Made by a program: the position numbers and the translations under genes. The notes beneath the pieces were generated by a model. It did no database searches. It was not told the origin of the DNA and worked only from the letters and a program-made list of their open reading frames with translations. A stretch of DNA of 43,643 nucleotides, from positions 1 through 43,643 of IMG/VR virus record IMGVR_UViG_3300045988_006838; one strand, written 5' to 3'. Each line of letters starts with the position of its first letter. The first letter of the stretch is position 1. The stretch comes from a virus. Shown piece after piece: positions 1 through 43,643 of this stretch.

Positions 1-55
1 CACGGGGCTGCGCCGCGCCCCACGCGGCGAACTGCTCGTCGGTGGCGCTCTGGGC
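1..55. repeat. Terminal overlap copy 1 (identical to 43589..43643)
   Basis: cacggggctgcgccgcgccccacgcggcgaactgctcgtcggtggcgctctgggc occurs at both window ends; an ORF reads through it. Confidence 0.95.
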
Positions 56-907
56 AATGCGCAGGCTGCCGTTGGCGGTCGCCGTCACGCCGGAGACAGC
101 CAGCGTCTGCACGCCGTTGCTCCACCCCGCCGCCGTCAGCGTGGCGGCAGCGGACACGGATGGCGGGGCGTAGTCCACGTTGCTTGTCGCTTTGCTCACG
201 CCGCCCGACCCGTCGCCCTTGAGGATGCCGCTGGCCGTGATCTTGGACTGTTTTGTGCTTACGTCGGCAAGATCGTCACAGAAATCCGTCTCAGTACCGG
301 AATAGCCGCTCTCCTGGGCGTATTGGTATGCACTTTTGCCGTTGTCGCCCTTGGGGCCTTGTGGGCCAGGTTTTCCATCTTCGCCTGGCGCGCCCTGAGG
401 GCCCGCCAGCTTTCCCACGTTTACCCATGCGGATTTGTCAACGTCCCATTGGTAGACAACGTTATCAGATGCGCTGCCAACAAGCCACGCGCTACCGGCA
501 GTTCCTTCCGGATGTGCTGCCTCAAGCGCACCGATGGTTGGATAAAGGCCAAGAACGGTTGACACGCTGCCTTTTGACGGGTATTCTGTTTGTACATATT
601 TCTCAGTGTCAAAATCCCACACTTCCCAGTTGCCGTTGCTTCCAATGCGCGGGGGGTGGTTGCTGGCAGTTTCCGCTTTGGTCGCGGCGGCTGCCGATTG
701 TTCCTTGTAGTATTTTGCGTTGTCGGTATCCTCGTCGGTGCGCAGCCCGGTGCCACCCACCGCGTAAGACTTGGCCTCCTTCGCGTAAACTTCGGTGGTT
801 TCAGCGCCGCCGTTGAGTACCCAACTCGCCACGCTCTCCCACTGGTCGCCGGTAAACGAGGAATCCTTAAAGCTTAACGTTGTCCCGCCAATGTTAATCT
901 GAGACAT
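1..907 (-). CDS. Tail fibre protein, first 302 codons (continues at 43588..43500 across the circular junction; 331 aa total)
   Basis: ATG 907..905; frame checked open down to nt 1; MSQINIGGTTLSFKDSS..., YAKEAKSYA fibre-like N-terminus; collagen-like GPQGAPGEDGKPGPQGPKGDNGKS (about 330-405); absent from ORF track because no stop lies in this window end. Confidence 0.75.
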   Translation of the reverse strand, partial: MSQINIGGTTLSFKDSSFTGDQWESVASWVLNGGAETTEVYAKEAKSYAVGGTGLRTDEDTDNAKYYKEQSAAAATKAETASNHPPRIGSNGNWEVWDFDTEKYVQTEYPSKGSVSTVLGLYPTIGALEAAHPEGTAGSAWLVGSASDNVVYQWDVDKSAWVNVGKLAGPQGAPGEDGKPGPQGPKGDNGKSAYQYAQESGYSGTETDFCDDLADVSTKQSKITASGILKGDGSGGVSKATSNVDYAPPSVSAAATLTAAGWSNGVQTLAVSGVTATANGSLRIAQSATDEQFAAWGAAQPR

Positions 908-3395
908 TTTCCGCCTCCGTTCCGTAATAGATCAAAATGATGCCGTCCGCTCCATCGCCGCCGTCGGAACCAAGCCCGCCAACGCCGCCATCATAATACC
1001 TTGTGCTGCTTCCGTCGCTGTCTTGGTAATAACCGCCCGCGCCTCCGCCAGAACCGCCATTGCCGCCATTGCCGCCGCAACCGCGTACTGTCGCGTCGGT
1101 TCCCGCGACGGTCGCGTTTACACCAGCAGCGCCAGCGAGCGCCTTTGTGCCAGCCTTGCCTACCGTGGATTCTCCGTTCGCCGCGACGACCGCGCCGCTT
1201 CCGTATCCGTAGTGGTATGTCCGCGTGTAAGGCTCAGACGCGTCAACATAGCCGCTGTACATCGTTGTTTGGGACGTTCTGTCTCCGCCCGATGCCCACA
1301 TCACAACGGAGCATGAGCCGCTTCCGCTGATGGTGCATGACCCACTCATTGACGTCCAACCTGACGACTTGTCGCCCTGTAGCGATATCGTCCTTGAGCT
1401 GCCGCCCAGCGTGATCTTTATGTAGATCGTATACTCGTAATAACTGCTTGGCTTGCTGACCGTTGCGTTAAAAGTAACGGAATTTCCGGACGCTTCGTAA
1501 GTGACCGTAAGGTATATCGCGGGTGTATAGCTTGTCCACCGGCTTCCGCTCACCAATGTACCGCTGTCGCTTCCGCCGATCTCCGTTGACGTATCGCCTT
1601 TTTTAGCGCCGCCGGTGTACGTCACGCCATTATAAACGATTTCGCCAGCCGCCCCGTCAGAGCCGCCGCCCTTTGCGCCCGGGCTGCCAGAGTTGCCCGG
1701 CGCGCCATATACGCTTGCCGGTGACAAAAAGTCCTGGAAACCGGAATACGACGGTGCGCCATCGTCAGAAGTGAGAACAATAGGATCTCCGTCCTTGCTG
1801 TAAGCCATCGTGGATGCTGTTCCCGCGCTGCCTTGTGGGTTGCTTTGTGTGCCGCCAACGCCGCCGCTGCCGATTACGCAAACAAACGACATGCCGCCGC
1901 AGTTCTCGCCGATAATTGGTTCCAGCACACGGCCACCAGACCCAGCCTCGCCGGGAAGTCCACCAGCGCCGCCTTTCTTATAGCCGCCGGAAGCGGCCTT
2001 TTCTCCGTTGCCGCCAGTTCCGCCTACCGAGCCACCGTGGCCTCCGCCGATCAGAACCGCGCGGCACTTTGTCGCGCCCTCCGGCAGCGTGACCGTCTGC
2101 GAGGATGTAACAACGATAACATCGGTGTAGTCGTTGCCCCATGTGGGCGCGTAGTCCGCGATGATCGTCGCGCCGCCCTTCAGCACGTGCGAGCCTGTAA
2201 GCGTCAATTCGCTGATGAGCCCGGATGTGGCGTCCCCGTAAGGGTCGGTAAAACTCACCGCGTCACCGGCACGCTCGCCCCGCGACACAAGGTCGATTTT
2301 TACGGTTTTAGCGCTGGTGTAATAGGAGTAGAGCCGCTCAACAACGTTGCTACTGTTGGCTCTTGAGACAAGCGTCGCGTCTGTAACAGTTACTGTGTTG
2401 TCCTCGTCCGCGTTTACGTCGCCCTTAAACCGCTCAACAGTTGTGTGCGTGTACTTGTGGCCGGTTAAGGTGGCGCTGCCGGTAGCCGATACGATAGCGT
2501 AGTTGATGCCGCTCTCCAAAATAGCCCCGTTGTCAACGCTCAAATCATGCATCGGCTCGGAGAACTCTACCAGCATGCCCAATAAAGACACGCCTTTCGG
2601 GGAGATAAACGGATTATCCGGAAGGATAACAGAACCCTCAAACAGCGTTGTTTGCTCGTCGCTAGAACCCTTGTTCAAGTAAGCGTGTTCCAACACGGAG
2701 ACCTTTGTCACGCCGTCTGGATACTCCACCGAACCACCGGTGTATATCCGACTGTCCGGTATTTCCGTCGTCGTGTCGGAACTCAGCACCGTAATGAACA
2801 TATCGCCGGACGCGTCCTTTTTTACCGTAGCGCCCAGCGCGAAAAGCGCCTGATGGAGATTTTCGCGCCGGGTTGCCACAGGGAGCCAGCCATACACTTT
2901 TTGGTTTGCAATGGTTTCGTCCATCGTATAGGGGACAAGGCCGCCAATAATGTCCGCCACAACGCTTGATAGCGTATCGTTGCCCGTGTAATACAGCCCG
3001 CCGTAATGCTTTGATTTTCCCAGCATTCCGACGGCAGACACACAAGAAATACTATACAGGTGCTTTTTCACGCGGATACACTTCTGCATGTAAAACTTGC
3101 CGATCAGCGCGTTGTCGTGGTAATACAGCACCGTCCGGCCATATTTATATTGCGCAGGGTCGGAGGTCAGCGCGGAGAAATACGGCCTGCACCCAAGTAT
3201 CAGCTGGTCGCTGGACATAATGCCGTCCGCGTCAGAGGGCTTAATAATGGTCGGGACTTTGGATGTCGGATCAATTTGAGCATTGAACGTGTCGTATCCC
3301 AGCTCAGCGCCTGTCATGGATTCCACCAGCAAAGCGCCTACAGATTCAATATTACCATCCGTATAATCGTCAGTCAGCGTTGTGATTCTGTTCAT
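894..3395 (-). CDS. Tail tip / tail-associated (Tal-like) protein with glycine-rich C-terminal third
   Basis: 833 aa; RBS GAGGTG; sits after tape measure and Dit-like gene; GGGHGGSVGGTGGNG and GGNGGNGGSGGGAGG tracts. Confidence 0.5.
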   Translation of the reverse strand: MNRITTLTDDYTDGNIESVGALLVESMTGAELGYDTFNAQIDPTSKVPTIIKPSDADGIMSSDQLILGCRPYFSALTSDPAQYKYGRTVLYYHDNALIGKFYMQKCIRVKKHLYSISCVSAVGMLGKSKHYGGLYYTGNDTLSSVVADIIGGLVPYTMDETIANQKVYGWLPVATRRENLHQALFALGATVKKDASGDMFITVLSSDTTTEIPDSRIYTGGSVEYPDGVTKVSVLEHAYLNKGSSDEQTTLFEGSVILPDNPFISPKGVSLLGMLVEFSEPMHDLSVDNGAILESGINYAIVSATGSATLTGHKYTHTTVERFKGDVNADEDNTVTVTDATLVSRANSSNVVERLYSYYTSAKTVKIDLVSRGERAGDAVSFTDPYGDATSGLISELTLTGSHVLKGGATIIADYAPTWGNDYTDVIVVTSSQTVTLPEGATKCRAVLIGGGHGGSVGGTGGNGEKAASGGYKKGGAGGLPGEAGSGGRVLEPIIGENCGGMSFVCVIGSGGVGGTQSNPQGSAGTASTMAYSKDGDPIVLTSDDGAPSYSGFQDFLSPASVYGAPGNSGSPGAKGGGSDGAAGEIVYNGVTYTGGAKKGDTSTEIGGSDSGTLVSGSRWTSYTPAIYLTVTYEASGNSVTFNATVSKPSSYYEYTIYIKITLGGSSRTISLQGDKSSGWTSMSGSCTISGSGSCSVVMWASGGDRTSQTTMYSGYVDASEPYTRTYHYGYGSGAVVAANGESTVGKAGTKALAGAAGVNATVAGTDATVRGCGGNGGNGGSGGGAGGYYQDSDGSSTRYYDGGVGGLGSDGGDGADGIILIYYGTEAENVSD

Positions 3396-3398
3396 TCG

Positions 3399-3773
3399 TT
3401 ACACCTCAGAAAACGAAACGGCAAGCCCCGTCCAGTATTCTACGCCGGTTGCGCCCTTGCCGCGATACACTACGCTTTCCGTAGTCACATAAGCGTTTAT
3501 TGCGCGGTATTCTCCGGTTCTTGGGTCAAAATAGCGTAGCAAAACAGGCTGCTCATCGTAAAGCGCGGACAAAAGCGCGGACTGCTGGTCATCTGTCAGT
3601 GGCATGCACACCGCAGTCCCACGCGCTTTTACCGCGACAATGTCCTCAAGGGCATCCCCGTTTTTCATCGTGCCGCCGTTTCCGCCGTCGATCTTTTCAT
3701 AAGAGCAGGAAAAGCCGGTCGGCGTGAAATACGGCGTGAAATCAACGCCGTTAATCGTGATCGTTTTTGCCAT
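3399..3773 (-). CDS. Small tail component (distal-tail-protein position)
   Basis: 124 aa; RBS GAGGTGA; immediately downstream of tape measure gene. Confidence 0.35.
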   Translation of the reverse strand: MAKTITINGVDFTPYFTPTGFSCSYEKIDGGNGGTMKNGDALEDIVAVKARGTAVCMPLTDDQQSALLSALYDEQPVLLRYFDPRTGEYRAINAYVTTESVVYRGKGATGVEYWTGLAVSFSEV

Positions 3774-3776
3774 CGG

Positions 3777-5894
3777 TCACCTCACAAACGATTTTCCGCG
3801 ACGGTCAGTTTCCGCCTGATTGTAGAGATACGTCCGTCTGGCCAGCGTTGTGCCGTCCAGCTCCAGCGTAATGGGAATGGTAATAGGCCGCTGTGCAGCT
3901 GCGCCAGCGTAAGCAGGCTGAAATCCGGACATGCCATATCCGCTGACATTAACGCCCATATCCGCGATATCAAAAGCCATAGCGTCTTTGACCTGACCTG
4001 TTACACCGTCGACTTTGCGCATCAGCGCCGGAAGTCCGCTGTCAAGGCCGTTGGCCGCGCCCTCCATCACGCGGCGGAACACGTTGTTCGACCACTTAGA
4101 GGGGCTATGTTCGTCAAAACCATCCTTGCCGGTAAACCAACTCTTAATCTTGTTAATAACACCAGAAACCTTGTCTTTCAGCCATCCAACGGTATCGCTA
4201 ATGCCGTTCCAGATACCTTTCAGCAAGTTTGCGCCAACATCAACGATTTGGCTCATTAGGCCGTCAAACGCTTCGACAATTCCTGTAATAATTTTAGGCA
4301 CGGCTTTAACGATTTCCACAATGATGGTGGGTAGATTTTCGATGAGCGCCACAAACAGCTGCACACCCGCCAAAATAATCTTATCGATGTTACCAACAAC
4401 GGCGTCAATGATGCCGCCGATAATCTGCGGGATGGCGGCTATGATCGTCGTGATGATTTCGGGCAAAGCCTGAATCAAAGCTACAAAAAGGTCAATTCCA
4501 GCCTGAATGATCTGTGGAATAGACTCCATTAACGCCGAAACGACGCCATCAATGATATGCGGCAGAGCCTCAACAATCGCGGTGATAATTTCCGGTAGCG
4601 CCCCCACAAGGGACGTGAGCAGCGTGATTCCTGCTTGAATAATCTGCGGGACGAACTGAAGCAGGCCTGTGACTAAACCCGTAATGATTTCGGGCAAAGC
4701 CGCAATTAGTGTCGGCAGAGCACTCAGCAGCCCTTGCGCCAGCCCCATGACGATTTGCAAAGCGGCCTTTAAAAGAAGTGGGAGGTTTTCCACAAGGCCG
4801 CTTATCAAGGCGGTAATCATCGCGACGCCGCCCGCAACCAACTCTGGAGTGTTTTCAGTGATTTTATCAGCAACCGTACTAATAATGGAAAATGCGCAAC
4901 TTATGAGCCCGTCTAAGCTATTCATGATCCCATCAATAAGAGCAAAAACCATGTCCACGCCAGCGGTTAAAATAAGCGGGAGGTTGTCGGAGATTGTCTG
5001 CACTACAGTTGGGACGATTTTTTCAGATGCCGAAGAAATAAACTTTCCGATGCCTTGAATTGTTGTTTCAATTCGAGGAATGAGGTTGTGGCCTGCATTA
5101 ACAGCACTATCGACAAATGCATTCATGCGGGCGTCAAAATCCGCCTGGTCATCCGCAAAAGCCAGAACAAGGTTTTGCCATGCCGATTTCATTGACGCAA
5201 CGCTGCCTTGAATGGTGCCAGCCGCCTCATTCGCGGCATACCCCGCGAGGCCCTGCATTTCGATGTAATCAACCAGCGCATTTTGAGCGTCAGCAAGATT
5301 GTCAATTTGGTAGGAGGTAGCTTTCCCGTTTGCGGCATTCCACTCGTTTACCTTGTCGATGACTTCCTGAAATCCTTCCTTTGTGGGCGTAATACCAAGC
5401 TGCAAATTGTCAAGCATGGTATAGTTGGATTTCATAATGCCGTTAAATGCGTTTTGTACGGCTTCTTGCGTATTGCCTGTTGCGGCAACAACATCGGCCT
5501 CTGCCGTAATAATACGGTCTGCCAATTCTGCCGCCGCTTTTTCATCTCCGCCAAGCGCTGTTTTCAGCCCGGTCGCGAACCCGTTGACCTGCTGCAAATA
5601 GTCATTCATGCTCATTTGCACGGTGCTGTACGCGCTTTCAGCCTTTTCAGCGATAAAATCATACGCATCGCCAAACATAAGCTCTGCGCCGCCTACCAAC
5701 TGCTCATACTCGCCGTAGCTTTCAACCGCCTGCTTTGTGAGAGCGACGACCGCGCCGGTGGCTGCCGTCACAGCGGCCATTCCGATTTTGGCAGCAGTTT
5801 TCAGTCCGCTCTTGAGCTTACCGGAAAGCGTTTCAACTCCTTCACTTGCCTGATCGTCAACGCCAATCCTTACAAAAAGGTCAAGTAAGTTCAT
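3777..5894 (-). CDS. Tail tape measure protein
   Basis: 705 aa; follows G/G-T chaperone pair; long helical N-part then repetitive hydrophobic segments (LPEIITAIVEALPHIIDGVV-type repeats). Confidence 0.85.
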   Translation of the reverse strand: MNLLDLFVRIGVDDQASEGVETLSGKLKSGLKTAAKIGMAAVTAATGAVVALTKQAVESYGEYEQLVGGAELMFGDAYDFIAEKAESAYSTVQMSMNDYLQQVNGFATGLKTALGGDEKAAAELADRIITAEADVVAATGNTQEAVQNAFNGIMKSNYTMLDNLQLGITPTKEGFQEVIDKVNEWNAANGKATSYQIDNLADAQNALVDYIEMQGLAGYAANEAAGTIQGSVASMKSAWQNLVLAFADDQADFDARMNAFVDSAVNAGHNLIPRIETTIQGIGKFISSASEKIVPTVVQTISDNLPLILTAGVDMVFALIDGIMNSLDGLISCAFSIISTVADKITENTPELVAGGVAMITALISGLVENLPLLLKAALQIVMGLAQGLLSALPTLIAALPEIITGLVTGLLQFVPQIIQAGITLLTSLVGALPEIITAIVEALPHIIDGVVSALMESIPQIIQAGIDLFVALIQALPEIITTIIAAIPQIIGGIIDAVVGNIDKIILAGVQLFVALIENLPTIIVEIVKAVPKIITGIVEAFDGLMSQIVDVGANLLKGIWNGISDTVGWLKDKVSGVINKIKSWFTGKDGFDEHSPSKWSNNVFRRVMEGAANGLDSGLPALMRKVDGVTGQVKDAMAFDIADMGVNVSGYGMSGFQPAYAGAAAQRPITIPITLELDGTTLARRTYLYNQAETDRRGKSFVR

Positions 5895-6142
5895 TCAACC
5901 ACCTCCAAACTGCCAATCACAGATTTCATATGCGCGATAACTTCATCACTGGTGCGCGTTTCTTCCTTTTGCGGCACAGCAAAATCCGCATACCGTGCTT
6001 GCAAATAAGAGCCTCCCACGTTTTTAGCCGTATTTTCCGCAATAATGCGCAGTGCGTCGGTCACGTAGACGCGATAAACAAGCCTGTCTTGCCGATCTTT
6101 ATATTTTGCAAGACAATACTGCAAAAACGGCTTTAATTTTTT
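5891..6142 (-). CDS. T-part of tail assembly chaperone G-T, reached by -1 frameshift from 6133..6528
   Basis: The -1 frame is open from the slippery site: ...KKLKPFLQYCLAKYKDRQDRLVYRV...; ends 4 nt inside the tape measure start. Confidence 0.7.
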   Translation of the reverse strand, partial: KKLKPFLQYCLAKYKDRQDRLVYRVYVTDALRIIAENTAKNVGGSYLQARYADFAVPQKEETRTSDEVIAHMKSVIGSLEVVE

Positions 6143-6528
6143 GATTCCCCTGTACTCTCCTGCGCAGAGCCAGAGGAAGTCTCGCTCTGCGCCGAAACAA
6201 AAAGCTCTGAAAATGCCTCGTCCGTCAAAAGCTCGACGGTGTCCTGCATCAATTTGGCGAGATTCAGCGATTTTTTATAGTCTTCGGCACTTATACCCTC
6301 GATAGCGGACAGAATCGTAATAATATCAGCCTTGTGCTCCCTCAAAAGTGTTGGAAGCGCTTTTCTGATACGCTGCGCCATAAAGGCTTTGGCGGTCATT
6401 CCATCCGGGCACTTTTCGCGTTTGAAAAGCGTGGAAGCGCTTTCACTGGTGGCGATATTGGCAATAGGGTCAATAATGTCGGCGATTACGTCAAAAACGC
6501 GTTCGCCCTGAATTTCAGACAGCTTCAT
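6133..6528 (-). CDS. Tail assembly chaperone (G)
   Basis: 131 aa, acidic C-terminus; located between major tail and tape measure genes. Confidence 0.65.
   Translation of the reverse strand: MKLSEIQGERVFDVIADIIDPIANIATSESASTLFKREKCPDGMTAKAFMAQRIRKALPTLLREHKADIITILSAIEGISAEDYKKSLNLAKLMQDTVELLTDEAFSELFVSAQSETSSGSAQESTGESKN
6136..6142 (-). promoter_or_regulatory. Slippery heptamer A_AAA_AAT for programmed -1 ribosomal frameshift
   Basis: Minus strand TCA AAA AAT TAA; heptamer directly precedes the G stop codon; -1 frame continues into the 5891 ORF. Confidence 0.65.
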
Positions 6529-7106
6529 TAGGTTCCCTCCGTTTCAGGTGCGATGCTGTAAAAGACCATTGGCATGGTGTCCTGTGCCTCGATAGACACA
6601 TGTCCGGTCAGGCCGACAGAAATCTGGCCCTTTCCGTTTTTGGACGTCTGAATGGAAAACCCATCGGTAGACAGAGCGTTTTTCAGCTGAATGGCAACAA
6701 CGCCGCCGTCAGCTCGGTCGCCAACCCACCAAATGTCAGAAAAGTCGGTCTGCTTCAGGTTTCTGCGCGGGACGATCTTGCTGGTGTTGGTGGTATCAAT
6801 GTCCGCCGCACCCAGCGCCAGTTTGATACCGGCGGGAGATGTACCCAGAGACGTAAAGCTCATCTTGCAATCCCACCCGTCCAGATGCTTCAGTTCCATC
6901 AAGTTCGCGGGGCAGTTATCCACGTCCTCACCCATGTCGGAGTATGTCGGTGTACAAGATGCGTTGATGCCGCCCGTGGTGGCGCAAATAATATCACTGT
7001 CTTTCGGCGCGGCCACAGAGGACGGGTCAAAAGACTTGAGCAGCACACCGGCGTCAAGCTGCAAGCTTTCGAAAGTGTCCTGCGGGATTACGGTAAATTT
7101 GCTCAT
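6528..7106 (-). CDS. Major tail (tube) protein
   Basis: ATG at 7106 with AAAGGGG RBS (track start 7112 is TTG); 192 aa; position upstream of the chaperones. Confidence 0.7.
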   Translation of the reverse strand: MSKFTVIPQDTFESLQLDAGVLLKSFDPSSVAAPKDSDIICATTGGINASCTPTYSDMGEDVDNCPANLMELKHLDGWDCKMSFTSLGTSPAGIKLALGAADIDTTNTSKIVPRRNLKQTDFSDIWWVGDRADGGVVAIQLKNALSTDGFSIQTSKNGKGQISVGLTGHVSIEAQDTMPMVFYSIAPETEGT

Positions 7107-7119
7107 ATGCAAACCCCTT

Positions 7120-7488
7120 TCAATTTTCAGTCAGGTATTCAGCGGTAATATTGAGATATCGCCGCTTAATGTTTTTATCGGTTTCGTCCGCAATGTTCTG
7201 GCACCACGGAGTTCCGCGCTTGATCCAGATATAGCCTCCGTCGCACGGAATCACCGTGCCGCCGTAACCGATTGCAGTGCTGATTTCTTGTGCTTTAGCG
7301 TTTGGAATAGCTTCGCTTTCCGTGTAGTACCATAGATTTACAGTCAGGCTGATTTCTCCGCTGTCCAATGCGCCAGTAATGAGTTCATAGGTTAGCCACG
7401 GAAACGTTGCATCTTCCGGTACGTTGGAGGTGGGATAAGCCGTCAAAAACTGCGAGAACCACGCATGCAGAGCCTTGTCTTTCGTCAT
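7120..7488 (-). CDS. Neck / tail terminator-position protein
   Basis: 122 aa; gene order between head-closure and tube genes; start overlaps upstream stop. Confidence 0.4.
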   Translation of the reverse strand: MTKDKALHAWFSQFLTAYPTSNVPEDATFPWLTYELITGALDSGEISLTVNLWYYTESEAIPNAKAQEISTAIGYGGTVIPCDGGYIWIKRGTPWCQNIADETDKNIKRRYLNITAEYLTEN

Positions 7489-7844
7489 TGCGGCAGCTCC
7501 TTCCGCTCAACTGTGAAGAACTTCAAGCCCTGAATCATCGGGCCTGCCGATTTTGGCGCAGAGCGTTCCTCCGGATTGGAAGTCACGCGGTATGTGTCTC
7601 CTGTGGTTTTGTCGCGGAAATAATCGCCGTACTCGATGGGCACAGCCTTGTTAACAAGCGCGGAATAAACGCTTGTAACGCCCTCTTTTTCTGCTCTGCG
7701 TGCTTCCATGGAAGTGTCCAGCGCCTGATAGTTCAAAAACTCCGCGCCGTTTATCCACGTCGTTTCATATCCGCCCGCCCCGTCTGGTGTTCTGTTTTTT
7801 TCCAGCAAAATACACGTTCGGGCAAAATCGTTTAACAGGCTCAC
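7485..7844 (-). CDS. Head closure / head-tail joining protein
   Basis: 119 aa; synteny; translationally coupled on both sides. Confidence 0.45.
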   Translation of the reverse strand: MSLLNDFARTCILLEKNRTPDGAGGYETTWINGAEFLNYQALDTSMEARRAEKEGVTSVYSALVNKAVPIEYGDYFRDKTTGDTYRVTSNPEERSAPKSAGPMIQGLKFFTVERKELPQ

Positions 7845-8275
7845 GGTTCCACCCCCTTGATTTTTCGCCAGCTGTTTAACCGGCTCCGGAAAGCGTCTTG
7901 CCAGCCGGTTACTGCGCTTGTTCCTGCCGAACCAGCGCTTGCTTTGGTGTAGCTGTAGCCGCCGAAAGATTCACTGGTAAACGGACTGGAAATGATGTCT
8001 CCGTTTTTCTGCTGCCATTGCTCAATTTCTTCGGACAACTCAATTACCGCGTTCGGTATAGCCAGTGCCCATATCGATCCGTCAAACGTCTCATCTAACA
8101 GATCATAGGCGGGGTATTGATGCAGCCCATCATTAAAAACGGAGCCAGAAATGCGGAAAAACTGCCGATTCTGGAGAAAGGGCAGCGCAATGCCGCCTCT
8201 CTCCACGGTAAACACGCCCCTGTGAATATCCACAAGAAACCAGTTGTTTAAGTGCCGCAAGATTTGCTCAAGCAT
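7841..8275 (-). CDS. Head-tail connector (adaptor) protein
   Basis: 144 aa; RBS GGAGGGCGG; first gene after major capsid. Confidence 0.4.
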   Translation of the reverse strand: MLEQILRHLNNWFLVDIHRGVFTVERGGIALPFLQNRQFFRISGSVFNDGLHQYPAYDLLDETFDGSIWALAIPNAVIELSEEIEQWQQKNGDIISSPFTSESFGGYSYTKASAGSAGTSAVTGWQDAFRSRLNSWRKIKGVEP

Positions 8276-8290
8276 TACGCCGCCCTCCTG

Positions 8291-9463
8291 TTACTTCGCC
8301 GTCACGGTGGCGTTACCAGCTTTCAGCGCCTTGTAGTCGGAGCTGGCTTCCACGACGGTGATTTCCTGGCTGTTTGCCGCCGTAATTTCAGACGTGCCGT
8401 CCCAAGCAGTCCACGTCTTGACGTTCTGGCCGTAGGTCACGGTTTCGGCAGCAGAGCCGACATTGTACTTGTAGACGTTGTCGGCGTTGGCCTTTGCGGG
8501 AGACACGGTGATCTTGGTGTTGCCGGAACTAGTGCCAGCGGCAGAAGTCACAGTCAGCGTGCCAAGCGTCTGTGCGCCGACAGTCGCCACGGCAATACCG
8601 TCCAGATACTCCGCCCACAGCTTCATGCCCATGATGGCATACATATCGCCGGTAGCCCGGGAGTAATCGCCCTCGACATGGACGCCGATCAGGTTGGTTT
8701 CGCCCTTAACAGTGTAGTTCAGGCCCAGCTTGGCAAAGTCGCTGTCACCGGGGTCAACATAGTAGAGGTCGATGTTCTCCACAGGCAGCGCAATAACCGT
8801 GCCCTGTGCAATGTACTTGTCAGGCAGCAGGAACAGGGTGCGGTAGCCAAGGAAGTTCTCCACGTAGTTCAGGCCGAAAACGGTCTGCACGGTAATTTCT
8901 TTGTCGCCCAGATAGTCGTAAGCGTCCAGAATGTTGGCAAAACCAACGATCTCGGTAACGTCCTTGTCCATACCCGCAAACTTGTCCAGCACCTTGCCCT
9001 TCGCCATAGCAAGCGCCCGCTGCCATGTGGTCTCGCTCAGCGTCAGAGTGCCGGTGCCCAGGAAGGTATAAAACTCACCCAAAATCTTATTCTGGAGAGC
9101 CACCAGAAAAGCATCGTCGGTCTTTTCCACGGCCACGTCAGCGCCGTACTTGGCAACGGATTCCAGTGTTACGCTCTTGGCGTACTTGGCGACCTCGATA
9201 TCAGCGTAGGAGACCGGCTCCACCTTCATTTTGGTGAAAGGAATCTCGTCACCCTCGGCAACAGAAGTGCCGCCCTGCAGCGTACCGTCAACGCTGGCTT
9301 TGTAAGACACCAGCTTAGTGCCAGGTGCCTTGCGGATAGGGCGCATAATGCCCATAATGTTGCGCAGCGCGTCCCAGTTGTCCGCGAATCGCGTTACAAA
9401 ATCGACCTCGCGGACGGAGGTAGAAAACTGACCGGTAGTGGTCACATTGTTTTTAGCAGCCAT
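8291..9463 (-). CDS. Major capsid protein (HK97-fold type) with C-terminal Ig-like extension
   Basis: 390 aa; RBS AAAGGAG; follows scaffold gene; C-terminal LTVTSAAGTSSGNTKITVSP...ATVTAK resembles a Big_2-like decoration domain. Confidence 0.8.
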   Translation of the reverse strand: MAAKNNVTTTGQFSTSVREVDFVTRFADNWDALRNIMGIMRPIRKAPGTKLVSYKASVDGTLQGGTSVAEGDEIPFTKMKVEPVSYADIEVAKYAKSVTLESVAKYGADVAVEKTDDAFLVALQNKILGEFYTFLGTGTLTLSETTWQRALAMAKGKVLDKFAGMDKDVTEIVGFANILDAYDYLGDKEITVQTVFGLNYVENFLGYRTLFLLPDKYIAQGTVIALPVENIDLYYVDPGDSDFAKLGLNYTVKGETNLIGVHVEGDYSRATGDMYAIMGMKLWAEYLDGIAVATVGAQTLGTLTVTSAAGTSSGNTKITVSPAKANADNVYKYNVGSAAETVTYGQNVKTWTAWDGTSEITAANSQEITVVEASSDYKALKAGNATVTAK

Positions 9464-9482
9464 AGTAGCTCCTTTCTCAAAA

Positions 9483-10109
9483 TCAGTTATTTGCTTCGCT
9501 TGCCATCAACTCAGCAAGCGCGTGCTGGCGCTCTGACGTGGACATTACATAGCGGCCCTTGTCGTCCTTCTTGTAGATGTCCTCGCGGGTCTTTGCGCCG
9601 CCGGTGTTCGCCGGGGGATTGGCGGGATTTGCACCCTTTGTCTGCGTGGTGGAGACAAGCCCCTTGTAGGTGCCGTCTACGAGTGCATCAAGGCTTTTAG
9701 TATCCTTGATCTTATCGCCGTCCAGCTCCAATGCGGCCATTTCTTCGCCGCAGCCGCGCATCGCAAGGTCGAGATTCGCGCCGGTGATGTTTTTGCTCTC
9801 AAAGTAAGCACGCACGGCCTTTTCCTTTGCCGCCTTGCTCTCCTTTGCCGTGATGTCGGTCTTAAAGGCTTCAAAGGCCGAGTGTTCCTTCTCGTACTTC
9901 TCCTTGTAACCGCCGTCACCCGTCGCCTTGAGGTCGTCCAACTGCTTCTGGACGCCGGGTAGCTTCTCCGCGTCCGCCTTATACTTTGTGAGATCGTCCT
10001 TGAGTGGGTCGACCACGCCCAGATGCAGCGCAACCAAGCGATTTTCGATCTCTTCGGTGCAAGCGTCGCCGAGAATATTTCTGATTTCCGCTCTCGTAAA
10101 TTTTGCCAT
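9483..10109 (-). CDS. Capsid scaffolding protein
   Basis: ATG 10109 with AAAGGAGAA RBS (track start 10208 is an upstream extension); charged coiled-coil composition; directly upstream of capsid gene. Confidence 0.7.
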   Translation of the reverse strand: MAKFTRAEIRNILGDACTEEIENRLVALHLGVVDPLKDDLTKYKADAEKLPGVQKQLDDLKATGDGGYKEKYEKEHSAFEAFKTDITAKESKAAKEKAVRAYFESKNITGANLDLAMRGCGEEMAALELDGDKIKDTKSLDALVDGTYKGLVSTTQTKGANPANPPANTGGAKTREDIYKKDDKGRYVMSTSERQHALAELMASEANN

Positions 10110-10162
10110 GTTATTCGTTCTCCTTTTCCTCGGCCCCAATTCTTCGGGGGCGAACGTTGTAT

Positions 10163-10237
10163 AAAAACCGCTATGCTTCGCGGGTTTTACCGAAAGAAAA
10201 AGAGCCAACCTGTAAGCGTTCCTTACAAGCTGGCTCC
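10163..10237 (-). terminator. Tandem Rho-independent terminators between the portal/MuF block and the scaffold/capsid block
   Basis: Minus strand GAGCCAGCTTGTAAGgaacGCTTACAGGTTGGCTC+TTTTTCTTT, then CCGCgaagcataGCGG+TTTTT. Confidence 0.6.
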
Positions 10238-10256
10238 TATTGCCCTTTCCCGCGCC

Positions 10257-10391
10257 CTATTGCGCAGAAGTGCTGTATTTGATTGTTTTCTTGACCTCTA
10301 AGACAATGTACCCGTCGCCTTTTCGGCGTATCTCTGCGTCATTGCCGCGTCGGATAATGGCCTCGATAGCCTTGATGGTCTCGTTATCCAT
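10257..10391 (-). CDS. Small hypothetical protein (44 aa), not in ORF track
   Basis: ATG 10391 overlaps the end of the upstream gene; MDNETIKAIEAIIRRGNDAEIRRKGDGYIVLEVKKTIKYSTSAQ; followed by the terminators. Confidence 0.35.
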   Translation of the reverse strand: MDNETIKAIEAIIRRGNDAEIRRKGDGYIVLEVKKTIKYSTSAQ

Positions 10392-10788
10392 TTTTCAACT
10401 CGCTTTCCAAAATGTCCCGATACTGTGCGGCATGATCGGCGGCAGCGGGTTTCAGAAACGGCTGTGCCTTGTTGCCTCGTGTGTAATGCCAGTTGCCCTT
10501 TGCGTCCTGATACACCCACGGTGTAGGCCGCCCGCCTCCGCCTTCGGCATAAATGCCCGTGCCAAGCTCGACGTAAGCGGCATACTCATTGTTCGTTCCG
10601 ATGATCGCCGCCGGTTCCTGCTCGTCTACCACATGGGTAATGCTGTTCCGCAGATTGCCGGTGTCAACAGGGCACAGCCTTTTCGCATATCCCTCTGCCA
10701 CCAGCCCGCACTTTTCAAGCCCGCGCAGCAGCGCCGCCTTGATCGCGGCAGAAACCTCTCCGCTGTTGTCTTGAATTTCAACACTCAT
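10384..10788 (-). CDS. HK97 gp10-family neck/tail-completion protein
   Basis: AKRLCPVDTGNLRNSI...YAAYVELGTG...AQPFLKPAA matches the gp10-family signature; ATGA overlap with upstream gene. Confidence 0.75.
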   Translation of the reverse strand: MSVEIQDNSGEVSAAIKAALLRGLEKCGLVAEGYAKRLCPVDTGNLRNSITHVVDEQEPAAIIGTNNEYAAYVELGTGIYAEGGGGRPTPWVYQDAKGNWHYTRGNKAQPFLKPAAADHAAQYRDILESELKNG

Positions 10789-10985
10789 AGATACCGTTTG
10801 TCAATGTCGAAATTCAGACCGATTTCTGACAAATCACCATCATAGGCGTCACGGATAATGCTCAGGCTTTCTGCATACGCCAAAAGTTGGCCGTAGTCCT
10901 GCGCATCAGCCTTGGCTTTCCCTTTTATCTCGTCTGCTGACTCGACAATGGCCGTCACAATATCATATAGTCTATCATTGCTCAT
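10785..10985 (-). CDS. Small acidic hypothetical protein
   Basis: ATG 10985 with AAGGAG RBS (track start is TTG); 66 aa; directly after MuF gene. Confidence 0.5.
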   Translation of the reverse strand: MSNDRLYDIVTAIVESADEIKGKAKADAQDYGQLLAYAESLSIIRDAYDGDLSEIGLNFDIDKRYL

Positions 10986-12339
10986 TTCCAAAACGCTCCT
11001 TCCACACTTCTATTTCGATCTCTGCTTGTTCTGCGTTGCGCTGCAAATCTTTACCCCACTTTTTAAGTAAGCCTTGTTTTTGCCGGTCGTCTTTCTCGCT
11101 CCATCCTGTATCGTACTTATCCGGGTTTTTTACCTTTCGGGCGTGTTCTTCAGCCTGAGCGGTATGTGACGCAATAGATTTTTCAAGATTTTTCTTCCGT
11201 TTCTTTATTGCGTCTGTGTAAACACCTCTATTGCGCTCTCCGCTTTTCGCGGCGGAATATACCTTTTCCGTATCTATGTTGGTATAGCTTTGTATAATAC
11301 TATTATACCGCAAAACCGACTCAATCTCAACGGCTTTTTGTTGCTTTTGCTTGCTACGCACCCATTCCTGATACGTCATGTTTTGGATAAGCTCAGTCTC
11401 GCCGGTAACGGGGTTTCTGGCGCGTCTCTGCGCCGAAGCTGTATCTACACCCTCCACAGCGGCGATCAGCGTACAGCGGCAGTTATATATCTCCCACGGC
11501 GGCCCTTGTGGGTCTCCGGGAAAGCGGCAACCGTTAGAAAACTTCTTGTCCTGCGCCACTTGTTCGCCGTCAAGCATGGCATGAGAGTGGCGTGTACGCG
11601 AGTCCAGCGTAGCCACCCATTCTTTTTTGAGCTTTATCCCCATCTTTTCCGCCGCCGCGTAGCTGTCCATGCGTCCGGCGTTCTGCGCGCCGGTCACGGC
11701 GGTTCTGGCGGTGCGGATAGCGGAATCACGGCTCATGGTGGTAATGCGCTTTTGCAAGTCGTCCGCCATGCGCTTGATGCTCTTGCCCTGCAAGATGGAG
11801 CTGGTGACACTATTGGTAATTTGCTTTTTGCCATACTCGAGGTCAATACCACGCTTTAAGGCGCGTTTCGGCGGGTAATATGGCATTAAATCGGGCTGCT
11901 CTACCATAAGCCGCTTGACCGTCTGCTCGTCCCACAGGTCAAAGCCGACGTTTCCCGCGACCTGCTCGATGGTATACGCCGAATAGTTGCGGTTGAGAGA
12001 GTAGATGCCGGGCGTTGCATCGTTTGTGTAGGCCACCGCCACGGCGTTTGCATCGGTCGCCCGCTGCGCCACCTTGTCACGCATGGCCTGATAGCGTTCC
12101 CCGCGCCCGATCTGATTCAGCCGCCATTGCTTATAGTCGGACTCAGTCCATTCTTTGCCGTTATGCACGGTGCCGATCAGCGCCTTCATTTCCTCGTCGC
12201 GCTTTTTGAATTGCTCAAAATATGCGTCGATGGTAGCTTGCAGCTCTTCCCCCGCTTCGCGGTACAGCTTCCCAATGCGTCGTTCCAGCTTCGCAAGCTC
12301 CGCGTCGGTCAGCTTGTGGCCAAGATCACTGGTTGCCAT
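10975..12339 (-). CDS. Head morphogenesis protein, SPP1 gp7 / Mu F family, with roughly 150-aa C-terminal extension
   Basis: RBS GGAGGTGAA; ...WVATLDSRTRHSHAMLDGEQV...PWEIYNCRCTL motif typical of MuF domain; follows portal. Confidence 0.8.
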   Translation of the reverse strand: MATSDLGHKLTDAELAKLERRIGKLYREAGEELQATIDAYFEQFKKRDEEMKALIGTVHNGKEWTESDYKQWRLNQIGRGERYQAMRDKVAQRATDANAVAVAYTNDATPGIYSLNRNYSAYTIEQVAGNVGFDLWDEQTVKRLMVEQPDLMPYYPPKRALKRGIDLEYGKKQITNSVTSSILQGKSIKRMADDLQKRITTMSRDSAIRTARTAVTGAQNAGRMDSYAAAEKMGIKLKKEWVATLDSRTRHSHAMLDGEQVAQDKKFSNGCRFPGDPQGPPWEIYNCRCTLIAAVEGVDTASAQRRARNPVTGETELIQNMTYQEWVRSKQKQQKAVEIESVLRYNSIIQSYTNIDTEKVYSAAKSGERNRGVYTDAIKKRKKNLEKSIASHTAQAEEHARKVKNPDKYDTGWSEKDDRQKQGLLKKWGKDLQRNAEQAEIEIEVWKERFGNEQ

Positions 12340-13681
12340 CGCCGTTCACCTCCGGCGCATCCGGCTCAGCAAAACTCCGGTCAATCTCTTCTGCCGCCTT
12401 CCGCTTTGCCATGTCCTCGTACTGGTCAATGTCGCCGTTGATGGTCAGCAGCTTCTTTGTAATGTATTCGTCATCGTAATACGCCGCGCCCAGCAGAATA
12501 TTTTGCGTTTCCTCGCTCTTGTTGATAATCTGATTACGCGTGTAACTCGGCTGATCCTCAATGCCTGCCAGGCGCAGAATCTCAACAATAAATCGCGTGA
12601 CCTCGGATTCAAACTTATCCGTTTTCAAATCCAGCGGCACATAGCTGGCCTTGATCGCGGTCGCCGTCTGGTTGCCCGCAGATACCGCCGCAGCGTCAAA
12701 GCACTGGAAATCTTCATAGAGCTTCTTTTTCAGCATATCAATGGTGCTGCTCGTGCCCTCATAGGGGGCCTCGATGGTCTTGCTCTCCACCTTCGCGCCG
12801 TCGTCGCCGTTGGCGTGGGCAACGTGCGTGGTTTTCAAGCGCTCCACAAATTTCGCGTCGTCAAGGTCGTCCATGCCGTTGCAGTTGGACAAGACCCAAT
12901 AGATCAGATTCCCTTCGTCCACGTTGTTGACCATGTTAGAGGACGCCAAATCCAGCGCGTCAATGGTGTTGCGCTTTCCTGCGATCTCGGATAGACACCG
13001 CTTATTGTTTTTCAGCGGCACGATGGGGAAACTCGGATAGTTCCCGCCGTCATAGATTTCGGTTTCGCCAACCTCCGCTTTGCGCTCGATCAGCTTATAG
13101 CTACGCTTTGGCTGCATTACTTCCATGCTCTTGTTTTTTGGCTGGAAATACTCGGTGAACCCGTCCATCTCATACAGCGTCGCTCTCAGGGGCTTATCCT
13201 GTGCCACCTGCCAGAACCGGATACCAGATTTCATTGCGCCGTCCTCCTCATCGTAGAGGGGAACAAACTCAAGCAGGGAGAACACCCGCAAATGCGTCAA
13301 ATCCCAGAAACCGAAGGATACGCCCGCAATTTTCGCCTCGCGCGCCGCATTCATGACTTCCTGATCGAAGTCCGGGCATAGCTTGCTCGGCGTTTCCTTC
13401 TCCGCAAAGGTCACACCGTTACCCAGAAGATAGGAAATCTCCTGATCGACCGCCAGACCGAAGAACCGGCTGGCCAGCTTGTGGTTTGCCGTCCACATAT
13501 CCGTGTGGCTGCGCCCCTGCATATCGTAGATGATTTTTTCATAGCGGTTGATAGTCGGATTCATGCCGTTATAGTATTCCTCCGCATCCGCCGCCGTCTT
13601 ATATGCATGGGATTCGCGGTGCTCGTTGATCGCTCTGCGGATAAATTCCATCCGCGCCTTTTCGTCCTCACCCACCGCCAC
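12326..13681 (-). CDS. Portal protein (SPP1 gp6-like)
   Basis: 451 aa between terminase large subunit and MuF; start ambiguous (GTG 13681 or ATG 13651). Confidence 0.8.
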   Translation of the reverse strand: MAVGEDEKARMEFIRRAINEHRESHAYKTAADAEEYYNGMNPTINRYEKIIYDMQGRSHTDMWTANHKLASRFFGLAVDQEISYLLGNGVTFAEKETPSKLCPDFDQEVMNAAREAKIAGVSFGFWDLTHLRVFSLLEFVPLYDEEDGAMKSGIRFWQVAQDKPLRATLYEMDGFTEYFQPKNKSMEVMQPKRSYKLIERKAEVGETEIYDGGNYPSFPIVPLKNNKRCLSEIAGKRNTIDALDLASSNMVNNVDEGNLIYWVLSNCNGMDDLDDAKFVERLKTTHVAHANGDDGAKVESKTIEAPYEGTSSTIDMLKKKLYEDFQCFDAAAVSAGNQTATAIKASYVPLDLKTDKFESEVTRFIVEILRLAGIEDQPSYTRNQIINKSEETQNILLGAAYYDDEYITKKLLTINGDIDQYEDMAKRKAAEEIDRSFAEPDAPEVNGDGNQ

Positions 13682-13716
13682 AAGGTCATTATATGTTTTG
13701 ATAGCCGCTCACCGTC

Positions 13717-14994
13717 CTATCTGTTCCAAATGGGGGTATACTCGCTCTTGCCCTTTTGGCCGGGCACTCTCCATATCGATTCCGTCGCATATCGGCACGC
13801 ATCAATATGGTGGTTATTTGCGTCAGGATAACCGCTGATAATCTCTCCATCGCGGTTCCTTTCGTACTCATAGGAAATAAATTCTTCTGCCGTTTTGGGG
13901 CATCTCGTGCGGTCAATTACAATGCTTGATAATCCCTGCAACCACTGCATAGAGCGATCAATACTTCCCGGCCCTTTTCTTGCGCTAATGCAGCGTAAGC
14001 CGAATTTTTGATAGTCCGCAACGCTCTTAGGCTCTGCGCCGTCTGCTGTGATGAGGTCATCGCGGGTCAGGCCATAATCAAGCAACATATCAGCCGTTTC
14101 TTTGTTCCTCTTTTTGTTTGCGGTCATTTCCGCAAAAATGTATAACGTGCGTCTTGCAGCGTCGTAATAGCAACGGTTGAATGCCCACGGGTCGGGGAAA
14201 TACCCCCAGTCAACGCCGTTATAAATGCGGTCAAACTGCGAAACTTCTTCGTCGGTAATTTCTCGCAGCTCCAAATTTTCAAACACATTTCCGCCCGTGC
14301 CGACCGGAATGCCGAGATACTCATGCTGGTACGCTCTCTCGTCCGTGGCCTTGAGGTGTTCCGCTTCATCAATAAACTGCTGCCCCAGCCATTCAGGCGG
14401 CGCTTGCAGATACGTTGACTTGTGGCACAGGCGGTCAGCGCGTTCCTCCAAACTGTCTTTGTTTGCCCAGTTGTCGCGAGAGATCGGCGGGTTATAGCTC
14501 TCAAAGTTCCAAAACACCGAGCCGCCGCGCATGGTCGACTGCAAAATGTTTCGGATTTCTGCACGTCCGGCAAACTGGTCTTTCTCTTCAAAGTGAGTCA
14601 CGGCGATATAGCCAAACGGGACTTTGATAGACTTAATCTTCATGGGGTCATCAGCTCCGCGAAACATGATCTTCTGCCCCGTCGGCTTATAAATCAGCTC
14701 CATCGGGGAAACCTTGGCTTCCCAGTACGCCGCCATACCCAGCTCACCGATTGCCCAGATATACTGCGCATAGACGCTATCGCGGATCGTGTTTGCCACC
14801 TTACGCAGCACCAGCGCGTGTGTTCCCGGATTGTTTATCAGCAGCAGGGGGACGAGTACAGACACCGTGGAGGATTTCAGAGAACCGCGCCCACCGCTGA
14901 AATCGTAGTGCGTATGACCGTGGCGGAACACATCGTGAGCCACGTCGTAGAACGCAGAGCCGATTTTTTCAGACAGGCGGATGTCAGGCATCAA
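13717..14994 (-). CDS. terL: Terminase large subunit (PBSX/XtmB-like)
   Basis: 425 aa; Walker A-like SGGRGSLKSS; nuclease half with DWGY...DP and HHIDACRY; overlaps small subunit gene. Confidence 0.9.
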   Translation of the reverse strand: MMPDIRLSEKIGSAFYDVAHDVFRHGHTHYDFSGGRGSLKSSTVSVLVPLLLINNPGTHALVLRKVANTIRDSVYAQYIWAIGELGMAAYWEAKVSPMELIYKPTGQKIMFRGADDPMKIKSIKVPFGYIAVTHFEEKDQFAGRAEIRNILQSTMRGGSVFWNFESYNPPISRDNWANKDSLEERADRLCHKSTYLQAPPEWLGQQFIDEAEHLKATDERAYQHEYLGIPVGTGGNVFENLELREITDEEVSQFDRIYNGVDWGYFPDPWAFNRCYYDAARRTLYIFAEMTANKKRNKETADMLLDYGLTRDDLITADGAEPKSVADYQKFGLRCISARKGPGSIDRSMQWLQGLSSIVIDRTRCPKTAEEFISYEYERNRDGEIISGYPDANNHHIDACRYATESIWRVPGQKGKSEYTPIWNR

Positions 14995-15310
14995 TTATCA
15001 CCTTGACACCTTCTGTGTTGATGTTCTGCTCAACAATATCCTTCTGGTCAAGGTACTGCTTGCCAAGCCAAATGGCCATATTCGCGTTCTTTTCAGCCAA
15101 TCGCCACTGACTCCGGCGCAGTGAAATTTTCCCCGCTCCGCGCTTTTGCTTAAATACCTCGGAAAAACTGGCATGATAAGTGCGTTTACACCAACTATCC
15201 AGTGTTTTATCAGTCACGTCAAACCAGCCGCAGATTTCCTCAAGCGTGCATTGCAGGCCGCAGAGGTTCTCGAACTGCTTCTGATCTATTTCCTTTCTTG
15301 GCCTTGCCAT
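14984..15310 (-). CDS. terS: Terminase small subunit (HTH type)
   Basis: 108 aa; RBS AAAGGAGGG; ARPRKEID...TLEEICGWFDVTDKTLDSW...MAIWLGKQYLDQKD pattern; immediately upstream of terL. Confidence 0.6.
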   Translation of the reverse strand: MARPRKEIDQKQFENLCGLQCTLEEICGWFDVTDKTLDSWCKRTYHASFSEVFKQKRGAGKISLRRSQWRLAEKNANMAIWLGKQYLDQKDIVEQNINTEGVKVIIDA

Positions 15311-15405
15311 ACGCGCCCTCCTTTCTCCGCTGGCGTTTGATAAACTTCTCCATGTCCCGCTTCAAGTAGGGACTGGTTGTTTTTTGCATTATGGCCTGTG
15401 CTTCC

Positions 15406-16599
15406 TCAATCGTCATTGATCAACACCGCCTTTTTGCCCGTGAACTTTTCCCAGCGATCAATAATTACATCGGCATACTTTGGGTCAAACTCCATGCAGT
15501 ATGCGTGTCTTCCGTTCTGCTCTGCCGCCATAATGGTGGTGCCGGAACCAGCAAACAGGTCAAGAACATTTTCTCCCGGCTTGCTGGAACACTGCATCTG
15601 ATAATCAAACAGTTTGATGGGCTTCATTGTTGGGTGCTCCGCAGACTTAACCGGCTTATCAAAATTGAGCACCGTGGTCTGCTTCCTGTTTTTGAAAAAA
15701 TAGTGCTTGTGCCCGTCTTTCCATCCGTAAAGGCACGGCTCGTGAGCATCGTCCTCAATTTCGTTTTCACCGTACAGGCAAGGCTCATGTTTCCACTGAA
15801 AGTCTTGCCTTCCCATCACAAGCGAATTTTTTACCCAGATCAAGCACTGGCGCACGCGAAGCATCGCATCTTTGCACGCGCCCCTAAAGTTGTACCCCTC
15901 TCTATCAGCATGCCAAATATAAAACGGTGCGCCAGGCTTCATAACCATTGCTGCGTTAAAAAATGCATTCGTCAAAAACCGCCTAAATGCCGTGTCTTCC
16001 ATGTTGTCGTTTTTGATCTTACCGGCGGTGCCCTTATAGTCCACATTGTAAGGCGGATCGGTAAGCAACAAATCCATTTGTGCCCCCCCCGCAAGCTTTT
16101 GTACGTCTGTCAAATACGTGCTGTCTCCGCACATAAGGCGATGGTCTCCGAGCTGGTACACATCGCCCAGTTTGCTCTTCGGCTCTGCCGGTAAAACGGG
16201 ATCGTAGTTGTCCTCTACCACTGACGTGTCGAGTTCATCCCGCAGACCCCAATCAAAGTCAAAAGCAGACAAGTCAAGCCCCGGCAGCTCATCAGCCAGC
16301 AGGTCAAAGTCCCAATCGCTCTCGTTGCTCTTGTTATCCACCAGCCGCAGGGCGTTCACCTGTTCCGGCGTGAGATCGTCCACGCAGACACTCGGTACTT
16401 CTTCCATACCTAGCTTCTGCGCTGCCAGAGCGCGGCAATGCCCGATTACGATAACGCCGTCGCGGTCAATTACAATCGGCTGCACGAACCCGTACTGTTT
16501 AATGCTTTCGGCCACATTGTTGATTTGCCGTCTATCGTGCTTCTTGGCATTTGCAGCATACGGAATAATATCCGACAGCCGCTTGTTTTTTACTTCCAT
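15406..16599 (-). CDS. ParB-like nuclease domain fused to DNA methyltransferase (N6-A/N4-C, DPPY type)
   Basis: ATG 16599 with AAGGAGG RBS (track start 16728 is an extension); ParB-N motifs (IVIGHCRALAA), TDPPYNVDY motif IV, EHPTMKP, DLFAGSGTT motif I. Confidence 0.9.
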   Translation of the reverse strand: MEVKNKRLSDIIPYAANAKKHDRRQINNVAESIKQYGFVQPIVIDRDGVIVIGHCRALAAQKLGMEEVPSVCVDDLTPEQVNALRLVDNKSNESDWDFDLLADELPGLDLSAFDFDWGLRDELDTSVVEDNYDPVLPAEPKSKLGDVYQLGDHRLMCGDSTYLTDVQKLAGGAQMDLLLTDPPYNVDYKGTAGKIKNDNMEDTAFRRFLTNAFFNAAMVMKPGAPFYIWHADREGYNFRGACKDAMLRVRQCLIWVKNSLVMGRQDFQWKHEPCLYGENEIEDDAHEPCLYGWKDGHKHYFFKNRKQTTVLNFDKPVKSAEHPTMKPIKLFDYQMQCSSKPGENVLDLFAGSGTTIMAAEQNGRHAYCMEFDPKYADVIIDRWEKFTGKKAVLINDD

Positions 16600-16675
16600 G
16601 TGGCCTCCTTTGTCTGACGCACCGGCCTCCCACCACTGGCCTTTGTCATTGGCACGTCTGTACCCGGCTTTCGCC

Positions 16676-16930
16676 TCACCTAATATGTTCCCGCCGTGAG
16701 CTATGTGCCCCGCAAGCATACATAGCATCCACCACGGCGAAATCCTTTGCAGTAAGCAGACTATTTGAGACGCATCCCATACAGCGGTCTGTCAGCGCAA
16801 TCACACCGCGCTGCGCCTTTTCATCAGCCGCACACTGTTTTTGCGGATTAACTGTCCGCCGCTGTGGCCACAGCTTGTGTGCACTTAACTTCTCGCGCTT
16901 CCTCGCCCGCTTGTGTGACTGGTACGGCAT
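16676..16930 (-). CDS. Possible small basic Cys-containing protein (84 aa); alternatively part of a non-coding RNA
   Basis: MPYQSHKRARKREKLSAHK...DRCMGC...; weak RBS; only ORF in an otherwise ORF-free stretch. Confidence 0.25.
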   Translation of the reverse strand: MPYQSHKRARKREKLSAHKLWPQRRTVNPQKQCAADEKAQRGVIALTDRCMGCVSNSLLTAKDFAVVDAMYACGAHSSRREHIR

Positions 16931-17340
16931 TGCAGTCCTGCCCTGCTTTAGCGCTTCAGGGAAAGCCCCCGTCACTCGCTGTGGTCTCCCCTTACGGGGC
17001 ACCTATGCCGCATATAGTGCGTTTTCTTTCGGCTTCCGCCTATCAGCCTTGAGGAATACGCACAACCCTTCGGAACTCCACGGTAAACGCATGGCGGAGC
17101 GCCTACCGCTTCAATGTTCTGGCACACTTTCGGGCGGGACGCTATGCCACTTGCCCACGGTAGTGCCGCACCGCTTTTTTCGTCGCGGATTCTGTCTCTA
17201 CAGGCTCCGTATTGGCCAGCCGTTTTCTATGTGTCGGCACACTGTGGCCGGATGGGAGGCGCGACCTCCCGCCCCTGATCGTGGGGTAGCTCACGCAGTC
17301 CGGCGTATACCCGTCATATACCGCTGGCGGGTAAGCGGTT
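16931..17340 (-). ncRNA. Candidate large structured non-coding RNA (ORF-free, hairpin-dense; phage/tRNA-adjacent context as for ROOL/GOLLD-type RNAs)
   Basis: No credible ORF on either strand; many local helices on minus strand (GGGAGGucgcgCCUCCC, CCCCguaaGGGG, CCGGCC...GGCUGG enclosing GUGUgccgACAC, CGGUA...UACCG). Confidence 0.3.
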
Positions 17341-17368
17341 GAAAGGAAAAAGATGTCCTACAGGACTG

Positions 17369-17452
17369 TGGAGGCATTGGCGGGAATCGAACCCTGCATC
17401 GTCCATCGGTGGCGGTTTCCTCCGTGCGCTCTTCCAACTGAGCTACAATGCC
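17369..17452 (-). tRNA. tRNA-like gene with non-canonical anticodon arm (isotype undeterminable)
   Basis: Minus strand GGCATTG TA GCTC AGTTGGAA GAGC ... GGGTTCGATTCCC ... CAATGCC T CCA: perfect 7-bp acceptor, D-arm, T-loop, encoded CCA; 30 nt instead of 22 between D and T arms; T-stem needs a bulged A. Confidence 0.5.
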
Positions 17453-17564
17453 GTGTGTGCCCGCCGCCGTGCAACGACGGGCCACAAAAAGGAGGGAGAA
17501 TGAAAAATGAATGCAGTTAAAACAAACGAATGGAGGTGTTGTAAGGCTGCACGTCCTCATAACT

Positions 17565-17573
17565 ATTGTACCA
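17565..17573 (-). promoter_or_regulatory. Extended -10 promoter (TGGTACAAT) upstream of the tRNA-like gene
   Basis: Minus strand ...AAAAGTGTGGTACAATAGTT in an AT-rich intergenic patch; no good -35; about 95-nt leader containing an 8-bp GC hairpin (17454..17484). Confidence 0.4.
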
Positions 17574-17630
17574 CACTTTTTGCAATGTTTATAGTGCAAA
17601 AACGCGGATTTTCTAAAGTAGTTATTCTAA

Positions 17631-17783
17631 TTAAACACTTTTGCTGCATTTCAGTTTATAGATTTCATTTTCCAGTTCATCCACAAGCTTATCCCTCGCC
17701 TGATAGCGCCCCCAAAGCGCCAATATGGTTTGTTTCGCCTCATCCAGCGCCTTGATTTGGCGGTCGATGTCAGCTTGGTTCAC
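17631..17783 (-). CDS. Small coiled-coil protein (50 aa), not in ORF track
   Basis: GTG 17783 with GGAAAGGAG RBS; NQADIDRQIKALDEAKQTILALWGRYQARDKLVDELENEIYKLKCSKSV. Confidence 0.4.
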   Translation of the reverse strand: MNQADIDRQIKALDEAKQTILALWGRYQARDKLVDELENEIYKLKCSKSV

Positions 17784-17928
17784 GCCGTATCAACTCCTTT
17801 CCGCATTGTGGGCAGTAATTGCTTTTGCTGCCCGTCACAAGGCCACAGTAGGGGCACTCGATCCGTATCGCCCATTTGGGCCAATCTTTTCCCTCTGTGG
17901 ACTTGTCGCGTATAATCCATTTATCCAT
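17770..17928 (-). CDS. Small zinc-ribbon protein (52 aa), not in ORF track
   Basis: ATG 17928 overlaps upstream TAA (TAATG); ...ECPYCGLVTGSKSNYCPQCGKEL. Confidence 0.45.
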   Translation of the reverse strand: MDKWIIRDKSTEGKDWPKWAIRIECPYCGLVTGSKSNYCPQCGKELIRREPS

Positions 17929-18191
17929 TACACATTTGGCTCTTTGCGCTCTCCGTAGCTACAAAAGTCTGTGGGGTTTCTGCGCGGCGTCAAGCTTCCG
18001 CACACCACATAGCGGCTAAAGCAAAAACCATCGTCCCTCGTTCCTTTTTCCCAAAAAATGCAGTCCTTGCACAAAACTACGGCAGGCGAGACTTTCATTA
18101 TCGCAGTCAACCCATCAACATCTACGTTGCGGTTGCTTGCAACAATAGCGTCAATTGCGTCTTGCTTCTTGATATATTCAATTTTTTTCAT
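17928..18191 (-). CDS. Hypothetical Cys-rich protein, paralogue of 18790..19023
   Basis: 87 aa; shares ...CKDC...DFCSYGERKE C-terminal signature with the other copy. Confidence 0.55.
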   Translation of the reverse strand: MKKIEYIKKQDAIDAIVASNRNVDVDGLTAIMKVSPAVVLCKDCIFWEKGTRDDGFCFSRYVVCGSLTPRRNPTDFCSYGERKEPNV

Positions 18192-18776
18192 TTACACTTC
18201 CTCAAAATACTTTACATCTCCGATACTGCAAACGTAAATCTGCCCCTCGTGGTATTCGCTGTGTCCGGCGATCTGGGGATTATAAAACACCGTCGCATTG
18301 CCGATGTCGGTAAATGTCTCACCGTACACAAACACCTCGCAAAAGGCGTTTCGCGCCGCGTCAGACACCCAGCTTGCCGGGGTGGTATACTGATACTCCC
18401 TGCATACGTCCTCCGGCGTGTAGCGGTTCCTGTGGCGATTGCAAGCGTTAAGCAGGGCTTGTACAATGCCACGGCATTGGTCGGCATCGTTCCCCGCTTC
18501 TGCGGTGACGATCTGGAGAACTCGCGTCACGTCGTAGCCGAATGTCTCAAACTCCCGGTCTGTGCCGATGGCGGCAATCACCGCCTCCGCGCTTTTCTCC
18601 GCTTCGTCCGGGGCTTCGTATGCTTCTTCGTGTGGGCCGCCCTCGATCACCAGAATCGTGCGCTCCTCGCGCTCCGGCTCCTTTGCAGAAAAGCCGGTCA
18701 GCACCACCAGCGCCGCCGCCAGTATCAGCAGCACCCACGCTGCGGCGATAATGCGGTCATTTGTCGTTGGTTTCAT
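18192..18776 (-). CDS. Membrane-anchored cell-wall hydrolase, SleB/CwlJ-like domain
   Basis: ATG 18776 (track start is an extension); N-terminal TM (IIAAAWVLLILAAALVVL); ...VTAEAGNDADQCRGIVQALLNACNRHRNRY... resembles the Hydrolase_2 signature. Confidence 0.45.
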   Translation of the reverse strand: MKPTTNDRIIAAAWVLLILAAALVVLTGFSAKEPEREERTILVIEGGPHEEAYEAPDEAEKSAEAVIAAIGTDREFETFGYDVTRVLQIVTAEAGNDADQCRGIVQALLNACNRHRNRYTPEDVCREYQYTTPASWVSDAARNAFCEVFVYGETFTDIGNATVFYNPQIAGHSEYHEGQIYVCSIGDVKYFEEV

Positions 18777-18789
18777 TTGTTTTATGACG

Positions 18790-19023
18790 CTATTCCTCCT
18801 TTCTCTCACCGTATGAGCAGAAATCGTCATACCCGCTGGCAACCATCCGACAAGCGTATGTTTTGAACTTGCGGCAATCGCGGCACCGCACCACTGACTC
18901 CACATCGGCCGGAAACATATCCGCAAGCGCACGTTTGGCATCCGTCATAGTCGCCGTGGGCTTTGTCACTTCTATATGGGTCAGCCGCGCAATCGCTACA
19001 GACTGGTCAATGTACTTCGCCAT
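18790..19023 (-). CDS. Hypothetical Cys-rich protein, paralogue of 17928..18191
   Basis: ATG 19023 with GGGAGGTGGAG RBS; ...VVRCRDCRKF...DFCSYGERKEE. Confidence 0.55.
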   Translation of the reverse strand: MAKYIDQSVAIARLTHIEVTKPTATMTDAKRALADMFPADVESVVRCRDCRKFKTYACRMVASGYDDFCSYGERKEE

Positions 19024-19172
19024 CACTCCACCTCCCTAATCTCGTCCTCGCCGAACTCCACGCCGTCATTGATACACTCCAAGACGCTTTCAACAAAGGC
19101 CTCATCGGCACAGGCGTTTAGGTACCTGATAACCTCGTTGGCTAATTGCATGATGGTTTGTTTACTGCTCAT
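19023..19172 (-). CDS. Small acidic protein (49 aa), not in ORF track
   Basis: ATGA overlap with MazG-like stop, TGATG overlap with next start; MSSKQTIMQLANEVIRYLNACADEAFVESVLECINDGVEFGEDEIREVE. Confidence 0.45.
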   Translation of the reverse strand: MSSKQTIMQLANEVIRYLNACADEAFVESVLECINDGVEFGEDEIREVE

Positions 19173-19450
19173 CGCCTCACCTCCTCAATCCGCCCCACCA
19201 GCCGCTCCAATTTGTACCGGCAGAATGTCTCCACCTGTCCCGCGCAGTCGAACAGCATCACCATCTGCTGAAGCATGATCTGCACGTCGGCGATCTCCTC
19301 CGCAATGTGGGTGGTGTTCTCCTGCCCTCTGCTGTTTTTGCAAAGCTCCTTTGTCAGCTCGCTCATTTCCTCGATGGCCATTGTCACCTGTAATTCCTTC
19401 CCGAAGGTTTCCAGCGCCGCCTGACAAATTGCGTTATCGTCTAGCATCAT
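19169..19450 (-). CDS. MazG-like nucleotide pyrophosphohydrolase (small all-alpha type)
   Basis: 93 aa; ...MAIEEMSELTKELCK...HIAEEIADVQIMLQQM... matches the EExxE...EE(I/L)ADV metal-binding pattern. Confidence 0.6.
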   Translation of the reverse strand: MMLDDNAICQAALETFGKELQVTMAIEEMSELTKELCKNSRGQENTTHIAEEIADVQIMLQQMVMLFDCAGQVETFCRYKLERLVGRIEEVRR

Positions 19451-20307
19451 TTTGCGGTCACCACCGTATCAGCGCCCTGTACAGTCACCCAGCCATGCTT
19501 GAGACGCGCCTCCGCTTCCTTCATCTGGATTAGCTCCGGCGTAATGGATTCCGCAATGGTCTTGTTGGATTCTGCCTCAGCTTCCGCCTCAATGATCTTT
19601 ACAGCAGCCTCAGATTCAGCGATAACGCGATTTGTTTCCGCCTGCGCTTCCGCCGTCTGTTTGGCAAGTTCTGCGATCTCTGCATCCTGCTTGGCCTGCT
19701 CTTTTGCCCGTACCTTTTCCTGCAATGCAGAATCCAGTTCCACGTCAATGATCAGGGCGCTGGACACGTTGATACCATACTCTGTACTGAGTTTCTCATT
19801 CAGGTAGTCGGTAATAGCCTTGTTTACCTCCGACTTTTTGTCGGAATAGATGTCCATAACGGAGAATCTGGGGGTAACTTCCTTCACATAGGCGATAATG
19901 CTGTTCTGCACGCGACCCTCTACAATGGCCTCTCCGTCCATGCCGTTAAATTTCTCGTACAGGCTCACCACGCGGTCAGGCAGGAAATTGTAGTTGACCG
20001 TCAGATTAATGCCCACCATGCCGCCGTTGGCAGTGGCATCAATATGCCAATCTGCATGTTCGTCTGTGTTGTAGTCAGATGGATCGTCGGAAAAAACAAT
20101 CTGCTGCTGACTAACGGGAAACTGCTTGACGTGCTTCAATGGTGATAGCCAATGCCAGCCCTGTGTCAGCGTGTTTTGCTCCACGCCCTTTGCGGAATAC
20201 ACAACGCCCACATAGCCCACCTTGATTCTTGTCAGGCAGATGATGCAGAAAACAGCAACAAGCACCGCCAGCACGGCGGAAACAGCAATAGCGATACCTT
20301 TTTTCAT
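19447..20307 (-). CDS. SPFH / band-7 (prohibitin/HflKC-like) membrane protein
   Basis: 286 aa; N-terminal TM; ...IKVGYVGVVYS...; C-terminal Ala/Glu-rich coiled coil (AKEQAKQDAEIAELAKQTAEAQAE). Confidence 0.8.
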   Translation of the reverse strand: MKKGIAIAVSAVLAVLVAVFCIICLTRIKVGYVGVVYSAKGVEQNTLTQGWHWLSPLKHVKQFPVSQQQIVFSDDPSDYNTDEHADWHIDATANGGMVGINLTVNYNFLPDRVVSLYEKFNGMDGEAIVEGRVQNSIIAYVKEVTPRFSVMDIYSDKKSEVNKAITDYLNEKLSTEYGINVSSALIIDVELDSALQEKVRAKEQAKQDAEIAELAKQTAEAQAETNRVIAESEAAVKIIEAEAEAESNKTIAESITPELIQMKEAEARLKHGWVTVQGADTVVTAK

Positions 20308-20390
20308 GACTTTTTACCTCCAAAAATGTTATAAATTACGACAAACGATACGCCAAATACAGTGATGAATAGTGTGATGATCTCTTTCAT
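20304..20390 (-). CDS. 28-aa single-TM micropeptide, not in ORF track
   Basis: RBS GGAGGGAAAAAG; MKEIITLFITVFGVSFVVIYNIFGGKKS; ATGA overlaps at both ends (translational coupling to SPFH gene). Confidence 0.45.
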   Translation of the reverse strand: MKEIITLFITVFGVSFVVIYNIFGGKKS

Positions 20391-20641
20391 CTTTTTCCCT
20401 CCGGCGTACTTAACGCCGCCAGATTAAACCGCAGCCCCTCATTGGCCTGCCGCAGCCCCTCATTGGCCTGCCGCAGCGCCTCTATCTCCCGCTGCTGGTT
20501 CTCGATCAGGTCAGCGGCAGCAAACTGCAATTCACTTTCGCAATCATCGCCCGCCGCAGGGCACTCTGTACAGTGTTCGCAAGAATCTTCACCGTTAAAT
20601 GCACAGCACCGCAGCGCGGTCACGATCTCATCTCTTGTCAT
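20387..20641 (-). CDS. Hypothetical Cys-rich / coiled-coil protein
   Basis: ATG 20641 with GGGGAGGAA RBS; CCAFNGEDSCEHCTECP...; contains a 21-bp x2 tandem duplication (20431..20472) encoding LRQANEG LRQANEG. Confidence 0.55.
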   Translation of the reverse strand: MTRDEIVTALRCCAFNGEDSCEHCTECPAAGDDCESELQFAAADLIENQQREIEALRQANEGLRQANEGLRFNLAALSTPEGKR

Positions 20642-20642
20642 G

Positions 20643-22449
20643 TCATTCCTCCCCAACCCATCTTTTTGTCACCGCGATGGGGAACGGCTCGATCTCGCTT
20701 GCCCACCGCGCCGTGCCTTTGCCGTGTATCCGCTCCCAGATCAGCGGGAACCCTCCGATGCCATCAAATAAGCTACCCAGCGTCGCGTCCTCCGGCAGAT
20801 ACCGCGCCATGCGCCGCAGCATCCAGTCCCAGAAGGGCAGGGCGATGGAGTTGCCCAGCGCCTTGTACCGTGGGCTGTCCGCACTTCCTTTCACTTTTAT
20901 TTCGCGCCCGCGTTTATCTGTTTTAACCCAATCCCCAATATCCGTCCATCCGTCTGGGAATCCTTGCAGCCGTTCGCATTCCATCGGTGTCAGGCGGCGC
21001 ACCACCATGTGCGTGATGGCAAGATCTGTGCTATCCTTAAAGTCCCGTTGCTTGCAACTGCTTGCAACCTCGGCGGCGCGGTAATATCCAAACCCGTTCA
21101 TCTGGTATGTAAGCGGCACTTGGTTTCCGCCCGTGCCCATCCTCGCCTGCAAACTGGGTGCCTGCTCCCCACACTCGCGGATGACGTCACAGGCGTGTGT
21201 CATGTCCAGCGCCACCACTGCGGGCTTATTCCCGCCGCACTCTGCGTTCAGTGTAGGAGACAGTTCCTCTTGATAGCCGATGCTCCGCGCCTGTTCACTA
21301 TTGCCCAGCTTAAACCCGGCGCACAATACGCTGTCCCGTGCCATGCCGCCGTTCTCGTTGGCGTTCAGGCTGTGCCATGCGCCATCCTGATCGTACACCC
21401 GCGCACTCTGCGCGTCCCACGGATTCATGCACATTACCCCGTGGCGGTCGCCAGCGGTCAGTGTAGGAGACGGGTCGCCCTCTTTCCCAATGCCAAGACC
21501 GTTGCCGCTTCCATCGTGGTTGCGGCTTTCTCCGCCGCCCTGCCATCTGGTGGCTTTGTCGTTGATGGGAATTGCCGTTGCAAATACGCCGTGCGAATGT
21601 GCGGCAGAAATGGTGTTCGCTGGGTCGCCCGGTTCTCCTACGCCAAATCCTGTTCCGCGCCCTAACGCTTTGCAGCGCGTAGCCACCATCAGGTTTATAG
21701 GCGTGGGCGTAAAAATCGCCTGGTCATTGCCCGTACCCAGCGTTCCGCTTTTCTCTGTCTGCACTAACGCGCCTTTTCCTCCTCCGTCACAGCCCCCCCT
21801 GATGCGGACTGCATAAGAAGCACCGCTTTCAGCCGCTCCGGCAGATCCTTCCCCCGCCGCTCCACTCTCCGCAGGATGCCCAGACACGCTTTCGCGGTCA
21901 AATTGTATTTGGGCAGCGGATTCTCCTCCAAAATCTGCGACAACCGAGATTCTTCGGCGACGCTGTGGCGTCCCCAGACGGATAACATTTCCTGTACGGC
22001 TGTCTCGGATGGTTTTTCCCCAGTCCTTAGCGTCGTGAGTTCGCCAAGCGATAGACCACCCATCACCGTCAATGGCTCCTGCTTTTGTCCATTTCCACTT
22101 TTTCGGCAGTCCAGATAAAGAAAATCCTGGTTCTGCGATACGCGCAATTTCTTCCAGCACGGCGTGGAAGTCTTTTCCTCTGTTGCTGCTGAATGCTCCG
22201 ACCACGTTTTCCCAAACGAGAAACCGAGGTCGGACCATGTCACCTGTCCGTCCATTCCGTTTGTCCTCCGCTCTCATTTCTTTTACGATGCGCACCTGCT
22301 CCATAAACAAGCCGCTTCGCGCTCCCGCCAGTCCGGCGCGTTTTCCGGCGATGGATAGATCCTGTCTAACAAGGTGAACCACCTGTAATACACCAAATGG
22401 GTTCAATCTCTTCCCCATTTATTTTCGTAATATCGCCTAAATGTTTCAC
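20643..22449 (-). pseudogene. dcm: Cytosine-5 DNA methyltransferase, circularly permuted and multi-TRD, split by a 4-nt insertion/TAG at motif IV
   Basis: 27-codon ORF 22449..22366 (GAGGTGA RBS, GTG; MKHLGDITKINGEEIEPIWCITGGSPC-TAG), then +1 frame QDLSIAGKR, FLVWENVVG (VI), GTPQRRRR (VIII), long Gly-rich TRD region, RRLTPMECERLQGFPDGW (IX), YKALGNSIALPF (X), then LGSLFDGIGGF (I) and WASEIEPFP (II) at the C-terminus. Confidence 0.75.
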
Positions 22450-22461
22450 CTAAATCACCTC

Positions 22462-22737
22462 CTAATCTCCAAACACCACGCCGCACTCGTCCTTCAGCAC
22501 GTCCTTGATGTGCTTGCGCTTGATGCGGCCTTCGTTGATCTCCTCTGCCAGCTTTTCCAGGCACTCATACAGATACGCGATGCTCTGCGTGTCCCGGCTG
22601 TCCGCTGTCTCCTCTTGGACGTGCCAGCCGCATTTGTCCATCAGCACCATCGCCACCATGTCCATATTCTCCCGTGTGCCTTGCAGCTTGCCACGCATGA
22701 AAATGCGGTCATCCCTGCTCAAATGCTGTTTACCCAT
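22462..22737 (-). CDS. Hypothetical protein
   Basis: 91 aa; RBS GAGGTATTGAG; ends with TAG stop. Confidence 0.55.
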   Translation of the reverse strand: MGKQHLSRDDRIFMRGKLQGTRENMDMVAMVLMDKCGWHVQEETADSRDTQSIAYLYECLEKLAEEINEGRIKRKHIKDVLKDECGVVFGD

Positions 22738-22738
22738 C

Positions 22739-23812
22739 TCAATACCTCACTCCGATGTAGTCCAGCACCCGCGCATAACCAAGACCGTCTTTCGTGGGCT
22801 TCCACAGCCCATCCGTGTCGAACGCACCACCGCCGATGCAGAACTGGTAGTGCTTCGGGTGCGTCAGTTTCATGCGTTCAAAGCGGTTGACGCCCTTTTC
22901 GAGGTGCGCACCGAACGCGCAAAACATACAGCCCGTCCTCTGGCATCCTGTGCAGTGCAGCTTGCAGTCGATCAGCGTCGCGCCGTAGTCGTTCTCGCCG
23001 TCGCTGGCCACAATGTCGCCGTACACGCTGGCGTATGGGAGTTGGTTGTCCACGATAAACCGCAGCACGTCTTGCCCCGTCCAAAAACTCATGGGCTTAG
23101 ATAAGGGGCGCTTCCCTTCAAAGGCGTTGCAGCCGGTTTCGCGCCATTTTTGCATCCGCAGAAGACTTTCCTCCGCCATTGTTGCCGTCGTGGGCTTGAC
23201 ACCCGCTCGGTGCTCATAGCTCTTTGATGGGGACTTTTTCATAATTTCACAACACTTGTCTGATATGAGGAATGGAGCTGAAAGCAAATACTCCCACTTT
23301 TCGCAGTTGTACATACTCTTTTCGCCATCTGAACGCAAGACTTCCCCACGCAAGAGTTTCATGCTACGACTTTCTGGTGATCGCCGCGCAGTTTCAATTC
23401 TGTGCGCCACATTCTTTCCTACGATGCTGTACCCGTACTTCCGCACCACCTGCCGAACGTTCATCTTCGGACGCAGGCGGTGGAGGTTGACGGTCACGCG
23501 CGGGAACTCGCGCCGCAGCCAGTCCGCGTATGTGTTCACAAATTTCTGGATTTCCGGGTATTCCAGCCCCGTGTTCACAAACACCAAGTTCAGCTCCCAC
23601 GGCGGTGTCCTGAAGCTCGACAGATACCGCGCCGCCAGATACGCCAGCACCGTGCTGTCCTTGCCGCCGGAGAAACTGACGTAGCACTGTCCGCCCCATG
23701 CGGTGTACCATTCGTCCAGTTTTTCGTAGGTCAGTATCTCCTTGTCCTGCACGTCCAGCGCCATCAGTTTCTTCGCCGCTTCATTCGTCAGCGGCTGATT
23801 TATCGGCAGCAT
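22739..23812 (-). CDS. PAPS-reductase-family PP-loop enzyme (DndC/IbrA/BrxP-like) with C-terminal Cys cluster
   Basis: 357 aa; SFSGGKDS PP-loop; C-terminal CKLHCTGCQRTGCMFCAFG cluster. Confidence 0.75.
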   Translation of the reverse strand: MLPINQPLTNEAAKKLMALDVQDKEILTYEKLDEWYTAWGGQCYVSFSGGKDSTVLAYLAARYLSSFRTPPWELNLVFVNTGLEYPEIQKFVNTYADWLRREFPRVTVNLHRLRPKMNVRQVVRKYGYSIVGKNVAHRIETARRSPESRSMKLLRGEVLRSDGEKSMYNCEKWEYLLSAPFLISDKCCEIMKKSPSKSYEHRAGVKPTTATMAEESLLRMQKWRETGCNAFEGKRPLSKPMSFWTGQDVLRFIVDNQLPYASVYGDIVASDGENDYGATLIDCKLHCTGCQRTGCMFCAFGAHLEKGVNRFERMKLTHPKHYQFCIGGGAFDTDGLWKPTKDGLGYARVLDYIGVRY

Positions 23813-24804
23813 TACTCAGCCTCCACCAACTTGCCCTTTACCAGCTTATACCAAGTGTCCGCTCTGATGTCCGTGCCGTCTACGACAAACGCTTTCCACT
23901 CTTTGATGTCCCAATTGTCCGCGTTTTCCTCACAGATCACCAGCACAGCACCAAGACCGCCTTTAATCTTCACATCGTTACCGCGAACAAGGCCGCATCC
24001 ATTTTCGCCAACAGAAACAGATCCTTTTGCGGTGGCTGCGCCGCTATCGCCTGCGGTGGCTGCGCCGCTATCGCCTGCGGTGGCTGCGCCGTAAGCGCCT
24101 GCGGTGGCTGCGCCGCTAACGCCTGCGGTGGCTGCGCCGCGATAGCCTGCGGTGGCTGCGCCGCGATAGCCTGCGGTGGCTGCGCCGTAAGCGCCTGCGG
24201 TGGCTGCGCCGCTATCGCCTGCGGTGGCTGCGCCGCGATAGCCTGCGGTGGCTGCGCCGCTAACGCCTGCGGTGGCTGCGCCGCTATCGCCTGCGGTGGC
24301 TGCGCCGTAAGCGCCTGCGGTGGCTGCGCCGCTAACGCCTGCGGTGGCTGCGCCGCGATAGCCTGCGGTGGCTGCGCCGCGATAGCCTGCGGTGGCTGCG
24401 CCGCTATCGCCTGCGGTGGCTGCGCCGCTATCGCCTGCGGTGGCTGCGCCGTAAGCGCCTGCGGTGGCTGCTTTCTGGTCGGTATGTTCCATTGTGGTAT
24501 GCGCCTTGACGTACTCAACGTGAGCCTTTACCAGACCGGGAATGCCGATCTCCGCGCCCACCGTAAGCTTCTTGGCAACGCGCTTGCTATCATCTCCACG
24601 TTCGTCGCTCACGCCGTCCATTTCCACTTCGCAATACCGGCTTCCTTCGCCGGGCGCGTAATATCTGAACACATCCAACGGCGCTTCACAAGCGTGCAAG
24701 CCCTGATTGCACAGCTTCACTTTGTCAACTTCCTGCGTGCCGCCGATCTCATACTGCAAACCTCTGCACTGCAAATTCTTGTCAAAACCCTTGTAAGCTT
24801 TCAT
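23812..24804 (-). CDS. Repeat protein: conserved phage N-terminal module (KAYKGFDKNLQCRGLQYE...GLHACEAPLDVFRYY) plus 18 x 8-aa AATAGxxG repeats plus C-terminal domain
   Basis: 330 aa; RBS TAAGGAGAA; repeats differ only in a dipeptide drawn from AY/DS/YR/VS. Confidence 0.75.
   Translation of the reverse strand: MKAYKGFDKNLQCRGLQYEIGGTQEVDKVKLCNQGLHACEAPLDVFRYYAPGEGSRYCEVEMDGVSDERGDDSKRVAKKLTVGAEIGIPGLVKAHVEYVKAHTTMEHTDQKAATAGAYGAATAGDSGAATAGDSGAATAGYRGAATAGYRGAATAGVSGAATAGAYGAATAGDSGAATAGVSGAATAGYRGAATAGDSGAATAGAYGAATAGYRGAATAGYRGAATAGVSGAATAGAYGAATAGDSGAATAGDSGAATAKGSVSVGENGCGLVRGNDVKIKGGLGAVLVICEENADNWDIKEWKAFVVDGTDIRADTWYKLVKGKLVEAE
24029..24471. repeat. 18.5 tandem copies of a 24-bp unit gcggtggctgcgcc[NNNNNN]gcct
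   Basis: The 18 invariant nt are identical in every copy; the variable hexamer is one of gctatc, gtaagc, gctaac, gcgata. Confidence 0.95.
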
Positions 24805-24816
24805 TTTTCATTCTCC

Positions 24817-25191
24817 TTATCGATATCTTCTTGCTGAAATCTCCGTAATGGCATAGCCGTATCTGGCGTGAAACATTCGGGCCTTGATAGAGTAGCTTTC
24901 AGTCCTTACCCCCTTCACGTCCTCGGTGACGCGGAGCCAGCAAATGTTGCCATACCTGTCCGGCGCGGTTTTGCGCTCATAGTCAAAATCTGCCTTGTAG
25001 TCCACGCCAAGCACACGCTGCCCGTCCAGCCCGGTAAACGGCTCCTGCAAGCAGTATGTTTTCTGCAACTGCAAGTTCCTGATCTGACCGGCACGCAGCA
25101 GCAAAATCAACTCATCATACCTCCGTGCTTCTGCCTGAGAATCAAACGTCAGGTTGCCGCGTTTGGCCTTTTTCGCGTTGTACTTACCCAC
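24817..25191 (-). CDS. DUF1064-family protein (putative PD-(D/E)XK / resolvase-like)
   Basis: GTG 25191 with AAAGGGGG RBS preferred over track ATG 25221; (M)GKYNAKKAKRGNLTFDSQAEARRYDELILL...LQLQ matches the typical DUF1064 N-terminus. Confidence 0.6.
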   Translation of the reverse strand: MGKYNAKKAKRGNLTFDSQAEARRYDELILLLRAGQIRNLQLQKTYCLQEPFTGLDGQRVLGVDYKADFDYERKTAPDRYGNICWLRVTEDVKGVRTESYSIKARMFHARYGYAITEISARRYR

Positions 25192-25423
25192 GCTCCAGCC
25201 CCCTTTCCCGAAATCCTTCATAGTTGAAGATATACCGCCGCTCCTTCGTCATGCGGCGCTGCTGCCCGCAGCGTTGGCAGATACCCGGCTCCCACCGATC
25301 TTTTGACGGGTCGAAACGCTGTTCCCGCGTGGGCTGAACGATGTTGTTATCCTTCTCCAGCTCTCCGATGCATACAGGGCAAAGGCGCTTGGTATGTATC
25401 TGGTTGGCTTGGTCAAATGTCAT
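25184..25423 (-). CDS. Small zinc-ribbon protein
   Basis: ATG 25423 with GGAGGGAAG RBS (track start is an extension); CPVC...CQRC. Confidence 0.5.
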   Translation of the reverse strand: MTFDQANQIHTKRLCPVCIGELEKDNNIVQPTREQRFDPSKDRWEPGICQRCGQQRRMTKERRYIFNYEGFRERGLERG

Positions 25424-26240
25424 GGCTTCCCTCCAAAACCGACTTGACGAAACTGAGCTGTTCCTTCGCCTTGCCGCGCCGGATGCTGTCACCGCGAAAT
25501 ACCAAAGGTGCGCACATTTCCAGCACACGGTCATAAATGCGTTGATAAGCCATATTTTTGGGTTTGCAGATTTCGTCCAGCGTCAGGTTTGTGGTCACGA
25601 TCAATGGCTTCTTGGCCTTGTAGCGCTCATCAATGACCATGTAGACCGTTTCCAGCGCATAATCACTGTTCCGTTCCGCACCCAGATCGTCAATGACCAG
25701 CAGGGGATAATAGCGCATCTGGTCAATGATGTCCTGCTTGTCATATCCGGCGCTTAGAATGCGCGGAAAGCTTGTAATCATGGCGGGAATCCCCCGGTCG
25801 ATCAACTGGTTTGCAATGCAGGCCGCCGCGAAGGTCTTTCCATTGCCCGTGTTGCCCCACAGCAGCAAGCCGCTGTTGCTCTGCGCCATCTCGTCCCATA
25901 GGTCTGCGTATCGCCTGCACTTGGCAAGCTCGTTCGTCATGGTAGCGCCGTCAAACCGGCAACCAGTAAGGCTCTTATCGCGTATGCCGTCCGCGCGAAG
26001 CGTTTCAATGCGCAGGCGCAGTTCCTGATCTTGCCGCGCTTTTTTCTCTGCCTCGTACTTTCTGGCGGCGCAGGCGCACTGGCACTTGACGATCCGCACC
26101 GTCCCAGCAATGTCGATACGGCATTGCTTCGGCGTGTCGCAATGACCGCAATACAGCAGACCGTCCTTCTCGTAGTCCAGAACATCGCAGTCCTGCGCAA
26201 CGTTCTGCGCAATGCTGTCGATGATGAAATCTGCGTTCAT
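25413..26240 (-). CDS. DnaC/IstB-like AAA+ helicase loader with N-terminal Cys-rich region
   Basis: Walker A GNTGNGKT, Walker B LLVIDDLG, sensor TTNL; follows replisome organiser. Confidence 0.85.
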   Translation of the reverse strand: MNADFIIDSIAQNVAQDCDVLDYEKDGLLYCGHCDTPKQCRIDIAGTVRIVKCQCACAARKYEAEKKARQDQELRLRIETLRADGIRDKSLTGCRFDGATMTNELAKCRRYADLWDEMAQSNSGLLLWGNTGNGKTFAAACIANQLIDRGIPAMITSFPRILSAGYDKQDIIDQMRYYPLLVIDDLGAERNSDYALETVYMVIDERYKAKKPLIVTTNLTLDEICKPKNMAYQRIYDRVLEMCAPLVFRGDSIRRGKAKEQLSFVKSVLEGSHDI

Positions 26241-26869
26241 AAACTGCCCTCCGTATTGCCGTAGTCATACGAAAATCCGCTTTTCGCGTTCTTCTGTTCA
26301 TCCTTCCAGCGAGTTTCCCAGCCTTGAACAGCCCGTTTCCAGTCTTTCATGCGGTTTTTGCCTACCATCCATCCCTTTTGTGCATAGAAGCAAACAAACT
26401 GCTCTGCGTTGATGTGATAGCCTTTTTCTCGGCAATATTGCTCCACGTCGGAAATGGATGGTGGGATAAATCGCGCCTCGCGCATATCTCTCTTGCCATC
26501 GTTAGATGGCAGAGCATTGGTTTCGGTATCGGTTTTGGTTTCGGTATAGCCATTTTTGCCATTAGCATCAGTGGCTTTGCTATTTTTGCCATTGGCAAAA
26601 ATGCCTTTGCCATTTTGCCATCTTGCGTCAGCTCCGGCTTTTCCAGCCTCTCGCCTTGCATCGGACACTTCCTTGTAGTTTGCCTTGAATCGATCTTCCT
26701 GTGCCATCACGCGTTTAGCGTAAAATCTCTCATTGCCACAGAGCGCTATCTGCTCTCCCGTCATGCTGTATGCCAGCAATGCCCGCGTTAGCCGACCGAA
26801 CTCTGCATCGTTGAGTGCTTCCATCTCCTCTAAATAATCATAGGGGAGTGCAGCGTAGTTTCTTGCCAT
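26237..26869 (-). CDS. Replication initiation / replisome organiser protein
   Basis: 210 aa; upstream of DnaC-like loader; low-complexity linker over DNA iterons; C-terminal ...EQYCREKGYHINAEQFVCFYAQKGWMVGKNRMKDWKRAVQGWE typical of phage replisome organisers. Confidence 0.55.
   Translation of the reverse strand: MARNYAALPYDYLEEMEALNDAEFGRLTRALLAYSMTGEQIALCGNERFYAKRVMAQEDRFKANYKEVSDARREAGKAGADARWQNGKGIFANGKNSKATDANGKNGYTETKTDTETNALPSNDGKRDMREARFIPPSISDVEQYCREKGYHINAEQFVCFYAQKGWMVGKNRMKDWKRAVQGWETRWKDEQKNAKSGFSYDYGNTEGSL
26519..26622. repeat. Iteron-like repeat cluster inside the replisome organiser gene (candidate ori)
   Basis: GGTTTCGGTAT x2 (26519, 26537); TTTGCCAT(T) x4 (26555, 26585, 26606, 26614); inverted TTTTTGCC att GGCAAAAA (26583..26601). 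Confidence 0.45.
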
Positions 26870-26881
26870 CGTGACACCACC

Positions 26882-27310
26882 TCAAAACGGCAAATCTTCT
26901 TCGTCCTCGACCTCGGCAAACTCTCCCTCGCCCGGCTCCACGTCCACGGCCTTGCCTGCCGCCTTGTAGCCGCCGGAGGAATCGCCCTCCTTCTTGCTGT
27001 CGCCAAAGTACACGTTGTCGGCCACGACCTCTGCATTGCGGCGCTTGTTGCCGTTCTTGTCCGTCCAGTCACGAATCTGCAACCGGCCCTCCACGATGGC
27101 CATACGACCTTTGGTGAAGTACTTGCTGACGAACTCGGCGCTGCTGCGCCATGCCACCACCTCGATGAAGTCCGTCTCCTTGGTGCCGTCGGCGTTCTTA
27201 AAATCCCGGTCAACGGCCAGCGCGAACCCGGCCACCGCCGTACCGTTCTGCGTCCGCCGCAGCTCCGGATCGCGGGTCAGGCGTCCCATGATGAAAATCT
27301 TATTCAGCAT
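26882..27310 (-). CDS. ssb: Single-stranded DNA-binding protein
   Basis: OB-fold N-terminus MLNKIFIMGRLTRDPELRRTQNGTAVAGFALAV..., acidic tail ending EDEEDLPF. Confidence 0.95.
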   Translation of the reverse strand: MLNKIFIMGRLTRDPELRRTQNGTAVAGFALAVDRDFKNADGTKETDFIEVVAWRSSAEFVSKYFTKGRMAIVEGRLQIRDWTDKNGNKRRNAEVVADNVYFGDSKKEGDSSGGYKAAGKAVDVEPGEGEFAEVEDEEDLPF

Positions 27311-27522
27311 TTCTTATCCTCCAGTCTGTACTCGGCGAAGCTCACGCTCTCGCCGAACCTGTTTTTCTCTGATACCGTCCGCTTCCGGATGGCGTGGCCC
27401 GCTTTCTTCAGATCCCAGATCCTCGCGCCCAGCCGGTAACAGCCAAACTCCTTGGCCGCGTCCAGCTGGGTAATGGGGCCAACGTCCCGCATATACCGCA
27501 GGATTTTCTCACACTGTGTCAT
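27304..27522 (-). CDS. Winged-helix DNA-binding protein
   Basis: ATG 27522 with TAGGAGA RBS; ILRYMRDVGPITQLDAAKEFGCYRLGARIWDLKKAGHAI. Confidence 0.55.
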   Translation of the reverse strand: MTQCEKILRYMRDVGPITQLDAAKEFGCYRLGARIWDLKKAGHAIRKRTVSEKNRFGESVSFAEYRLEDKKC

Positions 27523-27530
27523 AGGGTCTC

Positions 27531-27815
27531 CTATAAGTAGCTCTTGCCGAACGCCCGGATAAACTCCGCCTCCGTCCAGCCCTGTTCCTGCATGATCTTC
27601 ACTTGAAACTCCCGGCGCAGGCGGCGCATCACGTCCCCGTCCCGGTGGACGGCGTGTTCTCCGTTCCGGTGGCACGCATTGCCGCACAGGTCTACCACAG
27701 CGCCGTATTTCTCGCTTTTCTTCCGGTCAGCGTGGTTCCCACCAAACACATGGTGCCGCTCCAGCGGGTCGGCGCTGCCGTTTTTGCGGCAGAAATAACA
27801 CCGTCTCTCACCCAT
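27531..27815 (-). CDS. Small Cys/His zinc-binding (HNH-like) phage protein
   Basis: 94 aa; CYFC...LERHHVFGG...LCGNACHRNGEHAVH. Confidence 0.45.
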   Translation of the reverse strand: MGERRCYFCRKNGSADPLERHHVFGGNHADRKKSEKYGAVVDLCGNACHRNGEHAVHRDGDVMRRLRREFQVKIMQEQGWTEAEFIRAFGKSYL

Positions 27816-28371
27816 TCATCAATACCTCCGTTCCGTCAGGTACATACTCCGGGCAGTAATGGATGGCGAAAGATGTGACCTCGCCCGCATTCCCCTGATA
27901 TTTCGTGGTGGGGGTCGCGTCCCAGCCCTTCACAGGCTCCGGATACTTCTGCGACCAGCTGCACCCTCCGGCGTAGTTCCGGCACGTCCAGCATGGTTGG
28001 GGATGGCCGGGGCGGCGGTCTGCCTTTCTCCTCGCCTTACAGCCGCAGCTGTATGCGCCTCTCAGATTCCGCGCCAGTACCACCCGCGTCTTGCCGCAGT
28101 CGCACACGCAGAGCCATTTCGGCCCGTCCGGCCCCGATCCGAGACAGTGGTCAACCACCAGCATCCCGTGCCGCTCTCCCGTGTGGTCAGTGCGGCGCGG
28201 CCCCGTTGTGCCGCCCCGGTGCAGTTGCTTCCCCGGCCGGAAGGTCGCTTCCCACGTCCACCCCCTGTCCAGCCGGTTCCGCAGCGTCTTTTGCGGCAGA
28301 TTCAGTTCCTTCGCCCATTGCCGCATCGTCAGGGACTTCCCGTGGGCGGTGTAGATTTTCGCCGCGCTCAT
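27808..28371 (-). CDS. Hypothetical HTH plus zinc-ribbon protein
   Basis: ATG 28371 (ATGA overlap, GAGGTGA RBS); SLTMRQWAKELNLPQKTLRNRL; WLCVCDCGKT...YSCGC. Confidence 0.5.
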   Translation of the reverse strand: MSAAKIYTAHGKSLTMRQWAKELNLPQKTLRNRLDRGWTWEATFRPGKQLHRGGTTGPRRTDHTGERHGMLVVDHCLGSGPDGPKWLCVCDCGKTRVVLARNLRGAYSCGCKARRKADRRPGHPQPCWTCRNYAGGCSWSQKYPEPVKGWDATPTTKYQGNAGEVTSFAIHYCPEYVPDGTEVLMNG

Positions 28372-28913
28372 ACGCTCACCTCGCCCCACCGGGACACAAG
28401 CGCGTCCAGCTCTCTGGGCGTCATAGTTTCGATGCCATTTTGTTTGCAGTCCGCCACCACCAACTCAATGAGCTGTGACATCTGAGCCGTGTCGTAATCG
28501 CTGGAAGATAGGTAAGACCGGACAGTGTGATAGCCCTTGATGTTGCGGCACGGCCCCATGTCCTCGATCATCCGGCCAATATGGCCGCTGCACCAGACCT
28601 TTTCCCATGCGTCAATGCGATCCTCCCGCACCGGCACCACCTCATAGCCGCCGCCGATATCCGGGATATAGGCCAGGTAGATGCCCTCCGGCTCGATCTT
28701 CAGCTTGTCCGCCAGCCGATTCACCAGCACCCAGAAATAGGCGTTGGCGTCCAGACTGCGGCCCTTGCGCTTCAACGTCAGGTTGTATTCCTTCCCGGCT
28801 TTCAGGCTGTCGCACACGTCCATAGCCGTCTTGTCGCTGCCTACCCGGAAGGCCAGCCACGACCCGTCGCCGTCCCGCAGCCACCGTGCGGCGTCCACCG
28901 TCACCTGCTGCAT
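28368..28913 (-). CDS. NinB/Orf-like recombination mediator
   Basis: ATG 28913 with AAAGGAGGAAG RBS; KRKGRSLDANAYFWVLVNRLA parallels the NinB RSLDQN..LW motif; sits in the exonuclease/annealase module. Confidence 0.45.
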   Translation of the reverse strand: MQQVTVDAARWLRDGDGSWLAFRVGSDKTAMDVCDSLKAGKEYNLTLKRKGRSLDANAYFWVLVNRLADKLKIEPEGIYLAYIPDIGGGYEVVPVREDRIDAWEKVWCSGHIGRMIEDMGPCRNIKGYHTVRSYLSSSDYDTAQMSQLIELVVADCKQNGIETMTPRELDALVSRWGEVSV

Positions 28914-29485
28914 GGCACTTCCTCCTTTCGGGGCCACCGGCCTGTTTTCAGGCACGTGGCCAGATACCGCAGGCGGGGCAGATACTTCTCCTCCACCCAC
29001 GTCTCATCGTACTCGATGGGCCACAGGCTGATCCTGCCGGGGTCGACGGGCAAAAAGAAGTTCTGCTTCTCCGCTTCGCCGACCGGATAGGCCGCGATCC
29101 GGCAGGCTTTCCGCCGCCGCAGGCCCCACCCACTGGCAAACATCTCCACCTGACACTGCATCCAGTAGGCGCGGCTCACCTTGAAGGGAGCCTTGCTGTA
29201 GGTCTTGACCTCCGTAACGGTCTGGGCATCGTCCCCGTCGTAGTTCACCCGCAGCCGCAGGGCGTAAACCTTGATCTGCCGGTCATGGGTCTTTACCCCC
29301 AGCGCGTCCAGGATTTTGTGTTCATAGGCCGTGCCCGCCTGCATGGCGGCGTTGGTGTAGTGATCCTGCCGGATGCCCAGCTTCACCGCCCACCACTTTC
29401 GGAACGTCTCCGTCTCCCACGATCCCATGATGGTAGCCGTGTCGCTGGCCCCGAACCACCCGCTCCTGTCCTGATCGTGGATCAC
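28901..29485 (-). CDS. YqaJ-like viral recombinase exonuclease (PD-(D/E)XK)
   Basis: GTG start overlapping annealase stop; N-terminal SGWFGASDTATIMG motif; adjacent to annealase. Confidence 0.65.
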   Translation of the reverse strand: MIHDQDRSGWFGASDTATIMGSWETETFRKWWAVKLGIRQDHYTNAAMQAGTAYEHKILDALGVKTHDRQIKVYALRLRVNYDGDDAQTVTEVKTYSKAPFKVSRAYWMQCQVEMFASGWGLRRRKACRIAAYPVGEAEKQNFFLPVDPGRISLWPIEYDETWVEEKYLPRLRYLATCLKTGRWPRKEEVPCSR

Positions 29486-30132
29486 AGCTTGCTCACCGCT
29501 TTCTCAAGGCCGTCCAGCTTGGCGAAGTAGCCCATCAGCTGGTTCAGCTGCTTGTCGTTGATCCGCAGGGCGGCCAGCAGGTCTTTGTGATCCAGCCCCG
29601 CCTTTTCCTTGGCGGTAATAGCCCGCTCCAGCCGTTCCCGGATGGCCCAGATGCTGTGGCGGCTCAGATCGTCCTCGCCGTCGTCCCCGTCGCCGCTCTC
29701 GGCCCACAGGTCAAAGCCCAGTCCCGTTCGCAGCGCCACGCCCTTCACGAAGGCGCGGGCCTGCGCGTTGGAAATACGCAGCTGGTTCAGCGTGTCCTCA
29801 TAGACCACCAGCGCCCCGTTCAGCAGCGGCGTGTCCATGTTGAACACCAGCTCGTCGATGTGGATTTCCACGCTGACGAACCAGCACTGCGTCTTGTAGC
29901 CCTTCCGGGTGGTCACGTCCGCCTGCGGCCACAGATAGGTCTTTGTCTCCGGGCAGACGCGGGGCGTAAACCATACGTCCTTCGCGCCGTTCTCGTGCAG
30001 CAGCTTCACACACTTGGCCCAGTTCAGATAGGGGATATCCACCACGTTTCCGTTGTCGTCCTTGGCCTTCCGCGTCTCGCAGAAGGGTCTCACATCGACC
30101 TTAATCAGTTCTTCAAAGGGTAACAGTGCCAT
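29482..30132 (-). CDS. Rad52/Sak-type single-strand annealing protein
   Basis: 216 aa; RBS GGAGGCAAAG; IPYLNWAKCVKLLHENGAKDVWF resembles the YLSWA...L...P signature; acidic linker; exonuclease downstream. Confidence 0.55.
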   Translation of the reverse strand: MALLPFEELIKVDVRPFCETRKAKDDNGNVVDIPYLNWAKCVKLLHENGAKDVWFTPRVCPETKTYLWPQADVTTRKGYKTQCWFVSVEIHIDELVFNMDTPLLNGALVVYEDTLNQLRISNAQARAFVKGVALRTGLGFDLWAESGDGDDGEDDLSRHSIWAIRERLERAITAKEKAGLDHKDLLAALRINDKQLNQLMGYFAKLDGLEKAVSKL

Positions 30133-30481
30133 TTTTCTTTGCCTCCTTATAAATTTTCTTCAAATCCGCCCAGCTGTTGCCGTCCAGCACATCGTCCAGC
30201 CAAGCCCCTTCCGTGTCGCCCAGCTCCTGAGCGCCTTTTTCAAACAGGTTGATGATGGCGATCCTCCGACAGTCCGGGCAGAGATACCATGTCTGGTAGT
30301 GCTCTACAAAACCGCATTCATCCCAGCTGGAATAGCTGTCGCAGATATCGCAGGGATAGGCCTCTTCAAAGTCGGTGTCGCCGCAGCAGGGACACACCTT
30401 CGCCCCGTGGCCTTTGTCCCAAAAATCGGGATCATACCGGGGTTCCTCGAATTCCCGCCCGGTCTCATTGCATCGGTACAT
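30113..30481 (-). CDS. Cys-rich zinc-finger protein
   Basis: 122 aa; RBS AAGGAGAAA; CPCCGD...CDIC...CPDC. Confidence 0.55.
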   Translation of the reverse strand: MYRCNETGREFEEPRYDPDFWDKGHGAKVCPCCGDTDFEEAYPCDICDSYSSWDECGFVEHYQTWYLCPDCRRIAIINLFEKGAQELGDTEGAWLDDVLDGNSWADLKKIYKEAKKNGTVTL

Positions 30482-30491
30482 ACGTTTCTCC

Positions 30492-30520
30492 TTGACATCC
30501 GCCCCAAAGGGCGGTAAACT
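30492..30520 (+). promoter_or_regulatory. Sigma70-type promoter TTGACA-17-TAAACT, antisense to the early operon
   Basis: TTGACA 30492..30497, TAAACT 30515..30520; the -35 box overlaps the RBS of the minus-strand gene 30113..30481. Confidence 0.5.
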
Positions 30521-30526
30521 GTTCCT

Positions 30527-30590
30527 GTAAAATCTTTTTCAAGGGTTTTGCCCGCCCCGACGGAGTGCCAGCTCCGCCGGGGCTTTTTTT
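30527..30590 (+). ncRNA. Candidate roughly 64-nt antisense sRNA ending in an intrinsic terminator
   Basis: GCCCCGACGGAG tgccag CTCCGCCGGGGC followed by T7 (30584..30590), only in plus orientation; lies in the intergenic gap of minus-strand genes. Confidence 0.5.
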
Positions 30591-30592
30591 AC

Positions 30593-31333
30593 TTACATCA
30601 TCACGACCACACGGCCATCGTCGATCATGTCCTTCAGCGCTTCCTCCAGATATGCCTTGATGGTCTTGCGGGCCGCCAGCTTCCACATGCCGCCGTCCGC
30701 TTCCGTGAAAGTGATGCCCCGCTCGTCAATGCGGATCAGGAACAGGCCCTCCGGCTGCTCCACCTCCTGAAAGGTGCGGTAAGGCCGCAGCTTCACCAGC
30801 GGGCGTATGGTGCTGTTCTGCTGCAAACTCACGCCCTTCTGGGTCACGACCGTAGTGGCCACGCCGATATCGTTGTAAGTGACCTTCGCGCCGCAGGTGA
30901 TCTGGCTCAGCAGTGTCAGGGTGTAATCGCGGTCGCCGCCATCCTGAAAACGGGTCTGCAAGGCCACAGCCGCCTTGTCAAAGGCCATCTTCACCTCGCC
31001 GTCCCAGCCGGGAACGTCCTTTGCCTGCGCCTCGTAGTAGAAAATACGCTCCTCCCGCAAGTCCTTCTGCGGATGGCCAAAGCAGGCCACGGTCATGTGA
31101 TCCTTCACGGACAGATACAGCTTGTCCGCACAGCGATCAACGCTGACGCCCTCCGTCCTGACCATCTGCACCAGCGCGTCCAGACTGTTCAGAGACAGGC
31201 AGCTCTGATAGACCGCCTCCGGGATGATCTCCTGCGATTCGCCGTCTTTGTTCACGGCGTAGGTGCAACCATCCTTGTCCAAAATGATCGGCTTTGCCAG
31301 TTCCTCGATCTTCTCAATGGCTTCTTTTAACAT
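30593..31333 (-). CDS. Hypothetical early protein
   Basis: 246 aa; RBS AAAAAGGAGAAAG. Confidence 0.55.
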   Translation of the reverse strand: MLKEAIEKIEELAKPIILDKDGCTYAVNKDGESQEIIPEAVYQSCLSLNSLDALVQMVRTEGVSVDRCADKLYLSVKDHMTVACFGHPQKDLREERIFYYEAQAKDVPGWDGEVKMAFDKAAVALQTRFQDGGDRDYTLTLLSQITCGAKVTYNDIGVATTVVTQKGVSLQQNSTIRPLVKLRPYRTFQEVEQPEGLFLIRIDERGITFTEADGGMWKLAARKTIKAYLEEALKDMIDDGRVVVMM

Positions 31334-31349
31334 GGTTCTTTCTCCTTTT

Positions 31350-31718
31350 TTATTCGAAATTGACCAGCTTCAAGCGGGCCGGTGCTTCCTGTTCGCTGCC
31401 GTCAACGGCAATCTGGCCGGGAATCTGCGGCACCATCTCCACCACCGTATGCTCGTCCACGGCGTACAGCATCGTGGTAGCGGGGTTGGACGGGGCCAGC
31501 GTCGTCTTGACCAAGCAGTTGACCACAATGTTCTGGCGGGTGTCGTCGGGGCAAAGCTCCAGCGTGATGGTCACTTTGCGCTTTGTCTTGGCAGCTGTGT
31601 TGGGGTCGAAGATGTTTTCCATCAGGTGCGGCATTTCGTAGTCCACGCGCTCCTGAAAGGCGCCCCGGCACATCTGCAAGATAGACCGCTGGGCCTCTTC
31701 TCGGTTTTCGATCTGCAA
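31350..31718 (-). CDS. Hypothetical early protein
   Basis: 122 aa; TTG start 6-7 nt after AAGGAGG. Confidence 0.5.
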   Translation of the reverse strand: MQIENREEAQRSILQMCRGAFQERVDYEMPHLMENIFDPNTAAKTKRKVTITLELCPDDTRQNIVVNCLVKTTLAPSNPATTMLYAVDEHTVVEMVPQIPGQIAVDGSEQEAPARLKLVNFE

Positions 31719-31755
31719 AATAATTCCTCCTTTTCAGCGGGCGTTACCCGCAAAA

Positions 31756-31992
31756 TCATCTCTTGTGTCTGTGTTTCATGCGGGCTTTTTTCGCGGAGGC
31801 TTTCCGCTTTCCGGCGCTGGCGTCCCGCGAAGCCTCGGCAGCTGCGGCCCGTGCGGCATACACCTTGTCCCGCGCCGCCCGATACTCGGCGTACCCGTGG
31901 GAGCAGTGCAGCATGCAGTCGCCGCTTCTGTCCGGACAGTCCGGCGTACAGGGGCTTTGCGGTGTCACCTGGTGTTCCATCATCACGCTCAT
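31756..31992 (-). CDS. Small Cys-rich protein with basic tail
   Basis: 78 aa; RBS GGAGGTATTGG; CTPDCPDRSGDCMLHC; C-terminal KRKASAKKARMKHRHKR. Confidence 0.5.
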   Translation of the reverse strand: MSVMMEHQVTPQSPCTPDCPDRSGDCMLHCSHGYAEYRAARDKVYAARAAAAEASRDASAGKRKASAKKARMKHRHKR

Positions 31993-32297
31993 TTTCCCAA
32001 TACCTCCAGCAGCTTGTCCCGCTTGCGGAACCGCTCCAACGGAAGTGCACCGCTTTCAAGCCGCGCGATGGAGCTTTGGCCGCAGCCTACCGCCTCGCCA
32101 AGCCCTCGCTGTGACCATCCCATCCGTGTGCGGGATTTCTTGATCCAGCGCTGGCTTTCAGCAAACTTCGCCTGATTCTCGGCGTACCGCACCCGCTGTT
32201 TCTGCGCGATAAACGCCCCGTTGACGGCCCGGTACTCCCGCATATACTGCGTGATATGCTCCCTATGTTCCTCATAATAGGAGCGTCCGGCACTCAT
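31989..32297 (-). CDS. XRE-family HTH protein
   Basis: ATG 32297 with GGAGGGGCGGAG RBS (track start is an extension); ...RMGWSQRGLGEAVGCGQSSIARLESG. Confidence 0.6.
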   Translation of the reverse strand: MSAGRSYYEEHREHITQYMREYRAVNGAFIAQKQRVRYAENQAKFAESQRWIKKSRTRMGWSQRGLGEAVGCGQSSIARLESGALPLERFRKRDKLLEVLGK

Positions 32298-32383
32298 CTC
32301 CGCCCCTCCAGCCGGTCGATCAGGTGCATGAACTGCACGGCCGCGGTCAGCGCTCCGATATAGATCATGATGTAGGCGATCAT
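32294..32383 (-). CDS. 29-aa hydrophobic micropeptide, not in ORF track
   Basis: MIAYIMIYIGALTAAVQFMHLIDRLEGRR; ATGA overlap with the next gene. Confidence 0.35.
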   Translation of the reverse strand: MIAYIMIYIGALTAAVQFMHLIDRLEGRR

Positions 32384-32385
32384 GT

Positions 32386-32586
32386 TTACACCGTCCTTTC
32401 TGCGATCCATTTGTCCAGCAGCGCCCGGAAGATCTGGAACGACCGTCGGCCCTGATCGTTGACGATGCAAAAGCCAAACTCGAACTTGCCTTGTTCCAGT
32501 CCGTTTGCCAGCACAACGTTTCCGATCTTAAAGCCGTGGCCGCGCAAATACTCCGCCGTCTGATTCAAACTCAATGTTTCGATCAT
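32386..32586 (-). CDS. Small DNA-binding protein (excisionase-like HTH)
   Basis: 66 aa; ETLSLNQTAEYL...FRALLDKWIAE shape resembles Xis/MerR-type small HTH proteins. Confidence 0.4.
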   Translation of the reverse strand: MIETLSLNQTAEYLRGHGFKIGNVVLANGLEQGKFEFGFCIVNDQGRRSFQIFRALLDKWIAERTV

Positions 32587-32591
32587 GTCTC

Positions 32592-32620
32592 TTGCCTTTC
32601 TTTCGCCCCTGTGTTACAAT
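32592..32620 (+). promoter_or_regulatory. Sigma70-type promoter TTGCCT-17-TGtTACAAT, antisense to the early operon
   Basis: TTGCCT 32592..32597; extended -10 TGTTACAAT ending at 32620. Confidence 0.55.
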
Positions 32621-32626
32621 AGGGCA

Positions 32627-32695
32627 AACACAAGGGATTGTGTTTCCATTTCCTCGCCCTGTTCGGTCTCCCACACCGAACGGGGCGCTTTTTTT
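32627..32695 (+). ncRNA. Candidate roughly 70-nt antisense sRNA (5' hairpin, linker, intrinsic terminator)
   Basis: ACACAAgggaTTGTGT (32628..32643); CGCCCTGTTCGG...CCGAACGGGGCG plus T7 (32689..32695), plus orientation only. Confidence 0.55.
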
Positions 32696-32843
32696 AGTAA
32701 TTGCACAGCTGCTCGCACAGGTCATGGCACGGGCAGCTCTTGCAATCGCATTCCAGAGGATTCTTGTGTTCGCACAAAGTGTCAGGCCGGGCCAGAAACT
32801 CCCGCTCAAGCGCCTGATATTCGGGGTTGCTGTACTTCATCAT
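32694..32843 (-). CDS. 49-aa Cys-rich protein, not in ORF track
   Basis: RBS AAGGAGAA; MMKYSNPEYQALEREFLARPDTLCEHKNPLECDCKSCPCHDLCEQLCNY. Confidence 0.5.
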   Translation of the reverse strand: MMKYSNPEYQALEREFLARPDTLCEHKNPLECDCKSCPCHDLCEQLCNY

Positions 32844-32855
32844 TCGTTCTCCTTG

Positions 32856-33044
32856 TCATTCGTCTTTCTTCAACAGTTCGTCCACCGTGCAGCCGTACAG
32901 CTCGGCGATCTCCGGCAAGCGGCTGGCTCTCGGTGCCTGCGTGCCGGTCTCCCACATGTAAACCGCCGCATCCGTCACCTTTAGTTTCTCGATTACCTGC
33001 TTGACACTCAGACCAGCGGCCAATCGAGCGCTGCGAAAACTCAT
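32856..33044 (-). CDS. Cro-like XRE-family HTH regulator (first gene of early operon)
   Basis: ATG 33044 with GGAGGTGAAAGA RBS; MSFRSARLAAGLSVKQVIEKLKVTDAAVYMWETG; divergent from the CI-like gene. Confidence 0.7.
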   Translation of the reverse strand: MSFRSARLAAGLSVKQVIEKLKVTDAAVYMWETGTQAPRASRLPEIAELYGCTVDELLKKDE

Positions 33045-33079
33045 TCTTTCACCTCCAGTTTGCATTTACTTAGTTTTCG

Positions 33080-33108
33080 TTGACTGTGGCGGGGGAATTT
33101 GTTATACT
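33080..33108 (+). promoter_or_regulatory. Promoter TTGACT-17-TATACT (rightward)
   Basis: TTGACT 33080..33085, TATACT 33103..33108; its -10 overlaps the -10 of the leftward promoter. Confidence 0.5.
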
Positions 33109-33128
33109 GCCTTTAGCCCTTGCGGCAA
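33101..33128 (-). promoter_or_regulatory. Promoter TTGCCG-16-TATAAC (leftward, Cro operon)
   Basis: Minus strand TTGCCG (33128..33123) and TATAAC (33106..33101), about 45 nt upstream of the cro RBS. Confidence 0.45.
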
Positions 33129-33407
33129 ATTTAAGGAGGTGGACTTTTTGACCAACCTTTTGACTTTGCCCGTTCCAGACCGAAGTACCGGCGCAATGCG
33201 ATAGGGTCAGGCTGCCCCAGAACTGCCAAAGTGAGCGGTGCGTCACAGAAACGGAAGTCCGTTTTTCGTCAGACTGGCATTTCCGAGCCGCAAGAATGAC
33301 GGCTTGGCCATCGGCTAAGGATTGCCGGTGAACAGTCTGTGCAGCGCACTCTGGTAACAAATCTGGGAGGAAAACGCCCGCAAACGGACTGCGGGTGTTT
33401 TTCTTTT
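33115..33407 (+). ncRNA. Candidate roughly 290-nt transcript bounded by promoter 33080 and terminator 33375..33407 (contains an 18-codon mini-ORF)
   Basis: AAGGAGGTGG plus TTG mini-ORF (MTNLLTLPVPDRSTGAMR, 33136..33192); CGCCCGCAaacggacTGCGGGTG plus TTTTTCTTTT. Confidence 0.35.
33375..33407 (+). terminator. Rho-independent terminator inside the switch region
   Basis: 8-bp stem (one G-U), 7-nt loop, T-rich tail tttttctttt. Confidence 0.6.
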
Positions 33408-33435
33408 CGCCTTTTCCTCCTCTCCGCAATCAACA

Positions 33436-33448
33436 AAAACTAAGTTTT
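33436..33448. promoter_or_regulatory. Palindromic operator candidate AAAACTaAGTTTT
   Basis: Perfect 6+1+6 inverted repeat abutting the -35 of promoter 33451; related half-sites ACTTAG/CTAAGT at 33068, 33457, 33567, 33591. Confidence 0.45.
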
Positions 33449-33450
33449 AC

Positions 33451-33478
33451 TTGACAACTTAGCAAACTGTGGTATTAT
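33451..33478 (+). promoter_or_regulatory. Promoter TTGACA-16-TGgTATTAT upstream of the CI-like gene
   Basis: TTGACA 33451..33456; TATTAT 33473..33478 preceded by TG. Confidence 0.55.
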
Positions 33479-33631
33479 GGAAGTGCCAACAACCCTTAAT
33501 ATTTTCCGCAGTCCGCTAAGTGCAGGGGGCTTGGTTTTGTATTGTCCTCTGCAAGTTTAAGTATACCTAAGTATTTCCTAAATGTCAATAAAAACTTAGA
33601 GTTGTTAAGGGTTAAATATTGCTAAATTTTA

Positions 33632-34012
33632 ATGGTACTTTTTATGCAAATTGACACTTCATCCGTTTTGCGGCGAATTGAAATTCGTCTGGCAGAAATA
33701 GAGATGCCGAAACAAGTCTTTTATGAAAAAAGCGGGATTTCTTCCGGTTCTTATTCACAATGGAACACTGGAATGCATAGTCCCAGCCTTAAAAAGCTGC
33801 AAAAAGCGGCTTTAGTGCTTGGCGTTCCCGTGGAATACCTCCTCTACGGCGATGCCCCCGCAGCTTCGCAGGGCGCAAAAAAAGCGCTCACCAAAACCGG
33901 TGAGCGCGAATTAGATATGTCCTTAATCAAGCGTCTTGTTCAATTGACGCCGGACGAGATGGAGAAGGTTGACGCATTTGTTCAAGGCCTCTTAGCATCT
34001 CGTCAAGGATAA
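33632..34012 (+). CDS. CI-like XRE-family repressor
   Basis: 126 aa (start 33632 or ATG 33644); ...MPKQVFYEKSGISSGSYSQWNTGMHSPSLKKLQKAALVLGVPVEYLLYG; divergent from cro-like gene. Confidence 0.7.
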   Translation: MVLFMQIDTSSVLRRIEIRLAEIEMPKQVFYEKSGISSGSYSQWNTGMHSPSLKKLQKAALVLGVPVEYLLYGDAPAASQGAKKALTKTGERELDMSLIKRLVQLTPDEMEKVDAFVQGLLASRQG

Positions 34013-34218
34013 GCTTTTCTTCGTGAGTGAGCTGCGATATGTATCTTGCTGCTTGCTGTTCGTTCATCTCGTTTTTCCTCCATCGTTTTTGTTGGTGGCG
34101 GGTATTTTGTGTGCGAGTTCGACAATTTCCGCCTTGATATAGTTTATGCTGCTGTGTTATGGTTGTTTTACCGCAAAACGCAGCAGAAAAAATTTTTTTA
34201 AAAGAGGGAGATTGCAAA

Positions 34219-34656
34219 ATGAAAAAGTGGTTCTTGATGACCGGATTGATTTTATACATCCTTGTTTTGGCGGCGTGTGGGGGTTCTGGGCAGGCCGCGC
34301 AACAAGCGGAAGAAACACCGCCTTCCCCGCCCGATTTAACGGGAGAGTGGACGCAGACAAACAGCAATTCAGAAGATGCTTGGCAGATGGCCGTTATCAC
34401 AAACACAGATATCACGGTTTACTGGGTCATGGATAACGGCGATACAAAGTCGCTTTATTGGGCAGGCACGTTCGTCCCGCCTACCGATACAACGGAGCCG
34501 TATATTTGGGATTCCCAGAACGACACAGAGCAAACCGGAATGGCGATACTTGCCAGTGGGGACGATACAAAGGCGTTTACTTATAGCGATGGCTTCATTA
34601 GCTACGAGGTTTCCGCCCTCGGAACAACAACGACCGTCCGCCTATCTAAATCATAA
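34219..34656 (+). CDS. Prophage lipoprotein (superinfection-exclusion candidate)
   Basis: ATG 34219 with AGAGGGAG RBS; signal peptide plus lipobox MKKWFLMTGLILYILVLAAC. Confidence 0.7.
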   Translation: MKKWFLMTGLILYILVLAACGGSGQAAQQAEETPPSPPDLTGEWTQTNSNSEDAWQMAVITNTDITVYWVMDNGDTKSLYWAGTFVPPTDTTEPYIWDSQNDTEQTGMAILASGDDTKAFTYSDGFISYEVSALGTTTTVRLSKS

Positions 34657-34664
34657 TGCAAACT

Positions 34665-34702
34665 GCCCTCCGCCGTCTCCGCAACAACGGCGGAGGGCTT
34701 TT
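34665..34702 (+). terminator. Rho-independent terminator after lipoprotein gene
   Basis: GCCCTCCGCCG...CGGCGGAGGGC plus TTTT. Confidence 0.6.
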
Positions 34703-34849
34703 CCCGACGGGCACCCACCATGCCCGCCGTGCAAAAACAGGGTAGCAACAACAACTTGGGTAGGTCAATGCCGAAGACGGGCATTCGACAAAACTAGACA
34801 TGCCGACATTCGGGTATTTCCTACCCAACAATGGGGAGAGGAGCAGAAA

Positions 34850-35401
34850 ATGAGCAAGTCTTTACAGGATATATGCAGAGAGGCCAGAGACCGACAAGGA
34901 ATGACCAATCAGGACGTTGCAGACAATTCCAACGTGCCGCTTTCCAGTGTGCAAAACTTTTTTGCATCTACATCCAAAACGCCAACTGTAAATAACTCCG
35001 GCAACATATGCCGGGCCTGTGGTGTATCGCTGGACAAGTATTTTAGCATCACGCCGGATGTTCTGCCGGAAGATCAAATAGAACAAATGGAACGCGATCA
35101 CAAAGCGGAGCTGGTAATGGCAAATCTGGAAGGACGGATAGAACAGCTTTCCAAGACCGAGAAGCGTATGCGAATATCGCTTTACAGTATCTCCGTCCTT
35201 GCTGTGGTTTTGCTAATGACGTTAATCGGCTATGTGGCGTTTGACTATCAGTTGCCCAACGTCGGCCTTATTCAGGGCAAGCAGGCCAGCACTTTGGCGT
35301 GGATCGTCATCATTCTGCTGGCTGTCGGCGCTGGTGTGATCGTATCTGCGTTTTTGAGCGCCCTGCGATACGGTAAATTTATTGCACCGAAGGAAAAATA
35401 G
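34850..35401 (+). CDS. Membrane-anchored XRE-type HTH protein (two C-terminal TM helices)
   Basis: ATG 34850 with GGGGAGAGGAG RBS; N-terminal HTH (GMTNQDVADNSNVPLSSVQNFF), TM segments ISLYSISVLAVVLLMTLIGYVAF and LAWIVIILLAVGAGVIVSAFL. Confidence 0.6.
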   Translation: MSKSLQDICREARDRQGMTNQDVADNSNVPLSSVQNFFASTSKTPTVNNSGNICRACGVSLDKYFSITPDVLPEDQIEQMERDHKAELVMANLEGRIEQLSKTEKRMRISLYSISVLAVVLLMTLIGYVAFDYQLPNVGLIQGKQASTLAWIVIILLAVGAGVIVSAFLSALRYGKFIAPKEK

Positions 35402-35403
35402 AC

Positions 35404-36495
35404 GTGGAATGTAAGAGCTGCAAAAAAGAAATACCGGACGGCGCGGTGTTTTGCCCCTGGTGCGGCAAGAAACAGGCCACAGCGCCCCGCAAGGCGTTGA
35501 AGCGTCCCAACGGAGCAGGGACTGTTTATAAGCTCTCAGGCCGCCGTACAAGGCCGTGGGTGGCCGCGAAAAACAAGGTCATCGTCGGATACTACGAGAA
35601 GAAAACGGACGCTCTTGCGGCCTTGGAAAAGCTTTCCGGCAAGGACTTGGATGAGCGGTACAACATGACGTTCGCGGAAGTCTTTACAGAGTGGAAAGCG
35701 GAGCATTACCGTGAGATTGGTGAAAAGGGCATTGAGACTTACGAACGCGCTTATGTGATCTTTCAACCGCTGCACGATAAGAAATTCCGCAGTCTGCGCA
35801 CCGCCGATTTTCAAGCTGTGATCGACCAGCACATGAGCAAAAGCCACTCCACCGTCAACAAGTACAAGCAGCTCATTACCCAGATGTCCACATGGGCCGT
35901 GCGGGAGGAGATTTGCACCACCAACTTTGCCCGGTTTGTGAAGCTTCCGGAAAACGTCAAAAAAGAAAAGGACGTGTTTACCGCCGCCGAGATAAAAAAG
36001 CTGGAAAAGGACGGCAGCGATACCGCCAAGATCATCCTCATGCTCCTTGCCACCGGCATGCGCATTGGCGAACTGTTCAACTTACCACTGAAAGATTATC
36101 ACGGCGATTATGTGATCGGCGGCGAAAAGACGGAAGCGGGCAAAAACCGCATTATCCCCATCCGGCCAGAAGGGCAAGAATATTTTGCATACTTTGCAAA
36201 AAAAGCAAACGGCAGTTTGCTAATTTCTGGTTACGAAGGGCAAAAAGTCCCTGCCAATTTCCGCAGGCGGGAATATTACCCCTTGCTGGAAAAGCTCAAG
36301 ATAGAAAGAAAGACCCCCCATGCCACGCGGCACACTTACGCCACCCGCGCAGTCAAGGAAGGTCTTGCCCCTGAATATCTGCAAAAAATTCTTGGCCATG
36401 CCAATTATGCCACCACCGCCGACGTTTACACCCACATTGACGCCGAAACGCTGGTTGGTGCGGTTGCTAGCGCGTTACTAACAAAGCAAAAATAG
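35404..36495 (+). CDS. int: Tyrosine integrase with N-terminal zinc ribbon
   Basis: GTG start; CKSCKKEIPDGAVFCPWCG; catalytic ATGMRIGE (R), HATRHTYAT (HxxR), ILGH, DVYTH (Y). Confidence 0.9.
   Translation: MECKSCKKEIPDGAVFCPWCGKKQATAPRKALKRPNGAGTVYKLSGRRTRPWVAAKNKVIVGYYEKKTDALAALEKLSGKDLDERYNMTFAEVFTEWKAEHYREIGEKGIETYERAYVIFQPLHDKKFRSLRTADFQAVIDQHMSKSHSTVNKYKQLITQMSTWAVREEICTTNFARFVKLPENVKKEKDVFTAAEIKKLEKDGSDTAKIILMLLATGMRIGELFNLPLKDYHGDYVIGGEKTEAGKNRIIPIRPEGQEYFAYFAKKANGSLLISGYEGQKVPANFRRREYYPLLEKLKIERKTPHATRHTYATRAVKEGLAPEYLQKILGHANYATTADVYTHIDAETLVGAVASALLTKQK
36466..36484 (+). repeat. 19-bp direct repeat copy 1 (gctagcGCGttactaacaa), candidate integrase arm site
   Basis: 16/19 identical to 36702..36720; the two copies flank the att core. 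Confidence 0.4.
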
Positions 36496-36507
36496 CAGAA
36501 AAAGAAA

Positions 36508-36543
36508 AATCCCCGTAATCCGCATGGTTACGAGGATTTTCTT
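36508..36543 (+). terminator. Rho-independent terminator after integrase
   Basis: AATCCCCGTAA tccgcatgg TTACGAGGATT plus TTTCTT. Confidence 0.6.
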
Positions 36544-36590
36544 GGTGCCCCGTCGGGGATTCGAACCCCGGACACCCTGCTTAAAAGGCA
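36543..36590 (-). other. attP core: 3' 48 nt of a tRNA-Lys(UUU) gene (anticodon loop to CCA), no 5' half
   Basis: Minus strand TGC CTTTTAA GCAGG GTGTC CGGGG TTCGAAT CCCCG ACGGGGC A CCA; no complementary 5' acceptor strand nearby; next to integrase. Confidence 0.7.
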
Positions 36591-36701
36591 TAGCCAGCAA
36601 TCAAAAGTCGAGAACAAGTTGATATTTTTCAGAAATACACGGCAATATTGCAAGTTTTTCTCAAAAAGTGTTTCCTTGTTCCTGCGTGTTTTCACCTGGT
36701 A

Positions 36702-36720
36702 GCTAGCAAATTACTAACAA
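36702..36720 (+). repeat. 19-bp direct repeat copy 2 (gctagcAAAttactaacaa)
   Basis: See 36466..36484. Confidence 0.4.
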
Positions 36721-36722
36721 TT

Positions 36723-37049
36723 TTACCGCCCCAGCTTTGCCATCACGCTGTTGTATACTCGGCTATTGGAAATGATCAGCGCATCCATTAGCTCATCCAT
36801 CACGCCCCACGCCTTTTCCGGCGACACTTTGGCAACCGCCTGTAAAAACGGGCTGTCGCCGTACTCGCCTACCAACTGCATTTCCGGAGCGGGCGCGGCG
36901 GAGTACATGACCGGCATTTCCGAAAGGCTTACCTTTTTGTGTTGATTTGCGATGGTGTATAACGCGGCTAGCTTTTCATAGTTGCTCCAGCTGGATTCTT
37001 CGGTTTCAAGCCTACTAATCCATAGCTGCACTTCCTTCTCGTCGATCAC
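36723..37049 (-). CDS. Cargo gene 8: hypothetical protein
   Basis: 108 aa; GTG start after GGGGGTG; last gene before attP. Confidence 0.5.
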   Translation of the reverse strand: MIDEKEVQLWISRLETEESSWSNYEKLAALYTIANQHKKVSLSEMPVMYSAAPAPEMQLVGEYGDSPFLQAVAKVSPEKAWGVMDELMDALIISNSRVYNSVMAKLGR

Positions 37050-37063
37050 GGGGGCGCACCCCC

Positions 37064-37438
37064 TTACATGTTCTCCATCTGCGTCATGCAGCGCCGAAGA
37101 ACTTCACGCACGTTGTCATCGTCGGTGTCGCGAATCATGTCCTGTAGCTGGCGGCGCATATGCTCACGGGCGTCATCCCGGCTATAGCGGCCCATAGAAT
37201 CGCGGTGGCGGCCACGGTAAGAACTGCCCCGCCCGTAAGTGCCGCGAATGTCGGCGTCCCAATCGCCGCTGCGGGAATAGCCGCCGTCGTACATTTCGAT
37301 CTTGTCGATGTTCTTGATGGAAGAAACGGCCTTGTGGATGATCTCCAGATCACCGGCGCCCAGCTCGCCCTTGCGGGCCAGCTCGTTTAGTTCCTCGCAC
37401 AGCATATCCCGGATGTCGTTTAATGCTTTCATGCTCAT
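37064..37438 (-). CDS. Cargo gene 7: hypothetical protein with Arg/Gly/Ser/Tyr-rich centre
   Basis: ATG 37438 with AAAGGAGCG RBS; ...YDGGYSRSGDWDADIRGTYGRGSSYRGRHRDSMGRYSRDD... Confidence 0.55.
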   Translation of the reverse strand: MSMKALNDIRDMLCEELNELARKGELGAGDLEIIHKAVSSIKNIDKIEMYDGGYSRSGDWDADIRGTYGRGSSYRGRHRDSMGRYSRDDAREHMRRQLQDMIRDTDDDNVREVLRRCMTQMENM

Positions 37439-37451
37439 GTTATCGCTCCTT

Positions 37452-37874
37452 TCAAGAAATTCGGTCAACGGCCATGTTGGAGTTGGCAAAGCTGACGGCC
37501 TGCGTGCTGGTGTTTTCCATTGCCACAGTTAGGCAGCAGTTGCGCGGTACCTCCACGATGGTGCTGACGTAGATATTGAAGTAGTTTTCCACCGCCGCAG
37601 GCGTAACGATAGCTGTCGCGCTGTTCAGCGGTTCACCGTTAATCGCCAGAGCTGCGCTGATCGCTTCCACCGTGCCGCCGGTGGGGATAGCGATGTTGCC
37701 GCCAAAAGCGACGCGGAATCGGGCTTTACACTGGTTGGTTAAACCCCGCAACGTTACAATTCCAGCGCCAGGACGGTGAACGATGCAAGGCTTGCTATTG
37801 ACCGCAGCTTCAGTAAGCGGAACATTCTGACTGGCGGCAACAGTCTGAATTGCCACAGAAGTAAATTCTGCCAT
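37452..37874 (-). CDS. Cargo gene 6: predicted beta-sandwich protein (C1q/TNF- or BclA-CTD-like pattern, tentative)
   Basis: 140 aa; RBS AAAGGAATG; alternating beta-strand pattern ...RFRVAFGGNIAIPTGGTVEAISAALAINGEPL... Confidence 0.5.
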   Translation of the reverse strand: MAEFTSVAIQTVAASQNVPLTEAAVNSKPCIVHRPGAGIVTLRGLTNQCKARFRVAFGGNIAIPTGGTVEAISAALAINGEPLNSATAIVTPAAVENYFNIYVSTIVEVPRNCCLTVAMENTSTQAVSFANSNMAVDRIS

Positions 37875-37892
37875 TTATATCATTCCTTTCTC

Positions 37893-37926
37893 AAAAAATA
37901 CAGCGGCGGAGCCAAAGCCCCGCCGC
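37893..37926 (-). terminator. Rho-independent terminator inside the cargo block
   Basis: Minus strand GCGGCGGGGCtttgGCTCCGCCGC plus TGTATTTTTTG. Confidence 0.55.
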
Positions 37927-37993
37927 GTTGGTGTCAGTATCAGCACGGGGCTGAACAGTTCGGAAATTCCGAACAGCTGATGCTATGCAGTTT

Positions 37994-38735
37994 TCAGCAG
38001 CCGCAACCGGTTCCGCATCCGCCATAGCTGCTGCCCGACCAAGGATTACAAGTGATGTAAGCCGGGGTGGGGCAAGGGCGCAGCTGGGAAATCAGGTAGT
38101 TGTTCTGTGCAGCCTGAGAAGCGGCAAGGCGCAGCTCCTGATTGGCACTTTCCAGATCGCGCATCTTGCTCTGCGTCAGGAAGTCAAGGATAGCGCGGCT
38201 ATTCTGGTTCTGGTTGTCGATGATGTCACGCGCAGCGGTGTTGACCGTGTTGCGGGTATCGCACGCCTGCGTCGCCATGTCGTACCGAACCTGGGCAATA
38301 GCCGCCCGGTTCTCGCAACAGCACTCCTGGTTCTGCATCTGCATGGCGGTCAGCTGCTGCATCAAAGCGGCCTGTTGATTGCAGCGCGCTAGTTCCGCAG
38401 CGGAGAAGCCGCTAGTTACGGCCTGTGTTACACCGGCAAAGCCGTTCAGCATACCGGTATTCATGGCGTAGAAGCCGTCACAGATGCCGTTATTCACCGC
38501 GTCCAGTTTGCGCTCGATGTTGGCAAAGTCAGAGGTCAGAACATAACCGTCCATCACGCCGTTGCCGCCGCCACCGAAGCCAAAGCCGTTACCCCAGCCG
38601 CCGAACGCAGCGAAAATGAGGAACAGCACGATCCACCACGCGCCATCACCGCCCCCAGCCAAAGCCGTTACCGTTGCCGGCGTTGGCTGGAGCCACAGGC
38701 ATAGTCAGCATGGTGCCGTCAGAGGAAAGAGACAT
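37994..38735 (-). CDS. Cargo gene 5: Gly-rich membrane protein with Cys-rich C-terminus, interrupted by a frameshift at a G5 run
   Basis: Strong RBS AAAGGAGTG plus ATG 38735 opens a 29-codon ORF ending TGA at 38646; the +1 frame (from 38662) continues 222 aa: GGDGAWWIVLFLIFAAFGGWGNGFGFGGGG...CCCENR...YGGCGTGCGC. Confidence 0.55.
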
Positions 38736-38788
38736 AGTATCACTCCTTTTGAAAAAATATTTATATCAAACCGTGGCCACGATTTTGA

Positions 38789-39010
38789 TTACTTGAAAAG
38801 CCCCTGAAATTGATTCGCCATTGACTGTATCTTGTTCAACTGGTCTTGTGAGATTCTGCCGCTTTGTAGCATTTTCTCTACTTCCGCTTTTGGGTCGCCT
38901 TTAAAGTTCGCTTTGAATTGCTTAAACTGCTGCAAAAGCTGAGGAAAGCCGTTCATCGACCCCGGCATCTGTCCGCCGCCCAACGCATTGAAAAACGGAT
39001 TGTTACTCAT
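38789..39010 (-). CDS. Cargo gene 4: small Gln-rich protein
   Basis: 73 aa; start overlaps upstream stop by 8 nt; MSNNPFFNALGGGQMPGSMNGFPQLLQQFKQFK... Confidence 0.55.
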   Translation of the reverse strand: MSNNPFFNALGGGQMPGSMNGFPQLLQQFKQFKANFKGDPKAEVEKMLQSGRISQDQLNKIQSMANQFQGLFK

Positions 39011-39455
39011 CGTCCTCTTCCTCCTCCACCTTGCGTTTCTTCTTCCCCTTTATTTCGCCCACAAGTGCCGCCAGCGCGTCGAACTCTTTACGGGTCACAT
39101 ATTCCGGAGGGTAAGTTTTCTGCGCGTCAGAGGCGCTTGCAAGGCGTTCTACAAGGTCATACGTCTTGAGCGTCGGCTTGCCGCTTGCATCGGCCTGTTT
39201 AAGGTACACCACGGGAGCCGTGCTGTCCCACAGCGCAATGGCGGAGTTAGGCGCGATCAGCCAGTTTTCCGCCTCCGGCCTACCAGCCACCCACTGCACG
39301 CCGCCCTGCGCTACCGGGTTCTGCATGAGCGGAATCTGCGGTATCTGCGGTATCTGCTGCGGTGGCATGGTCTGCATCTGCTGCTGCCGAAGTTGGGCGA
39401 GGTTGTCCTGCATCGGCTGCGGGTAATAAGGGTTGAAATACGAGTTAAATGCCAT
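39003..39455 (-). CDS. Cargo gene 3: Gln/Pro-rich N-terminus, globular middle, KKKRK plus acidic tail
   Basis: 150 aa; 9-bp x2.7 repeat at 39334..39357 encodes QIPQIPQIP; ...VVYLKQADASGKPTLKTYDL... Confidence 0.55.
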   Translation of the reverse strand: MAFNSYFNPYYPQPMQDNLAQLRQQQMQTMPPQQIPQIPQIPLMQNPVAQGGVQWVAGRPEAENWLIAPNSAIALWDSTAPVVYLKQADASGKPTLKTYDLVERLASASDAQKTYPPEYVTRKEFDALAALVGEIKGKKKRKVEEEEDDE

Positions 39456-39457
39456 TG

Positions 39458-39841
39458 TTACGCCTCACTTTCTTTTTGCCAGTAATACAAAACAATTTCG
39501 TTTTCGCTGTTCCAGCTGTCGTAAATCACGCCGTCCTGAACGCACACGACGTGCCCAGATAGCGCAAGGATAAACGTCCCTTCCGGGTGGTCGTCGGCGA
39601 ACCTACCGACCGTGTAGCAATCCGGGCAAGTGTCCGGCACAATGTACCGCCGGTAGCCTATTCGCCGCAGATATGCACCCCACACTGCGTTGGCCGACGG
39701 CATATCCCCTTCCAGATAACCCTGCACCGCCATAGCAAGGTACGTTTCGCCCCACTCTTTCCCTGTGGCTTTTGAGATTGCCCTTACCGTGCAGTCCCCC
39801 ACATTTTTGCCTCGTGGATTTTTGTTGAAATAGCTATACAT
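39458..39841 (-). CDS. Cargo gene 2: putative papain-like cysteine peptidase fold protein
   Basis: ATG 39841; NVGDCTVRAISKATGKEW (Cys) ... LSGHVVCVQDGVIYDSW (His). Confidence 0.4.
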   Translation of the reverse strand: MYSYFNKNPRGKNVGDCTVRAISKATGKEWGETYLAMAVQGYLEGDMPSANAVWGAYLRRIGYRRYIVPDTCPDCYTVGRFADDHPEGTFILALSGHVVCVQDGVIYDSWNSENEIVLYYWQKESEA

Positions 39842-39983
39842 ATTCCTGCCTGTCATCGAAAAACAGTTCGATGATGTGGACAAACATAGAGAGACCTGAT
39901 TCGTCGTTTTCATACAGTCGGCAAATATCCGCTGCCATTTCCTCTGTGTATCCGCACTCGATCAATCGCTCTCTGTTGCTCAT
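39834..39983 (-). CDS. Cargo gene 1: 49-aa hypothetical protein
   Basis: ATG 39983 with AAGGAGGTG RBS (track start is an extension); MSNRERLIECGYTEEMAADICRLYENDESGL... Confidence 0.45.
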   Translation of the reverse strand: MSNRERLIECGYTEEMAADICRLYENDESGLSMFVHIIELFFDDRQEYV

Positions 39984-40009
39984 GTCCGCACCTCCTTGCT
40001 TCTTCCAGT

Positions 40010-40062
40010 ATAAAAGAAAAAAGACCAAACAAATGGCCGATAAATGGTCATTGTTTGGTCTT
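40010..40062 (-). terminator. Strong Rho-independent terminator (near-bidirectional) after the sigma-like gene
   Basis: AGACCAAACAA...TTGTTTGGTCT stem; minus strand followed by TTTTTTCTTTT. Confidence 0.7.
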
Positions 40063-40066
40063 TTGA

Positions 40067-40306
40067 CTATAAATTCTTTATATGGTCTGCGATTTTTCCG
40101 TAAGCGCGTCGTCTGCGCCGGTTGATGTATTCCGGCGTAACATAATGTTGTGTGCATAGCTGTGCGTAGCTTTTGCCTTTTACGTCGCACTCGATCAGGA
40201 AAAATGCTTCGTCGCTTGGCAATCCCAGACCGGCGATGAAACTCACCGCCCGCTGGGGCGCCATAGACTGCAACTTTGCCCGGATATCACGATGTGTCGG
40301 ATTCAT
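40067..40306 (-). CDS. Sigma-70 region-4-like HTH regulator
   Basis: ATG 40306; LPSDEAFFLIECDVKGKSYAQLCTQHYVTPEYINRRRRRAYGKIADHI. Confidence 0.5.
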   Translation of the reverse strand: MNPTHRDIRAKLQSMAPQRAVSFIAGLGLPSDEAFFLIECDVKGKSYAQLCTQHYVTPEYINRRRRRAYGKIADHIKNL

Positions 40307-40404
40307 GCTGATTCCCACGCCGTGAGCTTGCGGAGCTTGCGCGGAGGAGGAGGACGGCGGATCGTAGCCTCACGCCTCGCTCAGATTTGTGCCCAACTTG
40401 GGCA

Positions 40405-41280
40405 CTACTTCCCCAGCAGCTTACCCCACGTGCCGTTACCGGCGATGCCGTCAGCCCCCAGAGAATATTTGGTCTGGAACTTCTTCAGCGCCGCCTCCGT
40501 GCCTGCGCCGAAGTCGCCGTCGGTACCGGCGCTGCCGCAGCTGAAGCCGTTGGCGATCAGCGCCGCTTGCAGGGTTTTCACATCGTTGCCCTCCATGCCT
40601 CGGGACAGCTGCCGAACCTTGACGGTGACGGTCTTTTCGACCACCGGCGCGGCGGGCTGTGTGGTGGGCACAACCGTGACGCCGCTCATGGCTCTCTTCA
40701 CATCCTGCCGGAAGCCCGCCATCGTGTAGCCGATGCCAAGCCCCGTCCACAGGTGTTCCGGGTCAACGTGACCGGAGCCGATGCCCCGCTTGCCGCACTC
40801 ATAATGAGACAGGATCACGCCGTCCTTCAGCGGGTCAAGGTTATACTTCTTGCACAGCATGGCAAATAGCTCCACGGCGGCCTTATAAGCCGTCTCGCAC
40901 TGCTTGAACGCCTTGTCCTTGTCTGTAATGGTGAACTTGGCCCCGGGGGTGTACTTGATGGCGGAGGGTTCGCACATCTCCACGCCCACGTGGGTGTTGT
41001 TGGCGGAGCCGCCCACATGCCATGCCCGGAAGTTCCACGGCAGGCACTGATACACCGCGCCGGAGTTGGCATCAATGAACGCGTGGACGCAGGCCCGGTC
41101 ATAGCTGGGGCTGTTCCACTTCTTGGTGAACACCTGCGCCGACGGCTGGGCACAGCCTACAGAGTGCAGTACAAGCCCTTGAGGGCCGCGCCGCTGGAAC
41201 GTGGTGTACCGGTCGTCGGCGTTGGCCATGTTGGCATGATAGCAGGGGTTCAGCGTTAGAAAGTTCTCAATCAGCTGCAT
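40405..41280 (-). CDS. Endolysin: N-acetylmuramoyl-L-alanine amidase (Amidase_2/PGRP) plus PG_binding_1 domain
   Basis: 291 aa; ...LVLHSVGC...HVGGSANNTHVGVEMC...; C-terminal GNDVKTLQAALIANGF...DGDFGAGTEAALKKFQ. Confidence 0.85.
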   Translation of the reverse strand: MQLIENFLTLNPCYHANMANADDRYTTFQRRGPQGLVLHSVGCAQPSAQVFTKKWNSPSYDRACVHAFIDANSGAVYQCLPWNFRAWHVGGSANNTHVGVEMCEPSAIKYTPGAKFTITDKDKAFKQCETAYKAAVELFAMLCKKYNLDPLKDGVILSHYECGKRGIGSGHVDPEHLWTGLGIGYTMAGFRQDVKRAMSGVTVVPTTQPAAPVVEKTVTVKVRQLSRGMEGNDVKTLQAALIANGFSCGSAGTDGDFGAGTEAALKKFQTKYSLGADGIAGNGTWGKLLGK

Positions 41281-41614
41281 CCGCTTTCACCTCGCCGTTG
41301 ACCACCTTCGCCGCAGCGCAGATGGCGTCGATCATCTCGCTGACCTTCTGTGCCGCTACATCGTCATAGGGGAAATTGGCGCTCTTGGCGGCGCTCTGCA
41401 CGCCCGCCATGACCCACGCCTTGCGGGCCGCGCCTTCGGCAAACAGCCCCTCTGCCTGCTGCATCAGATCCAGCACGATGGCCACGATCTGAGGCCAGTT
41501 CTTCTCTTGCACAGCCGCCTTGACGGTCTGCACCAGCTTGACCACCAGCGGAATGCACACGGCCAGACCGCTCAAAATGCTTACTACGATTTCAACCCAA
41601 CTCAGATTATTCAT
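41267..41614 (-). CDS. Holin (LL-H-like: N-terminal TM plus soluble tail)
   Basis: 115 aa; RBS GAGGTAA; WVEIVVSILSGLAVCIPLVV; immediately upstream of endolysin. Confidence 0.55.
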   Translation of the reverse strand: MNNLSWVEIVVSILSGLAVCIPLVVKLVQTVKAAVQEKNWPQIVAIVLDLMQQAEGLFAEGAARKAWVMAGVQSAAKSANFPYDDVAAQKVSEMIDAICAAAKVVNGEVKADAAD

Positions 41615-41805
41615 GACATTACCTCATCTTTCGTTTTGATTTTGATCCCTGCCAGCAGGGCCAACTCAACTGTCCATGCGCTGAACCACGCCACCGTCAG
41701 CGTGTCCGGCACCATCTTGTCGCAAAACGCCGCCACGATCACGGCGATGCAGTACCACGTCAAATTGGCAACTGCAAGGATCGTGAACTTTGTCCGCTTC
41801 TTCAA
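41611..41805 (-). CDS. Small two-TM holin-like protein
   Basis: 64 aa; TTG start; FTILAVANLTWYCIAVIVAAF and AWFSAWTVELALLAGI. Confidence 0.5.
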   Translation of the reverse strand: MKKRTKFTILAVANLTWYCIAVIVAAFCDKMVPDTLTVAWFSAWTVELALLAGIKIKTKDEVMS

Positions 41806-41837
41806 CTTTGGCTTTTTCGCCGTGCGCTTTCCGTGTG

Positions 41838-42152
41838 CTATGCCGGTTCCCCCTTTCGGATGGGCAGGCGGCGCACCTCCTCCATTACGCGCTTGGCGCT
41901 GCCGTTGCCGCCCATTTTCTCGTAAGGCGCGTAGAGGTAGTCGTTCAGGTTCTCATACTCGTCTTGCGTGATGTGCCCCCGCTGCACATACACCATACCC
42001 AGATGCACGATCCGGTCATGAGCCAGCCCTACCAGCATCTTGCGCTCCGCGTCGTTTTTGTCGGCCCGCTTGGCTACCAGCGCCCACAAGCCGCCGCTGG
42101 TCAGGGCGGCCACTACAATGGCGCTGATGGCCGGAATAACATATTGCCACAT
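41838..42152 (-). CDS. N-terminally membrane-anchored protein at the head of the lysis cassette
   Basis: ATG 42152 with GGGAGGAGG RBS (track start is an extension); MWQYVIPAISAIVVAALTSGGLWALV. Confidence 0.5.
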   Translation of the reverse strand: MWQYVIPAISAIVVAALTSGGLWALVAKRADKNDAERKMLVGLAHDRIVHLGMVYVQRGHITQDEYENLNDYLYAPYEKMGGNGSAKRVMEEVRRLPIRKGEPA

Positions 42153-42153
42153 A

Positions 42154-42558
42154 TCAGACCTCCTCCCATCCATATACACCTGGCTCCCACACGTTGTTGT
42201 CACAGGTGCTGCGCCATGTTTTGCCGCCGTGTGTCACCTTGTCGCCTGTCATGTAGGGGTTGGTGCTGTCTGGCTGCTGCCACGCGGGGATGACGGCGGG
42301 GTCGGGGATCAGCACCTGTGCCCACAGGCTGGGCGCGTCCGCCGGGTTCCAGCCTGACTGCGATGTGTGGGCCTGTAAGCACCTGTAGACACATCCCCCA
42401 TACAGCCGCCGGTCTCCCGCAGCATAGGCCACCCCCTCGCCGTCCCACGGGCGGTAGAGCAGCGGCGCTGCCGCCGCCTGTGCGTCCGTCAGCACCACCG
42501 CTGCGGCATCCATACTGGCCCGAATGGCCTGGGCCTGCGCCATGATGTCAGTCCTCAT
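42154..42558 (-). CDS. Carbohydrate-binding (CBM5/12-like, two copies) tail-associated protein
   Basis: YAAGDRRLYGGCVYRCLQAHTSQSGWNPADAPSLWAQV and YMTGDKVTHGGKTWRSTCDNNVWEP match the Y..GD.V.Y.G..Y......H.....W.P pattern. Confidence 0.55.
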   Translation of the reverse strand: MRTDIMAQAQAIRASMDAAAVVLTDAQAAAAPLLYRPWDGEGVAYAAGDRRLYGGCVYRCLQAHTSQSGWNPADAPSLWAQVLIPDPAVIPAWQQPDSTNPYMTGDKVTHGGKTWRSTCDNNVWEPGVYGWEEV

Positions 42559-42784
42559 CCGTCACCACCCCCAGCGTCTGCAAAGCCGCCTTGTACTGCT
42601 CAATTTCTTCCTGGGCGGTCAAGACCTCCGCGCCATCCCGCCAGAACTTTCCTTCACTATACGTGTCTCCAATACCCACCGGACGGTCATGGAGCGCCAC
42701 CGCACCAGGGAAATCTTTAGCATTAGTATCTCTCAATGCTATAATATTAATTACTATATTATCTTGAATAATGGCGTATCTCAT
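42548..42784 (-). CDS. Small hypothetical protein of the fibre module
   Basis: 78 aa; RBS TAAGGAGGAAAC; MRYAIIQDNIVINIIAL... Confidence 0.5.
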   Translation of the reverse strand: MRYAIIQDNIVINIIALRDTNAKDFPGAVALHDRPVGIGDTYSEGKFWRDGAEVLTAQEEIEQYKAALQTLGVVTDED

Positions 42785-43503
42785 GTAGTTTCCTCCTTAT
42801 GTTGGCGAATAATGACTATACCGTCAGCTGCTGCTATAGTAGTACCATTATAATAGGATCCACCATTACCTGAATTTGGGATGCTCATAGTAAGATTACT
42901 GCCGCCACCGGAAGCGTACAGGTCGCCGTCTGCTTCGCCAAATTCGCGGGTGGTAGTGCCTTGGCCCTTGCCGCCAGCGGTGTTGCCCGTCGCGCCGTCG
43001 CTACCATCCGTGCCGCCTTCTGCCTTGCCACTCGAACCAAGTTCACCGCCCCCACCAGAACCGCCTGCCCCGCCAGGCCTATGGTCTTTTGCATCACCTT
43101 GCGGAGAATGTTTTCCTCCTTCCGCCAATAAAGAAAACGCAGTAGTATTACCACCATCTGAACTAACGACCGAACTCGATGTGGCAGTTTTTCCTCCGGC
43201 TCCAATTACAATAGGATAAATTGTATTAGCCATTAATACAATAGATTTTCCTGTCGCAGTATATCCTGCACCACCAGATCCGCAATAGGATCTTCCCCCG
43301 CCGCCACCGCCGCCTACTAGAAATCCATCTATATTCATATTTTTTAATGGAGTAAAATTTCCAGAACTTAAAAACTTAATTTTCCAAGGTTTTCCTTCAA
43401 TAACCTGGTAAGTTCCATCTCCACCTGTCCAATTGAAGTCCTCGCCGATGATAGGCGCGGAAATGGCGCTGCCGCCCACAAAAATACCCTCTATTTGAAT
43501 CAT
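42781..43503 (-). CDS. Glycine-rich-domain tail fibre/receptor-binding accessory protein
   Basis: ATG 43503 with GGAGGTGATAATCG RBS and ATGA overlap with the fibre stop (track start 43611 is an extension); GGGGGGGRSYCGSGGAGY..., paralogous to the Gly-rich part of 894..3395. Confidence 0.6.
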   Translation of the reverse strand: MIQIEGIFVGGSAISAPIIGEDFNWTGGDGTYQVIEGKPWKIKFLSSGNFTPLKNMNIDGFLVGGGGGGGRSYCGSGGAGYTATGKSIVLMANTIYPIVIGAGGKTATSSSVVSSDGGNTTAFSLLAEGGKHSPQGDAKDHRPGGAGGSGGGGELGSSGKAEGGTDGSDGATGNTAGGKGQGTTTREFGEADGDLYASGGGSNLTMSIPNSGNGGSYYNGTTIAAADGIVIIRQHKEETT

Positions 43504-43643
43504 ACGATTATCACCTCCACAGGAATATCGACCGCGGGCACAGCGCCCGCCGCCTTGACCGTCAGCGACCCCGCCGTCTGCGCCGTCACACGGGGCTGCG
43601 CCGCGCCCCACGCGGCGAACTGCTCGTCGGTGGCGCTCTGGGC
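43500..43643 (-). CDS. Tail fibre protein, 3' end (continuation of 1..907 through the circular junction)
   Basis: Frame continuity: 907 + 89 nt = 996 = 332 codons; ...AAWGAAQPRVTAQTAGSLTVKAAGAVPAVDIPVEVIIV-TGA (43502..43500). Confidence 0.75.
   Translation of the reverse strand, partial: AQSATDEQFAAWGAAQPRVTAQTAGSLTVKAAGAVPAVDIPVEVIIV
43589..43643. repeat. Terminal overlap copy 2 (identical to 1..55)
   Basis: See 1..55. Confidence 0.95.

What the first reader, a model, noticed from the sequence alone, without database searches (positions are those of the whole stretch)
16600..17368. About 770 nt with almost no coding potential between a tRNA-like gene and the ParB-methyltransferase: candidate large structured RNA
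In a genome where minus-strand genes are otherwise packed with overlaps, 17003..17368 has no minus-strand ORF at all. 16676..16930 holds only one doubtful 84-codon ORF with a weak RBS. Read on the minus strand, the stretch is dense in GC helices with small loops. Examples are GGGAGG-ucgcg-CCUCCC (about 17254-17272), CCCC-guaa-GGGG (GNRA loop, about 16988-17000), CCGGCC...GGCUGG enclosing GUGU-gccg-ACAC, CGGUA...UACCG enclosing GGCG-cuc-CGCC, and CAGCGC-ggugugauu-GCGCUG. Large ornate RNAs of the GOLLD and ROOL classes are typically found in phages and prophages of Firmicutes and often sit next to tRNA genes, which is exactly this context. I cannot recall their consensus well enough to claim membership. 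It could equally be a new RNA, or a long structured 5' UTR or pac region.
Basis: partly seen in the sequence, partly recalled or inferred. Interest (0 to 1): 0.65.

Follow-up and report, generated by a model that had tools for sequence, protein, structure and literature searches.

The report
Phage array of small structured RNAs
The "empty" 770 bases in this gut-phage genome are a string of separate small folded RNAs, not one giant RNA: one is the known but unexplained drum RNA, and next to it sits a widespread tRNA-shaped RNA that is missing from the RNA family database.

Summary
The gap is real and non-coding. No ORF in it matches Pfam or PHROGs, and the 84/108-codon ORF is not conserved in 107 related contexts. 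It is not a GOLLD/ROOL-type large RNA: no Rfam hit even at E<=5.

It is a minus-strand array of small RNA modules downstream of an aberrant tRNA-like gene.
- **Drum:** 17014-17119 is a full-length drum RNA (RF02958, 78.7 bits against a threshold of 43).
- **M:** 16920-17011 abuts drum. It is a 92-nt cloverleaf-shaped RNA with a 7-8 bp acceptor-like stem and an encoded CCA. It is absent from Rfam but present in at least 119 IMG/VR contigs. Covariation is strong: 14 of 27 pairs are compensatory against 2.7±1.2 in shuffles.
- **A, B, D:** these modules also covary, on smaller samples.

In relatives the modules change order and neighbours. M lies inside tRNA arrays. In 12 loci skipping-rope RNA occupies the slot just 5' of M that drum occupies here.

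Best reading: a co-transcribed tRNA-slot ncRNA array in front of the packaging genes. Inferred, not shown: host tRNA-processing enzymes cut it at the tRNA-like elements. The function of the released RNAs is unknown.

Folding energy alone is not above chance. The support comes from covariation.

The parts
17565..17573 (-). Promoter-like extended -10 element (TGGTACAAT). It lies in a block that is 100% conserved in L009 and L029 and begins right after the stop codon of the upstream gene.
   Evidence: Read from the sequence and from alignment A2. The simple two-hexamer scan does not call it. Inferred, not shown.
17369..17452 (-). Aberrant tRNA-like gene. It has a canonical 7-bp acceptor stem, D arm and T arm (GGUUCGAUUCC), discriminator U and an encoded CCA. 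A non-canonical stretch of about 30 nt replaces the anticodon and variable arms.
   Evidence: Rfam tRNA 35.9 bits against a threshold of 29. ARAGORN rejects it. Fold. The same variant occurs in L009, while L029 has a normal tRNA-Asn(GTT) with the same acceptor and D arms at this position.
17247..17304 (-). Module A, a three-way junction. The closing stem GCCGGA/UCCGGC encloses a small hairpin, CCCC-ACGAUCA-GGGG and GGGAGG-UCGCG-CCUCCC.
   Evidence: Recurs in 22-38 loci. In 19 distinct sequences, 6 of 20 pairs show compensatory changes and almost none are broken.
17121..17178 (-). Module B, a nested hairpin (GGCAC...[GGGC...GCCC]...GUGCC) with the conserved 5' sequence AAAAGCGG. One nucleotide separates it from drum.
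   Evidence: Recurs in about 21-28 loci. In many of them it lies directly 3' of M rather than 5' of drum. In 10 distinct sequences the RNAalifold consensus has 5 of 18 pairs compensatory; 4 of these lie in the nested hairpin described here and 1 in a weakly supported 5' helix (cols 2-5/12-15, 1-2 broken of 10).
17014..17119 (-). Drum RNA (Rfam RF02958), full length.
   Evidence: 78.7 bits against a gathering score of 43, E=2.8e-13, model positions 1-112 of 112, no non-canonical pairs flagged. Near-identical copies in L009, L029, L201 and L204.
16920..17011 (-). Module M, a 92-nt cloverleaf-shaped (tRNA-shaped) RNA. P1 is 17011-17005 paired with 16930-16924 and can extend by U17012-A16923. P2 is 17003-17001 plus 16999-16996 paired with 16991-16988 plus 16985-16983, with a GUAA loop. 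P3 is 16980-16977 paired with 16953-16950, with an internal loop and the hairpin 16971-16957. P4 is 16946-16943 paired with 16935-16932, with the loop GGCAGGA. The 3' tail is A-CCA (16923-16920).
   Evidence: Not in Rfam. At least 119 IMG/VR contigs carry it. RNAalifold finds the four-way junction on its own. 96.7% of cells are paired and 14 of 27 pairs are compensatory, against 2.7±1.2 in shuffles (0 of 500) and 2-5 in slid controls. The covariance model R1 finds exactly one copy in the window, at 118 bits. CCA follows P1 in 79 of 96 contexts.
16800..16919 (-). Module D, a domain of about 120 nt. The closing stem is GUCACAC/GUGUGAU. The core three-way junction (16830-16882) is GCACAC[GCUGUGGCCACAGC][GCGGA-CAGUUAA-UCCGC]GUGUGC.
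   Evidence: Found in 20 loci, 13 distinct sequences. 4 of 35 pairs are compensatory, including the outer stem and both levels of the core junction. Moderate support.
16746..16799 (-). Module C, a recurrent block of about 54 nt (CAGAC...[GGGA-UGCG-UCUC]...GUCUG). Structure not established.
   Evidence: Recurs in about 15 loci in different neighbourhoods: after M, after B, or after D. Too few distinct sequences to test covariation.
16600..16745 (-). Leader of the ParB-methyltransferase gene, with the RBS AAGGAGG at 16604-16610. No established structure.
   Evidence: Sequence. Only 4 distinct homologues and no compensatory pairs. No minus-strand terminator or sigma-70-type promoter called.
15406..16599 (-). 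ParB_N / N6_N4 DNA methyltransferase fusion gene. It is the first gene of the packaging block and is followed by TerS (14984-15310) and TerL (13717-14994).
   Evidence: Pfam. PHROGs terminase small subunit.

Best explanation
The gap is a tRNA-slot array of small non-coding RNA genes in a temperate gut Clostridia phage. It sits between the early/replication genes and the packaging operon.

Read 5' to 3' on the minus strand, it holds:
1. an aberrant tRNA-like gene
2. module A
3. module B
4. a genuine drum RNA
5. module M, a tRNA-shaped RNA that ends in CCA
6. modules D and C
7. the leader of the ParB-methyltransferase gene

**Shown.**
- The identity of drum.
- The conserved four-way-junction fold of M, and the folds of A, B and D.
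- The independence of the modules, which shuffle between relatives.
- The absence of a conserved ORF.
- Strand specificity: conserved G-U pairs would be A-C mismatches on the other strand.
- M's habitual place among tRNA genes, and its position directly 3' of drum or skipping-rope RNAs.

**Inferred.**
- The array is made as one transcript from the extended -10 promoter near 17565-17573.
- Host tRNA-maturation enzymes cut it: RNase P at the 5' side of the tRNA-like gene and of M, and RNase Z or exonucleases at the 3' side.
- M would then give drum a defined 3' end in place of the terminator that usually follows drum. RNA polymerase would be free to read on into the ParB-methyltransferase and terminase genes.

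The conserved loops of M suggest it also works as a tRNA mimic in its own right. What the released RNAs do is not known.
For: **Drum.** 78.7 bits against a gathering score of 43, full length.

**M.**
- RNAalifold predicts the cloverleaf independently.
- 14 of 27 pairs are compensatory against 2.7±1.2 in shuffles, 0 of 500 shuffles reach this, and slid controls give 2-5.
- At least 119 viral contigs carry it.
- CCA follows P1 in 79 of 96 contexts.

**M sits among tRNA genes.**
- L001: M lies between tRNA-Gln and tRNA-Thr/Trp.
- L205: M lies inside a five-tRNA array.
- L121: a tRNA starts 8 nt after M.
- Of the 47 Rfam-scanned loci with M, about 41 carry a same-strand tRNA; it lies upstream of M in about 38 (typically 100-500 nt away) and only downstream in L049, L095 and L186; L014, L032, L033, L037, L102 and L202 show none.

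**The slot 5' of M.** Skipping-rope ends 3-4 nt before M in 12 loci. Drum abuts M in the window and in the Oscillospiraceae MAG L201.

**Module independence.** Boundaries fall sharply at the helix ends. M has at least 18 classes of 5' neighbour and at least 12 classes of 3' neighbour. The order of B and M is reversed between loci.

**Other modules.** A, B and D covary.

**No coding signal**.

**No minus-strand terminator** between the array and the ParB-methyltransferase gene.

**Position.** 51 of 94 M contexts lie within 1.5 kb upstream of ParB-methyltransferase, TerS or TerL.
Against: - There are no transcript data. The promoter, co-transcription and RNase P/Z cleavage are all inferred.
- M fails tRNA detectors and lacks a canonical T-loop, so RNase P recognition is plausible but untested.
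- In L014, L044 and L052 M lacks CCA and is followed by a terminator.
- The loops and junctions of M are far more conserved than a mere processing signal would need.
- Most copies come from closely related phages, many from a single IMG/VR dataset. Covariation counts are therefore inflated by relatedness. P3 of M was fixed by the search pattern, so its lack of variation is uninformative.
- Folding energies are not significantly better than shuffles.
- Support for modules C and the leader is weak.
Confidence: 0.62

Rival explanations
1. One large ornate RNA of the GOLLD/ROOL type, or a new RNA of that size class, spans the whole ~770 nt and folds as a single unit.
For: The phage and tRNA-adjacent context matches what is reported for GOLLD and ROOL (PMC5737381). 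The block 17014-17642 is about 90-94% conserved as a unit in L009 and L029, and nearly invariant from ~17345 to 17014.
Against: No GOLLD, ROOL, HEARO or raiA match even at E<=5. Each module closes on itself. Modules occur singly, in different orders and with many different neighbours. The whole-region folding z-score is only -1.44.
Confidence: 0.05
2. The stretch is a long structured 5' leader that acts in cis on the ParB-methyltransferase gene and the late packaging operon. It could work as a processive antiterminator or as a regulator of translation or stability, and it is not cut into separate RNAs.
For: No minus-strand terminator or promoter is called between the array and the gene. M lies 217-979 nt upstream of a ParB-methyltransferase in 34 of 94 contexts. 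In distant relatives another RNA motif, D12-methyl (RF02950), sits directly 5' of the ParB-methyltransferase gene.
Against: 43 of 94 M contexts have none of these genes downstream. M occurs inside pure tRNA arrays (L001, L205) and is followed by a terminator in L014, L044 and L052. Weinberg et al. 2017 describe drum as only rarely found in 5' UTRs. This reading may still hold for module C and the last ~150 nt.
Confidence: 0.18
3. The region encodes a small protein, either the 84/108-aa ORF 16676-16930/17002 or the 155-aa plus-strand ORF.
For: The ORFs exist mechanically.
Against: No Pfam or PHROGs family matches. The frame is not kept open in relatives: median 46 aa, with variable stops. The substitutions are base-pair compensatory, which selection for RNA structure predicts and protein coding does not. 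The ORF spans modules that recombine independently.
Confidence: 0.02
4. It is a DNA-level element, such as a pac/cos site, an origin or a recombination hotspot, whose inverted repeats act in double-stranded or single-stranded DNA.
For: It lies just upstream of the terminase genes. Mosaic breakpoints cluster at module edges.
Against: Many conserved G-U pairs would be A-C mismatches on the other strand: 13 and 16 sequences at two pairs of M, and further pairs in A, B and D. One module is a recognised RNA family. The modules are also found far from terminase genes.
Confidence: 0.04

Closest known systems
Drum RNA motif (Rfam RF02958; Weinberg et al. 2017, PMC5737381)
   Same: Window 17014-17119 is a full-length, high-scoring member with all consensus helices formed. 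Its function is unknown, as it is for the family.
   Different: The family is described as followed by Rho-independent terminators and associated with particular nearby protein genes. Here no terminator follows. The tRNA-shaped module M starts 2 nt after the match, and no DUF3800 gene is in the window.
Skipping-rope RNA motif (Rfam RF02924)
   Same: In 12 related phage loci it occupies exactly the slot that drum occupies here, ending 3-4 nt before M. The 2017 paper already grouped it with drum on genomic-context grounds.
   Different: There is no skipping-rope match in this window. The two motifs have no detectable similarity in sequence or structure.
GOLLD and ROOL large ornate RNAs
   Same: Phage or prophage location next to tRNA genes.
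   Different: No covariance-model match. Here there are several self-contained modules of 50-120 nt that shuffle, not one RNA of 500-800 nt.
Phage T4 RNAC and RNAD (species 1 and 2 stable RNAs)
   Same: These are small stable phage RNAs whose function is still unknown (PMC9697503). From my own knowledge, they are encoded within the T4 tRNA gene cluster and matured together with the tRNAs. This is the same kind of arrangement as M among phage tRNA genes.
   Different: No sequence relationship was tested or is expected. T4 infects E. coli. Processing of M has not been shown.
tRNA-like 3'-end processing elements (MALAT1/mascRNA type) and tRNA punctuation
   Same: A tRNA-shaped element directly 3' of another RNA could let RNase P create that RNA's 3' end without a terminator. 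This rests on my own knowledge of the eukaryotic system and is the mechanism proposed here for drum-M and skipping-rope-M.
   Different: The known system is eukaryotic. Nothing of the sort has been demonstrated for M, and M's strongly conserved loops suggest a function of its own.
D12-methyl RNA (Rfam RF02950)
   Same: It is a structured RNA directly 5' of the ParB-methyltransferase gene in distant relatives L036 and L040.
   Different: It is not present in this window.

Membership tests
drum RNA (RF02958) | Covariance-model score at or above Rfam's gathering score, over the full model | tested here: met
   78.7 bits against 43, model positions 1-112 of 112, E=2.8e-13 for the whole window and 9.7e-15 for the sub-region.
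drum RNA (RF02958) | All consensus helices can form | tested here: met
   No non-canonical pair is flagged in the cmscan alignment. The single-sequence minimum-energy fold reproduces the helices.
drum RNA (RF02958) | Rho-independent terminator on the 3' side (typical of the family according to PMC5737381) | tested here: not met
   No minus-strand terminator is found in 16300-18000. Module M begins 2 nt after the drum match.
drum RNA (RF02958) | Association with a particular protein-coding gene nearby (supplementary text of PMC5737381) | not testable with these tools
   The supplementary text is not held. No DUF3800 domain was found among the 40 proteins scanned; neither it nor any other Pfam/PHROGs family was found among the ORFs in and next to the region.
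GOLLD / ROOL / HEARO / raiA | Match to the family covariance model | tested here: not met
   No match at gathering score, nor at E<=5 with permissive filters on 16300-17800.
GOLLD / ROOL | One large RNA with a fixed order of domains | tested here: not met
   Modules occur separately and in different orders.
tRNA (module M, 16920-17011) | Recognised by tRNA detectors | tested here: not met
   ARAGORN finds 0 genes. There is no Rfam tRNA match over M at E<=5.
tRNA (module M, 16920-17011) | 7-bp acceptor stem followed by a discriminator and CCA | tested here: met
   P1 has 7 pairs, 6 of them with compensatory changes. CCA follows in 79 of 96 contexts.
tRNA (module M, 16920-17011) | Canonical D loop, 7-nt anticodon loop and T loop (UUCRANY) | tested here: not met
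   Alignment A3 shows a GNRA tetraloop in the D-like arm, a 5-nt loop on an arm with an internal loop, and a T-like loop GGCAGGA on a 4-bp stem.
tRNA (gene at 17372-17452) | Rfam tRNA score at or above the gathering score | tested here: met
   35.9 bits against 29.
tRNA (gene at 17372-17452) | Canonical anticodon arm, accepted by ARAGORN | tested here: not met
   ARAGORN finds nothing. 24 nt sit where the model expects 17. The fold shows no 5-bp stem with a 7-nt loop.
protein-coding gene (84/108-aa ORF) | ORF conserved in relatives, or a match to a protein family | tested here: not met
   Median open frame of 46 aa in 107 contexts. No Pfam or PHROGs family matches.

The most novel reading that the evidence does not exclude
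M is a tRNA-mimic 'handle'. A group of gut Clostridia phages attach interchangeable cargo RNAs to it: drum, skipping-rope, and at least a dozen other 5' neighbours. The host's tRNA machinery then matures these chimeric precursors. The released RNAs act as anti-defence decoys, for example against DUF3800-type RNase H-like nucleases that are genomically linked to drum-like motifs, or against systems that sense or cut tRNA 3' CCA ends. This would give drum and skipping-rope their first function and biogenesis pathway.
Probability: 0.1. Interest if true: 0.85.

Novelty: new variant of a known kind. Interest (0 to 1): 0.52.

Why it matters
Drum and skipping-rope are two of the 'sophisticated' orphan RNA motifs described in 2017 and still have no known function.

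**What this adds.** In one phage lineage the two motifs occupy the same slot, directly 5' of a conserved tRNA-shaped RNA that ends in CCA, inside tRNA-gene arrays.
- This supports the idea that they are functional analogues.
- It gives a concrete, cheap test of how they are made: RNase P cleavage of drum-M and skipping-rope-M precursors.

**M as a candidate family.** M is a well-supported RNA family that is abundant in human-gut phage contigs and absent from Rfam. If it is a tRNA mimic, it adds to the growing picture of phages manipulating tRNA biology.

**For annotation.** The result shows that a 770-nt 'gap' should be labelled as several ncRNA genes and not as one large RNA.

Tried and rejected
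- **Large-RNA families.** GOLLD, ROOL, HEARO and raiA gave no Rfam match at the gathering score or at E<=5.
- **Folding energy as evidence.** The whole region and most modules are not significantly more stable than dinucleotide shuffles. I did not use energy as support.
- **Coding potential.** No Pfam or PHROGs match for any ORF in the gap, and the ORF is not conserved. I ran no further search on it, because ORFs called over conserved DNA would prove nothing.
- **Specific link between drum/M and ParB-methyltransferase.** 16 distant ParB-methyltransferase loci have no drum, skipping-rope or M. The link reflects genome position in one lineage and is not a functional pairing.
- **DUF3800 gene near drum.** None in the window.
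- **More distant relatives of M.** The covariance model R1 found none in 85 loci. A genome-wide pattern scan gave only 4 real hits, in Oscillospiraceae/Clostridiales MAGs plus one bin labelled Staphylococcaceae, and one chance hit.
- **Drum covariation in these phages.** The five copies are nearly identical and carry no information.
- **Supplements.** Those of Weinberg 2017 and Fremin 2023 are not held. I could not read the drum-associated gene class, and I could not check whether M is one of the 8,495 unnamed IMG/VR candidate RNAs.
- **K-turn or sarcin-ricin motif in M's P3 internal loop (AGUGA/AAG).** By inspection it fits neither consensus, so I make no claim.
Full report
**1. Observation**

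The window is a temperate siphovirus-like phage of gut Clostridia.
- It encodes integrases, an SPP1-type portal, a Terminase_3 TerL, SSB, NinB and Sak.
- The nearest isolates by TerL are Blautia and Clostridium phages at about 50% identity. The closest records are uncultured human-faecal contigs.

The finding lies between two features.
- On one side is a tRNA-like gene at 17372-17452 (minus strand; Rfam tRNA 35.9 bits).
- On the other is a ParB_N/N6_N4-methyltransferase gene. Its true start is the ATG at 16599-16597, behind the RBS AAGGAGG. TerS and TerL follow it.

The gap has only mechanical ORFs.
- None matches Pfam or PHROGs.
- In 107 distinct related contexts the frame of the 108-aa ORF has a median open length of 46 aa, with stops at varied places.

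So the non-coding observation stands.

Folding energy does not distinguish the region from shuffles. The z-score is -1.44 on the minus strand and -2.33 on the plus strand.

**2. What Rfam sees**

A scan of the whole window gives a full-length drum RNA (RF02958) at 17014-17119 on the minus strand. It scores 78.7 bits against a gathering score of 43. The same scan finds the tRNA-like gene and, elsewhere, a FuFi-1 RNA at 33189-33404.

A permissive scan of 16300-17800 (E<=5) adds nothing real. There is no GOLLD, ROOL, HEARO, raiA or D12-methyl.

[quoted passage not shown] 2017. The others are skipping-rope, DUF3800-I and FuFi-1. The authors say these motifs are rarely in 5' UTRs and are associated with nearby protein genes (PMC5737381).

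**3. Related loci show a mosaic of modules**

I fetched 80 ParB-methyltransferase loci from IMG/VR and compared them with the window by BLAST. The stretch upstream of the gene is mosaic.

A ~95-nt block, 16919-17015, recurs at 94-98% identity in many loci whose flanks are unrelated. It also occurs in GenBank MT836871 (locus L001), where it lies between tRNA genes. I call this block M.

An alignment of copies with flanks shows that conservation starts and stops exactly at a 7-bp stem, GCGGCAU...AUGCCGY. The stem is mostly followed by a purine and then CCA.

**4. M is a real structured RNA**

This gave 80 distinct sequences.
- On a 38-sequence alignment (A3), RNAalifold independently predicts a four-way junction.
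- For the structure I wrote down, 96.7% of cells pair. 14 of 27 pairs show changes on both sides, against 2.7±1.2 in shuffles (0 of 500). Slid controls give 2-5.
- P3 was fixed by the search pattern, so its invariance is uninformative.
- Conserved G-U pairs make the fold specific to the minus strand.
- The single-sequence minimum-energy fold gives the same cloverleaf.

In window coordinates M runs 17011-16920.
- **P1:** 17011-17005 with 16930-16924. It can extend by U17012-A16923.
- **D-like arm:** capped by GUAA.
- **Long arm:** has an internal loop, AGUGA/AAG.
- **T-like arm:** 4 bp with the loop GGCAGGA.
- **Tail:** A-CCA.

CCA follows P1 in 79 of 96 distinct contexts. The ATG of the '84-codon ORF' lies in the 3' strand of P1.

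M is not a tRNA by any detector and has no Rfam family. A covariance model built from A3 finds one copy in the window, at 118 bits. It finds no divergent copies in distant ParB-methyltransferase loci.

In species-representative genomes M occurs only in Oscillospiraceae or Clostridiales MAGs, plus one bin labelled Staphylococcaceae.

**5. Context of M**

I scanned 47 M-bearing loci with Rfam.
- About 41 carry a tRNA on the same strand. It lies upstream of M in about 38 (typically 100-500 nt away) and only downstream in L049, L095 and L186. L014, L032, L033, L037, L102 and L202 show none.
- L205 has M inside a five-tRNA array.
- In L121 a tRNA starts 8 nt after M.
- Skipping-rope RNA (RF02924) ends 3-4 nt before M in 12 loci.
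- Drum abuts M in the window and in the MAG L201. In L201 the P1 of M carries a compensatory change.

M is not tied to these two motifs.
- Its 100-nt 5' flanks fall into at least 18 classes. Its 3' flanks fall into at least 12 classes.
- In L014, L044 and L052 an intrinsic terminator follows it.
- Of 94 contexts with enough downstream DNA, 34 have a ParB-methyltransferase 217-979 nt downstream, 17 have TerS or TerL, and 43 have none of these.

**6. The rest of the gap**

BLAST coverage and boundary histograms define further recurrent blocks.
- **Module A (17247-17304)** is a three-way junction. 6 of 20 pairs are compensatory in 19 sequences.
- **Module B (17121-17178)** is a nested hairpin. 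The RNAalifold consensus has 5 of 18 pairs compensatory in 10 sequences, 4 of them in the nested hairpin. It lies 5' of drum here but directly 3' of M in many loci.
- **Module D (16800-16919)** is a closed domain with a core three-way junction. 4 of 35 pairs are compensatory in 13 sequences.
- **Module C (16746-16799) and the last ~150 nt** have too few homologues to judge.
- **Not analysed further:** 17179-17246 and 17305-17368. The second includes a weak hairpin followed by a U-run after the tRNA-like gene, which is absent in L009.

The tRNA-like gene has canonical acceptor, D and T arms and a CCA end. Its anticodon region is aberrant. L029 has an ordinary tRNA-Asn(GTT) with the same acceptor and D arms at that position.

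**7. Interpretation**

The data fit an array of independent small RNA genes in the phage's tRNA slot. They do not fit one large RNA.

No minus-strand terminator is called between the tRNA-like gene and the ParB-methyltransferase gene. A conserved extended -10 element (TGGTACAAT, 17565-17573) lies upstream.

From this I infer, but have not shown, three things.
- The array is one primary transcript that runs on into the packaging genes.
- Host RNase P and RNase Z or exonucleases cut it at the tRNA-like elements.
- M therefore supplies the 3' end that a terminator supplies for drum elsewhere.

The near-invariant loops of M suggest it also has a function of its own, perhaps as a tRNA mimic.

T4 RNAC and RNAD are small phage RNAs still of unknown function (PMC9697503). 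From my own knowledge they are encoded in the T4 tRNA cluster. They are the nearest classical analogue.

DUF3800 is linked to drum-like motifs in the 2017 paper. It is now seen as an RNase H-like domain in defence contexts (PMC10910872, PMC7736814, PMC13594972). This makes an anti-defence decoy role conceivable but untested. No DUF3800 gene is in the window.

**8. Novelty and caveats**

The drum copy is a new member of a known family. M, A, B and D are not in Rfam 15.

They could be among the 8,495 unnamed candidate structured RNAs that Fremin et al. 2023 predicted from IMG/VR (PMC10690425). I could not check this.

Most sequences come from closely related phages. The covariation statistics are therefore supportive and are not a formal test.

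Noticed in passing
window 33189-33404 (+): A FuFi-1 RNA (RF02986, 88.1 bits against a gathering score of 59.6) lies in the lysogeny/early region of the same phage. It is a second orphan motif from the same 2017 group as drum.
   Followed up: no
window 17372-17452 (-); L009 830-910; L029 3003-3077: The tRNA-like gene has normal acceptor, D and T arms and a CCA end, but an aberrant stretch of about 30 nt in place of the anticodon and variable arms. ARAGORN rejects it. L029 has a normal tRNA-Asn(GTT) with the same acceptor and D arms at this position. This looks like replacement of the anticodon and T arms, not decay.
   Followed up: partly
L047 3459-3538; L008 3470-3546; L052 3295-3376: Relatives carry unusual tRNAs in this slot. 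ARAGORN calls one with a four-base anticodon (gagt), a tRNA-Ile(AAT) and a tRNA-Asp(ATC).
   Followed up: no
L036 3852-3915; L040 3850-3913: D12-methyl RNA (RF02950, 90-95 bits) sits directly 5' of the ParB-methyltransferase gene in distant relatives. Different phage lineages therefore place different structured RNAs in front of this gene.
   Followed up: no
L006, L007, L082, L098, L112, L123, L145, L157, L163, L164, L194, L197 (for example L082 2349-2443 then M from 2447): Skipping-rope RNA ends 3-4 nt before module M in 12 loci. This is the same position that drum has in the window and in L201.
   Followed up: yes
L009, L029, L044, L049, L052 and L204, the ~60-90 nt immediately 5' of M (for example L029 ~3490-3586): Another recurrent module precedes M in 13 distinct contexts: GAAAACG-UUGAAU-CGUUUUC, CCC-GCAA-GGG, GGGGC-UUAU-GCCCC. 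It was not tested for covariation. In L029 it is part of the ~153 nt that separate drum from M there but are absent from the window.
   Followed up: no
window 17305-17345 (-): CCGCU...AGCGG and UACCCG...CGGGUA could form an H-type pseudoknot just 5' of module A. The stretch is identical in L009 and L029, so there is no covariation to test it.
   Followed up: no
L204 3942-4016 (-); L098 7221-7327 (+): An int-alpA RNA (RF02996, 36.3 bits, just above threshold) lies between drum and M in L204. There is a borderline SpF41 sRNA match in L098.
   Followed up: no
window 17928-18191 and 18790-19026 (-): Two small paralogous ORFs upstream of the array share a C-terminal ...DFCSYGERKE motif. The 87-aa ORF (17928-18191) has no Pfam or PHROGs family; the 78-aa paralogue (18790-19026) was not scanned.
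   Followed up: no

Follow-up and report, generated by a model that had tools for sequence, protein, structure and literature searches.

A conserved UAG interruption at the catalytic cysteine codon of a circularly permuted phage C5 cytosine methyltransferase gene: a candidate recoding site

The locus examined here raises a question of decoding: is a phage methyltransferase gene that is interrupted by four bases, directly behind the codon for its catalytic Cys, a broken gene, or might ribosomes read across the break? The gene lies on the minus strand of a 43,643-nt viral sequence (IMG/VR record IMGVR_UViG_3300045988_006838; here called the window) and consists of a short open reading frame, ORF0 (22449..22366), followed in the +1 frame by a long one that continues down to a stop at 20643. 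Preceded by a strong ribosome-binding site (RBS), with the Shine-Dalgarno (SD) sequence AGGAGGTGA (22463..22455), ORF0 starts at GTG and encodes, in 27 codons, the peptide MKHLGDITKINGEEIEPIWCITGGSPC before ending at TAG (22368..22366). This peptide comprises motif III (GDITKI), strand beta-4, and GGSPC, with the catalytic Cys as its final residue, and it aligns with residues 58-81 of M.HhaI and residues 49-71 of M.HaeIII. The main coding frame, +1 relative to ORF0 (22364..20643; 573 codons plus stop), opens with QDLSIAGKRAGLAG (22364..22323), the rest of motif IV (QDLSIAGKR). As written, this large ORF lacks the catalytic Cys, and neither an RBS of its own nor a plausible start codon could be read from the window sequence. 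GGSPC closes ORF0 and QDLS opens the +1 frame, and the two become contiguous only if ribosomes recode. The proposed recoding site is UGU-UAG-A-CAG, in which TAGA (22368..22365) represents the 0-frame stop and one further base.

A preliminary description, made from the letters of the window, had noted this arrangement, and all of its sequence statements (RBS, GTG start, ORF0, TAG, and motif positions) held when we read them again. Direct reading places TAGA exactly between the Cys and Gln codons, and its removal restores GGSPCQDLS as had been claimed, the deletion yielding exactly the GGSPCQDLSIAGKR of ~95 of the 120 best homologues. The description had also allowed that a separate, intact gene for the N-terminal domain might have been overlooked, but we found no other C5-methyltransferase (C5-MTase) motif I or IV within the window, nor a second copy of the conserved block around the site.

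Beyond motif IV, the main frame carries motif VI (FLVWENVVG, with ENV; 22223..22197), motif VIII (GTPQRRRRISVVADFGG, with QxRxR; 21974..21924), a linker, five variable modules, motif IX (RRLTPMECERLQGFPDGW, with RxLTxxExxRLQGFP; 20999..20946), and motif X (YKALGNSIALPF, with GNS/A; 20867..20832). It ends in a C-terminal tail (20831..20646), the permuted former N-terminus, with motif I (LGSLFDGIGGF, with FxGxGG; 20780..20748) and motif II (WASEIEPFPIAVTKRW; 20705..20658), before the TGA stop (20645..20643). Against Pfam PF00145 (gathering threshold, 22 bits), the large ORF scored 65.8 bits and the TAGA-deleted protein 96.4 bits. The C-terminal 62 aa alone aligned to profile positions 4-33 (E 0.045), in agreement with the assignment of motifs I and II to this region, and moving the tail ahead of the N-terminus gave a single alignment over positions 4-131 (89.8 bits). 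A comparison of homologues yielded both permuted and canonical-order relatives, and the re-permuted protein was colinear with the latter (58-65% identity, 96-99% coverage, single HSP). The motif order III-IV-VI-VIII-variable-IX-X-I-II and the placement of the new N-terminus where II normally joins III were both borne out by these alignments and by the motif coordinates.

The permuted layout was common to ~120 of the 120 best homologues, and the tail was matched by 1505 clusters (50% identity), nearly always at their C-terminal end. On the strength of these alignments, the circular permutation is real and family-wide, of Type B, with the N-terminus between motifs II and III. Permuted m5C enzymes had been called rare, which is true of the literature, but they are very common in gut phage metagenomes. 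The comparison previously made with M.BssHII was sound in that this enzyme too is permuted but was otherwise imprecise, since M.BssHII is Type H whereas the window family is Type B; we rejected a Type H assignment, as motifs IX and X sit after the variable region and before I and II. An AlphaFold2 prediction on a 55-sequence alignment of intact homologues was uninformative (mean pLDDT, 31).

The variable region (21791..21105) contains five x-x-T/S-L modules (SGTL, SPTL, WHSL, SPTL, and APSL), putative tandem target-recognition modules; the modules previously described are present, but we counted five rather than four. A multispecific region with several target-recognition domains is plausible from the sequences because the number of T/S-L modules varies from 2 to 7 among homologues, whose lengths range from 510 to 733 aa. 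No internal repeat was detectable in this region by BLAST. The variable regions of the homologues are mosaic, which points to frequent recombination.

The gene has two further features that are absent from the preliminary description. An overlapping 163-aa frame, ORF B (22255..21764), is read +1 relative to the main frame, and over its C-terminal part, from SRLSQILEE (21949) through PKYNLTAKACLGILRRVERRGKDLPERLKAVL, it is ORF B that is under purifying selection, whereas the linker that these bases encode in the main frame (21923..21792) shows no constraint. In the dual-coded segment, for which we also examined codon-position entropies, pN/pS was 0.11-0.43 in frame B versus 0.9-2.1 in the main frame, and a 27-nt stretch of the overlap is constrained at all three codon positions. 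ORF B is present in nearly all relatives, including the canonical-order enzyme of Streptococcus phage Javan191, and searches to assign the frame-B peptide to a family returned nothing significant in Pfam, NCBIfam, or PHROGs. The dual-coded segment ends in a G7 homopolymer (21799..21793; codons AGG GGG GGC), and where relatives have G8 or G9 instead, the main frame runs into a stop and frame B becomes fused to the body that follows.

We refer to alleles with a TGT-TAG-N-CAR interruption as T-type and to those without it, which read GGSPCQDLS, as intact. The interruption was found in 35 of 76 typed IMG/VR relatives and in ~25 of the 120 best protein hits; in total there were 154 T-type loci, which fell into 105 distinct haplotypes over a stretch beginning 20 nt ahead of the start codon and ending 300 nt beyond the stop. 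The same TAGN junction, set in flanks that differ by lineage, was seen in over 150 contigs drawn from JGI, ENA, Logan, and NCBI TPA data. Because an independent canonical-order lineage carries the same site (CCT TGT TAG C CAG), there between an ORF0 of 76 aa and an intact ORF of 578 aa, the interruption, judged from sequence, does not depend on the permutation. Wherever the lineage with TAG-C/T-CAA was examined, an array of phage tRNA genes, tRNA-Gln(UUG) among them, lay immediately upstream of the methyltransferase gene. A search for revertants (a T-type flank without TAGN) found none, all 14 hits being unrelated low-GC canonical methylases. Every interrupted sequence was a metagenomic contig, with no interrupted allele in a cultured phage or isolate genome, and the gene itself was found in no cultured phage. 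Species genomes allowed host assignment through only five MAG loci (Clostridia, Oscillospiraceae, and probable mis-binnings).

Both frames of the T-type gene bear the marks of purifying selection. The RBS and start region is nearly invariant (entropy profile of 59 T-type upstream regions), and codons 2-22 of ORF0 gave a pN/pS of 0.26 with a pS of 0.735 (35 T-type haplotypes). In the 75 codons after TAGN, dN/dS was 0.11-0.12 with a median dS of 0.54 (76 T-type haplotypes), compared with 0.09-0.10 in 38 intact alleles; if intact alleles recombine into these loci, the T-type values could overstate purifying selection downstream. The recent pseudogene offered earlier as one option is excluded, because the interrupted alleles have diverged widely under low pN/pS and dN/dS.

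The site itself is constrained below the level of the amino acid sequence. Only in interrupted alleles are the synonymous sites of the block GGT GGT TCA CCT TGT TAG (22383..22366) frozen, whereas intact alleles use any codons for GGSPC: third-position entropies over the five codons were 0.19, 0.79, 0, 0.19, and 0 in T-type alleles versus 0.49, 1.54, 1.40, 1.02, and 1.00 in intact ones (Fisher P, 1.6e-18 for CCT, 6.9e-7 for TGT, and 2.5e-21 for TCA). The core CCT TGT TAG is shared by the canonical-order interrupted relatives. Across 155 loci, the insert was TAGA in 120, TAGC in 34, TAGT in 1, and TAGG in none, and IMG/VR contained neither TAA or TGA versions of the site nor 4-nt inserts there that do not start with T. 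In the +1 frame, the change of AGA to AGG is a synonymous transition and was never seen, while AGA to AGC, which replaces Arg with Ser, recurs; the base that follows the stop is therefore itself constrained. In Escherichia coli, A and C in this position are reportedly weak termination contexts (Poole, Brown, and Tate, 1995). UGU and CCU, here in the P and E sites, respectively, are wobble-read codons, and work on prfB and on P-site-driven frameshifting has linked weak pairing at these sites to +1 shifts. Thus, the synonymous conservation at the site and the purifying selection in the upstream and downstream frames that mark programmed recoding were both found.

Since the interruption is kept under selection in related phages, it looks like a programmed recoding site rather than a break. 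We see an even chance that the window gene is a working member of a very large gut-phage family of C5 cytosine methyltransferases and that TAGA is a maintained recoding site, not a lesion. Among the explanations put forward earlier, comparative data favor recoding, and stop-dependent programmed recoding, by a +1 frameshift or a 4-nt hop, is our best reading of the site. Ribosomes would initiate at the GTG at 22449, translate 27 codons, and arrive with UGU in the P site and a poorly terminating UAG-A in the A site, where a fraction would continue in the +1 frame to make the full-length enzyme and the rest would release an inert 27-aa peptide. By one possible route, a stop-stimulated +1 frameshift would produce PC-R-QDLS, with the junction peptide GGSPCRQDLSIAGK (in the family, GGSPC[R/S]QDLSIAGK). 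By another, a near-cognate Gln-tRNA might read UAG and re-pair on CAG four bases downstream, producing native PCQDLS and the junction peptide GGSPCQDLSIAGK. The likely purpose would be to limit methylase synthesis to a low level or to tie it to the RF1 or tRNA status of the host.

Each route has its difficulty. As previously stated, a simple +1 shift would put Arg (Ser with TAGC) between the catalytic Cys and the conserved Gln, which counts against recoding in that form, and we know of no exact precedent for a 4-nt hop that avoids this insertion. The view that there is no classical slippery site was also upheld, because a +1 move from UGU to GUU leaves tRNA-Cys without a codon on which it can re-pair. 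A slip one codon earlier, from CCU to CUU, was rejected because the catalytic Cys would be lost. An SD-like AGGUGGU (AGGUGGUU) ends 5 nt before UGU, a spacing unlike that in prfB, and the interrupted lineage of canonical order lacks this element. We found no conserved 3' structure, downstream synonymous sites in T-type alleles being free, and RNA folding around the site was no better than in shuffled sequences (z, -0.18 and -1.31). Reassignment of TAG through a suppressor tRNA was discarded, as the 0 frame after TAG encodes nonsense and stops after 41 codons; the window contains no tRNA, and none with a CUA anticodon or an 8-nt loop was found in 74 interrupted loci. An internal RBS-like AGGUGG-N6-UUG inside the block was likewise dismissed, as initiation there would be in the third frame, where a stop follows after 37 codons. 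A more specific and more tentative proposal, which we would put somewhat below an even chance, is that CCU-UGU-UAG-(A/C)-CAR is a new recoding signal on the catalytic Cys codon, at which UAG is bypassed, possibly through re-pairing of Gln-tRNA on CAR; native PCQ would be restored, synthesis would be coupled to RF1 and tRNA-Gln status, and the gene would combine three layers of non-standard decoding.

Other accounts of the interruption have to be set against the same data. It is unlikely, in our estimate, that the gene specifies a two-piece enzyme, in which the ORF0 peptide and a large protein made separately by termination-reinitiation, for example, at the in-frame GUG at 22382, assemble noncovalently. 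That arrangement would suit the purifying selection on both reading frames, the main-frame GUG lies inside the conserved block, and C5-MTases tolerate splitting, M.AquI being naturally split and M.MpeI fragments 1-61 and 62-395 complementing each other (PMC5944983), while this family is also known in a two-chain form, split after motif VIII. However, the GUG at 22382 is preceded neither by an SD nor by conserved bases, and a fourth base limited to A or C implies weak termination, the opposite of what efficient termination-reinitiation needs. A free 27-aa peptide that supplies the central beta-strand and ends on the nucleophile has no precedent, and the fixed CCT and TGT and the absence of TAA and TGA would be left unexplained. 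As for an artefact of sequencing or assembly, with TGTCAGGAT as the true sequence at 22360..22372, its probability is negligible: the assembly error suggested previously is excluded because TAGN recurs, in identical form and in different flanks, in so many contigs from independent projects.

The codon data bear equally on the idea that the 4-nt insertion is a null allele of a dispensable orphan methylase, with recombination with intact alleles keeping the rest healthy looking. The missing Cys of the large ORF and the recombination evident from the mosaic variable regions are consistent with it, as are the breaks in the downstream ORF, which in the first IMG/VR locus set were similarly frequent in interrupted (6 of 35) and intact (6 of 41) alleles and which, at sites other than TAGN, affect about half of all complete loci when the wider T-type set is considered. 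Yet ORF0 combines saturated synonymous divergence with a conserved peptide, has accumulated no second lesion in 154 loci, and could not be refreshed from intact alleles without losing the T-specific GTG start, CAT codon, and block. Neutrality does not explain five frozen codons, a strict TAG, and a fourth base limited to A or C, nor does it account for the same site in the canonical-order lineage, and we regard a null allele as quite improbable. More improbable still is that the large ORF acts without its Cys as a sequence-specific DNA-binding or shielding protein, with ORF0 a mere leader that delivers ribosomes. Gene callers do annotate it as a 575-625-aa protein, and it retains all DNA-binding and AdoMet motifs under selection, but it has no initiation signal, and ORF0, unlike a mere leader, retains the catalytic residues of motifs III and IV (G5, D6, I10, G12, E16-P17-V18, and GGSPC) at the low pN/pS given above.

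If UGU-UAG-M is decoded as we propose, it would be a new bacterial or phage recoding signal, specific for RF1, independent of a slippery codon, and placed inside an active-site motif; the site is abundant in human-gut phages and easily tested with reporters. Gene callers at present mis-annotate hundreds of such genes as N-terminally truncated, Cys-less methylases. The conserved overlapping ORF and the G-tract variants suggest regulation of phage epigenetic enzymes at the level of decoding, which bears on phage evasion of restriction and on the interpretation of gut methylomes.

The closest parallels to the proposed decoding are the +1 frameshifts of prfB (RF2) and antizyme, which likewise have a short ORF0 ending in a stop in a weak termination context, conserved bases 5' of that stop, a main product in the +1 frame, and a site early in the gene (codon 28 here versus codon 26 in prfB). 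The window gene differs in that its stop is the RF1-specific UAG rather than UGA, that its P-site codon, UGU, does not allow the +1 re-pairing that the CUU of prfB allows, and that its site lies inside a catalytic motif and has neither an SD-like element at the ~3-nt spacing nor a 3' pseudoknot. The heteromeric C5-MTases M.AquI and M.EcoHK31I are built from two polypeptides, and the second polypeptide of M.EcoHK31I, encoded in another frame inside the first gene, resembles the frame-B ORF and the two-chain relatives. In the window gene, however, the break follows the catalytic Cys instead of falling in the variable region, no start signal serves the downstream frame, and the frame-B peptide is not motif IX.

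In layout, the window gene resembles the multispecific Bacillus phage C5-MTases (SPR, phi3T, rho11s, and H2), phage-borne orphans whose several tandem recognition modules lie between motifs VIII and IX, as do the putative ones here, but which have the canonical motif order. Canonical-order enzymes of Firmicutes phages (Streptococcus phage Javan191, QBX15552.1; Ruminococcus phage NatCom_28274) likewise have a modular variable region and an overlapping ORF in the +1 frame and, at the 58-65% identity given above, are colinear with the re-permuted N-terminal 150 aa; their motifs run from I to X, and most are without the interruption, one lineage (L221-L225) having the same TAGC. Permuted catalytic motifs in a single polypeptide are also found in M.BssHII, M.Alw26I, M2.Eco31I, M.Esp3I, and M2.BsaI (Type H, zeta, or "topology F"), in which the N-terminus falls in the variable region and IX and X precede I to VIII, whereas the window gene is broken between II and III. 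The counterpart with the same new N-terminus between II and III, and with motifs I and II C-terminal, is the set of engineered Type B permutants, the most active of all those constructed in a 2018 study that found this layout to be highly active but absent from natural C5 methyltransferases (PMC5944983). Those were laboratory constructs of monospecific CG methylases; the window family is natural and abundant, its variable region is long and modular, and motif X is connected to motif I by a natural linker of 17 aa, WDWMLRRMARYLPEDAT. It thereby supplies a natural counterpart for a layout that had been called "apparently absent in nature" and, with it, a piece that was missing from the model of how permutation evolved in methyltransferases.

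The preliminary description placed a TAGA interruption between the catalytic Cys and Gln codons of a C5 methyltransferase gene on the minus strand, and we confirmed this break. Behind an RBS (AGGAGGTGA, 22463..22455), a 27-codon ORF (ORF0; peptide MKHLGDITKINGEEIEPIWCITGGSPC) begins with GTG at 22449 and ends at a TAG stop codon (22368..22366). One base past this stop, the main frame resumes in +1 as QDLSIAGKRAGLAG and stays open for 573 codons, up to a TGA at 20645..20643. Along it lie motif VI (22223..22197), motif VIII (21974..21924), five x-x-T/S-L modules (between 21791 and 21105), motif IX (20999..20946), motif X (20867..20832), motif I (20780..20748), and motif II (20705..20658), all on the minus strand. 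The large ORF scored 65.8 bits against Pfam PF00145, and the protein obtained by removing TAGA scored 96.4 bits. Because the N terminus of the methylase aligned with M.HhaI residues 58-112 and M.HaeIII residues 49-104, it begins at motif III. No further C5-MTase motif I or IV was found anywhere in the window. The predicted structure of the methylase (pLDDT 31) was uninformative.

The circular permutation proposed for this enzyme is real and family-wide. The C-terminal 62 aa alone matched PF00145 profile positions 4-33, and moving this tail ahead of the N terminus gave one continuous HMMER alignment over positions 4-131 (89.8 bits). The re-permuted query was colinear, in single HSPs (coverage, 96-99%; identity, 58-65%), with canonical-order Firmicutes phage methylases, including those of Streptococcus phage Javan191 (QBX15552.1) and Ruminococcus phage NatCom_28274, and the window's own layout, with an M-x-HLGDI start and an ...LGSLFDGI-GFPL...WASEIE-FPIAVTK end, is shared by virtually all of the top 120 homologues. 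A tail-only search of 1.84 billion cluster representatives returned 1505 clusters, and in the best 150 of these, the match was nearly always C terminal. The natural permuted C5-MTases then known were all of the M.BssHII type, permuted in the variable region (Slaska-Kiss et al., PMC5944983), and a 2025 topology classification gives m5C enzymes only canonical and M2.Eco31I-type topologies. Because these sources list other topologies only, the window family, unlike M.BssHII-type enzymes with their break in the variable region, is, within the searchable literature, the natural case of Type B permutation (N terminus between motifs II and III), a topology novel among natural enzymes.

The genome is that of a temperate, siphovirus-like phage encoding an integrase, tape measure protein, major head protein, portal, and large terminase. 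It also encodes a second DNA methyltransferase with a fused ParB-like domain (15406..16728, minus strand; phrog_498, E 9e-152) and, two genes upstream of the C5 methylase, a PAPS-reductase-like PP-loop protein (22739..23812, minus strand); these genes make up a DNA-modification cluster. The gene after the methylase (20387..20656, minus strand) overlaps the methylase stop by 14 nt and encodes an 89-aa Cys-rich protein with a tandem repeat, LRQANEG-LRQANEG; similar Cys-rich genes occupy the same position in relatives.

A further frame, frame B, lies +1 of the main frame and contains a 163-aa ORF (22255..21764, minus strand; conserved part, 21800..21949). In the window, frame B is open across 116 main-frame codons (P = 0.048, codon shuffling). 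From SRLSQILEE (21949) to a G7 homopolymer conserved across the family (21799..21793, minus strand), pN/pS was 0.11-0.43 in frame B and 0.9-2.1 in the main frame (ESAAQIQFDRESVSGHPAESGAAGEG...); the frame-B peptide (...SRLSQILEENPLPKYNLTAKACLGILRRVERRGKDLPERLKAVL) is thus under purifying selection where the main frame is not. Over motif VIII, the pattern is the opposite, with the main frame constrained and frame B not. Constraint acts on all three codon positions of a 27-nt stretch (family consensus, TCGGTTGTCGCAGATTTTGGAGGAG), which fits the reading of both frames there. The frame-B peptide occurs, +1 of motif VIII, in nearly all relatives, and canonical-order phage Javan191 has a frame-B ORF of 135 aa; streptococcal genomes are typically low in G+C, and with such a composition a chance alternative-frame ORF this long would be improbable. 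The peptide matched no curated family in Pfam, NCBIfam, or PHROGs. These comparative data provide evidence for translation of frame B.

Of the relatives compared, 15 of 45 interrupted and 6 of 40 intact ones carry an indel at the G7 tract (G8, G9, or others; noted in loci L017, L029, L045, L066, and L118). Such an indel ends the main frame at IRGGL* and links frame B to the variable region and motifs IX-X-I-II, producing an architecture of two chains (alpha plus beta), unlike the fused form present in the window. Such variants could reflect phase variation, slippage, or fixed alternative architectures. Many relatives, but not the window, have a second G7 tract (ACCT-G7-CTACCACGATGA) ~277 nt past the junction. 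Homologous proteins P0058, P0081, P0084, and P0099 contain an intein that bears a LAGLIDADG endonuclease (PF14528, PF13403, PF14890), which on inspection of the P0058 sequence sits in motif VI, between WENV and the next Cys; several of these carriers also have a TAGN interruption.

The TAGA interruption is a conserved allele and not damage. When the junction was typed in 80 IMG/VR loci gathered by protein similarity, 35 were interrupted (T-type; TGT-TAG-N-CAR) and 41 were intact (I-type), and the frameshifted start ...VVHLVRQDLS occurs in ~25 of the 120 best database proteins. Together with a degenerate DNA scan (any codons for GGSPC; TAA, TAG, TGA, or TGG permitted), the first typed set gave at least 154 interrupted loci, representing at least 105 distinct haplotypes over the interval that extends from 20 nt upstream of the start codon to 300 nt downstream of the stop. 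Their small ORFs are very diverse across lineages (e.g., MKHLGDITKINGAEIEPVWCITGGSPC, MKHYGDVTKIHGNEVEPVDCVIGGSPC, MKHYGSICEIDGSKIEPVSCITGGSPC, and MIHLGDICKINGAEIEPVDCIIGGSPC). In every interrupted locus listed, the stop is TAG, followed by A (120), C (34), T (1), or G (0). TAA and TGA versions of the junction had no matches in IMG/VR, nor did 4-nt inserts beginning with a base other than T. All carriers are metagenomic contigs, with no isolate phage or genome among them. The same interruption is found in a canonical-order lineage of two diverged variants (L221-L225; IMG/VR contigs 3300006144_000141 and others), in which a 76-aa ORF0 ending ...DIITFGSPC meets the junction GGC AGC CCT TGT TAG C CAG GAC, beyond which lies an intact +1 ORF of 578 aa. 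Since this lineage carries the same site, the interruption is independent of the permutation and the shared core is CCU-UGU-UAG-M-CAR.

Codons 2-22 of the T-type small ORFs had a pS of 0.735 and a pN/pS of 0.26, and over the last five codons, pS was down to 0.096. Third-position entropy across these five codons was 0.19/0.79/0/0.19/0 in T-type alleles versus 0.49/1.54/1.40/1.02/1.00 in I-type alleles, and CCT, TGT, and TCA were associated with the interruption (Fisher P = 1.6e-18, 6.9e-7, and 2.5e-21, respectively). From its T-specific ends (the GTG start, a CAT codon, and the terminal block GGT GGT TCA CCT TGT TAG), we infer that the small ORF evolved as a T-type lineage. Over the 75 codons downstream of the junction, dN/dS was 0.11-0.12 (median dS, 0.54) in T-type versus 0.09-0.10 in intact alleles, a signal that allele recombination could inflate. 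AGA to AGG, a synonymous transition in the +1 frame, was never found among the interrupted loci listed, whereas AGA to AGC (Arg to Ser) is seen repeatedly, in several interrupted lineages, so that what is constrained is the base following the stop rather than the +1-frame codon. In E. coli, A and C after a stop are poor termination contexts. By these comparative measures, the interruption is a selected, TAG-specific feature. Within the block (22366..22383) lies UCACCU, which copies the anti-SD core of 16S rRNA. This hexamer is complementary to AGGUGA, found twice in the SD/start region of the gene (AGGAGGUGAUUUAGGUGAAA, 22446..22463, minus strand), as well as to AGGUG immediately 5' of the block; predicted pairing was no better than that of shuffled controls.

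Among the explanations offered at the outset, programmed recoding is favoured by these sequence signatures and is the best available, although we give it only about an even chance of being correct. An enzyme made in two pieces is unlikely. A null allele is rather less likely again, and a sequencing or assembly artefact has a negligible chance. A noncatalytic protein lacking Cys, the codon for which closes ORF0, is slightly less probable than a null allele.

The main frame has neither an RBS nor a start, so that its translation must come from ribosomes begun at ORF0. Under programmed recoding, these ribosomes would continue past the UAG into the +1 frame. A simple +1 shift would give PC-R/S-QDLS. 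Alternatively, a Gln-tRNA could be accepted on UAG, which differs from a Gln codon in its first base alone and is the stop misread by Gln-tRNA, and then re-pair, four bases further 3', with the cognate CAR to give native PCQDLS. Such re-pairing would account for why the stop is strictly TAG, why the TAG-N-CAR spacing is exact, and why the coding value of N is free of constraint. No suppressor or extended-anticodon tRNA was found in the window or in 74 interrupted loci. In a TAG-C/T-CAA lineage with 70- to 140-kb contigs (L085, L104-L106, L109, L113, L115, L126, L133, L139, L142, L147, L155, L167, L169, L170, L174, L186-L188, and L194), a tRNA array (Leu-CAA, Leu-UAA, Pro-UGG, Gln-UUG, Leu-UAG, Gly-UCC, and Met/Ile-CAU) immediately precedes the methylase gene in all loci whose flank is long enough. 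The presence of tRNA-Gln(UUG) in this CAA-using lineage is suggestive, but the array may be mere codon-usage compensation.

Profiling of downstream sites and comparison of local RNA folds with shuffles revealed no conserved 3' element downstream of the junction. The window site is unlike prfB and antizyme +1 recoding sites in that it lacks such an element, tRNA-Cys is unable to re-pair in the +1 frame, and the SD-like AGGUGGU is wrongly spaced and not universal, being missing in the canonical-order interrupted lineage. It resembles them in several respects: ORF0 is short, the stop stands in a weak termination context, nucleotides 5' of it are conserved, the P-site (UGU) and E-site (CCU) codons are both wobble-read, and the position is early, at codon 28.

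Follow-up and report, generated by a model that had tools for sequence, protein, structure and literature searches.

Hypervariable, internally homogenised repeats are a hallmark of arms-race recognition molecules, for example those of fungal NLRs. Other repeat proteins combine some of the same elements. TALE repeats are helical units of 33-35 aa with a variable di-residue at positions 12-13, and each repeat reads one DNA base through a small, stable code. Pentapeptide-repeat proteins of the Qnr/MfpA type are built from tandem A(D/N)LXX motifs that form a right-handed quadrilateral beta-helix with an acidic, DNA-like surface, and known DNA mimics are strongly acidic. In phage-derived DNA, the hyv prophage genes of 'Candidatus Liberibacter asiaticus' contain intragenic tandem repeats whose number varies between strains; these are much longer than the octapeptides considered here and unrelated to them in sequence, and we know of no description of hyv genes as a fixed scaffold with two hypervariable residues. 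The high-internal-conservation (HIC) repeats of fungal NLRs, found in the WD40 domains of HET-E/NWD proteins and in ANK and TPR domains, are near-identical copies with four hypervariable positions under diversifying selection and are gained, lost, and shuffled (PMC13449251). Their number and order are polymorphic, their concerted evolution is attributed to unequal recombination, their assembly needs long reads, and a repeat similarity coefficient of at least 0.7 defines them (PMC13449251).

Here we compare these systems with a gene in the early operon of a temperate gut phage, within a window of 43,643 nt that comprises the whole stretch analysed (IMG/VR record IMGVR_UViG_3300045988_006838). 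The features of the locus are as follows.

23812..24804, minus strand: complete gene for the DUF7666/octapeptide-repeat/C-domain protein, 330 aa plus stop, ATG start (ORF list, translation, and unit analysis)
24813..24818, minus strand: Shine-Dalgarno sequence AAGGAG, 8 nt 5' of the ATG, overlapping the stop codon of the upstream DUF1064 gene (read from the sequence)
24526..24804, minus strand: DUF7666 N-terminal domain, aa 1-93 (Pfam PF24703, E 1e-32)
24472..24525, minus strand: connecting helix and linker, aa 94-111 (DSSP helix 87-102 in the AF2 model)
24040..24471, minus strand: 18 perfect 24-bp units, AATAGxxG, aa 112-255 (unit analysis; 20 of 24 bases invariant)
24048..24187, no strand assigned: first copy of the longest exact internal repeat (140 nt), whose partner lies 216 bp (9 units) away
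24264..24403, no strand assigned: second copy of the 140-nt exact repeat (internal repeat search)
23815..24039, minus strand: half unit (AATA) and conserved C-terminal domain, aa 256-330 (PHROG 27197)
23810..23814, minus strand: TAATG stop/start overlap with the downstream PAPS-reductase-like gene (coordinates and sequence)

The expression signals of the gene consist of the Shine-Dalgarno sequence and the stop/start overlaps, and the TAATG overlap suggests translational coupling with the PAPS-reductase-like gene. Gene calls on two further public assemblies yield an identical protein. The DUF7666 match is strong (112.9 bits against a cutoff of 27) and aligns residues 1-93 to profile positions 1-94 of 95. 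Four residues of this domain, C13, C32, H37, and C39, fall in conserved alignment columns and could possibly form a metal site. Besides DUF7666, Pfam gave no match at E values up to 1, and NCBIfam and PADLOC gave none. As the first-pass annotation had proposed, a conserved phage N-terminal module and a C-terminal domain flank the array; the latter is conserved too. No export signal is visible in the protein sequence.

Tandem Repeats Finder delimited the array at 24028..24471 (period 24, 18.5 copies, score 713). On the gene strand the unit reads GGC NNT NNC GGC GCA GCC ACC GCA. We counted columns over the 18 full units and found 20 of 24 invariant and four variable, the latter being positions 1 and 2 of codons 6 and 7 in each AATAGxxG unit. 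The count bears out the earlier observation of zero substitutions in 18 constant bases. It also narrows the six-base variable hexamer reported there: the hexamer does take four values, but two of its bases, the third positions of the variable codons, are constant. Exactly four unit types occur (DS six times, YR five, AY four, and VS three), and their order in the protein, AY DS DS YR YR VS AY DS VS YR DS AY YR YR VS AY DS DS, is the one first noted. The 18-nt scaffold GGCGCAGCCACCGCAGGC is present in 17 exact copies plus two with three mismatches at the array ends; in a window-wide search all copies lay inside the array, with ~0.12 matches expected by chance. When unit order was tested by shuffling, neither charge nor aromatic residues gave a signal at lags 1-4; identical units were over-represented only at lag 6 (144 bp), an excess indistinguishable from the effects of block duplication or of k-mers.

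The 330-aa protein is a member of a very large and uncharacterised family of phage proteins, in which a DUF7666 N-domain is followed by 0-35 repeat units, each 8 or 9 residues long, and then by a conserved C-domain. As defined here, the family spans PHROG 4433, 18079, and 27197, with N-domain, short Gly-flanked repeats, and C-domain in that order; our protein matches PHROG 4433 at E 2e-51 and PHROG 27197 over residues 240-329. A homologue search returned 5690 matches, and the best 120 of these all carry AATAGxxG units (3-25 per protein) in the N-domain/repeat/C-domain order (120/120). When the C-domain was searched with phmmer against 1.84 billion representatives, 289 clusters matched, and in the 150 listed the domain sits at or near the C-terminal end. 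Repeat-free members exist (L118 and L119), so the two end domains do not need the repeats for their core function. Carriers of the family include gut prophages of Bacillota and Bacteroidota as well as Salmonella and Pseudomonas phages.

Five cultured phages encode proteins of the same architecture: ES18 gp53, S107 orf54, and SEN22_35 (Salmonella), ALY08205 of Pseudomonas phage phi2, and WAK79228 of Blautia phage Montmirail. All five contain 4 to 22 perfect repeats in which small residues flank a hypervariable dipeptide (TGxxSAATN or NTGxxGASS), all end in the same C-domain, and all lie in early or accessory regions. They differ from the array described here in their unit of 9 aa (27 bp) rather than 8 aa and in their dipeptides (DQ, NW, YQ, YC, NR, and others). 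Their annotations read 'function unknown' or are mislabels ('c-type lectin precursor' and 'flagellar hook-length control protein'). The literature searched yielded no paper on the DUF7666/repeat/C-domain family or on ES18 gene 53 and no reported function for the cultured relatives, and hypervariable, internally homogenised repeats had not been described there for an early cytoplasmic phage protein. A blastn search of complete E. coli genomes, chosen as a long-read check on array variation, found no homologue of ES18 gp53.

To describe how the repeats vary, we surveyed dipeptides in the best 120 homologues and nucleotide diversity in 90 distinct arrays. First, the 120 proteins contain 57 dipeptides, 1 to 10 per protein and mostly 3-6, with mainly D/N/Y/A as the first residue and S/R/Y/F/C as the second, and among the closest homologues the states are linked by single-nucleotide steps. 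Hence the four-letter alphabet, which had been read as discrete and likened to a TALE-like code, is a lineage-specific snapshot of a mutational network. Second, diversity within arrays reaches 0.42 for the first two positions of both variable codons, and in the scaffold it is 0.044 at synonymous and 0.009 at non-synonymous sites; the variable positions are thus ~10x more diverse than the synonymous sites, although these figures are rough because most family arrays come from short-read assemblies and the sequences are phylogenetically related. Third, the scaffold is perfect in 36 of the 90 arrays, and its synonymous codon choice differs among lineages while being uniform within arrays. Fourth, among proteins whose N and C domains are identical, array length ranges over 3-20 units, the alphabet is shared, and so, for the most part, are the end units.

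The ~10-fold excess at the variable codons, taken with scaffold codons that are uniform within arrays, points to concerted evolution plus diversifying selection. Judged from these sequence comparisons, units are kept identical at the DNA level by their rapid gain, loss, and exchange, a turnover probably driven by slipped-strand or unequal recombination among the identical 24-bp copies. By the same comparisons, the two codons retain ordinary point substitutions at 4-5 of their nucleotides, and do so far more than synonymous sites. Homogenisation and retained substitutions together give each lineage its own small dipeptide set and each phage its own order and number of units. The lack of synonymous drift first noted does reflect homogenisation by concerted evolution; shuffling of cassettes from elsewhere is not supported, as no unit copy in the window lies outside the array.

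The likeness to fungal HIC repeats extends to several measures. The repeats are near-identical, with a similarity coefficient of ~0.85 (21 mismatches to consensus over 144 residues, calculated by hand) against the threshold of 0.7. They have few hypervariable positions, an excess of non-synonymous diversity (0.42 vs 0.044), and variable numbers on identical flanks, all from mostly short-read data. The two systems differ in that the units here are 8 aa rather than ~40 and are predicted to form a beta-solenoid rather than WD40, ANK, or TPR folds. The array protein also lacks an NTPase domain and is the product of a phage early gene rather than a cellular immune receptor, and the sequences are unrelated.

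The AF2 model has a mean pLDDT of 87.6, with ~90 for the DUF7666 domain, 90-97 for the C-domain, and a least confident block at residues 101-110 (pLDDT 61). It places a strand on the AAT of every unit and the dipeptide in an AGxxG turn, so that the repeat region is predicted to be a regular beta-solenoid whose exposed, Gly-flanked turns would line the edges of the rod with variable residues. The beta-solenoid proposed in the first-pass annotation thus agrees with the model, as does an exposed dipeptide, but the model puts the variable residues in turns at the edges and not on a sheet face. For perfect repeats, AlphaFold2 is documented to predict solenoids with high confidence that are nonetheless unrealistic (PMC11795689). 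A Foldseek search of the PDB gave no match below E 0.76, the best, non-significant ones being an ice-binding protein and left-handed beta-helices, and the only PDB sequence picked up by a profile search, that of ribosomal protein S21e, matched through low complexity.

Ice-nucleation, beta-solenoid antifreeze, and pentapeptide-repeat proteins likewise consist of short periodic units rich in Gly/Ala/Thr/Ser with predicted beta-solenoid stacking, and the AGYGSTxT motif of ice-nucleation proteins resembles the TAG[YD]x motif of the array. None of these families is known to have a hypervariable dipeptide, and the array protein is cytoplasmic. We rejected membership of the ice-nucleation repeats (PF00818), for which Pfam gave no match at E up to 1 and the Foldseek hit was non-significant.

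By analogy with the fungal HIC repeats, we give roughly even odds to the array being the hypervariable binding surface of an accessory protein. On this view, a temperate siphovirus-like phage would make, from its early replication-module operon, a cytoplasmic accessory protein whose 18 octapeptide units form a rod between the constant DUF7666 and C-terminal domains. The variable residues, aligned in rows, would act as a specificity-determining surface toward a fast-evolving partner, while the constant end domains would supply an invariant activity or anchoring. Purely conjectural candidates for that partner may be host factors of defence or exclusion, or proteins of competitors. Within the early operon, the gene belongs to the section for replication and DNA modification. 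In 92 loci located by tblastn, clustering of the upstream and downstream neighbours showed these to be highly variable, with no fixed partner, and on this evidence we regard it as a stand-alone accessory gene.

A more far-reaching version of this reading is possible but doubtful. It holds that the family is a self-diversifying recognition module in temperate phages of at least three phyla (Bacillota, Bacteroidota, and Pseudomonadota), in which a solenoid would expose a dipeptide 'barcode', continually reshuffled by recombination of units and selected for new specificities, to bind or neutralise, or to escape, rapidly evolving host defence or superinfection-exclusion factors, as a viral equivalent of the hypervariable repeat domains in immune receptors. 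In that case, the DUF7666 end domain would represent an effector module of ancient origin that T4 RIIB also contains. In the BFVD, Foldseek matched several RIIB orthologues of T4-like phages weakly to the DUF7666 fold (E 4e-3 to 5e-2), and T4 RIIB residues 247-262 bear the same CxxGLHxC signature (the C..CxxGLHxC motif) as the DUF7666 domain. The Pfam DUF7666 profile does not match T4 RIIB, and two hhalign runs of the domain against it are weak (E 0.007-0.028, probability 2-6%); we treat homology to RIIB only as a lead. RIIB and the repeat protein are both early phage proteins; RIIB is tied to prophage- or defence-mediated exclusion (PMC13001434) and has no repeat array. The RIIB of T2 is the direct trigger of the Tmn defence system, and a single residue decides activation (PMC13001434).

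The same RIIB data lend themselves to an alternative that we think unlikely, namely that the protein or its constant domains have a fixed job and the exposed dipeptides vary to escape host immune sensors rather than to track a target. Evasion of this kind would leave the same diversity signature as a binding surface, and the direct triggering of Tmn by T2 RIIB, the weak fold matches, and the shared motif all count in its favour. A merely sensed accessory gene, however, would be more easily lost than diversified, a regular scaffold presenting dozens of variable residues is typical of binders, and the similarity to RIIB that links the protein to sensing is itself weak.

Less probable still is a passive spacer or ruler, in which the array does no more than hold the N and C domains a given distance apart and the two positions, as the only unconstrained ones, vary neutrally. 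Copy number does range from 0 to ~35 while both end domains are conserved, and repeat-free members fit such a role. Neutral sites, however, cannot exceed synonymous diversity, as the variable codon positions do by a factor of ~10. Nearly every DNA variant also alters an amino acid (447 distinct hexamers encode 443 distinct dipeptides in the 90 arrays), and the residue spectrum is restricted rather than random.

A binding surface on a regular repeat could also face nucleic acid, as a TALE-like, code-like reader or a pentapeptide-like DNA-mimic decoy, and for this we see little likelihood. Near-identical tandem repeats whose specificity-relevant variation is a dipeptide recall TALEs, the gene lies among DNA-metabolism and DNA-modification genes, and one BFVD Foldseek match is a phage protein named 'Pentapeptide'. 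Against a four-state code stand at least 57 dipeptides in lineage-specific sets, with alphabets that differ between near-identical phages. The 8-aa units lack sequence similarity to TALEs and match neither TALE nor pentapeptide profiles in Pfam, and a fold search of the PDB gave no significant match. The array has a net charge of -1, and the mean in relatives is -0.12 per unit, which argues against a DNA mimic. We therefore rejected assignment to the TALE/TALE-like proteins and to the pentapeptide-repeat DNA mimics. The DNA-metabolism setting noted in the first-pass annotation stands, as the operon position confirms; the DNA-mimic or pentapeptide-like role proposed there is not supported.

That the array is a short-read assembly artefact, chimeric or collapsed in its order, is highly improbable, although the concern behind this rival, raised early on, was justified. 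About 14 of 80 IMG/VR contigs stop within the array, the longest internal repeat reaches 140 nt, and the lag-6 excess lies near common k-mer sizes. A k=119 assembly of the same phage, with 100% identical flanks, is without exactly the 216 bp between the 140-nt repeat copies, and this shorter array is probably a collapse. On the other side, different assemblies recover the identical 18-unit array and order, one of them from a phage 5 SNPs away in 7 kb, and the same repeat design recurs in a complete Ihubacter chromosome, in isolate genomes, and in the five cultured phages; hence the array is not an assembly artefact. Moreover, collapse cannot produce the different unit order of another phage, whose flanks are 99.9% identical. 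Copy number from short-read contigs is nonetheless unreliable, and since arrays break or collapse in such assemblies, database copies under-report array length.

Creation of the variation by targeted mutagenesis, through a diversity-generating retroelement or similar, or by silent donor cassettes has a negligible chance and is largely refuted for this window: confinement of variation to NNT NNC resembles AAY-codon diversification, but Pfam detected no reverse transcriptase among the 31 ORFs scanned, all large ones included, the scaffold search found no template or donor copy of the unit elsewhere in the window, the other adenines of the unit never vary, the states form a single-step substitution network, and neighbouring genes are not conserved, so we rejected the array as a retroelement target.

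The binding-surface reading matters beyond this phage. It could reveal a previously unrecognised class of counter-defence or exclusion determinants in phages and could supply a compact natural scaffold for binder engineering. The family has thousands of homologues, and its cultured members ES18, SEN22, phi2, and Montmirail are genetically tractable, so that a programmable specificity surface is directly testable. In ES18, S107, and SEN22, the gene lies just after that of the N antiterminator in the early-left operon, and in SEN22 a superinfection-exclusion gene sits between N and the repeat-protein gene.

The coordinates of the target gene and of the one array that Tandem Repeats Finder reported within it are listed below. 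A Shine-Dalgarno sequence precedes the gene, and its end overlaps the start of the following gene (TAATG).

23812..24804, minus strand: target open reading frame, encoding 330 aa
24028..24471: tandem array, period 24, 18.5 copies, score 713

Counted column by column across all 18 full units, 20 of 24 bases per unit are invariant, and variation is limited to positions 1 and 2 of two adjacent codons (unit on the gene strand: GGC NNT NNC GGC GCA GCC ACC GCA). Named by the dipeptide xx in AATAGxxG, four unit types occur: DS (six copies), YR (five), AY (four), and VS (three). These results confirm the repeat array described in the first-pass annotation, and our unit-by-unit analysis agrees exactly with the unit order given there. 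No copy of the 18-nt scaffold was found in the window outside the array (~0.12 chance matches expected).

The array is not peculiar to one assembly. Two further public assemblies yield an identical 330-aa protein. At the DNA level, the first matches the window exactly; the second has 5 substitutions in 6993 nt, yet its 18 units and their order are unchanged. The same design is present in a complete chromosome of Ihubacter, as 17 units of 6 types on a perfect scaffold, and in the genomes of Bacteroides mediterraneensis and Megasphaera cerevisiae isolates. Nevertheless, the earlier caution that such an array is hard to assemble was well founded. About 14 of 80 IMG/VR contigs terminate inside the array (L043, L047, L051, L053, L055, L057, L059, L060, L065, L066, L068, L072, L074, and L078), where metagenome assemblies thus break repeatedly. 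Within the window array, the longest stretch that is repeated exactly is 140 nt, with copies at 24048 and 24264, i.e., offset by 216 bp. Exactly those 216 bp are missing from a contig, k119_..., whose flanks are 100% identical to the window over 8.5 kb. This loss is most simply an assembly collapse; by naming convention, the contig name suggests a k=119 MEGAHIT assembly. Because contigs end in the array and one has probably collapsed, short-read copy numbers are lower bounds.

To place the protein in a family, we searched 5.8 billion proteins and obtained 5690 matches. Each of the best 120 shares both its N-domain and its C-domain with the target protein and has AATAGxxG units; lengths mostly differ in 8-aa steps, equivalent to 3–25 units. 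Within these 120 homologs, 1143 of 1190 units keep the AATAGxxG scaffold, and the dipeptide takes 57 values overall (1–10 per protein), mainly D, Y, N, or A at its first position and S, R, Y, F, or C at its second. More distant relatives have 9-aa units (e.g., NTGDCSAAS, ATGRQGAAS, and ASGDGSRQA) between both end domains, and some have zero repeats, yet both end domains are kept. Pfam places DUF7666 on residues 1–93 of the target protein (E 1e-32), and a PHROGs search matched three families of unknown function: one spans the N-domain plus repeats, one only the repeats, and one the C-domain. Searched against 1.84 billion representatives, the C-domain had hits in 289 clusters at E ≤ 0.001; in the 150 of these that were listed, it sits at the C-terminal end or close to it. 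Hosts of the family are Bacillota, Bacteroidota, and Pseudomonadota. Our literature search on the DUF7666/repeat/C-domain family found no paper. Five members belong to cultured phages; all have a perfect scaffold with 3–4 variable nucleotides and are annotated as unknown or mislabelled.

Family members in cultured phages
Salmonella phage ES18, gp53: 11 units of 27 bp
Salmonella phage S107, orf54: 4 units
Salmonella phage SEN22, SEN22_35: 22 units
Pseudomonas phage phi2: 16 units
Blautia phage Montmirail: 16 units

How does the dipeptide vary on a constant scaffold? First, synonymous codons of the scaffold vary among lineages (GCT GCC ACG GCT GGT versus GCA GCC ACC GCA GGC), whereas codon choice is uniform inside each array. 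Second, mean within-array nucleotide diversity, calculated over 90 distinct arrays, differs between site classes.

Variable codon pair, positions 1 and 2 of each codon: 0.42
Synonymous sites in the scaffold: 0.044
Non-synonymous sites in the scaffold: 0.009

The same 90 arrays, 36 of which have a perfect scaffold, yielded 443 distinct dipeptides from 447 distinct hexamers, and single-base steps connect the dipeptide states (DS-AS-AC-AY, DS-DR-YR, and DS-VS). Third, proteins with identical end domains have arrays of 3–20 units that share an alphabet and most terminal units. A phage with 99.9% identical flanks has a 10-unit array that includes AY AY AY, a run that is not in the window array; it is not derivable from the window array by collapse. 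Together, codon uniformity, the diversity contrast, and array differences on like flanks argue for concerted evolution by gain, loss, and exchange of units, with ordinary substitutions at two residues kept by diversifying selection. A diversity-generating retroelement or donor cassettes can be excluded for the window, since there is no reverse transcriptase among the 31 window ORFs scanned, no template copy of the unit in the window, and the other adenines of the unit are invariant. In two relatives (L089 and L093), octapeptide units diverge at many positions, with 19 types among the 20 units of L093; homogenization has therefore been lost in some lineages. We also noted that, across 118 relatives' arrays (P0001–P0120 and L001–L124), identical units are enriched at lag 6 (144 bp, 48 aa; 279 observed versus 223 expected, z 4.4) and slightly depleted at lags 2–3. 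The lag-6 excess may stem from block duplication, from a period in the structure, or from the k-mers used in assembly.

An AlphaFold2 model of the target protein, built from a 60-sequence alignment (mean pLDDT 87.6), assigns each unit one short strand, on its AAT, and puts the dipeptide in the AGxxG turn. The array is thus predicted to be a β-solenoid capped by both end domains. Confident yet unrealistic AlphaFold2 solenoids are documented for perfect repeats (PMC11795689); therefore, we treat the model as a prediction. A PDB fold search gave only non-significant β-helix matches (ice-binding protein, LpxD, and the MinC C-terminal domain). Scaffold residues are under strong purifying constraint, which speaks against a disordered linker.

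The design matches that of fungal NLR high-internal-conservation repeats, which are near-identical, shuffle, and have a few hypervariable positions controlling ligand specificity (PMC13449251). By this analogy, we favor a hypervariable binding surface that would keep pace with a rapidly evolving partner. Chief among the alternatives are that dipeptide variation serves evasion of host sensing and that the array is a passive spacer. A TALE-like code, proposed in the first-pass annotation, is not supported, given 57 dipeptide states and lineage-specific alphabets, and neither is DNA mimicry, also proposed, given an array charge of −1. Another lead comes from the DUF7666 fold, which weakly matches RIIB proteins of T4-like phages; T4 RIIB has the same CxxGLHxC motif. 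RIIB is known to trigger a defense system (PMC13001434). The C-terminal part of T4 RIIB (rIIB, NC_000866 167965-168903; L125; residues ~205–312) has C..CxxGLHxC and then a β-rich segment resembling DUF7666, and the N terminus of the protein gives HTH family matches just under Pfam cutoffs.

The window is a temperate phage, with an integrase, HTH regulators, terminase, SPP1-type portal, and amidase. Upstream of the target are NinB, HNH, SSB, DUF6291, a DnaC-like loader, and a DUF1064 resolvase; downstream are the PAPS-reductase-like, C5 methyltransferase, and SPFH genes listed below. Neighbors of target homologs are not conserved across 92 loci, and in ES18, S107, and SEN22, the family gene is found after the N antiterminator, within the early-left operon. 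It behaves as a stand-alone accessory gene. In SEN22 (L130), a gene annotated for superinfection exclusion lies between N and the 22-unit member, adjoining the latter; the two (121-708 and 901-2046) are on opposite strands just after N.

22739-23812, minus strand: DNA-modification cluster, PAPS-reductase-like protein with weak SspD/BrxP/DndC similarity
20643-22418, minus strand: DNA-modification cluster, C5 cytosine methyltransferase, 591 aa
15406-16728, minus strand: DNA-modification cluster, ParB-N6/N4 methyltransferase fusion
19447-20307, minus strand: SPFH/Band 7 protein, PHROG 200 'lipoprotein'
33189-33404, plus strand: FuFi-1 RNA in the lysogeny-switch region (Rfam, 88 bits, above gathering score)
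17014-17119, minus strand: drum RNA (Rfam, 79 bits, above gathering score)
17372-17452, minus strand: tRNA directly upstream of packaging genes (Rfam, above gathering score)
26549-26621: tandem repeat of 30 bp (2.5 copies) within the DUF6291 gene, before the DnaC-like loader
20429-20482: short tandem repeat, 21 bp x 2.6
39329-39357: short tandem repeat, 9 bp x 3.2
8291-9463, minus strand: 390-aa ORF with an S-layer SbsC C-terminal domain at its end
42781-43611, minus strand: Gly_rich_2 domain protein at the contig end

The 390-aa ORF is presumably the major capsid protein because a scaffolding-protein gene directly precedes it. The 30-bp repeat may represent iterons or a replication origin. 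The phage-encoded SPFH/Band 7 protein is an unusual membrane-scaffold gene and lies in the early region.
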